From NCBI GenBank assembly GCA_023400055.1, contig JAEXFN010000005.1, positions 267,421-299,420 on the forward strand: 32,000 nucleotides of DNA, given 5' to 3'. This DNA comes from Bacillota bacterium (GTDB lineage Bacteria > Bacillota > UBA4882 > UBA8346). Under the pieces are notes generated by a model. That model saw only the letters and a list, made by a program, of their open reading frames with translations, did no database searches and was not told where the DNA came from. Positions 1-32,000 of the stretch are shown here, in pieces (positions within the stretch are counted from its first letter, which is position 1; each line of letters opens with the position of its first letter). The translations under genes and the position numbers were made by a program.

Positions 1-1
1 C

Positions 2-985
2 GCAGTGACCGTGGCTGGGAATGCGATTCAAAAGATAACCGTCTGCAATAAAGCCGGCTTAAGTGAACTGACGGCCAAAATCTATATCGACGCCAGCGGC
101 GACGCCGATCTGGCGGCCTGGGCCGGGGTGGGCTTCACCAAAGGCCGGGCGCGGGACGGCCTATCCCAGCCGATGACCATGAATCTGAAGCTGCGCAATG
201 TCGATATTGCGGCGGTGCGCGACTTTATCAAGGCTCATCCCGACGAGTTCCCGCGGCTGAAGGGAGAGACCGATATCATCGACCGGGCGCCGCGCCTCTC
301 CATCGGCGGCTTTGTAAAAACCTTGCAAGCCGCCCGCGCGCGGGGCGAGATCAGCTTCGAACGGGAAGACTTGTTGTTCTTCGAAACCAATCTGCCGGGC
401 GAGGTAATCGTCAATACTGGGCGCATCCTGGGCTGCGACGGCTGCGATCCCTGGAGCCTGACCCGGGCCGAGGTCGAGGGCAGAAAGCAGATCCGGGAGT
501 TGGAAGCCTTTTTGAAGACCCGGGTACCGGGTTTCGCTGCGGCCGAGGTCGTCGGTTCCGGTCCGGCGGTCGGCGTCCGGGGCTCACGGCAGATTCGCGG
601 CTTGTATACCTTGACCCAGGAAGACGTATTAAGCTGCCGGCCGTTTCCCGATGTGGTGGCCCATTCGGGATATCCGCTCGATATCCATAACCCGGACGGG
701 GCGGGGACGGACTCCACCCATCTGCCGTGGGGCGCTTATTACGGCATTCCTTACCGGTGCCTACTGAACGAGCAGGTGCTCAATTTGATCACCGTAGGCC
801 GCTGCATCTCGGCGACCTTTGAGGCGCAGGCGGCGATCCGGACCACGCCGAGCGCCGGAGCCATCGGCCATGCCGGAGGGGTGGCGGCGGCGTTGGCGGC
901 CGAACGGGACTGCCATCCGGTTGCGATTCCCGCTTCCGCTATTCAGGCGGCCCTTATCGGACAGGGCGCTTTTATCGACGGCTGA
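2..985 (+). CDS. FAD-dependent oxidoreductase, C-terminal part (5' end lies outside the window)
   Basis: The ORF is open to the window edge. The translated 'KIYIDASGDADLAAWAG' and the overall length and layout resemble the FAD_oxidored (PF12831-like) family. The GTG at 5 is an artefact of the ORF caller, not a real start. Confidence 0.6.
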   Translation, partial: AVTVAGNAIQKITVCNKAGLSELTAKIYIDASGDADLAAWAGVGFTKGRARDGLSQPMTMNLKLRNVDIAAVRDFIKAHPDEFPRLKGETDIIDRAPRLSIGGFVKTLQAARARGEISFEREDLLFFETNLPGEVIVNTGRILGCDGCDPWSLTRAEVEGRKQIRELEAFLKTRVPGFAAAEVVGSGPAVGVRGSRQIRGLYTLTQEDVLSCRPFPDVVAHSGYPLDIHNPDGAGTDSTHLPWGAYYGIPYRCLLNEQVLNLITVGRCISATFEAQAAIRTTPSAGAIGHAGGVAAALAAERDCHPVAIPASAIQAALIGQGAFIDG

Positions 986-1111
986 TTTTTTCGTAAGAAT
1001 GTGCACGTTTCCCGGAAGAACGGTGCTTCGGTTTATGGGCCGATCCCTTTATAATCAGGACAGCAATCCTGTTCCGGCAGGATTAAAAAGAACCAAAGGG
1101 GGAGTATTCCG

Positions 1112-2368
1112 TTGAAGAAACTACGTTTGGCACTGCTTTTGCTGGGTTTGACGCTTTGCCTGATGGGCGCGGCTACGGCGGGACTGGCCGCCGCCAAGCC
1201 GGTCAACCTGAAGATGGTGATCTGGGGCGCTCCCAAGCACATCGACATGTACAACAAACTGTTGGACACCTATAAGAAAACCCACCCCAACATCGCGGTG
1301 GAGATCATCGTCGCGCCCTATGACGAATTCACCGAGAAGGTCACCTCGATGATCGCCAGCGGCAATCCGCCGGACATCACCTGGTGGTCGGAGGACAGCC
1401 TGACCTATTTCGCGGACAAAGGCTATTTCGTGCCGCTGGACTCGGCCGTCAAGAAATGGGGCAAGGACTGGCAGATGGAGGATTTTTATCCCTCGACCAT
1501 CGAGGGCGGCCGCTGGAAAGGCAAACTCTATGCCATTCCGTTCTCGACCCCGGCGCCGGTACTGTTCTACAATAAGAAGCTCTTCGATGAGGCCAAGCTG
1601 AAATACCCCAATGAGAACTGGACCTGGGATGATTTTGACAATGCCCTGCGCAAGCTGAGTAAGGGCGAGGGCGCGGATAAGGTTTACGGCGTCGAGAATC
1701 TGCTCGATAAGGGAACCGAATGGCAGAGCCTGTTGAATATCATCCGCGCCTACGGCGGGAAATTCATGAACGATAAACGCACCCAATGCATCATCAACAG
1801 CCCGCAGTCGGTCACCGCGCTCAAGAAATATATGGATTGGGTCAACGGCGGCCTGTCGACCAAGCCGGGCATCTCCGCTCCTTTCGAGCAGGGACGATCG
1901 GCCATGTTCGTGGGTTTCATGAGCATGAACGCCCGCTTCGACGGGGCCAAGGGCCTGGATTACGACGTCACTTACGTTCCCAAGGGACCGGCCGGCCGCA
2001 GGCTGCGTAGCGGTTCCGCCTTCCTGGTGGTGATGAAATCGACCGCCTATCAAAAGGAGAGTCTCGATTTGCTGCGCTACCTGAGTAGCGTGGAAGGGAT
2101 CCGGGTTCAGTCCGAGTACTTTGGGCCGCCCCGTAAGTCGATCGGCCTCTCCAAGGAGTTTTTGGACCCGAGTACCCCGCCGGCGAACAAGAAAGTATTC
2201 ATCGACTCTTTGCAATATAGCAGCGCCACCGAGCATTTTCCGTTGTTCGTCAAGGCCAACCTGATCGCTCAGGAAGAGTTCGATCGAATGGTGGCCGGGA
2301 AACAACCGGTCGAGGAGACGCTCCAAAAGATCCAAAACCGCATCAACGCTCTGTTGGCCGGCAAGTAA
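1112..2368 (+). CDS. Extracellular solute-binding protein of a carbohydrate (CUT1-type) ABC transporter
   Basis: Shine-Dalgarno AAGGGGGA lies upstream of the TTG start. The N-terminal signal peptide is MKKLRLALLLLGLTLCLMGAATAGLAAA. The 418-aa length and sequence are typical of family-1 SBPs, and two permease genes follow directly. Confidence 0.9.
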   Translation: MKKLRLALLLLGLTLCLMGAATAGLAAAKPVNLKMVIWGAPKHIDMYNKLLDTYKKTHPNIAVEIIVAPYDEFTEKVTSMIASGNPPDITWWSEDSLTYFADKGYFVPLDSAVKKWGKDWQMEDFYPSTIEGGRWKGKLYAIPFSTPAPVLFYNKKLFDEAKLKYPNENWTWDDFDNALRKLSKGEGADKVYGVENLLDKGTEWQSLLNIIRAYGGKFMNDKRTQCIINSPQSVTALKKYMDWVNGGLSTKPGISAPFEQGRSAMFVGFMSMNARFDGAKGLDYDVTYVPKGPAGRRLRSGSAFLVVMKSTAYQKESLDLLRYLSSVEGIRVQSEYFGPPRKSIGLSKEFLDPSTPPANKKVFIDSLQYSSATEHFPLFVKANLIAQEEFDRMVAGKQPVEETLQKIQNRINALLAGK

Positions 2369-2374
2369 GCCGCC

Positions 2375-2408
2375 GGGTGCCTGCCGCGAACCGGCGGGCA
2401 CCCGTTTT
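2375..2408 (+). terminator. Intra-operon hairpin (attenuator/partial terminator) between the SBP and permease genes
   Basis: GGGTGCCTGCCG (2375-2386) pairs 11/12 with CGGCGGGCACCC (2392-2403) around a 5-nt loop, followed by GTTTT. This arrangement is common after SBP genes to set stoichiometry. Confidence 0.55.
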
Positions 2409-2437
2409 ATCGGCCTGGCCTGGAAGGGAGATTTGCC

Positions 2438-3376
2438 ATGTTCATGTCCACGTCTGAGAAGACTGCCGCCGCCGTTCCCGCCTGGCGGCGGGTCCGCCGC
2501 CGGCTGCCGGGGGAGGGCGCCTGGGGAGCCTGTTTTTTACTGCCGTTATTGGCCGGATTGACCGTCTTTCTGCTCCTGCCGCTACTCGTCAGCGGGTATC
2601 TCAGTTTTACCAGTTATAACGTGTTGGAAGCGCCGCACTGGATCGGCGGGCAGAACTACCGCGAGCTGTTCGGAGAGGACCCGATGTTCCAGAAGGCCTT
2701 GCTGAACACGGTGGTCTTCGCCGCCGGGCTGGTGCCCGCCAACATGCTGCTGGCGTTGTTGACCTCGGTCTTGTTGAACCAGGTCCGCCGGCTGGCCGCG
2801 TTTTTCCGGAGCGTCTATTTTATCCCGGTCATCACTTCGGAAGTGGTCTTCTCCGTGGTCTGGCTGTGGATCTGGAATTATAATTACGGCCTGGTCAATT
2901 ATATCCTGAAGATGCTGGGCATCGCCGGACCCAACTGGCTGGGCGATTCCAACTGGGCCATGTTCGCAGTGATCGTCACCCGGCTCCTGAAGAATCTGGG
3001 GATGAACGTGGTGATCATCCTGGCGGCCTTACAATCGATCCCGGTGATGTATTATGAGGCGGCCGAATTGGACGGAGCCGGCTGGTTTAAGAAGTTCAGC
3101 CACGTAACCCTGCCGGAGCTGGGTCCGGTCATCTTCCTGACGTTGATGGTGACGATCATCGGCGCTTTCAAGGTCTTCGGCTCGATTTACGTCCTGACCG
3201 GCGGCGGTCCGGCCGGCGCCACCAACGTGCTGGTGATGTACTTGTATCAGATGGGCTTCAAAACCTTCGAGTACGGCAAAGCCTCGGCCATCGGGATGGT
3301 CATCTTCGGCCTGATCCTGATCCTGACCCTGGTCCAATGGCTGCTCCGTAAGAAACTGGTCTATCAGGAGGAGTAA
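2438..3376 (+). CDS. Carbohydrate ABC transporter permease (MalF/UgpA-like)
   Basis: SD GAAGGGAG lies upstream of the ATG. The protein has multiple hydrophobic helices and the EAA-loop 'YYEAAELDGAGWFKKFSHVTLPEL'. Confidence 0.92.
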   Translation: MFMSTSEKTAAAVPAWRRVRRRLPGEGAWGACFLLPLLAGLTVFLLLPLLVSGYLSFTSYNVLEAPHWIGGQNYRELFGEDPMFQKALLNTVVFAAGLVPANMLLALLTSVLLNQVRRLAAFFRSVYFIPVITSEVVFSVVWLWIWNYNYGLVNYILKMLGIAGPNWLGDSNWAMFAVIVTRLLKNLGMNVVIILAALQSIPVMYYEAAELDGAGWFKKFSHVTLPELGPVIFLTLMVTIIGAFKVFGSIYVLTGGGPAGATNVLVMYLYQMGFKTFEYGKASAIGMVIFGLILILTLVQWLLRKKLVYQEE

Positions 3377-3379
3377 TCA

Positions 3380-4264
3380 ATGCGCGCCAATCCTTCGGCA
3401 GCCGGCGGCTCCGGAGCCGATTTTCAGACGGGGCGCCGTTCCGGCGCCAGCCAGGTTATGGCTTATCTTTATCTCAGCGGGTTGGGCCTGGTGCTGATCC
3501 TGCCTTTCATCTGGATGCTCTCCACTTCGCTGAAGCATCCGGGGACGGAGTTTTATTATCCGCCGCAATGGATCCCGCAGCCGCCGACCTTGCAAAACTA
3601 TCTCACCGCCGTCGCGCGGGCCGATTTTCTGCGGAGCTACTATAACAGCATCAAAGTGGCCTTGCTGACAGTGATCCCGACGGTCCTCCTGACTTCGCTG
3701 GCCGCCTATGCGCTGGTCAAGTTGCGCTTCAAGGGCCGGAACAACCTCTTCTTTCTGATCGTGATGTTGATCATGGTCCCTCAGGAGGTGACGCTCATTC
3801 CTAACCTATTGCTGATGAAGGGCTTGGGGTGGCTCGACACGCACACCGCGCTGATCGTGCCCAACATCTTCGGCAGCGGCGCGGTCTTCGCACTCTTTGT
3901 GATGCGCCAGAATATGCTGTCGTTGCCCGATTCGCTGATCGAGGCCGCCAAGATCGACGGGGCCAACCATTGGCAGATCTATACCCGGGTCGTCTTCCCC
4001 CTGACCAAGTCGGCCGTGGCGACGGTGGGCATCTTTACCCTGATGAATTCCTGGAACGATTTCATTTATCCCTTGGTCTACCTCAACAGCAGCGAGAAGT
4101 ATACCCTGCCGCTGGCCATCGCCATGTTTCAACAAGCCTACGGCATGACCGAGTGGACGGTCTGGATGGCGGCGGCCACGGTCAGCGTCCTGCCGTTGCT
4201 CATCGCTTTCTTGTTCGCCCAGAAACAGTTCATCGACTCGATGGCGCTGACCGGCGTGAAATAG
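3380..4264 (+). CDS. Carbohydrate ABC transporter permease (MalG/UgpE-like)
   Basis: SD AGGAGGAG lies 6-7 nt upstream of the ATG at 3380. The EAA-loop 'LIEAAKIDGANHWQIYTRVVFPL' is present. There is a 3-nt gap to the upstream permease. Confidence 0.92.
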   Translation: MRANPSAAGGSGADFQTGRRSGASQVMAYLYLSGLGLVLILPFIWMLSTSLKHPGTEFYYPPQWIPQPPTLQNYLTAVARADFLRSYYNSIKVALLTVIPTVLLTSLAAYALVKLRFKGRNNLFFLIVMLIMVPQEVTLIPNLLLMKGLGWLDTHTALIVPNIFGSGAVFALFVMRQNMLSLPDSLIEAAKIDGANHWQIYTRVVFPLTKSAVATVGIFTLMNSWNDFIYPLVYLNSSEKYTLPLAIAMFQQAYGMTEWTVWMAAATVSVLPLLIAFLFAQKQFIDSMALTGVK

Positions 4265-4307
4265 CCGTTTTCGGCGGCGCCCTGATCGATATATTATTGA
4301 TGAACGA

Positions 4308-4344
4308 TTCGGCCCGGCAGTGAAAACCGGGCCGAATCTTTTTT
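4308..4344 (+). terminator. Rho-independent terminator of the ABC operon
   Basis: TTCGGCCCGG (4308-4317) and CCGGGCCGAA (4327-4336) form a perfect 10-bp stem with a 9-nt loop, followed by TCTTTTTT. Confidence 0.85.
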
Positions 4345-4467
4345 CATCCTTTTCCTGTAGCGGAGCGTTCCAGTTGATTTTCGTTCAAAAAAGGATTTTG
4401 GTCTGGGATAACGAAAAAAAACAATGACTCGATTGCATTCAAGGATTTCACGAAGGGGGTTCATTCA

Positions 4468-4884
4468 ATGCTGAGCGATTTAATCCGGGATGGTTTCGGC
4501 AAAGCCGAGGATCTGAACTGTGCGGAGAAGATTTTGTATGGCGCCAATGAGGCGTACAATCTGGGTTTGAATGCGGAGGCCCTGAAACTGGCGGCCGGGT
4601 TCGGCGGCGGCATGGGCATCGAGGACGTTTGCGGCGCCTTGACCGCGTCCATCATGGTGCTGGGACGGTTGTTCGTCAGCCGGAATGCCCACCAGAGTTC
4701 CATCAAGGAATTGACCCAAGAGCTATTCGACCGTTACCGTCAGGCGATGGATTCGATCGACTGTGCGCCTTTAAAAGCGGCGCACCGGAATGAGGAGATC
4801 CAATGCGATCGGGTGATCCAGAAAGCGGCCGAACTGCTCGACGACATCGTGGAGCGGGAGACGAATTTGCGGCGGAGTTGTTGA
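4468..4884 (+). CDS. C_GCAxxG_C_C family putative redox-active protein
   Basis: 'LNCAEKIL...AAGFGGGMGIEDVCGALTASIMVLG...IDCAPL...IQCDRV' reproduces the Cys pattern and the GFGGGMG/CGAxxG core of the family (TIGR01909-like). SD GAAGGGGG lies upstream. Confidence 0.75.
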   Translation: MLSDLIRDGFGKAEDLNCAEKILYGANEAYNLGLNAEALKLAAGFGGGMGIEDVCGALTASIMVLGRLFVSRNAHQSSIKELTQELFDRYRQAMDSIDCAPLKAAHRNEEIQCDRVIQKAAELLDDIVERETNLRRSC

Positions 4885-4961
4885 GGAGTCGCTTTCGATA
4901 AGCCAATGGATATTAAGAATAAATTGATATGTATGGAAATGAAACTGTTATTCGTATTTGA

Positions 4962-6386
4962 CTAATGGCCGCTCCATGATCCCTGACTTATTGACACGGA
5001 GGGGGTTCCGCCGTTTAGCCCTAAAGTCTCCACGATGGTTGACAATTGATTGCTGTAGTTGATTTGGGGCGATGAATTTATACTCAAAGTACCATTGGAG
5101 TATACTCCGCCAATTTGGACATAATTGGTGACTTGAGAATCGCTTCCCGCTACAAACACCGTCTGCTTTGCGATAACGTTGCTGTTGATGTTCATCGTGC
5201 CCGTGGTTACCACTAGACCAGCGCTGCCATCCAGTTCAAATTGATTGGTAAATTGAACGCTGCCATTGGAATAGATCTTTGTTACCGCTGATGTTGAGTT
5301 TTTGTTGATCGAACTGTCGGAGTTAAAATTAATATCGCCTTTGGTCTGAATTAGAACATTAGTGGCGTTAATTGCAGTAGTATTCGTCATTTGCATTCCG
5401 CCACTTGCGTAAAGCTTCAAGCTGGAAACCTGAATCGAAGCCGTATTGCTTAATAAAACGCTGCCGGTAACGTAAATGGTAACATTGCCCCCTTTAATGG
5501 CCCCCGAAGTTGAGCCGACTTGGCCTAAGGTAAGATTGCCATTAATATAGATCGTCACGTTGCCGGAAGCTGTCAAGGTGTTGCCGGTCTGGTAATTGCC
5601 ATTGTAATAATATTCACCCGCTGCCAGGCTTGTAGTTGATGTTGATAAATTGGTACCGCTCGCCGACTTGGTTGGAAAGGTCGGGATCAGACTGGAAGCA
5701 TCCAGCGTCCCTGCCGGATTGGCGTAGACATAGCCTCCAGTAACGGCGCTTTTATTCCAAGTCCATTGATCCATTACGGGAACGTAAGGAGTATAAGCTT
5801 TACCGTTAATAAGCGGTGTTGAACTGTTTACGGTAATATGACCATTCGAACCGATGTCACCGGTTATTTTAGGGGTGTTATCAATTTGCAAGTTGAGGCT
5901 TGAAAAAAGCGGATATTTACCAAATACATCATTACTCCCGCCACCGCTTCCGCTGCCGATTACGTCTATATTTACTGTCACGATCTTTTGGGCATTTTCA
6001 ACCGTCCCGGTAGACTGAATGGTATAAGTTGTATTGGCGGTAAAAATCGGCGTAACCGGGGTTTTAGTAGCATCCGTGGCCGTATAAATGATGACTCGAT
6101 ATTTTTGGTTATTGACATCATTAAGAAACGCTTGATCGGTATTCAGCCATGTCCAATCGGGAGTCAGAGACTGATTGACTTTATAAAACTCTTCAATGGT
6201 TCTCTTAGCTCCCGCCTCAGCGGCATACTGCGCCTCCACCTCATCCTGATTGGTTACGGAGCCGTGGATGGAGTTGACGACGAGCGGAGCCAGTCCCACC
6301 AGCAGGATCGCCAGGACCACCATGACGATCAGGGCGAGAACGGTCGCGTAACCCGTTTCATTTTTAAAAGAGTTTTTTGGTAACAT
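4962..6386 (-). CDS. Large PilX_N-type minor pilin / putative pilus-tip protein with an Asn/Thr/Gly-rich beta-helix-like repeat domain (set A)
   Basis: SD AGGTGA is present. The N-terminus 'NETGYATVLALIVMVVLAILLVGLAPLV...EAQYAAEAGAKRTIEEF' resembles the PilX N-terminal anchor. The C-terminal ~330 aa contain reiterated motifs (GNVTIYINGNLTLG, GNVTIYVTGSVLLSN, TKIYSNGSVQFTN, GTMNINSNV). It is the last gene of a three-gene pseudopilin operon. Confidence 0.7.
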   Translation of the reverse strand: MLPKNSFKNETGYATVLALIVMVVLAILLVGLAPLVVNSIHGSVTNQDEVEAQYAAEAGAKRTIEEFYKVNQSLTPDWTWLNTDQAFLNDVNNQKYRVIIYTATDATKTPVTPIFTANTTYTIQSTGTVENAQKIVTVNIDVIGSGSGGGSNDVFGKYPLFSSLNLQIDNTPKITGDIGSNGHITVNSSTPLINGKAYTPYVPVMDQWTWNKSAVTGGYVYANPAGTLDASSLIPTFPTKSASGTNLSTSTTSLAAGEYYYNGNYQTGNTLTASGNVTIYINGNLTLGQVGSTSGAIKGGNVTIYVTGSVLLSNTASIQVSSLKLYASGGMQMTNTTAINATNVLIQTKGDINFNSDSSINKNSTSAVTKIYSNGSVQFTNQFELDGSAGLVVTTGTMNINSNVIAKQTVFVAGSDSQVTNYVQIGGVYSNGTLSINSSPQINYSNQLSTIVETLGLNGGTPSVSISQGSWSGH

Positions 6387-6403
6387 ACGATCACCTGCTT
6401 CGC

Positions 6404-6901
6404 TTAGGTACCCGATTGATTCAACAGATAGACGGTTGTCGTCAACGTCAGGCTGGGACTGGGGGAATCGCTATTATCTTGAATCGTTAGGGTGATGGTT
6501 ACTTTTTTGCCGCTAATGCTAAAAACCGGCGCCGACTGGACCAGTCCCTTGCCGAGCTTTTGAACGGGCGTTTCGCCGTCGATAATCAGCGTATTGGCAT
6601 CGGACCCGCTTCCCCAGTAAATGCTCTTGGACGATCCGTTGAGCGTATAGGTAATTTTGGAATTGGCGGGCGTGACCGAGGGAAGACTGGGGTTGGTCGC
6701 ATAACGAAGCTCTTTGGCAATTTGATTCAGAATGGTCTGTCCCGCCAGCGCGTCCCGGCTCTGGCCGAAACTGACCGGGTAGGAGCGCATGGCGGTGGAA
6801 AACGCGGCGCTGAGCGCCAAAACGATGCCGGCTCCGATCGCCAGGACGATTAAGAGTTCAATCAGCGTAAAACCAAGCTCAGCTCGGGTGGTTCGTTTCA
6901 T
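6404..6901 (-). CDS. Type IV minor pilin (prepilin-type N-terminal cleavage/methylation domain; PilW/GspJ-like) (set A)
   Basis: The N-terminus 'MKRTTRAELG|FTLIELLIVLAIGAGIVLA' is a canonical class III signal with Glu5. A 17-nt gap separates it from the downstream gene. Confidence 0.88.
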   Translation of the reverse strand: MKRTTRAELGFTLIELLIVLAIGAGIVLALSAAFSTAMRSYPVSFGQSRDALAGQTILNQIAKELRYATNPSLPSVTPANSKITYTLNGSSKSIYWGSGSDANTLIIDGETPVQKLGKGLVQSAPVFSISGKKVTITLTIQDNSDSPSPSLTLTTTVYLLNQSGT

Positions 6902-6943
6902 CTGTTTTACCTAACCTTGGCGATACTTTCACCGGATTTTATT

Positions 6944-7441
6944 TTATTTGTAATAATAACTGGACAGCGTGACGGCACGCGTTTGCCCCTTCTCCTGCCA
7001 TGAAACCGTAACCTGAAAGGCTTGGAGGTTGGCTTGCAGACTCGTCGGAATGGAGGCCGGCTGGGGAGTGACCGCCTGGATGGCATAGGAGTAAATGGTG
7101 CCGGCTATCGGCGTCGTCGCTTGCGCCGTCGGCAGGCTGACGCCGTCGTTCTGCTTCAATTCCTCCAGTTTCTGCTGGGCATAATAGACGGCCTGGGTGC
7201 GATGGACGGCCTCGCTGGAGCCTTTGATATTTTGGCCGGCCAACAGCAGCAGCGGCACCACGACGATGCCCACGATAGTAATGGCAATGAGAATGTCGAT
7301 AAGCCCCCAGCCGTTCTCCGAAGTCCGACGTTTTTCAAAAACATCCGCCGGTTGCGGCCCGAACATCGATTTGGTTATGGGAGTTATAATGGCCTGTTTC
7401 AGCCAAAGTACGTCAAAAGTCATAGTCTCCCGCCATTTCAT
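6944..7441 (-). CDS. Atypical pseudopilin (PilV/GspI-like) (set A); start codon uncertain
   Basis: The pilin-like hydrophobic helix is 'ENG|WGLIDILIAITIVGIVVVPLLLL', with Asp instead of Glu at +5. It is the first gene of the minus-strand triplet. Alternative starts are 7423 (GGGAG just upstream) or 7366, which would shorten the unusually long leader. Confidence 0.6.
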   Translation of the reverse strand: MKWRETMTFDVLWLKQAIITPITKSMFGPQPADVFEKRRTSENGWGLIDILIAITIVGIVVVPLLLLAGQNIKGSSEAVHRTQAVYYAQQKLEELKQNDGVSLPTAQATTPIAGTIYSYAIQAVTPQPASIPTSLQANLQAFQVTVSWQEKGQTRAVTLSSYYYK

Positions 7442-7465
7442 GGGATCGTTGATTCGGAAGAGTGG

Positions 7466-7598
7466 AACTCACCCTCGCCCTCTCTTTTCTGAAAGAGAGG
7501 GTAACTTTGATCCTTCGTCGCCAAACTTATTCGCTGCCTCGAACCGGCTTTCCTTCCCGCTCTTTCTGTAAAAGAGGGAAGTCAGCGCCGGGAAGACT
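7466..7598. repeat. Composite palindromic (REP-like) element, copy A
   Basis: It contains two hairpins, CCCTCTCTTTTCTGAAAGAGAGGG (7478-7501) and CTTCCCGCTCTTTCTGTAAAAGAGGGAAG (7553-7581). Its modules (AACTCACCCTCGCCCTCTCTTT, ATTCGCTGC..CTTTCCTTCC, AAGTCAG.GCC.GGAAG.CT) recur in inverted orientation at 18341-18463. Confidence 0.8.
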
Positions 7599-7719
7599 TA
7601 AACTTGCAGCATCCGCGGATGGACTAGCCGTAAAGCGAGATGGGTAAGTTGTCCTCAAAGAGTTATATGAATAATTTGCAATGGAATTGAGATTAGATGA
7701 TTTCCGTGAAAGATAATTA

Positions 7720-7748
7720 TTGACAAAAAAGGCCCATGATTTCATTAT
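7720..7748 (+). promoter_or_regulatory. Candidate sigma-70-type promoter facing the 21-22-bp repeat array
   Basis: TTGACA (7720-7725), a 17-nt spacer and CATTAT (7743-7748). No convincing protein-coding gene follows for about 800 bp. Confidence 0.4.
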
Positions 7749-7880
7749 AGCAATAATTTATTGCTTTGATAAGTCTGATTTTGGCTCCCGTCCGGTTCAC
7801 TTTGGCCTTTGGAATGCCGGGCTCCATCTTGAATCGGCGCCGGCTCGACTGGGTCCGTTTTTGATTCCTATCCATATTGC

Positions 7881-8180
7881 AGGGCTCATCGCCGTCATGT
7901 CAGGGATGGTCTTTGGTCCTTTAGGGATGGTCGTCATCCCTAAAGGGATGAGACATGTCCGTGTTAGGGATGGTTTTCGCCCCTAAAAGGACCCGCGCAT
8001 CCTTGTTAGGTATGTCATGATCCGTGTAAGGGATGGTCTTCGTCCTTGTAAGGTATGTCATGGTCCTTTCATAGGACGGAACCATCCCTGCTTCCCCAAA
8101 GACCATCCCCACATCTTCGAACATCATCCCCGCTTCCTTAAGCCGGATCCATGTTGATCCGAGAGCCATCCCTGCTTCCA
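7881..8180. repeat. Degenerate tandem array of about 14 units of 20-22 bp (AGGGATGGTCTT-type mini-palindromes) that reverses orientation near 8075-8082
   Basis: Units start at 7881, 7902, 7923, 7944, 7966, 7988, 8008, 8029, 8051 and 8073. The reverse-complement word CCATCCC then occurs at 8082, 8103, (8124) and 8166 with the same 21-bp phase. Several units are hairpins, e.g. TTAGGGA-N9-TCCCTAA at 7921-7943. Confidence 0.85.
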
Positions 8181-8464
8181 GGACTCGCGCCCCTGTTTCC
8201 CCGAGGCTCGGGGAAGCTTCTACAAGACTTCAGGAAGCTGCCGCGAAGGCCGGGACAACTGATCCCGGTTTCATCCCCGCTTATTTGGACCAGTTACGAC
8301 TTGTCTCGGTTCAGATCCATTTCATGATACCCTAATGACAAAGAAGACCGTGGCATTTTATGGATAATTTGGCGGTTGTTTCGCGGGAATGAAAACCCAA
8401 ATCGCCGGCTTATTGACGTTAATGGCAATCTTCGCGCCGAATATCGGGCTGGTCCGAAAACGGG

Positions 8465-8493
8465 TTGTTATGCAAACTTTTCCATGTTACAAT
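8465..8493 (+). promoter_or_regulatory. Candidate promoter of the OMP gene
   Basis: TTGTTA (8465-8470), a 17-nt spacer and TACAAT (8488-8493), with TG at -15/-14 (extended -10). It lies 60 nt upstream of the ATG. Confidence 0.5.
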
Positions 8494-8553
8494 TTAAAGG
8501 TTTAGACCTTATTTCGGGGCTTTATAGCGAATAGCAAATGTAAGGAGGGGGTC

Positions 8554-9252
8554 ATGATGAATTTACGCGGCAAGTGTTTGGCCATCGGGTTGCTGGTTTT
8601 ATGGGCCGGCCTGACGGTGTCCGGTTCGACCCTGGCCGAGGGACGGGACCGGGAGTTCTATCTCAAGCTGAATCTGCAGAATTCCGGCCTCGAGGACGAT
8701 TTTGACGTTAACTTCTATGGCACCAAGGACAATACCAAGTTTGCCACCGCTCCCAAATTTGAATCCCATAACGGAGTGGGCCTGGCCATCGGCCAACGGA
8801 TCGGCCGGTTCGCCGGGGAGCTGAGCATGAGTCGGACCAAGTTGCCCGCCAGTTTCCGGCTTTATCAGCAAAGCACGTGGTTTTCCGATAAGAGTGACTG
8901 CGATCAATTCAGCCTGGATTTTAAGTATTATTTCAATGATCCGGCCCAAAGTCCGCTGGCGTTTTACGGGCTGCTGGGCGCCTGCAAAGTCAAGCTCGCG
9001 GTCGACGGCAATGTCGAGTACCAGAGCGGCGGCGTTTATGCCGGTTCGGATGATTCCACCTTCGAGGGCTACGGTCTGGACGCCGGAGTGGGACTGATTT
9101 ATCAATTCGGGCCCATCGCCCTGGATGCGGCGCTGCTCCAGCAGGACCTGCGCTTCAACCGGATTAAGATCGGCGGCACGAAGTACAAGCCCGAATCGGA
9201 TATCAAAAGTTCCGGGACGCTGGTCCGGCTCGGGATGCTTTACCGGTTTTAA
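8554..9252 (+). CDS. Outer-membrane beta-barrel protein (OmpA-beta-barrel/OMP_b-brl-like)
   Basis: SD AAGGAGGGGG is present. The signal peptide is 'MMNLRGKCLAIGLLVLWAGLTVSGSTLA|EG'. Beta-strand periodicity alternates with Gly/aromatic girdles, and the C-terminal 'LGMLYRF' carries the terminal Phe typical of BAM substrates. Confidence 0.75.
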   Translation: MMNLRGKCLAIGLLVLWAGLTVSGSTLAEGRDREFYLKLNLQNSGLEDDFDVNFYGTKDNTKFATAPKFESHNGVGLAIGQRIGRFAGELSMSRTKLPASFRLYQQSTWFSDKSDCDQFSLDFKYYFNDPAQSPLAFYGLLGACKVKLAVDGNVEYQSGGVYAGSDDSTFEGYGLDAGVGLIYQFGPIALDAALLQQDLRFNRIKIGGTKYKPESDIKSSGTLVRLGMLYRF

Positions 9253-9291
9253 GGTTTTAAAATGAATTGATACTTTGGTCGTTGAAAAACG

Positions 9292-9813
9292 GATCACGGA
9301 TTAAACGGATTGAAGGATGGCAAGGATTGAGAGTCCGAGAGTAAGGAGGGTCTTTTCCGTGAAATCCTTAAATCAGTGGAATCCGTGATTCAGTTCGTAT
9401 AATAAGCCCCGGGATCACGGATTAAACGGATTGAAGGATGACACGGATTGAGAGCCCGAGAACAGGGACGATTTTTTCTGTGAAATCCCTAAATCAGTGG
9501 AATCCGTGATTCAGTTCGTATAATAAGCCCCGGGATCACGGATTAAACGGATTGAAGGATGGCAAGGATTGAAAGTCCGAGAGCAGGGACGGTCTTTCCG
9601 TGAAATCCCTAAATCGGTGAAATCCGTGATTCGGTTCGTATAATAAACCCCGGGATCACGGATTAAACGGATTGAAGAATGGCGCGGATTAAGAGCCCGA
9701 GAGTAGGGATGGTTCTTTCTGTGAAATCCTTAAATCAGTGGAATCCGTGATTCCGTTCTTATAATAAGCCCCGGGATCACGGATTAAACGGATTCGAGGA
9801 TGACACGGATTAA
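9292..9813. repeat. Tandem array of a ~121-bp hairpin-forming unit (4 full copies plus a 38-nt truncated fifth)
   Basis: Units start at 9292, 9413, 9534, 9654 and 9775, with spacing 121/121/120/121. The 5' arm GATCACGGATTAAACGGATTGAAGGA is complementary to the 3' arm TCCTTAAATCAGTGGAATCCGTGAT. Each full unit ends in ..TTCGTATAATAAGCCCCGG. Confidence 0.95.
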
Positions 9814-9877
9814 AGCGTGGAACCAGTTGGAGTTTTTGCTCTATGATTCAGCATGTTTATGATCGGGGGGATATTCC

Positions 9878-10291
9878 TTGAAGTATCAAGAAATTACCGA
9901 AAAGATTATTGGATGCGCTTTTGAAGTCCATAAGTTTTTGGGGAATGGATTTCAAGAAGTAATTTATGAACGGGCCTTGGCTTTGGAAATGACTAAGGCA
10001 AAGCTGGCCTATGGGATGGAAGTAGAGATACCGATTTTCTATAAGGATTTTACTGAACCGATTGGTTTGCGGCGGGCCGATTTTATCGTCGAAGAAAAAG
10101 TACTGATTGAGCTAAAAGCCGTTACAAAAATGGAAGATGTACATTTGGCGCAAGCATTAAATTACTTAAAAGCATACCGCTTAGAAGTCGGCTTATTAAT
10201 AAACTTCGGAGCCAAAAGTCTAGAATTGAAGCGATTAATTCTAGATCATGGATTAAACGGATTAAACGGATTGAAGGATGGCAAGGATTGA
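9878..10291 (+). CDS. GxxExxY family protein (PD-(D/E)XK nuclease superfamily, PDDEXK_3-like)
   Basis: 'IIGCAFEVHKFLGNGFQEVIYERALALEM...RADFIVEEKVLIELKAV...HLAQALNYLKAYRLEVGLLINFG' contains the eponymous G-x-x-E-x-x-Y and the D..E.K nuclease core. The last ~15 codons (DHGLNGLNGLKDGKD) are encoded by the flanking repeat. Confidence 0.85.
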   Translation: MKYQEITEKIIGCAFEVHKFLGNGFQEVIYERALALEMTKAKLAYGMEVEIPIFYKDFTEPIGLRRADFIVEEKVLIELKAVTKMEDVHLAQALNYLKAYRLEVGLLINFGAKSLELKRLILDHGLNGLNGLKDGKD

Positions 10292-10348
10292 AAGTCCGAG
10301 AGCAGGGACGGTCTTTTCCGTGAAATCCTTAAATCAGTGGAATCCGTG
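10245..10348. repeat. Sixth copy of the 121-bp unit, with an internal AAACGGATT duplication, ending in the inverted terminus AATCCGTGATC
   Basis: The sequence GATCATGGATTAAACGGATTAAACGGATTGAAGGATGGCAAGGATTGAAAGTCCGAGAGCAGGGACGGTCTTTTCCGTGAAATCCTTAAATCAGTGGAATCCGTGATC is nearly identical to copy 3. Confidence 0.9.
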
Positions 10349-10537
10349 ATCGTTATTATGCTCTTTTTCCGCGGGATCCGCGATCCGGTTGGCTGGAAAT
10401 AACATGAAGATTACACCGCAATGACCAAATCCGAGCTGGCTACATATCATATACCATTGTCACAAGATAATATGTTGCACGAATCCGGGACGGACATAAA
10501 CTGATCGCAACATATTAAAGATGAGGAGCTGGTATGG

Positions 10538-12379
10538 ATGTGCGGAATAGCCGGATGGGTGGATTGGGAGGCCGATCTCCGCGGGGAACGGCCGCTGCTG
10601 GAAACGATGACGCGGCGGCTGGCGGCGCGCGGGCCGGACGCCGAGGGCTATTGGCTCGCGGAACACGCGGCCATCGGACACCGGCGGCTGATCGTGGTCG
10701 ACCCCGCCGGGGGCTGGCAACCGATGATTAAGCATTATGGCGAGCGGACCTATGTGTTGACCTATAACGGCGAGCTTTACAACACGGCGGAAGTCCGCGC
10801 CGAGCTGGAGGCGAAGGGGCACCATTTCGATTCGTACTCCGATACCGAAGTGGTACTGGTCGCCTACATCGAATGGGGTCCGGCCTGTGTGGAACGGTTT
10901 AACGGCATTTATGCCATCGGGATCTGGAGCGAAGCGGAGCAGTCGCTGTTCCTGGCCCGCGACCGGATGGGCGTCAAACCGCTTTTTTACGCCCGCCGAG
11001 GCGCAGCCCTGATTTTTGGTTCGGAGATTAAAGCGCTGCTGGCGCACACCCGGGTGGAAGCGGTGCTCGATGCGGACGGCGTGGCCGAGGTCTTCGGGCT
11101 GGGACCGGCCCGCACGCCGGGGCGGGGGGTTATCAAGGACGTCGCCGAGGTCCGGCCCGGCTATTGGCTGCTCTATGATCAAGCCCATGGCCTGAAGCTT
11201 CATCAATACTGGAAGTTGGAGAGCCATCCCCACACCGACAGCCTGGACACGACCGTGGAGCGGGTCCGCGAGCTGGTGGTCGACGCCATCCGGCGGCAGT
11301 TGGTCTCCGACGTCCCGGTCTGCACTTTCCTCTCGGGCGGCCTGGATTCCAGCGTCATCTCGACGGTGGCGGCCCAGGACTACCGGGCGGCCGGCAATGA
11401 GCCGCTGCGGACCTTCTCCATCGATTATCTGGATAACGACAAATACTTCAAGGCCAGCGCCTTCCAGCCCAATCCCGATCAGCCCTGGGTCGAGCGGATG
11501 GTCGATTTTCTGCAGACCCGTCATTTCCCGGTGCTGGTCGACACCCCCGAGGTTTACGGAGCTTTGCGTGACGCGGTGCTGGCGCGCGACTTGCCGGGCA
11601 TGGCCGACATCGATTCCTCGCTGTTCCTGTTCTGCCGGGAGATCAAAAAAGAAGCGACCGTAGCCCTGTCGGGCGAATGCGCCGATGAGATCTTCGGCGG
11701 ATATCCCTGGTTCCACCGGCCGGACGCGGTGGCGGCCGACACCTTCCCCTGGTCGCTGGCGGTGGATTTTCGGAACCAGTTGCTGGCGCCGGAGTGGCGC
11801 CACCGGATCGATCTGCGGCAGTACGTGACCGACCGTTACCGGGAGACCCTGGCGGAGGTGCCGCGGCTGGCCGGCGAGGACCGCATCGAGGAACGGCGGC
11901 GGGAGCTGTTCTATCTCAATCTGCACTGGTTCATGGCGGTGCTGCTGGACCGGAAGGACCGGATGAGCATGGCTTCGGGGCTGGAAGTGCGGGTGCCGTA
12001 TTGCGATCACCGGATCGTGGAATATGTCTGGAACATTCCCTGGGCCATGAAGACCTGCGAAGGCCGGGAGAAAGGCGTTTTGCGCAAGGCTGTCGCCGAT
12101 CTGCTCCCGGACGAGGTGGTCTGGCGCAAGAAGAGCCCGTATCCGAAGACGCACAATCCCAACTACTTTGAGCGGGTGAAGCGGGAGCTGCAAACGGTGC
12201 TGGCCGCCCCGGACAACCGGCTGCGCGAATTGATCGACGTCTCGACCATCGCCACCGCCGTCCAACAGCCCGATTTCAACGTGCCCTGGTTCGGCCAACT
12301 GATGACCGTGCCGCAACTGCTGGCCTATTTGATCCAGCTGGAGACCTGGCTGCGCGAGTATAAGATAACCATCCGTTGA
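10538..12379 (+). CDS. asnB: Asparagine synthase (glutamine-hydrolysing), AsnB/AsnO type
   Basis: The N-terminal 'MCGIAGW' provides the Cys2 nucleophile of class II amidotransferases. Also present are 'HRRL.IVD', 'YNGELYN', the PP-loop 'SGGLDSS' and 'LSGECADEIFGGY'. Length is 613 aa, and SD GAGGAG lies upstream. Confidence 0.95.
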   Translation: MCGIAGWVDWEADLRGERPLLETMTRRLAARGPDAEGYWLAEHAAIGHRRLIVVDPAGGWQPMIKHYGERTYVLTYNGELYNTAEVRAELEAKGHHFDSYSDTEVVLVAYIEWGPACVERFNGIYAIGIWSEAEQSLFLARDRMGVKPLFYARRGAALIFGSEIKALLAHTRVEAVLDADGVAEVFGLGPARTPGRGVIKDVAEVRPGYWLLYDQAHGLKLHQYWKLESHPHTDSLDTTVERVRELVVDAIRRQLVSDVPVCTFLSGGLDSSVISTVAAQDYRAAGNEPLRTFSIDYLDNDKYFKASAFQPNPDQPWVERMVDFLQTRHFPVLVDTPEVYGALRDAVLARDLPGMADIDSSLFLFCREIKKEATVALSGECADEIFGGYPWFHRPDAVAADTFPWSLAVDFRNQLLAPEWRHRIDLRQYVTDRYRETLAEVPRLAGEDRIEERRRELFYLNLHWFMAVLLDRKDRMSMASGLEVRVPYCDHRIVEYVWNIPWAMKTCEGREKGVLRKAVADLLPDEVVWRKKSPYPKTHNPNYFERVKRELQTVLAAPDNRLRELIDVSTIATAVQQPDFNVPWFGQLMTVPQLLAYLIQLETWLREYKITIR

Positions 12380-12503
12380 CAGTTGCCGGAGATCGTTCCG
12401 GATGGCATGGTTCATCGCTTCTTCCGGTCTTTCCGGTCGCTCCGGCAGCTGGAAAACGTTTCTTGCCAGGCCAAATTGTGATTATGGCATTTTAATATAT
12501 TTT

Positions 12504-12575
12504 ACGGCAGAAAATAACGGATCCTGTCGTATTTTTTTAAACCGATTTGAAACCTTTCCGGGTTCGGTTTTTTGG
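12504..12575 (+). terminator. Candidate terminator region after asnB (two weak hairpins, each followed by a T-run)
   Basis: ACGGCAG..CTGTCGT is followed by ATTTTTTT (12504-12538). GAAACC-TTTCC-GGGTTC is followed by GGTTTTTT (about 12549-12574). The stems are short and imperfect. Confidence 0.4.
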
Positions 12576-12583
12576 CGAAAACC

Positions 12584-12612
12584 TTGACAAACTGGGACTT
12601 TTGTCCTACAAT
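12584..12612 (+). promoter_or_regulatory. Near-consensus sigma-70 promoter upstream of pilB
   Basis: TTGACA (12584-12589), an exactly 17-nt spacer and TACAAT (12607-12612). It lies about 375 nt upstream of the pilB start. Confidence 0.65.
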
Positions 12613-12989
12613 GAAATTATTCTTCAATTTACAATTTTTTTACAAACGCTGCGCTAAATCCCAATTTTTAATGTAGCGTTAATCCCCAGGTCTGGTTATT
12701 TTTAATTCTTTTGTGTATTAATTATAATTAATTAACGAGCTTTTTGCTGCGGATATAACGGACTTCGCCGATCGGCGTCCATTTCTGGAAAATAGGCATT
12801 TAGACCTATGTCGCATTTTGAAGCGATCTGCCGTAATTTGTTTGATCGAATGACGATCATATGCCGCTTTGGGGGCCTCTTTCCTGAGGCGGCGTTCGTA
12901 TATGGCGCGATGATTCCGGGAGTTCGAGGAGCACGACATCGTTTTACCGTTCTGCGGGGAATTTTGAAGCTGGCGCGCGGAGAAAGTTG

Positions 12990-14696
12990 ATGAGTCTAAT
13001 ACCCAAGCTAAAATTAGGCGACTTGCTGGTGGAGCACGGTTTTATCACTCCGGCGCAGCTGGCCGACGCTCTGGCGGAACAGCGCCAAAGCGGAGCCAGG
13101 CTCGGTTCGATCTTGGTGAAAAGCGGTTATATCACCGAACGGAATCTGATCGAGGTTTTAGAGTTTCAGTTGGGCATTCCGCACGTGGTCCTGTCCAAAC
13201 GGCGGATCGAGCCGGAGATCATAGGCATGGTTCCGGAGGCGGTGGCCCGCAAGTATAAGGTTTTTCCGGTCGACCGTTCCAGCGACCGGCTGATCCTGGG
13301 GATGATCGATCCCACCGATGTCTTCGCCGTCGACGAACTCCGGATGTCGCTCGGCATGGAGATTCAGCCGGTCATCGTCACCGAGGCCGATCTGAATCAG
13401 GCGTTCGACCGTTATTACGGGCTCAAGGGCTCGGTCGCCGAAGTCTTCAAGGACCTGGACGTCGAGCTGGAGGAGACCAAGGAGGATTCGCAGTATGACG
13501 ACTTGGAAGCGGCCGAGGAAGCGCCCATCGTCAAACTGGTCAATCTGATCATCAGCCAGGCGGTCCGGGAAAGGGCCAGCGATATCCATCTCGAACCCAC
13601 CGAGGAAGAACTGCTGGTTCGCTACCGGGTGGACGGAATCCTCAAGCGGGTCATGGTTTCCCCGAAGAACACCCAGCCGGCGATCATCTCCCGGATCAAA
13701 ATCATCTCCGGCATGAATATCGCCGAGAAACGGGTGCCGCAAGACGGCCGGATCCAGCTCCGGGTGGAGGGCGTGACCCTCGATCTGCGGGTCTCGGCGG
13801 TCCCCACCATCTTCGGCGAGAAGATCGTGATGCGGCTGCTTTACAAGACCAACATCATGGCCAAGGTGGAGAAACTGGGCTTTCTCCCGGTCATGCTGGA
13901 AAAGTTTCATGCCATCTATCATCAGCCGCATGGGATTATCCTGGTCACCGGGCCGACCGGCAGCGGCAAATCCACCACCTTAAGCGCGGTCCTCAATGAA
14001 CTGAACCAACCCGATGTGAATATCCTTACGGTCGAGGATCCGGTGGAATACCAGATCCCCGGCGTCAATCAGGTTCAGGTCAACAACAAAGCCGGCCTGA
14101 GCTTCGCGACGGCGCTCCGCTCGTTTTTGCGGCAGGATCCCGACATCATCATGGTCGGTGAGATCCGCGACCGGGAGACCGCCGAGATCGCCACCCAGGC
14201 GGCGCTCACCGGCCATCTCGTCTTATCCACCTTGCATACCAATGACGCGCCGGGTTCAGTGACCCGGTTGATCGATATGGGGATCGAACCGTTTCTGGTC
14301 GCCTCCACCGTGGCCGGGATACTGGCGCAACGGCTGGTCCGGGCGATCTGCCCCGAATGTAAAACCGCCTACCGCCTGCAACCGGAGGATCCGTATTATA
14401 AGATCGTGGCGGCCTCGTTGCCCGATTTTCAACCGGAGCAGCAATTGTTTTACAAAGGCGCCGGCTGCCCGCAGTGCAATCAGACCGGCTATGCCCGGCG
14501 GACCGCCATCCACGAAGTGCTCGCCATCAATCAGGAGTTGCGTACGGCCATCAGCCGGAACCTGCCGGCGGTCGCGTTGAAAGAGATAGCGTTACGGAAC
14601 GGGATGATCACCTTGTTTCAGGACGGGTTGGTCAAGGCCCTGGAAGGCCGGACCAGCCTGGATGAGGTGGTCCGGGCAGCTTATATCAGCGAGTAA
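12990..14696 (+). CDS. pilB: Type IV pilus assembly (extension) ATPase PilB with N-terminal MshEN-type domain
   Basis: SD GGAGAAAG is followed by TTG(12987)-ATG(12990). Present are the T2SSE_N/MshEN N-domain, Walker A 'GPTGSGKST', 'IMVGEIRD', 'TGHLVLSTLHTN' and the tetracysteine 'CPECK...CPQC'. Length is about 568 aa. Confidence 0.95.
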   Translation: MSLIPKLKLGDLLVEHGFITPAQLADALAEQRQSGARLGSILVKSGYITERNLIEVLEFQLGIPHVVLSKRRIEPEIIGMVPEAVARKYKVFPVDRSSDRLILGMIDPTDVFAVDELRMSLGMEIQPVIVTEADLNQAFDRYYGLKGSVAEVFKDLDVELEETKEDSQYDDLEAAEEAPIVKLVNLIISQAVRERASDIHLEPTEEELLVRYRVDGILKRVMVSPKNTQPAIISRIKIISGMNIAEKRVPQDGRIQLRVEGVTLDLRVSAVPTIFGEKIVMRLLYKTNIMAKVEKLGFLPVMLEKFHAIYHQPHGIILVTGPTGSGKSTTLSAVLNELNQPDVNILTVEDPVEYQIPGVNQVQVNNKAGLSFATALRSFLRQDPDIIMVGEIRDRETAEIATQAALTGHLVLSTLHTNDAPGSVTRLIDMGIEPFLVASTVAGILAQRLVRAICPECKTAYRLQPEDPYYKIVAASLPDFQPEQQLFYKGAGCPQCNQTGYARRTAIHEVLAINQELRTAISRNLPAVALKEIALRNGMITLFQDGLVKALEGRTSLDEVVRAAYISE

Positions 14697-14717
14697 GATC
14701 CACTCAGGGAGGAAACC

Positions 14718-15782
14718 ATGCAACTGGTTGAGCTGTTAACTTATGCAGTACGGGAAAAGGCGTCCGACATTCATTTGACCATCGGCCGTCCGCCGACGGT
14801 GCGGATCTATGGCGAATTGACGCCGGTGCCCGAAAGCGAAGTCTTAACCAGCGAAACCATTACGGTGCTGATCGCTCCGTTGCTGGACGAGCACAGGCGG
14901 CGGCAGATCGACCAGGAGGGCCACGCCGATTTTTCCTACGGCGTCTCCGGCCTGGGCCGGTTCCGGGTGAACATCTTCCGCCAGCGTTCCACCTTGTCCG
15001 GGGTGATGCGGCTGATCCCCACCGAAATACCTTCCCTGGATGTTTTGGGGCTGCCCGAAGCCTTGCCGGGTTTGACCGAGAAATCGCGCGGCCTGATTCT
15101 GGTCACCGGGCCGACCGGCAGCGGCAAATCCACCACGCTCGCCGCGATGTTGGACCGGATCAATCGGAGCCGCAGTTGTCATATTATCACCTTGGAAGAT
15201 CCCATCGAGTTTTTGCACCGCCATAAACGGAGCATTATTAACCAGCGGGAGATCGGCAGCGACGCCGCTTCCTTCGCCGGCGCCCTACGTGCCGCGTTGC
15301 GCGAGGACCCCGACGTGATCCTGGTCGGCGAGATGCGCGACCTGGAGACGATCCAGACGGCGCTGACCGCCGCCGAAACCGGCCACCTGGTCTTCGCCAC
15401 CTTGCATACCAATGATTGCGCCCAGACCATCGACCGGGTGATCGACGTCTTTCCCCCGCATCAGCAGCAACAGATCCGGATGCAGCTCTCTCTGGTGTTG
15501 CAGGCGATCGTTTCCCAGACGCTGATCCCCCGGGCGGATCAACCAGGACGGGTGGTGGCCTGCGAGGTGATGGTGGTCACTCCGGCGATCCGCAACCTGA
15601 TCCGCGAGGCCAAGACCCACCAGATCCTGACCGCCATCCAGACTGGCGGCAAACTGGGCATGCAGACTATGGACGCCGCCTTGCGGAGTTTATATTTGAA
15701 ACAGCAGATCAGCGTCCAGGAGGCCCTGATGCGTTGCAGCGATCAGGAAGAGTTCAAGCGGTATCTGGGGAATTTCACTTAA
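14718..15782 (+). CDS. pilT: Twitching-motility (retraction) ATPase PilT
   Basis: 354 aa. Walker A 'GPTGSGKST', 'ILVGEMRD', 'TGHLVFATLHTN' and the PilT-signature 'AIRNLIREAKTHQI' are all present. SD GGGAGGAA lies upstream. Confidence 0.95.
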   Translation: MQLVELLTYAVREKASDIHLTIGRPPTVRIYGELTPVPESEVLTSETITVLIAPLLDEHRRRQIDQEGHADFSYGVSGLGRFRVNIFRQRSTLSGVMRLIPTEIPSLDVLGLPEALPGLTEKSRGLILVTGPTGSGKSTTLAAMLDRINRSRSCHIITLEDPIEFLHRHKRSIINQREIGSDAASFAGALRAALREDPDVILVGEMRDLETIQTALTAAETGHLVFATLHTNDCAQTIDRVIDVFPPHQQQQIRMQLSLVLQAIVSQTLIPRADQPGRVVACEVMVVTPAIRNLIREAKTHQILTAIQTGGKLGMQTMDAALRSLYLKQQISVQEALMRCSDQEEFKRYLGNFT

Positions 15783-15871
15783 AGTTTCAAAAAATGACAA
15801 TTCTTTGATAATCCATTTGAGGATTGGATTAAGCAAAAAATTGATAGATGTTTCAAGAGGTAGGGTAATTC

Positions 15872-17098
15872 ATGGCCACTTTCGTCTACCAAGGGAAAGA
15901 CCGGACCGGCCGTTTCCACCGCGGCCAGCTGGAAGCGGGTTCGCTCGGGGAAGCCGCCGCCAAATTGCGCGAGGATGAGCTTTTCATCACCGCGTTGCAG
16001 CCGCTCACGATGTTGCGGGGCCGTCACGGCCAAGCCGCTAAGCCGCTCTTCGGCAGCGGGGTGAAGACTAAGGACCTGCTGCTCTTCACCAGGCAGTTCA
16101 GCGTGATGATCGGAGCCGGTGTCAATCTGGTCAGTTGCTTGAATATCCTAGCGGAACAGACTGAGAACAAGTATCTGGCGACGGTGATCGGCGAGATTCG
16201 CCGCGAAGTAGAAAACGGAGCGCCGTTGCACACGGCTATCGCCAACCATCCCAAGGTGTTCCCACCGCTCTATATGCACATGGTCGAGGCGGGTGAAGTC
16301 AGCGGTCAGTTGGACGTAGTGCTGCAACGGGTCGGCGAGTATTTGGAACGGGAGTTTGAGCTGCGCAAAAAAGTGACCGGAGCCATGGCGTACCCGGCGG
16401 TGATTGTGGTGGTGGCTATCACGGTGGTTACCATCCTGATGACAGTAGTGATTCCGCAGTTTCTGACGATGTTCAACGATGCTGGTGCACAGTTACCGTT
16501 GACGACCCGAATCCTGATCGGGGTCTCCAGCTTTATGCAACATTACTGGTATCTGGTGATGCTAGGATTAGCCGGGATCGTCGCTGGCCTGGCCTATTAC
16601 CGCCAGACGCCGCAAGGCCGTTATGTTACCGACAAACTGTTTTACCGGATGATTATTTTTGGACCGGTTATCCAGAAGGTGGTCGCGGCCCGTTTTAGCC
16701 GGACTTTGGCTACATTACTTGAAAGTGGCGTGGTGATTACCAATAGCCTGGATCTGGTACAGAAAGCAGTGGGCAACGCGGTGATAGCCGGAGCTATTGC
16801 GACGGCGCGCCAGAATATTACTCGAGGTAGCGGATTGGCAATTCCTTTGGAACAAACTGGAGTTCTGCCCCGGATGGTGACTCAAATGATTGCGGTCGGC
16901 GAGGAAACAGGGGAATTGACCAAGATGCTAGACCAGGTGGCCGATTTCTATGAGAAGGAAGCGGGTTATGCGGTGGAGGCATTGACCACAATGATTGAAC
17001 CGGCGATTATCGTGGTTTTAGGTGGGATTGTAGCAGTGATTGTTTCGGCGATCTTCCTGCCGCTGTTTGAGATTAGTTCGGGAGCTGTAATGAGGTAA
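15872..17098 (+). CDS. pilC: Type IV pilus platform protein PilC (GspF family)
   Basis: 408 aa with two T2SSF repeats ('FTRQFSVMIGAGVNLVSCL', 'FSRTLATLLESGVVITNSL'), three TM segments and the C-terminal 'PAIIVVLGGIVAVIVSAIFLPLFE'. Confidence 0.93.
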   Translation: MATFVYQGKDRTGRFHRGQLEAGSLGEAAAKLREDELFITALQPLTMLRGRHGQAAKPLFGSGVKTKDLLLFTRQFSVMIGAGVNLVSCLNILAEQTENKYLATVIGEIRREVENGAPLHTAIANHPKVFPPLYMHMVEAGEVSGQLDVVLQRVGEYLEREFELRKKVTGAMAYPAVIVVVAITVVTILMTVVIPQFLTMFNDAGAQLPLTTRILIGVSSFMQHYWYLVMLGLAGIVAGLAYYRQTPQGRYVTDKLFYRMIIFGPVIQKVVAARFSRTLATLLESGVVITNSLDLVQKAVGNAVIAGAIATARQNITRGSGLAIPLEQTGVLPRMVTQMIAVGEETGELTKMLDQVADFYEKEAGYAVEALTTMIEPAIIVVLGGIVAVIVSAIFLPLFEISSGAVMR

Positions 17099-17156
17099 AA
17101 GCCAAAAGGTTAAAGCGAATAGTAATTTATAGGTTGTGAAAGGAGGTGAAAAGTCT

Positions 17157-17537
17157 ATGAAGAAAGATGAGGGATTTACTCTGGTTGAACTCTTGATTGT
17201 TATTGCTATTATTGGAGTATTAGCAATGGTTGCCGTTCCCAGGTTTATGAATTTGCAACAGGATGCTGCTTACCAAGCTTGTAAAGCTAATCAAGGTACA
17301 TTAGAAACAGCACTAGAACAATGGATGTCAGCAAATAACGCCTATCCGGCGGCTGCAGATCAGACAGGTATGGTTAGTACGGGAATGTTGAAAAAGCTAG
17401 TTTATTGCCCTTCTGACACTACCAAAGCAGCTACAGATACAGATTATACTTGGACTGTTACTGGTACTGGTGCCGGTGTTGTTACATGTGCCGTCAAAAC
17501 TACAGGGACGACAAAGGCAGATAACCACAATCTTTAA
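17157..17537 (+). CDS. pilA: Major type IV pilin (PilA-like)
   Basis: The ATG at 17157 lies 9 nt after AAGGAGGTG; the ORF-track GTG at 17136 overlaps that SD. 'MKKDEG|FTLVELLIVIAIIGVLAMVAVPRF' is a class III signal with Glu5. The 126-aa precursor has three Cys residues. The gene sits between pilC and pilD. Confidence 0.88.
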   Translation: MKKDEGFTLVELLIVIAIIGVLAMVAVPRFMNLQQDAAYQACKANQGTLETALEQWMSANNAYPAAADQTGMVSTGMLKKLVYCPSDTTKAATDTDYTWTVTGTGAGVVTCAVKTTGTTKADNHNL

Positions 17538-18289
17538 TGATTGGATTTCAAATGGGTTTATTTTTTATTTTAGTCGGTTTAATAGTGGGAAGTTTTTTAA
17601 ATGTTATAATTTATCGTTTACCGCGGGGGGAGTCGATTGTCCTCCCCCCGTCGCATTGTCCCGCGTGCAACCACCGGCTGAACGGTTTGGATCTGTTCCC
17701 GGTGGTAAGCTTTCTTTTTCTGCGGGGCCGCTGCCGGTACTGTGGGACAGCGATCGGCTGGCGTTATCCCTTGGTCGAGCTGTTGACCGGTGGTTTGACA
17801 TTACTCGCGTGGCTACGGTTTGGGCCGACTGTGGAGTTGGCCGGCGCTTTGTTTTTAACATACATATTGATAGCGATCGCTTTTATCGATTTGGATCATC
17901 AGATTATCCCGAACGCGCTGACCTTGCCGGCCATCGTGGTCGGACTAGCCTTGCGGTTTTGGCAAGGATCGGGTCTGGACGCGGTAATCGGTGGATTAGT
18001 GGGCGGGGGAATTCTGTGGTTGGTGGCGTGGCTCTATCCCAAGGGGATGGGGTTGGGCGATGTGAAGTTCCTGGCGATGGCCGGAGTTTTCTTGGGTTGG
18101 CTGAAAGCAATTTATGCGCTTTTTCTCGGCAGTTTTTTGGGAGTACTGATAATTCTGCCGTTAATGTTATTAAAGAAAATCGGACGGCGGCAGCCGTTTC
18201 CGTTTGGACCATTTTTGGCGGTCGCCGCCTTGGTGATGGTGTTTTTCGGGGATCAGGTGTTGGGATTGTTGGGAATGAGGTGGGGATAA
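17537..18289 (+). CDS. pilD: Prepilin peptidase / N-methyltransferase PilD (A24 family)
   Basis: The start overlaps the pilA stop (TAATG). Present are the N-terminal Zn-ribbon 'CPACNHRL...CRYCG' and the catalytic Asp motifs 'FIDLDHQIIP' and 'GLGDVKFL', followed by 'PFGPFLAVAAL'. Confidence 0.93.
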   Translation: MIGFQMGLFFILVGLIVGSFLNVIIYRLPRGESIVLPPSHCPACNHRLNGLDLFPVVSFLFLRGRCRYCGTAIGWRYPLVELLTGGLTLLAWLRFGPTVELAGALFLTYILIAIAFIDLDHQIIPNALTLPAIVVGLALRFWQGSGLDAVIGGLVGGGILWLVAWLYPKGMGLGDVKFLAMAGVFLGWLKAIYALFLGSFLGVLIILPLMLLKKIGRRQPFPFGPFLAVAALVMVFFGDQVLGLLGMRWG

Positions 18290-18340
18290 CTCACCCATCT
18301 AGCTTTGCGGTTATGTCCATCCATGGAAGCCGCAAGTTTA

Positions 18341-18463
18341 AGCCTTCCTGGCTCTGACTTCCCTCTCTTTTGCGGAAAGAGAGGGCGAGGGTGAGTTTGG
18401 TTTCAAGCTTCCATTTTTTGTTGCAAAAGAGGAAGGAAAGCTTGCTCAATGCAGCGAATAGAT
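18341..18463. repeat. Composite palindromic (REP-like) element, copy B (inverted relative to copy A)
   Basis: The sequence is AGCCTTCCTGGCTCTGACTT-CCCTCTCTTTTGCGGAAAGAGAGGG-CGAGGGTGAGTT ... CTTCC..AAAAGAGGAAGGAAAG ... GCAGCGAAT. Its reverse complement matches the modules of 7466-7598, including a 22-nt identical run AACTCACCCTCGCCCTCTCTTT. Confidence 0.8.
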
Positions 18464-18549
18464 TGACACCATTATCTCCATTGTGCCCCGGTTATCGAGC
18501 CAAAAAACGCGGGGTGTAAGTTAATCGGCATAAAGCGGGGGGAGTAAAG

Positions 18550-19614
18550 TTGCCCAAAGTCGGGGTCGGTTTGGATATTGGGACAAGCGCGGTCAAGGTC
18601 GTGGAATTGCAGGCCCAACGGAAAGATCAGATTACGGTCTCGCAATTTGGCATGGTGGATCTGCCCGAGGGAGCGCTCGGCGGCGGTATCGTCAAGGATT
18701 ATGCCGGAGTCGCCGCGGCCATTCAGGAAGTTATACGGCAGACCCGGATCAAAGCGCGCCGGGTGGTGGTGGCGATTGCCGGCCAGACCGTCATCGTGCG
18801 GCAGATGCGGATCCCATTGATGACCGATGCCGAGGCTGCGACCGCCATCAAATGGGAGGCGGAACGGTACATCCCCTTTCCCAGCAACGAAGTGACCCTG
18901 GATTTCAGCATCATCCGGCGCGATCTCAACGCGGGCGAGATGGAGGTCATGTTGGTCTGCGCCCATAATGATATTATTAACAGCCATCTGGAAACCTTGA
19001 AACAAGTGGGGCTGGCTCCCCAGGCGATGGACATTCAACCCTTCGCCCTCATGCGGACGCTGGGGATGGAAACTTCGCCCAGGGCGGAGAGCATCGCGCT
19101 GCTGGATATCGGAGCGGGGACCTCGGACCTGATCATCATCAAGGAGAGCGTGCCTCGTTTCACGCGGATCATTCCGTTGGCGGGAGCGAAGTTTACCCAG
19201 ATCATCAGCAAAATGTTGAGCCTCGATTATCTCGCGGCGGAGCGGGCTAAGGTCGAATACAGCGATGCGCTTTTCGACTTTGAACAGACGGCGCGGGAGA
19301 GTGTTCCTTATCAAGTTAATTTCGCGATTGCCGAGGGCTTGAAAGAGCTGGTGATGGAGCTCAGGCGCTCGTTTGATTATTATCAATTGCAGAATCGCAA
19401 TGAAGAGATCGCCAAGCTGTATATTTCCGGCGGCGGATCGAAGATCGCTAATTTGGCCTCTTATCTTGAGGAGCAACTGAATATGACGGTGGAAAACAGC
19501 TTTTTGCCGGAAGGATTTCATTGTTCCGAAAAAAATTGTGCGGTGCTGGAAGCCGATTTCCCCAAATATGCGGTGGCCTATGGCCTGGCTTTGCGTGAGG
19601 TGATCCCGGCATGA
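18550..19614 (+). CDS. pilM: Type IV pilus assembly protein PilM (actin-like ATPase fold)
   Basis: SD GGGGGAG precedes the TTG start. Present are 'GLDIGTSAVKVVEL', 'LLDIGAGTSDLIII' and 'ISGGGSKIANL' (phosphate/adenosine motifs of the ASKHA fold). PilN follows with a 4-nt overlap. Confidence 0.9.
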   Translation: MPKVGVGLDIGTSAVKVVELQAQRKDQITVSQFGMVDLPEGALGGGIVKDYAGVAAAIQEVIRQTRIKARRVVVAIAGQTVIVRQMRIPLMTDAEAATAIKWEAERYIPFPSNEVTLDFSIIRRDLNAGEMEVMLVCAHNDIINSHLETLKQVGLAPQAMDIQPFALMRTLGMETSPRAESIALLDIGAGTSDLIIIKESVPRFTRIIPLAGAKFTQIISKMLSLDYLAAERAKVEYSDALFDFEQTARESVPYQVNFAIAEGLKELVMELRRSFDYYQLQNRNEEIAKLYISGGGSKIANLASYLEEQLNMTVENSFLPEGFHCSEKNCAVLEADFPKYAVAYGLALREVIPA

Positions 19615-20171
19615 GAATCAATCTGCTGCCCGAGGAGTACCGGCCCAAACCGCAAGTGCGTCTGGGGAGCCTAGCAGTCTTATTGATGATTGGTATCCTG
19701 GTGGCCGGGAGTTGGGTGATGGCGGGTACGGCGTTCTTTGCCAACCAATCGCTCACCGTAAAATCCGGTCAACTGGCTGAACAACTCCAGGAATACCAGG
19801 GTGAGCTGGCGGAGGCACGTCAAAAAGAGGCGCTCTTTACCGAGGTGAAACAACTGCGGGACGACGCGGACCGGATTCGCGCCCTTTATCCGGAGCACGT
19901 GACGATCCTGCGTCAGATCGCCGCAACCTTGCCCGAGGATGTTTGGTTGACCGATCTTAGCGTGAGTTCGAGCGGTCTGGTTCAAATATCGGGCGGCGTG
20001 GTCGTTTTTCCGCAAATGGGAGCGTTTTTGGACCGGGTCAATCAACTCCATTATTTCAAAGCGACTCACCTCAAAGACGTTCATCAGCAGAAAGACGAGC
20101 AACTGGCGATCTATCAGTATGCGCTGGAGATGACGACAGGGAGGAATTCCCTTGAATATGGCGAAAAATAA
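19611..20171 (+). CDS. pilN: Type IV pilus assembly protein PilN
   Basis: 'MRINLLPEEYRPK' is the conserved PilM-binding N-terminus. It is followed by a single TM helix, a coiled coil and a ferredoxin-like C-domain. The start is ATGA-coupled to pilM. Confidence 0.8.
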   Translation: MRINLLPEEYRPKPQVRLGSLAVLLMIGILVAGSWVMAGTAFFANQSLTVKSGQLAEQLQEYQGELAEARQKEALFTEVKQLRDDADRIRALYPEHVTILRQIAATLPEDVWLTDLSVSSSGLVQISGGVVVFPQMGAFLDRVNQLHYFKATHLKDVHQQKDEQLAIYQYALEMTTGRNSLEYGEK

Positions 20172-20730
20172 ACTGTTTGACCTGGTGTTAATCGGCGCGG
20201 CGCTATTGCTGCTGGCCGGGGCCGGTCTCGTCTGGTATCATTTCCAGCAGACGGCCGGTGAAGTCGCGGTCACGGTGCAAAGACAGCAAGCCGAACTGCA
20301 AGAGGCATCGCAAAAGATCAAGCTGTTGCATGCTTTACGGGCCAAAACGGGGGAACTTGAGCAAGAGCAGCGTTGGTTGGCGACTTTTTTGCCCAATGAC
20401 GAGGGACAAGCGCAATTCATTGAGGAGTTGGAAAGTCTGGCCGAACGGAGCGGGGTCGAGGTCGTCTCTTGTACTCTGGACAACACCCCGAAACATTTGA
20501 AAGCCTTTCCAAATTACCCGATCTATCAGTGGAAACTTGGTCTGGACGGAGGGTACCCGGGCATGCTCGCTTTCCTGAGAGAGCTGCCGAATTCGGAGCG
20601 CTGCATCGGCATACCCGAGGTAAAGCTGACCTCTGCCGCGAGCGGAACCGCTCAGGATAAAGCGGCTCTACATATGGAATGCACGCTGGATCTGGTAACT
20701 ACCGCCGCTGTGGAGAAGGTGAAGCCATGA
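20152..20730 (+). CDS. pilO: PilO-like pilus alignment protein
   Basis: The call rests on position after pilN, an N-terminal TM helix (LFDLVLIGAALLLLAGAGLVWY), a coiled-coil segment and a small C-terminal domain. The SD is GGGAGGA. There is no strong motif, so this is a contextual call. Confidence 0.6.
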   Translation: MNMAKNKLFDLVLIGAALLLLAGAGLVWYHFQQTAGEVAVTVQRQQAELQEASQKIKLLHALRAKTGELEQEQRWLATFLPNDEGQAQFIEELESLAERSGVEVVSCTLDNTPKHLKAFPNYPIYQWKLGLDGGYPGMLAFLRELPNSERCIGIPEVKLTSAASGTAQDKAALHMECTLDLVTTAAVEKVKP

Positions 20731-21395
20731 GCATAAAAGCGGAACCGAAAGCCGTCGGCAAATTGCCTTTATCGCCGCCGACGTTGATTATCCTCCTGGT
20801 GGGCATCGTTGCCATCGTTTATCTGCAGTTTTTTACCGGTCCGGCTAAGGAAGCTCCAGCCGCTAATGCCGGAAGAAACATTGTAACGCCGAGAGCCAAA
20901 GCGGTTCATTCTGACGGAGTGTCCAGTACGGTGGCTCAACCCATTAGTTCAAGCATCGATCAACAGCAGGCATCGGAACCGGACATCCAACCTCAGGATT
21001 GGAATGCTGTCAACCGTAATCCGTTTTTACCGCCGGCGTTTGTGATCAGGAGTCGACAAATGAAGGAAGCCACGGTTGCACCGGCGGATAATTCGCCGCT
21101 GGTCACGAGCGAGTCGGCCGGGGCTCCTCCGCAGACGCGCCCGGCAGCTCCGGAAAAGACAGCTTCAGTCGATCAGCCGGCGGCAAAGGAAAAACCGGTC
21201 TGGAAGGGTGTAATCGCCACCAATTCCGGGCAGGTCGCCTTGGTCGGTTACGAAAATAAAACCGTGTTACTGCATATCGGCTCCAAATTGGCGGATACCG
21301 ATTACCAATTGCAGGAGATCCATCCTCAATATTTCCTGTTTGATTCGGATTCAGGACAGCTGAAGGTGGAGAAGAAGGAGGCAACTCAAAAATGA
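20727..21395 (+). CDS. PilP-like periplasmic linker protein (TM-anchored, Pro/Ala-rich spacer, small beta domain)
   Basis: The ATG at 20727 is ATGA-coupled to the pilO stop, with SD GGAGAAGG. The ORF-track start at 20679 would overlap pilO by 52 nt. The C-terminal 'VWKGVIATNSGQVALVGYENKTVLLHIGSKL...YQLQEIHPQYFLF' resembles the PilP beta-sandwich. The stop is ATGA-coupled to pilQ. Confidence 0.45.
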   Translation: MSIKAEPKAVGKLPLSPPTLIILLVGIVAIVYLQFFTGPAKEAPAANAGRNIVTPRAKAVHSDGVSSTVAQPISSSIDQQQASEPDIQPQDWNAVNRNPFLPPAFVIRSRQMKEATVAPADNSPLVTSESAGAPPQTRPAAPEKTASVDQPAAKEKPVWKGVIATNSGQVALVGYENKTVLLHIGSKLADTDYQLQEIHPQYFLFDSDSGQLKVEKKEATQK

Positions 21396-23455
21396 GAAGA
21401 CCAAGACCCGCGGGCTTTAGAATATGGCATTGCATCGTTGCGTTATCCATTGGCGCATCGCTCTTGGCTTTTCCGGCCCGGGCGGAACAAAGCGCCCCAG
21501 CCAATCAAGTTCTTCAAGAAGTCCAAGGGGTCGCTACTCCGGGGTTGTCGACTTTTGACATTATTGATGCTGACATCCGCGATGTTTTACGTAGCCTGGC
21601 CGATCTCGGCGACATCAATGTTTTGATGGATCCGGCCGTCAAAGGTCCGGTAACCCTCAAGCTGAAACACGGCTTGAGCATCAAGGAAGCCATCGAACTC
21701 ATCAGCCAGACCAACGGTTATTCCTACCGCTGGATGAATGATTCCCGGACCGTAATCATCGGCGACGAAAAATCGTTCTCTAATTTCGAAGTTTCCCAGA
21801 CGAAAGTCTATCAACTCCATTACGCCCAGGCCGATCAATTGGCCGACGCTTTAAAGGGTTTGGTACCCAAGGATAAGCTGGGAATCGATCTGCGCACCAA
21901 TCAGGTTACCGTGAAGGCCAGTGTTTTGGAACTGCAAAACGTGGAGGAAGTCATCAATCGGCTCGATCGTCAAATGCCGCAGATTAATATCGAAGCCCGA
22001 ATCGAGGAAGTGACCCAATCCGCCAGCAAGGATTTGGGACTTGGCTACACTTTTGGTTCCGGAGGAAGTTTTTCTTATCCCAATCTGTTGGATTTTAAGA
22101 TTACGACCACCGCTACGCTGAGTGCTTTGGAGCAACAGAACAAGGCGCGGATGTTGGCCCAACCCAATATTTCCACCACCGATAGCCACGAAGGGAAGAT
22201 CTTCATCGGCAACAAGTACCCGGTTATCACCTCCAAGGCTAATTCCAACGGTGGCACCGATGTTACAGTAACGTATCTGGAGTTTGGTACTAGTTTGACG
22301 GTCACCCCGCGCATTAATGAAAAAGGGATCGTTACCGTTTCGATCAATGCCTTTGTAAGCTCGGCGACCGATTGGAAGACCGCCTCGGACGGCAGCCAAA
22401 TTCCGGTGATTACCACCCGCGAGGCCAGTTCGGTGGTACGGCTTAAAGATGGAGAAACCTTTGTGCTCTCAGGTTTAAACATGAAGAAATCTTCCTTGGG
22501 TACTTCGGAAGTGCCCGGATTGGCCAAAATCCCGTTACTCGGGAATCTGTTCCGGAGTAAAAGTGATAAAATGTATGATGATAGCGAGATCTGCATCTTC
22601 TTGACGCCGAAGATTAGCGGCGGCGACTTTCAAGCCAATAAACCGGCGGCAGTTTCACAAAATCAGTCCTCAAAGACTGAACCCCAGGGAACGAAACCTA
22701 GCCCGGTCCAACAAAATGCTGAACCGGCTGTTTCGACGGGTCCGTCAAACCCCGCCCCGGCACAAAGCAAGCCATCTGCACAGACGCAGCAGGGAGCTAC
22801 TACGACCCCTAAAGCGGATAATGCGGCGCAAAACGCGACAACCGACATCGCTCTTAAGACTGAAAGCAGTGCTTCAACCACCACCGTGACATCCGCTTCC
22901 GGAAATTCCGGGGTAAATCAGGCAACAGCAGCTGCCTCAATAGCGGACCAACAACCGACGCAACCCGCCGACCAAACTCAGGCGCAGGTGGAACTCCAGC
23001 CTCAACCGGGAACTACCGCGCCCGCCGTTGAGGTGCAAGATAACGCGGCGAGTGATGCCACTGGGACGACAGTGAGTGTCCAAGAACCGGACATCAATCA
23101 ACAACCGGCCCAGCCGGAGCCGGGAATGCGATTGACCATTCACGTGCGACGGGGCGAAGGCTTAACGGGCATTGCCCGACGCTATGGAATCGACCCCGCA
23201 GTACTTGCCAGTGAAAATCATTTAGCGCCCAATGCCGGCCTGCAGATTAACCAGCGGTTGGTCGTTCCGATACCCAGCGATCATTTGTATCAAGTAAAAC
23301 CCAATGAGACTTTGTGGCGGATTGCCAAACGGTATGGGATCCCGCTCGAAACCCTGCAGAAACTCAATGGCATCCAGGATATCAAAAAGGTCGCGGTGGG
23401 CAGGACATTGATTTTACCGGTGGCGGTGGATCATATAGTTGATAAGAGCGTTTGA
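21392..23455 (+). CDS. pilQ: Type IV pilus secretin PilQ with C-terminal low-complexity linker and two LysM domains
   Basis: The signal peptide is '...LLAFPARA|EQ'. An N0/STN-like domain ('IRDVLRSLADLGDINVLMDP...') and a Secretin_N domain precede the secretin core ('ARMLAQPNISTTDSHEGKIFIG...', 'VPGLAKIPLLGNLFRSK...ICIFLTPKI'). A Q/P/T/A-rich segment of about 168 aa follows. Two LysM-like repeats end the protein ('GEGLTGIARRYGIDPAVLASENHL...INQRLVVP', 'NETLWRIAKRYGIPLETLQKLNGI...VGRTLILP'). Confidence 0.9.
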   Translation: MRRPRPAGFRIWHCIVALSIGASLLAFPARAEQSAPANQVLQEVQGVATPGLSTFDIIDADIRDVLRSLADLGDINVLMDPAVKGPVTLKLKHGLSIKEAIELISQTNGYSYRWMNDSRTVIIGDEKSFSNFEVSQTKVYQLHYAQADQLADALKGLVPKDKLGIDLRTNQVTVKASVLELQNVEEVINRLDRQMPQINIEARIEEVTQSASKDLGLGYTFGSGGSFSYPNLLDFKITTTATLSALEQQNKARMLAQPNISTTDSHEGKIFIGNKYPVITSKANSNGGTDVTVTYLEFGTSLTVTPRINEKGIVTVSINAFVSSATDWKTASDGSQIPVITTREASSVVRLKDGETFVLSGLNMKKSSLGTSEVPGLAKIPLLGNLFRSKSDKMYDDSEICIFLTPKISGGDFQANKPAAVSQNQSSKTEPQGTKPSPVQQNAEPAVSTGPSNPAPAQSKPSAQTQQGATTTPKADNAAQNATTDIALKTESSASTTTVTSASGNSGVNQATAAASIADQQPTQPADQTQAQVELQPQPGTTAPAVEVQDNAASDATGTTVSVQEPDINQQPAQPEPGMRLTIHVRRGEGLTGIARRYGIDPAVLASENHLAPNAGLQINQRLVVPIPSDHLYQVKPNETLWRIAKRYGIPLETLQKLNGIQDIKKVAVGRTLILPVAVDHIVDKSV

Positions 23456-23482
23456 GGCGTTCAACAATTTATTTTTTTAAAA

Positions 23483-23512
23483 CCAGGGGTGTTCCAACGA
23501 CCCTGGTTTTTT
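23483..23512 (+). terminator. Rho-independent terminator after pilQ
   Basis: CCAGGG(G)..(A)CCCTGG forms a stem (23483-23506), followed by TTTTTT (23507-23512). Confidence 0.75.
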
Positions 23513-23634
23513 ATTTGTATAAAGGAATAAAATGTAAGGGAATTAATAGTTTTGGAGGAAATTAAATACAAATAAAGAATATATATTTTGGGAAATTACT
23601 TTCTTTAAAAATTTTAGTTCAGGGATATCAAAAT

Positions 23635-24096
23635 ATGGAGAAGGGATTTGCGATGAATTTTTGGGGCAGAGAACGGGGCCTTACGTTAATCGAGACTTTG
23701 GTAGCCGTGTTGATCTTTAGTATCGCAATGCTTGCGGTATCGTCTGCGTTTAAGCTATTAAGTTCAGTTCCATCGCAATCCAAAGAAAGAGTCACCGCTG
23801 TCTATCTAGCAAAGGAACAGTTGGAGTTACTCAAACGCTTCGATGAATCTGGCAACGACCGCACTGCGTTTGCGGCAAAGATCGGTAACGATAAGGAAAT
23901 TAAGCCTTCATATTCTCGGGAAATCAACAACATAACCTATAAAGTCACAACTTCATTAATCACTAATCAGACATCCTCGGCCACCGTAAACTTTAAAAGT
24001 AGCGATATCGTACCAGTGCGGGTAATAGTTTACTGGGACTTTATGGGAAGGGCAAATTCATTATCACTAGAAACTTGTATTGTTCAAGGCTATTAG
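23635..24096 (+). CDS. Type IV minor pilin (PilV/GspI-like) (set B); true start possibly the ATG at 23653
   Basis: 'MNFWGRERG|LTLIETLVAVLIFSIAMLAV' is a class III signal with Glu5. GGAGAAGGG lies 7 nt upstream of the internal ATG at 23653. Confidence 0.85.
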   Translation: MEKGFAMNFWGRERGLTLIETLVAVLIFSIAMLAVSSAFKLLSSVPSQSKERVTAVYLAKEQLELLKRFDESGNDRTAFAAKIGNDKEIKPSYSREINNITYKVTTSLITNQTSSATVNFKSSDIVPVRVIVYWDFMGRANSLSLETCIVQGY

Positions 24097-24111
24097 GAAG
24101 GGCTGAGAAAG

Positions 24112-24588
24112 ATGGATAATGACCGACAAGCTGGTTTTACGATTTTGGAAATGCTCTTAGCTCTGACCTTACTCGTTTTGATTGCGGTTGCGGTCGCCAA
24201 TACCATAAAGATTCCTTTTCAAGCTCAAGCAACTACCGCGGCCACATTGAGTGAGATTCAGCAGTCGCGGTTATTAATCAACAAAATATTTGATGAATTG
24301 CGGCTGTCAAAAATTATCATTCCTTCGTCGGACAAGACTAGTCTTACTTATCGCCTGCCCTATGATACAACGGACCGCAAGTTTTTTATGGGAAATGATC
24401 ATCTACTCTATAATCAATTGGGTTCCAAGGTTAAACTGGTTACGAGACGCACTGCTAAAGAAGTAAGGTTTAGCTATAATCCGGATGATCCGAAAGGGGA
24501 GACGCTGGACGTTATCATTACATTTCCGGATTCATCCACCTTGTCCACTACGGTCAAAGCATTAAATATTGGCGTAGAGGAGGAATGA
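24112..24588 (+). CDS. Type IV minor pilin (PilW/GspJ-like) (set B)
   Basis: 'MDNDRQAG|FTILEMLLALTLLVLIAVAV' is a class III signal with Glu5. It is tightly packed between the neighbouring pseudopilin genes. Confidence 0.85.
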   Translation: MDNDRQAGFTILEMLLALTLLVLIAVAVANTIKIPFQAQATTAATLSEIQQSRLLINKIFDELRLSKIIIPSSDKTSLTYRLPYDTTDRKFFMGNDHLLYNQLGSKVKLVTRRTAKEVRFSYNPDDPKGETLDVIITFPDSSTLSTTVKALNIGVEEE

Positions 24589-24589
24589 C

Positions 24590-26038
24590 ATGATGAAGAA
24601 CCAAGAAGGAGCAGCGCTTCCTATGGTTTTAGGTATAGTAACCCTCTTATTTATTGTAGTAGCCGCCTTAATGCCTTTATTAACCAATGAAGTCCGTTTC
24701 TCAAGTATTGACACTAATACGGTTATTATGCATTACGCTGCTGAAGCTGCAGTCAAGAACGCGATGAAGGAAATTCAAGCCATGCTCTGCACGCCAGGGA
24801 CTATCGATTTTTCGAAGATACCGAAGAAGACCGTATCGGGTATAAAAATTTCGGATTCTTCTCCGGTGACACTTTCATATGAATATGGATATGGAACGGA
24901 TGCTAGCAATCAGCCTAGGTTTACAATTAAGGGAACCGGTAATTATGGCAGTTTGACCGATATTGTTTACGCCAATGTCTATTTACGAGTGAGTCCAGTA
25001 AAAGTATATCCAGAAGGCGTGGTTGACCTCATTAACACTGGATTTTATTCGCATACCGATCATAATCCGAATAGTGGGATAAATAAAGAGGCACGTTGGG
25101 GAATTGACAAAACGGTCCAACCCAATACCGCCGATCCGAACATTCCAGGACTGGATGCTTCCCAGATTATGTTCTCGGCTGCAAGCGAAAAGGATAACTT
25201 AGACATAGCTTATCGGGCGATTGCAACTTATATGACAGGTAAAAATTCCAACGGAGGCGGTTATGGAATCTATTATGGTATGATCGGAAATGCCGACAAT
25301 ATGAATGCTTACGTTTTTCAATACGACCCGGGGGCATGCAATGATACTTCCAAGAGGTATTCGGCATATGATTATAAAACGACAGGGGGTACAATGTTAG
25401 TCAAAAAGGTGATTTTCGAACCTAATGTGTATGCGGATACCTCAGGAGTCAGTTCCAAGTTTAAAACAAACACTGCAAAAAGCCCAGGTTACCAAGAAAA
25501 AAATAATTGGGGAATAGCAAGTGGGAGCGATTCAAATTATTATGCCCTTCCCTTTGAAGAGGCACAAAAATACGGCAGTGTAACAGAAGTACTACGGGTA
25601 CCCCTCTATACGTCTGATGAAACCTATAAAAGTGGAAATACAACTTATTCTAATGGTGCAAGCCTTCAAACTCAAATGAATAAATACTATACTGAAAGCG
25701 GCAAATCTGCTAATTTTAATCCGAAAGATGCACACACAATTGATATTAGAGTAAACATGGACACAGATGGCCGCTTTTGGCACAAAATTTATGTAGACGA
25801 TAATCCAAATCCCATATTAAAATTTGTTGACCACTCAACCAAAAGCACAAAGACGGGCACGGTTTTAGCCGGGGATTATATCATCGACGGTAAGACCCGG
25901 ATGTTCCGTGGGACATATAATGGGCTTCGTGCGTGGTCTCAAGATAATGTAAAGGTAACATTTTTAAATGAAAACCATAAGGAAGATAACAATACTCAGC
26001 TTGTTTATAAGTCAAGAATTTGGGGAAAGTATAATTAA
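24590..26038 (+). CDS. Large PilX_N-type minor pilin / putative pilus-tip protein with an uncharacterised Tyr/Asn/Lys-rich globular domain (set B)
   Basis: SD GGAGGAGGAA is present. The N-terminus 'QEGAALPMVLGIVTLLFIVVAALMPLL...MHYAAEAAVKNAMKEI' parallels that of the 474-aa set-A protein. I recognise no motif in the remaining ~400 aa. Confidence 0.65.
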   Translation: MMKNQEGAALPMVLGIVTLLFIVVAALMPLLTNEVRFSSIDTNTVIMHYAAEAAVKNAMKEIQAMLCTPGTIDFSKIPKKTVSGIKISDSSPVTLSYEYGYGTDASNQPRFTIKGTGNYGSLTDIVYANVYLRVSPVKVYPEGVVDLINTGFYSHTDHNPNSGINKEARWGIDKTVQPNTADPNIPGLDASQIMFSAASEKDNLDIAYRAIATYMTGKNSNGGGYGIYYGMIGNADNMNAYVFQYDPGACNDTSKRYSAYDYKTTGGTMLVKKVIFEPNVYADTSGVSSKFKTNTAKSPGYQEKNNWGIASGSDSNYYALPFEEAQKYGSVTEVLRVPLYTSDETYKSGNTTYSNGASLQTQMNKYYTESGKSANFNPKDAHTIDIRVNMDTDGRFWHKIYVDDNPNPILKFVDHSTKSTKTGTVLAGDYIIDGKTRMFRGTYNGLRAWSQDNVKVTFLNENHKEDNNTQLVYKSRIWGKYN

Positions 26039-26062
26039 AATTAGAATGCAGAATAAATTATT

Positions 26063-26087
26063 GCTCCGATTTCGACCGGAGCTTTTT
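26063..26087 (+). terminator. Rho-independent terminator after minor-pilin set B
   Basis: GCTCCG (26063-26068) and CGGAGC (26077-26082) form a stem with an 8-nt loop, followed by TTTTT. Confidence 0.75.
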
Positions 26088-26136
26088 ATTTAGCTTAATT
26101 AAAGTATCCAAGACCAATCCTGGACATACTACCTCC

Positions 26137-26592
26137 ATGGCTTATATCCTCACCACCATTTTTCTCTGGGCCGTATTTTTTTTAGTTGTACCGGGCCGCG
26201 ACTGGCGGAAATATTATCCGGTCATTATTTTTACGGCTTTGCTCGGTACAATCTCGGATCTGTTGGGCGTCAGGCTTGATCAATGGGCTTACTATGGGCC
26301 GGTGGTCGGGGGGTTGAGCCTCTGGTCCGACCTGGGGATCGCCCCGGCGGAAGGCGGGATTTTCATTAAGTTTTTCCCGACTCGGCAATCGGCGCTGTTT
26401 AAAGTTCTTTACTGTGTGGCTTGGTCGGCCGTGAATGCCGCCTTTGAGTGGTTCTTTGTCTGGGTCGGCTGGATTGGCTATGATCATTGGAATCCGCTCC
26501 GGGCTTTTTTATTTTATATCGTATTTTTTGGACTCATCTTCTTGCAGGAGAGATGGTATAATGGAACCGGACGCTTCAATCATTTGGATTAA
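26137..26592 (+). CDS. Small polytopic membrane protein (possibly CBO0543 family)
   Basis: 151 aa with 4-5 hydrophobic segments. The N-terminal 'LWAVFFLVVPGRDWRKYYPVIIFTALLG' resembles, from memory, the CBO0543 family of spore-former membrane proteins. This was not verified. Confidence 0.45.
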   Translation: MAYILTTIFLWAVFFLVVPGRDWRKYYPVIIFTALLGTISDLLGVRLDQWAYYGPVVGGLSLWSDLGIAPAEGGIFIKFFPTRQSALFKVLYCVAWSAVNAAFEWFFVWVGWIGYDHWNPLRAFLFYIVFFGLIFLQERWYNGTGRFNHLD

Positions 26593-26603
26593 ACGGTGAG
26601 ATT

Positions 26604-27896
26604 ATGGTCAGATACAGAAAAGCGGAATTTAACGACCGGGACGAGCTGCTGGACTTGATCGCCCGGGGCTTCGCAGTCGATTCCCAAGGCCGGGTCGACT
26701 TGCGGGAAGGTGAAGATCACCGGATTTTGTTTACATATTTATACGCTTTGCCCGATTGGGATCCCAATCGGGTATTTGTGGCCGAGGAAGCCGGGCGCTT
26801 GCTGGCGGCGGTGGGTTTTTTCCCGCAAGTGCTTTCCTTTGCCAATCGGGACATTCCGGTGTGGGCCATTTCCCCGGTGGTCACCGCTCCGAACCAGCGT
26901 GGCCGGGGCTTGGCCGGTCATTGCTTGAATTTTGGAATGGCCGAGGTAAGAAAACGGGGGATAACCGCCGTTTTCTTGTGGGGAATTCCCGATTTTTATC
27001 CTAAGTTCGGTTTCGTTCCCTTGTTGCCCCGTTACCGGACGCGGCTGACGCTCAAACCGGGTCAGCAATTTTCTCACGGTGCCCAAGCGACAGAGCCGGG
27101 GAGTTTACGGCCCATCGTACCGGGAGATGCTTCCCGAATTCGGGATTTGTATTCGGCCGGCAACAGCCATTACTGGCTGCAGCCGGTGCGGACGGCTGAC
27201 TGGTGGCGCGATCGCCTGGCGGAATTGGATATCGAGTCCGGCGTGCTTCGCGAGGTGCCTTACCCGGAGCGGCGCCAGTTCCTGGTCTGGGAGAAGCCCG
27301 GCGGGATCGTCGAAGGGTATTTGTATTTTAAAGAGGAAGTTGAAAGAGCAAGGATAGTTATTACGGAAGCCGTGGCAGCCAGTTATGCCACAGCGGCGGC
27401 GATGTTGCGACAGTTCGTCGCAGAATTTGTTGCCGAGACCGATCTCGCTTCGCAAATTACCAACGTTGTGATTTTGGGGACTCCGCAGCATTTCTTAAAC
27501 AGCGCCGCCTACCGGATGGGCGGAACCCACCTCGATCCGGCGCCACGCTTCGGAATGGTCAAAGTGCTTGACTGGGAGCTCTTTCTGGCCGCGTTGCAAC
27601 CGTTGTTTCAGGAACGTTTGCAGCGCGCTGCGCCAGATCTGGCCCAGGAAGCGATCATTCGGCTGAAGCTGGACGGCACGGTGCTGAAGGTCGAAAAGGA
27701 TGGCGCTGGTCATTCCGGGTTGCGTTTTGCGAGCAAACCGCCGGAATCGCCCGAGGCGCTGCAATTATTGACGAGATTGGTTTTTGGCTTCTATGATCCG
27801 AGCGATCTGAGCCAGATCGAGTTAGCGGACGAGTTGCGGCAGCGGCTTTTTCCGTTCCAATATCCGTTTATATGGGATGCCAATTATCTGTACTAA
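26604..27896 (+). CDS. GNAT family N-acetyltransferase, Eis-like three-domain architecture
   Basis: The acetyl-CoA motif 'NQRGRGLAGHCLNFGMAEVRKRG' and 'PDFYPKFGFVP' are present. The 430-aa length, with a second degenerate GNAT and a C-terminal SCP2-like part, is typical of the Eis/YpeA-like family. Confidence 0.75.
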   Translation: MVRYRKAEFNDRDELLDLIARGFAVDSQGRVDLREGEDHRILFTYLYALPDWDPNRVFVAEEAGRLLAAVGFFPQVLSFANRDIPVWAISPVVTAPNQRGRGLAGHCLNFGMAEVRKRGITAVFLWGIPDFYPKFGFVPLLPRYRTRLTLKPGQQFSHGAQATEPGSLRPIVPGDASRIRDLYSAGNSHYWLQPVRTADWWRDRLAELDIESGVLREVPYPERRQFLVWEKPGGIVEGYLYFKEEVERARIVITEAVAASYATAAAMLRQFVAEFVAETDLASQITNVVILGTPQHFLNSAAYRMGGTHLDPAPRFGMVKVLDWELFLAALQPLFQERLQRAAPDLAQEAIIRLKLDGTVLKVEKDGAGHSGLRFASKPPESPEALQLLTRLVFGFYDPSDLSQIELADELRQRLFPFQYPFIWDANYLY

Positions 27897-28075
27897 ATAT
27901 TAACGCTGGCCTTGTTGCAACTTAAATCCGATTATCAAATTAACTCGGCCAGGGAATGCACAGTAACTTTGTTTTCTTAAACTATCTAGACAATCAGAGT
28001 AACAATCAATATTTGATATTTTAATATTTTATTGAAATATGCTAATATTGTGTCGTGAATTTCTATTTCATTGCC

Positions 28076-28308
28076 GGATAATTTAATTATTGAGTTGAAA
28101 ATATTGATTATCGAGAACGATAATTCGTTTTTTCAGATCGAAAATTTTATTTTTCAGATCGATAATTAAATTATCGTGATGAAAAAATTGATTATCGTGA
28201 TCGAAAGATCGATTGTCATGATCGAAAGATCAATTATCGTGATCGAAAATTTAATTCTTCGGCTGGAAAATTGAATTATCGGGAACGAGAAATTAATTAT
28301 CGTAGCTG
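28076..28308. repeat. AT-rich tandem array of 11 degenerate 20-22-bp units (consensus about GAAAAWTNAATTATCGTGATC), GATC-dense
   Basis: Units start at 28076, 28097, 28119, 28140, 28161, 28181, 28203, 28224, 28245, 28266 and 28287. There are seven GATC sites within 28136-28244. Junctions form the palindrome TGATC-GAAA-GATCA. Confidence 0.85.
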
Positions 28309-28551
28309 TTTTAAAATAAAAAGCACTTTGGTAACTTTGGTGCGAACTGATTTAATATTCTGATTCACAAATTTTGTTTCAAAGACGAAGTTTTTTGTGA
28401 ATGATAATTTTCGTGATAAATCATGACAGTGCAATGATTGATGTTACGCGGGCCGGATTTGGGAGAGCTTGCCGGGTTGGCGGGTCGATCCCGGCGTGAC
28501 GTGAATCGTTATTTTCGGTATGGATAGCCGTTACAATATAGGGAGGAACGT

Positions 28552-29667
28552 TTGGAACCACTCGCTTTAACAAAAGCTGCCTTATATACGCCATTTTCAT
28601 TGATCATGGAAGCCACGGTTCTGGTGGATCAGGGTAAAATTATGGCCGCCGGAGCGGCGGAACAAGTCGCAATTCCGGCGGGATTCCGCGAGGTTCCGCT
28701 GGAGGGGTTGATTTTAGCGCCAGGTTTCATCGATCAGCATATCCACGGCAACGGTCGCGCCGACGTCATGGATGGCCGCCCGCAGTCCCTCGCGGAAATC
28801 GCCAGGATCCAGGCGACTCATGGCGTCACTGCTTTTCTGGCCACGACAACGGCGGCATCACGGCAGAGTCTGCTCCAAGTCGCGCGGGCTTATGCCGAGC
28901 TCACGACGGAGAATACCTATAAAGGCGCCCGTTGTATCGGCTTGCATTTGGAAGGACCTTATCTGGCGCCGGGGAAAGCCGGGGCTCATGGCCAGGCCAA
29001 TCTGCGCTGGCCGAATCTGGAAGAGGTCATGGCCGTGGATGAAATGAGCGGCCATGGTGTAAAAATGATTACGATGGCCCCCGAGTTGCCGGGGGCGATG
29101 GAAGTCGCCCGGGAGTTAAGAGACGGCGGAATAACCGTTTCCATCGGCCATAGCGAGGCAACTTACGAAGCGGCGCAAGCGGCGATGATGGGTGGCTTTT
29201 CATGTGCCACCCATTGTTTTCGGGAATGGCCGCCATTGGAACCCCAGCAGCCGGGGGCCCTGGGGGCTGTCTTAACGAAGGCCGATTTGCCAATCGAGCT
29301 GATCGTGAACGGATACGACCTGCATCGGGCTGTAATTGAGCTGGCTTGGAAGGTCAAAGGCCCGGAGCGGATCATCCTGGCAAGCAACGGCGTTCCCGAC
29401 GGTTCGCCAAATTCCGAAGCCGATCCGGCCCGGGAGGTTTTGACACTGGACGCGGCGGTTCGCAATATGCTGGCGGCGGTAGATGCTGATCTCGCGGATA
29501 TTTTGCGGATGGCGACCTATAATCCGGCCAAGCTGTTAGGCGTCAATAAGCGGAAAGGGAGCATTTATCCGGGCAAAGACGCCGACATTATCGCGTTGAC
29601 CACCGATCTCGACGTGGTCATGACCATGGTCGAGGGGGAGGTCATCAGCGGGTTGATCTCTTTATAA
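28552..29667 (+). CDS. nagA: N-acetylglucosamine-6-phosphate deacetylase
   Basis: SD GGGAGGA precedes the TTG start. Amidohydrolase motifs 'PGFIDQHIHG', 'HLEGPYL', 'SIGHSEATYE', 'THCF' and 'GSIYPGKDADIIAL' are present. Length is 371 aa. Confidence 0.85.
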   Translation: MEPLALTKAALYTPFSLIMEATVLVDQGKIMAAGAAEQVAIPAGFREVPLEGLILAPGFIDQHIHGNGRADVMDGRPQSLAEIARIQATHGVTAFLATTTAASRQSLLQVARAYAELTTENTYKGARCIGLHLEGPYLAPGKAGAHGQANLRWPNLEEVMAVDEMSGHGVKMITMAPELPGAMEVARELRDGGITVSIGHSEATYEAAQAAMMGGFSCATHCFREWPPLEPQQPGALGAVLTKADLPIELIVNGYDLHRAVIELAWKVKGPERIILASNGVPDGSPNSEADPAREVLTLDAAVRNMLAAVDADLADILRMATYNPAKLLGVNKRKGSIYPGKDADIIALTTDLDVVMTMVEGEVISGLISL

Positions 29668-29745
29668 TGCCGCTGGGGATAAGCGATTCCGCGCGGGTGG
29701 CATTTTAAGGAACTTTCCCGAAATTAACGGGCTCAAGGAGCGATC

Positions 29746-30327
29746 ATGAGAATTCTGGCTGTATCCGACATCGAAGAAGGTCTGTTGGCCGCGGAGACGA
29801 AAAAAATCGCCGGCGTGGATTTGATTGTCTCTTGTGGCGATTTAAATGAAAGTTATTTGTCTTATTTATCGACGATCTATGGCGTGCCGCTTTTTTTTGT
29901 CCGCGGCAATCATGATCAGGAGTTGACTTCCGATGGCCCGGTGGGTGAAAACCTGCATAACCGGTTTCTTTCGTACCGGAAACTCCGCTTCCTGGGTTTC
30001 GAGGGTTCGATCGATTATACCCGGCATGCGGTTCAATACACGGAGGCCGAGATGGGATGGATGGTCAAACTGGCTTGCCTGAAAAAAGTGTTTCACGGTT
30101 CGCCGGACATCGTGGTTACGCACGCTCCGCCCCGGGGGATTTATGAGGCGACGGATCGCTGCCATACGGGTTTTCAATCGTTCAATTATCTGATCCGCAA
30201 ACTTCGGCCGAAATATTTCCTCCACGGACATATTCATCTGAACTATCAACGGAATTTACCCCGGATTTCCAATATCAATGACACTATGGTTATTAACGTA
30301 TATGGACACTATGTTCTCGACGTGTAG
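29746..30327 (+). CDS. Metallophosphoesterase (calcineurin-like)
   Basis: The ordered motifs 'ILAVSDIE', 'SCGDL', 'VRGNHD', 'VTHAPP' and 'LHGHIH' are present. Length is 193 aa, and SD AAGGAG lies upstream. Confidence 0.85.
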   Translation: MRILAVSDIEEGLLAAETKKIAGVDLIVSCGDLNESYLSYLSTIYGVPLFFVRGNHDQELTSDGPVGENLHNRFLSYRKLRFLGFEGSIDYTRHAVQYTEAEMGWMVKLACLKKVFHGSPDIVVTHAPPRGIYEATDRCHTGFQSFNYLIRKLRPKYFLHGHIHLNYQRNLPRISNINDTMVINVYGHYVLDV

Positions 30328-30333
30328 GGGGTA

Positions 30334-31311
30334 ATGATGTTTAGGCGCCGGAACAGAAACACCTTTCAAGAATTATATAAGGCCGAGAAATTATCGGAAA
30401 TCCTTTATCATGGGGTTCGGCCCATCGAGGTCGCCCAGATCAAGGGGAGCGTTAATCGCTGGCGTGAATTCGATCAGCAGTTTCGGACGGAGCGGGCCGA
30501 TAAAGCGAAGTTGCGGTCCGTCACGGCGGCCATGGAGCGGGGAGTGATCTTTCCGCCCATCAGCGTCTATAAAGTGCGGGACGATTATTATGTGATTGAC
30601 GGAAATCACCGGGTGGCGGCGGCGAAAGAGATCGGGCAGTCCTATATCGACGCTGAGATCAGTGAATTATTGCCGCCGGCGGATTCCGTCGAACATCGCT
30701 TGTGGCGCGAGCGGACGCGTTTTGAATGGAAAACCGGCCTGACGATCCGTTTAACGGTACGGGAGTCTTATAATCGGCTGCTGGTTTATATCCGGCTGTT
30801 TGCCAAGCAGTATTACGCCAAGACCCATCAGCCTTTAAAAATGAAGGAAGCCGCTTCGTTGTGGAAGGAGCAGGTTTACCAACCGGTGCTCCAGATCATC
30901 GCCGAACGGGGCCTCAATGTTTGCTATCCACTTTATACGATGGATGATCTTTTTGTATTTGTGATTCATCATCAACTTTTTAAATCCCATCTTCAAAGAA
31001 GAAGCATCGATCCGCTGGAAGCGGTAACTGATTTTTGCGACAAAGCGGCGGCAGAACCCTCCTTTCAACTGCCCGATCTGTTGAAAGGAATGGTTTTCAA
31101 GCGGCGTTGCAAGCAGTTGTGTCTGCATTGCAGCAAAAAATGTCCGGAAGGATTGATCTGCCTTGAGGACGGACAGCTGCAGATCGCTGAGAACTGTAAA
31201 GGGTGCGGGGCTTGCGCCTCGGAGTGCCCCGGCGGCAATTTGTCTTCGTATGAGCAATTTGTAGACGCCAATGGCTTGTTATTATATAATACAACACATA
31301 CCCATCCATAG
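30334..31311 (+). CDS. ParB/Srx-fold N-terminal domain protein fused to a C-terminal 2x[4Fe-4S] ferredoxin-like module
   Basis: 'VYKVRDDYYVIDGNHRVAAAKEIG' is the ParB-like nuclease/sulfiredoxin DGxHR core. The C-terminal Cys clusters are 'CKQLCLHCSKKCP' and the canonical 'CKGCGACASECP'. A 6-nt gap separates it from the phosphoesterase gene. Confidence 0.7.
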   Translation: MMFRRRNRNTFQELYKAEKLSEILYHGVRPIEVAQIKGSVNRWREFDQQFRTERADKAKLRSVTAAMERGVIFPPISVYKVRDDYYVIDGNHRVAAAKEIGQSYIDAEISELLPPADSVEHRLWRERTRFEWKTGLTIRLTVRESYNRLLVYIRLFAKQYYAKTHQPLKMKEAASLWKEQVYQPVLQIIAERGLNVCYPLYTMDDLFVFVIHHQLFKSHLQRRSIDPLEAVTDFCDKAAAEPSFQLPDLLKGMVFKRRCKQLCLHCSKKCPEGLICLEDGQLQIAENCKGCGACASECPGGNLSSYEQFVDANGLLLYNTTHTHP

Positions 31312-31364
31312 CCAATTGGTTTTGGCACCATAATATACTTGAAAATGGGTTTTTAGGGAGTGTT

Positions 31365-32000
31365 TTGATTTTGGAGTTTTTTGAACAATTGGTGAGCGCG
31401 GTGATGACCGGACGGGGCGGTGAAGTAAAAAAACTGGTAGAAAAGGGGTTGAATGAAGGCCTGTCCGCCGCGGACATTATCCAGCAAGGTTTAATCGGCG
31501 GAATGAATATTATTGCTGAAAAATTTAAAAATAACGAGATTTTCGTCCCCGAGGTCATGCTCGCGGCCCGGGCGATGCATGCGGGATTGGCGATTTTGAA
31601 ACCGCTGCTGGTGGGGACCGGACATCAAGCCATCGGCAGGGTGGTAATCGGTACGGTCAAAGGCGATCAGCACGATATCGGCAAGAATTTGGTGGCGATG
31701 ATGTTGGAGGGAGCCGGCTTTGAAATCATTGATCTCGGCAGCAATGTCGCGACGGAAAAGTTTATTGCAGCGGTTCAGGAGCATCAAGCCAAGATTTTAG
31801 CCTTGTCGGCGCTTTTAACGACCACCATGCCGGAAATGGCAGTGGTGATTCGAGCGTTAGAGATAAACGGGGTGCGGGGAAACGTTAAGGTTATCATCGG
31901 CGGCGCGCCCGTTTCACAAAGCTACGCCGATAAAATCGGGGCCGATGGTTATGCGCCGGACGCTGGCATGGCTGTCGAGCTCGCCAAATCACTAATCTAG
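31365..32000 (+). CDS. Cobalamin-binding corrinoid protein (methyltransferase cognate, MtbC/MttC-like)
   Basis: The B12-binding cap helix bundle is followed by the 'GTVKGDQHDIGKNLV' DxHxxG motif and 'SALLTTTM...IGGAP'. The stop TAG is at 31998-32000. The start could be the TTG at 31365 or at 31371. Confidence 0.88.
   Translation: MILEFFEQLVSAVMTGRGGEVKKLVEKGLNEGLSAADIIQQGLIGGMNIIAEKFKNNEIFVPEVMLAARAMHAGLAILKPLLVGTGHQAIGRVVIGTVKGDQHDIGKNLVAMMLEGAGFEIIDLGSNVATEKFIAAVQEHQAKILALSALLTTTMPEMAVVIRALEINGVRGNVKVIIGGAPVSQSYADKIGADGYAPDAGMAVELAKSLI

What the first reader, a model, noticed from the sequence alone, without database searches (positions are those of the whole stretch)
9292..10348. Tandem 121-bp hairpin units with inverted termini, interrupted by a GxxExxY (PD-(D/E)XK) gene whose C-terminus is written by the repeat
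**Seen in the sequence**
- Four full head-to-tail copies and one truncated copy of a ~121-bp unit precede the gene, and one further copy follows it.
- The copies are roughly 85-90% identical by eye.
- Each unit can fold into a long imperfect hairpin, with GATCACGGATTAAACGGATTGAAGGA pairing to TCCTTAAATCAGTGGAATCCGTGAT.
- The word ACGGATT/AATCCGT occurs about five times per unit, and every tandem unit ends in a TATAAT hexamer.
- The fifth copy stops after 38 nt. About 65 nt of unique sequence and the 137-aa GxxExxY ORF follow.
- The last 15 codons of that ORF (DHGLNGLNGLKDGKD) are the 5' arm of the sixth copy, which ends in the exact inverted terminus AATCCGTGATC.

**Inference**
- The 574-bp segment 9775-10348 looks like a gene-carrying version of the element, and the 121-bp units look like miniature gene-less derivatives bounded by the same inverted termini. 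This is a MITE-like or homing-like relationship in which the small nuclease would be the mobility function.
- Alternatively, each unit is a promoter plus a structured small RNA.
- From memory only, GxxExxY ORFs in other phyla often carry similar repeat-encoded tails. I cannot verify this here.
- I saw no clear compensatory substitutions between arms among the copies.
Basis: partly seen in the sequence, partly recalled or inferred. Interest (0 to 1): 0.7.

Follow-up and report, generated by a model that had tools for sequence, protein, structure and literature searches.

The report
Tiny nuclease element with hairpin offspring
The 121-bp hairpin repeats are gene-less copies of a very small (about 475 bp), very widespread bacterial DNA element whose two inverted arms enclose only a GxxExxY nuclease gene; no paper in the library searched describes it, and it gives this large nuclease family of unknown function a testable role.

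Summary
There are four tandem 120-121-bp hairpin units, a truncated fifth, a 137-aa GxxExxY (PD-(D/E)XK) ORF, and a sixth hairpin that encodes the last 15 codons.

It is not a local oddity.
- The arm sequence occurs in at least 120 loci across many phyla.
- In 67 of 67 usable, protein-ascertained relatives, the GxxExxY gene is flanked by the same arms.
- The commonest form (30 of 67) is 5' arm - gene - 3' arm, about 475 bp. Ten loci have the window's layout.
- More distant GxxExxY subfamilies are also flanked by inverted arms, but these are built from different 9-nt modules.
- The gene (dN/dS about 0.04) and the arm termini are both strongly conserved, although synonymous sites are saturated.
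- A sibling strain lacks the whole 1,037-bp block.
- Wobble pairs show no strand bias, there is no Rfam match, and there is no terminator tail, so an RNA role is not favoured.

Best reading: a composite copy of a minimal inverted-repeat element together with its MITE-like derivatives. That the nuclease drives mobility is inferred, not shown. I found no description of this in the literature.

The parts
9292..9412 (+). Unit 1: gene-less hairpin (9292-9389) plus 23-nt linker containing TATAAT
9413..9533 (+). Unit 2: gene-less hairpin plus linker
9534..9653 (+). Unit 3: gene-less hairpin plus linker (120 nt). Its linker is the only one that passes the promoter scan.
9654..9774 (+). Unit 4: gene-less hairpin plus linker
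9775..9812 (+). Unit 5: 5' arm only (about 38 nt). It is 75% complementary to 10308-10351, 489 nt away, and so forms the outer left arm of the gene-carrying copy.
   Evidence: (I2)
9813..9877 (+). 65-nt leader with a G-rich, Shine-Dalgarno-like run before the TTG start. By eye, its last ~23 nt resemble the leader of the nearest relative (L126); the MAFFT alignment did not pair them.
9878..10291 (+). GxxExxY / PDDEXK_3 nuclease ORF, 137 aa. The domain is residues 4-121. D68, E78 and K80 are invariant. Residues 123-137 are encoded by the arm and predicted disordered.
10244..10351 (+). Hairpin 6: a full gene-less-type hairpin with one extra 9-nt module. Its 5' arm is the ORF tail and it ends in AATCCGTGATC.
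10373..10386 (+). Possible decayed 3'-terminus remnant (GGGATCCGCGATCC). It reads GAAATCCGCGATCC in the sibling strain.
   Evidence: read by eye, weak
9294..10330 (.). 1,037-bp block (array, gene and most of hairpin 6) that is absent from the sibling-strain contig L128. GC is 42-46%, against about 58% or more in the adjacent flanks (up to 63-65% across asnB).

Best explanation
**What it is.** The locus is a composite copy of a minimal inverted-repeat element.
- The full-length family form is about 475 bp: a ~45-nt 5' arm, a ~375-nt GxxExxY PD-(D/E)XK nuclease gene, and a ~50-nt 3' arm.
- Each arm has a 16-nt terminal inverted repeat (consensus GTCTGAATCACGGATT), followed by subterminal ~9-nt modules (NNNCGGATT).
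- The gene-less form is the two arms joined by a short loop, which is the hairpin.
- Here the terminus has decayed to GATCACGGATT.

**Layout in the window.** The gene-carrying copy has a truncated upstream hairpin and a complete downstream hairpin. The upstream hairpin plus 23 nt of adjoining sequence has been amplified in tandem, to 4 units here and 3 in one other assembly.

**The repeat-written tail.** Because the arm abuts the end of the nuclease domain, the ORF reads into it until a stop appears. The 15-residue tail is a by-product.

**Proposed mechanism (inferred, not shown).**
1. The nuclease recognises the module arrays of its own arms.
2. It cuts at the ends or at the centre of the palindrome.
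3. Copies spread by recombination-dependent copying or transposition. Gene-less hairpins are mobilised in trans or serve as landing sites.
4. Tandem arrays arise by unequal recombination or replication slippage.

**Expression (inferred).** It probably depends on read-through from the upstream host gene. Elements typically sit on that gene's stop codon, in the same orientation.
For: **Shown**
About 9 would be my own rough estimate for a random 19-mer. Most hits extend to the same GTCTGA...TCAGAC termini.
2. In 80 loci ascertained by protein similarity, 67 of 67 usable ones have arm motifs next to the gene, against about 4% of background windows.
   - 30 are 5' arm - gene - 3' arm.
   - 10 have the window's layout.
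   - 11 are hairpin - gene - hairpin.
3. Element length clusters at 461-479 bp. GxxExxY is the only ORF found between closely spaced arm pairs, in about 40 elements.
4. More distant subfamilies (37-46% identical) are also flanked by inverted arms, but built from other 9-nt modules: CACAGAGG, CACGAAG, CACAGATT. Module type therefore tracks protein subfamily.
5. Selection on the gene is strong: pN 0.12, pS 0.84 (saturated), dN/dS about 0.04. The terminal 16 nt of the arms differ by only 0.09 in the same pairs.
6. Contig L128, from a sibling strain with near-identical flanks, lacks the 1,037-bp block. The block has 42-46% GC, against about 58% or more in the adjacent flanks.
7. The same element appears in different contexts. 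L140 and L141 have elements 100% identical with unrelated downstream DNA. L167 and L179 have elements 95% identical but kinase flanks only 77% identical.
8. Nested and tandem copies occur elsewhere (L095, L109, L016, L042, L045).
9. The catalytic D...ExK residues are invariant. The AlphaFold model (pLDDT 90.7) is closest to the Cas4 nuclease core.
10. There is no excess of sense-strand wobble pairs: 5 G.U against 8 A.C in gene-carrying elements, and 33 against 20 in the fold-energy comparison. This favours DNA-level recognition.
Against: - No nuclease activity, cleavage site or transposition intermediate is known.
- No short target-site duplication flanks the copies.
- The junction in L128 keeps 21 nt of the 3' arm, so it could be a deletion rather than an empty site.
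- Histidine-kinase insertions are flanked by 65-88-nt duplications of the kinase 3' end. Neither simple transposition nor simple homing predicts this.
- Only about 10% of hairpin loci found with the DNA word have a GxxExxY gene nearby. Whether genomes rich in hairpins always encode a matching nuclease could not be checked.
- dN/dS of 0.04 is very low and would also fit a gene useful to the host.
- Whether the 121-bp unit occurs elsewhere in this particular genome is unknown.
Confidence: 0.6

Rival explanations
1. **RNA-level element.** The arms form stems in the transcript, acting as processing, stabilising or punctuation signals. This would resemble 23S rRNA intervening sequences or REP elements. 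GxxExxY would be a passenger, or an RNA-hairpin nuclease acting on its own message.
For: - The hairpins are stable.
- They sit at the 3' ends of genes.
- The gene is co-oriented with the upstream gene and starts about 45 nt after that gene's stop, with no room for its own promoter.
- Structural neighbours include tRNA-splicing endonucleases.
Against: - There is no excess of G.U over A.C pairs on the sense strand.
- Fold energies are similar on both strands across 55 copies.
- Gene-less hairpins abut gene ends in either orientation.
- There is no U-tract terminator.
- There is no Rfam match, even for consensus-type copies.
- Beyond the first 16 nt the arms share modules rather than strict complementarity.
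Confidence: 0.15
2. **Cassette system moved by a recombinase encoded elsewhere (integron-like).** The hairpins would be recombination sites. GxxExxY would simply be the commonest promoterless cargo.
For: - The layouts hairpin - gene - hairpin and arm - gene - arm-loop-arm are what integration of a circle at a repeated site would give.
- So are the flanking direct repeats: 27 nt in L126 and 65-88 nt at kinase genes.
- The cassettes are co-oriented with the upstream gene.
Against: - Only one kind of cargo was found between the arms.
- Solo arms have no consistent neighbouring ORF.
- Module type changes with the GxxExxY subfamily. A shared trans-acting recombinase would not predict this.
- There are no attC-type core sites (GTTRRRY).
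- No integrase is among the genes called around the window locus, though this was not searched for systematically.
Confidence: 0.12
3. **Promoter plus structured small RNA.** Each unit would be a TATAAT promoter driving a hairpin RNA.
For: A perfect TATAAT occurs in all four linkers. One linker scores 10 of 12 as a sigma-70 site.
Against: - Promoter-like sites are no more frequent than in shuffles.
- TATAAT is absent from the linkers and flanks of related arrays.
- There is no Rfam family, no covariation and no terminator.
Confidence: 0.03
4. **Purely local tandem duplication** with no link to the gene and no wider family.
For: The exact 121-bp unit, including its linker, was seen only at this locus.
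Against: The arms occur in at least 120 loci across phyla, and they flank GxxExxY genes in 67 of 67 relatives.
Confidence: 0.02

Closest known systems
MITEs and their parent insertion sequences (for example Correia/NEMIS, Nezha, MITEAba12)
   Same: - Short, non-coding, hairpin-capable copies share terminal inverted repeats with a longer, protein-coding version.
- Copies are dispersed, nested and intergenic.
   Different: - The coding version holds only a ~125-aa PD-(D/E)XK nuclease, not a DDE, HUH, serine or tyrosine transposase.
- No short target-site duplication was found.
- The whole 'autonomous' form is only about 475 bp.
- The arms carry several subterminal 9-nt modules.
REP / REPIN elements and RAYT (TnpA-REP) genes
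   Same: - Palindromic repeats lie at the 3' ends of genes.
- A small gene is flanked by its own repeats, and its protein is thought to act on them.
   Different: - RAYTs are HUH Y1 enzymes, usually one per genome. GxxExxY is a PD-(D/E)XK fold.
- Here the gene lies inside the palindrome.
- The arms are conserved across phyla.
Homing endonuclease genes, including the PD-(D/E)XK enzyme I-Ssp6803I
   Same: - A small, free-standing nuclease gene sits inside a recognisable site that also exists in an unoccupied form.
- There is presence/absence polymorphism.
   Different: - The 'site' is a dispersed palindromic repeat rather than a unique conserved host gene.
- There is no intron or intein.
- Cleavage is untested.
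- The duplications at kinase genes are not a homing signature.
23S rRNA intervening sequences with or without an ORF (from my own knowledge: Leptospira, Coxiella)
   Same: The same dichotomy: a hairpin alone, or the hairpin arms enclosing one small ORF.
   Different: - This locus is not in an rRNA gene.
- The ORF family is different (four-helix-bundle protein).
- There is no evidence here for RNase III processing.
Integron gene cassettes and attC sites
   Same: - Imperfect hairpin sites follow promoterless, co-oriented ORFs.
- Arrays form, and gene-less units exist.
   Different: - There are no R''/R' core sites and no IntI.
- There is a single cargo type.
- The arm sequence co-varies with the cargo protein.
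Rickettsia palindromic elements (from my own knowledge)
   Same: Palindromic repeats are translated as part of host ORFs.
   Different: Here the translated part is a C-terminal tail at the junction, not an in-frame internal insertion. The sequences are unrelated.
Cas4 / RecB-type nuclease domains
   Same: The best structural match is SSO0001 (4ic1), at Foldseek probability about 1. There is also a weak Cas4b profile hit.
   Different: - There is no Fe-S cluster module.
- The protein is about 125 aa with no partner domains.
- There is no CRISPR context.

Membership tests
GxxExxY protein (TIGR04256) / PDDEXK_3 (PF13366) | Profile match above the curated cut-off | tested here: met
   132.2 bits against a cut-off of 35; 126.8 bits against a cut-off of 22
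GxxExxY protein (TIGR04256) / PDDEXK_3 (PF13366) | PD-(D/E)XK catalytic residues and fold | tested here: met
   G24, E27, Y30, D68, E78 and K80 are invariant in 42 sequences down to 37% identity. The model (pLDDT 90.7) has the alpha-alpha-beta-beta-beta-alpha-beta core and is closest to Cas4.
MITE | Short, non-coding, with terminal inverted repeats | tested here: met
   98-nt hairpins; inverted arms of 34-44 nt
MITE | A longer coding element with the same termini exists | tested here: met
   Arm - GxxExxY - arm in 30 of 67 loci; lengths 461-479 bp
MITE | Short target-site duplication | tested here: not met
   None at the window/L128 junction, nor in 27 complete copies. Only long duplications at kinase genes.
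MITE | Many dispersed copies in the same genome | tested here: inconclusive
   There is only one locus in the 32-kb window and the source genome was not identified. Other genomes have many copies, for example at least 10 loci in Desulfamplus magnetovallimortis.
MITE | Parent encodes a recognised transposase class | tested here: not met
   The only ORF is a PD-(D/E)XK nuclease
REP/RAYT | HUH Y1 transposase gene flanked by the repeats | tested here: not met
   The flanked gene is PF13366
Homing endonuclease gene | Occupied and unoccupied alleles of the same site | tested here: inconclusive
   L128 lacks the block but keeps 21 nt of an arm. Gene-less hairpins may be unoccupied sites, but this is an inference.
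Homing endonuclease gene | Site-specific cleavage of the unoccupied allele | not testable with these tools
   Needs biochemistry
Integron cassette / attC | R''/R' core sites (RYYYAAC ... GTTRRRY) and an IntI integrase | tested here: not met
   The termini are GATCACGGATT / AATCCGTGATC. No integrase is among the genes called around the locus.
CRISPR array | Repeats separated by unique spacers | tested here: not met
   The 23-nt linkers are near-identical. The CRISPR-DR25 hit has E = 9.2.
Any Rfam RNA family | Covariance-model match at gathering score | tested here: not met
   0 matches in the window and in 10 related loci. The best sub-threshold E-value is 0.9.
Intrinsic terminator | GC-rich stem followed by a U-tract | tested here: not met
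   0 sites in 9100-10600
23S rRNA intervening sequence | Located in a 23S rRNA helix | tested here: not met
   No rRNA in the window. The locus lies between an outer-membrane barrel protein gene and asnB.

The most novel reading that the evidence does not exclude
GxxExxY elements would be a previously unrecognised class of minimal autonomous mobile DNA.
- Each is about 475 bp and encodes a ~125-aa PD-(D/E)XK nuclease as its only protein.
- The nuclease would recognise the 9-nt module arrays of its own arms and propagate by nuclease-triggered copying into palindromic sites, or by a new kind of transposition.
- Gene-less hairpins would be left as offspring or as landing pads at the 3' ends of genes.
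- This would make it the smallest self-mobilising element known in bacteria. It would also assign a function to a family with about 23,000 clusters at 50% identity.
Probability: 0.35. Interest if true: 0.9.

Novelty: new variant of a known kind. Interest (0 to 1): 0.78.

Why it matters
- **A function for a large unknown family.** GxxExxY/PDDEXK_3 has 23,154 cluster representatives at E <= 1e-3. It is multi-copy in many phyla. The 2012 survey of the superfamily lists its function as unknown.
- **A concrete, testable role.** The gene is embedded between conserved inverted arms, gene-less hairpins share those arms, and arm modules change with the protein subfamily. Together these suggest a nuclease acting on its own repeat.
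- **Explains annotation noise.**
  - Odd low-complexity C-terminal tails such as GLNGL, SRIKRIK and KSVKSINP.
  - Host genes whose stop codon is supplied by the repeat (23 of 49 loci).
  - Assembly breaks inside the arrays.
- **If the nuclease is the mobility enzyme,** this would be an unusually small mobile element with an enzyme class not used alone by known insertion sequences.

Tried and rejected
- **Rfam.** Gathering and E-value modes on the window, and gathering mode on 10 consensus-type loci, gave nothing.
- **Literature.** GxxExxY, PF13366/TIGR04256, the arm sequences, 'four helix bundle/IVS protein', and PDDEXK with MITE gave no description of the element. One query failed on syntax.
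- **Strand-bias tests for an RNA fold.** Arm-against-arm transitions were 91 against 107. Fold energy favoured one strand 33 against 20 (p = 0.054). Gene-carrying elements had 5 G.U against 8 A.C. None gave a usable bias. An earlier RNAfold-based count (168 G.U against 35 A.C) was discarded because the folding itself favours G.U.
- **Other cargo genes.** Searches behind solo 5' arms and between arm pairs found none.
- **Target-site duplications.** None were found. The inverted repeat merely extends by about 2 AT-rich bases.
- **Co-variation inside the subfamily.** Clustering proteins against terminal A/G variants was uninformative, because all fell in one cluster.
- **More relatives of the flanking barrel protein.** Only one cluster exists, so only two alleles of the locus are known.
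- **Organism identity.** Cluster look-ups carry no names.
- **Phage and defence links.** There was no match in the phage collection. PADLOC gave only weak Cas4b hits.
- **Leader homology to L126.** The MAFFT alignment of the leader was not convincing. The resemblance of its last ~23 nt to L126 rests on reading the sequences, not on that alignment.
Full report
**1. The observation**

The sequence is as described.
- Tandem Repeats Finder finds a 121-bp period, 4.3 copies and 88% matches at 9291-9811.
- Units start at 9292, 9413, 9534, 9654 and 9775.
- Each full unit is a ~98-nt imperfect hairpin plus a 23-nt linker that contains TATAAT.
- Folded as RNA, the units reach -38.9 to -45.3 kcal/mol, with z-scores of -2.3 to -4.3 against dinucleotide shuffles for the four units and -4.6 for the sixth hairpin (-40.7 kcal/mol). 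The opposite strand folds too.
- The fifth unit stops after about 38 nt. A 65-nt leader follows.
- The ORF at 9878-10291 (137 aa) matches TIGR04256 'GxxExxY' (1.1e-38) and PF13366 PDDEXK_3 (7e-37) over residues 4-121 only.
- Codons 123-137 are the 5' arm of a sixth hairpin at 10244-10351.
- ACGGATT occurs 20 times in the window, 19 of them here, against 6.35 expected.
- The five full copies show one compensatory pair and several broken ones.
  - The terminus ends at 10351, not 10348.
  - The exact heptamer occurs about 3 times per unit.
  - Unit 3 is 120 nt.
  - TATAAT lies 9-10 nt before the end of each unit.

**2. The locus in other samples**

Exact look-up of the ORF product finds the same locus in five metagenome contigs.
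- The sequences are identical.
- One assembly (L004) has one unit fewer, with a chimeric unit 2/3.
- Three contigs break inside the array, and one carries an N-gap there.

The upstream barrel-protein gene has a single near relative, P0123 at 98% identity. Its contig L128 was seen in two samples. There the barrel gene and asnB are 247 nt apart, instead of 1,285 nt.

Against near-identical flanks, L128 lacks window 9294-10330. These 1,037 nt are the whole array, the gene and most of hairpin 6.
- The junction reads ...GAAAAACGGA|AAATCAGTGAAATCCGTGATCG...
- The last 21 nt of a 3' arm remain, and no direct repeat flanks the junction.
- So there is a presence/absence polymorphism, but its direction (insertion or deletion) is not settled.
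- The block has 42-46% GC, against about 58% or more in the adjacent flanks and up to 63-65% across asnB. It is therefore compositionally foreign.

**3. The arm is a cross-phylum sequence**

My own rough estimate for a random 19-mer of this kind is about 9.

The hits come from Bacteroidota, Cyanobacteria (Planktothrix, Pseudanabaena), Poribacteria, Desulfamplus, Anaerolineae, Ignavibacteria, Chlorobiaceae, Thiomargarita and others. At least two (L024, L118) look like coincidences inside coding sequence.

The remaining hits share a longer consensus:

(T)TGTCTGA-ATCACGGATTAAACGGATTAAAGGATTACACGGATT ... loop ... AATCC-type modules ... AATCCGTGAT-TCAGACA(A)

- The window's units are a decayed version. 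They have lost GTCTGA at the 5' end and keep only TCAG at the 3' end.
- Copies occur singly, nested (5' arms stacked, then 3' arms: L095, L109) and in tandem arrays with other periods (47, 66, 143 and 451 bp).
- They lie next to the 3' ends of genes on either side:
  - The left neighbour points toward the repeat in 69 cases and away in 20.
  - The right neighbour points toward it in 23 cases and away in 13.
- The neighbour's stop codon is often the TGA of GTCTGA.
- Reading through the 5' arm in the three frames gives V*, LNHGLNGL... or SESRIKRIK.... This explains the window's tail.

**4. The gene lies between the arms**

The 120 nearest homologues (71-86% identical, mostly Bacteroidota) end in tails that translate these modules: SQKSAKSINP, TQNQRNP, SESRIKQIKG.

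I then took 80 metagenome loci found by protein patterns alone. Of these, 67 had enough flank to score, and all 67 have an arm motif next to the gene. Background 200-nt windows have one in 31 and 29 of 825 cases.

| Layout | Loci |
|---|---|
| 5' arm - gene - 3' arm | 30 |
| 5' arm - gene - full hairpin (the window's layout) | 10 |
| hairpin - gene - hairpin | 11 |
| hairpin - gene - 3' arm | 5 |
| other or incomplete (an arm motif scored on one side only, or a 5' arm only downstream) | 11 |

- In the first class the gene starts about 42 nt after ATCAC. The 3' terminus lies 18-36 nt after the domain ends.
- Whole elements measure 461-479 bp in most cases.
- No ORF other than GxxExxY was found between closely spaced arm pairs, and solo arms have no consistent neighbour.
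- The two arms share a perfect 16-nt terminal repeat, followed by modules with arm-specific spacers.
- The nearest homologue (85%, L126) is hairpin - leader - gene - hairpin. The whole structure is flanked by a 27-nt direct repeat.
- Its downstream hairpin aligns along its length with the window's hairpin 6.
- By eye, the last ~23 nt before its start codon resemble the window's leader, but the MAFFT alignment did not pair them.

**5. Other subfamilies have other modules**

GxxExxY genes that are 37-46% identical to the window's were found on plasmids and in a Bacteroides-centred subfamily. They are also bracketed by inverted arms or hairpins, but built from different 9-nt modules:
- TTCACCACAGAGGNCACAGAGG / CCTCTGTGGTGAA (L212, L214, L217, L218)
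- CACAGAGA (L211)
- CACGAAG / CTTCGTGGTGAA (L213)
- AACCACAGATT / AATCTGTGGTT (L216)
- a single ACACGGATTCG pair (L210)

All share a CAC-purine-purine-A core. Gene-less units and arrays accompany them too (L214, L217). Protein subfamily and arm module therefore change together. That is what specific recognition of the arms by the protein would predict.

**6. Selection and movement**

- Across the 80 genes, pN is 0.12 while pS is 0.84 (saturated). dN/dS is about 0.04 where it can be measured.
- In the same pairs, the terminal 16 nt of the arms differ by only 0.09.
- The cross-phylum similarity is therefore long-term constraint on both gene and termini, not recent transfer.
- Elements can be more alike than their surroundings:
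  - L140 and L141 carry elements 100% identical, followed by unrelated DNA.
  - L167 and L179 carry elements 95% identical in kinase genes that are 77% identical.

**7. DNA or RNA?**

These results favour recognition of double-stranded DNA sequence at both ends over a transcript structure, without excluding the latter:
- Fold energies do not clearly favour one strand (33 against 20 of 55 copies, p = 0.054).
- Arm-against-arm transitions give 91 wobble-compatible changes against 107 for the other strand.
- In 17 distinct gene-carrying elements, where the sense strand is known, the terminal 16 bp show 247 Watson-Crick pairs, 5 G.U, 8 A.C and 12 others.
- There is no U-tract terminator, and promoter-like sites are no more frequent than in shuffles.
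- Rfam has nothing, even for consensus-type copies.

**8. The protein**

- G24, E27, Y30, D68, E78 and K80 are invariant across both subfamilies.
- With the more diverse alignment, AlphaFold gives pLDDT 90.7. The repeat-encoded tail (residues 125-137) scores below 50.
- Foldseek places the core nearest to Cas4 SSO0001 (E about 1e-3, probability about 1). Next come splicing endonucleases, AdnAB, a lambda-exonuclease-like enzyme and the Hjc resolvase.
- There is no solved relative by sequence, and only a weak Cas4b profile hit.
- The family has 23,154 representatives at 50% identity. The 2012 superfamily survey lists its function as unknown.

**9. How it most likely works**

*Shown:*
- the anatomy of the locus
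- the family-wide link between gene and arms
- conservation of both gene and arm termini
- the change of module type with protein subfamily
- the polymorphism between sibling strains
- the lack of strand bias

*Inferred:*
- The nuclease binds the module arrays of its own arms and cuts at the ends or at the palindrome centre.
- Copies spread by repair-dependent copying or by transposition.
- Gene-less hairpins are deletion derivatives moved in trans, or landing sites into whose loop the gene is copied.
- Tandem arrays come from unequal recombination or slippage.
- The gene is expressed by read-through from the upstream gene. In 39 of 49 loci a same-strand ORF ends at the 5' arm, and in 23 of these on the arm's own TGA.

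I put about 0.9 on the 'gene-less derivative of a GxxExxY inverted-repeat element' part. I put about 0.5 on the nuclease being the mobility enzyme.

**10. What does not fit**

About 20 of the loci sit on the stop codon of histidine-kinase genes (...EGEGSEFIIQLPVV*).
- Most of those with enough downstream sequence are followed by a second copy of the last ~29 kinase codons. This copy is 65-88 nt long and 76-99% identical to the upstream one.
- One locus (L170) holds two tandem [kinase end + element] units.
- L160 and L183 lack the duplicate.
- A circular [element + flank] integrating by recombination, or one-ended repair, would produce this. Simple cut-and-paste or classical homing would not.
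- I leave this unexplained. It is the main support for the cassette-type rival.

**11. Comparison with known systems and novelty**

- The closest analogy is a MITE and its parent element. Membership fails on the target-site duplication and on the transposase class.
- REP/RAYT, homing endonuclease genes, ORF-bearing rRNA intervening sequences and integron cassettes each share one or two features and fail on others (see the membership table).
- No paper in the searchable library contains the arm sequence or links GxxExxY/PDDEXK_3 to repeats.
- I rate it a new variant of a known kind: an inverted-repeat element with miniature derivatives.
- There is a substantial chance that the mechanism is of a new class.

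Noticed in passing
L140, L141, L145, L154, L155, L167, L168, L170, L175, L179, L201 (metagenome loci): GxxExxY elements sit on the stop codon of histidine-kinase genes. They are followed by a duplicate of the last ~29 kinase codons (65-88 nt, 76-99% identical). L170 has two tandem [kinase end + element] units.
   Followed up: partly
L126 3770-4560 (GCA_023415735.1, JAEZJN010000070.1): The nearest homologue's hairpin - gene - hairpin block is flanked by a 27-nt direct repeat, AACGCGCGGCATCTGCCGGGCGTTTTT, which looks like a terminator. A CTCTGTG/CACAGAG-type hairpin of the other module family lies about 300 nt upstream.
   Followed up: partly
L214 about 1180-1300: About ten head-to-tail copies of the 9-nt module TACACAGAG form the 5' arm of a hairpin next to a distant GxxExxY gene.
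   Followed up: no
L048 6772-7194: A GxxExxY gene whose profile match is split in two, with about 33 nt of extra sequence between the halves.
   Followed up: no
proteins P0245, P0256, P0271, P0294 and others: Proteins of about 250-290 aa hold two GxxExxY domains in tandem. These may be fused neighbouring elements or genuine pseudo-dimers.
   Followed up: no
window 7466-7624 and 18315-18460: An inverted repeat of about 150 nt (83-90% complementary) with arms 10.7-10.9 kb apart. Both arms lie upstream of outward-facing type IV pilus genes (a 165-aa ORF with no Pfam match, with an N_methyl prepilin-like ORF just beyond it, and PilM). They bracket the barrel gene, the hairpin block, asnB and pilB/T/C. 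They could be paralogous leaders or the ends of an invertible segment.
   Followed up: partly
window 7900-8110: Repeats of 21-43 nt (TTAGGGATGGTC...) with an internal inverted pair (7903-7931 / 8081-8109), upstream of the barrel-protein gene.
   Followed up: no
window 28058-28303: An AT-rich stretch (27% GC) of 21/42/84-nt tandem repeats containing GATC (GATCGAAAAATTAATTATCGT, 8 copies), upstream of an amidohydrolase gene.
   Followed up: no
window 23200-26000: A stretch of 38-43% GC encodes two N-methyl (prepilin-type) proteins and a 482-aa protein with no Pfam match, inside a type IV pilus cluster of otherwise roughly 50-60% GC.
   Followed up: partly
L001-L005 against the window, 9292-9775: Copy number of the 121-bp unit differs between assemblies (3 against 4 full units), and contigs often end inside the array. 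This could be real variation or assembly collapse.
   Followed up: partly
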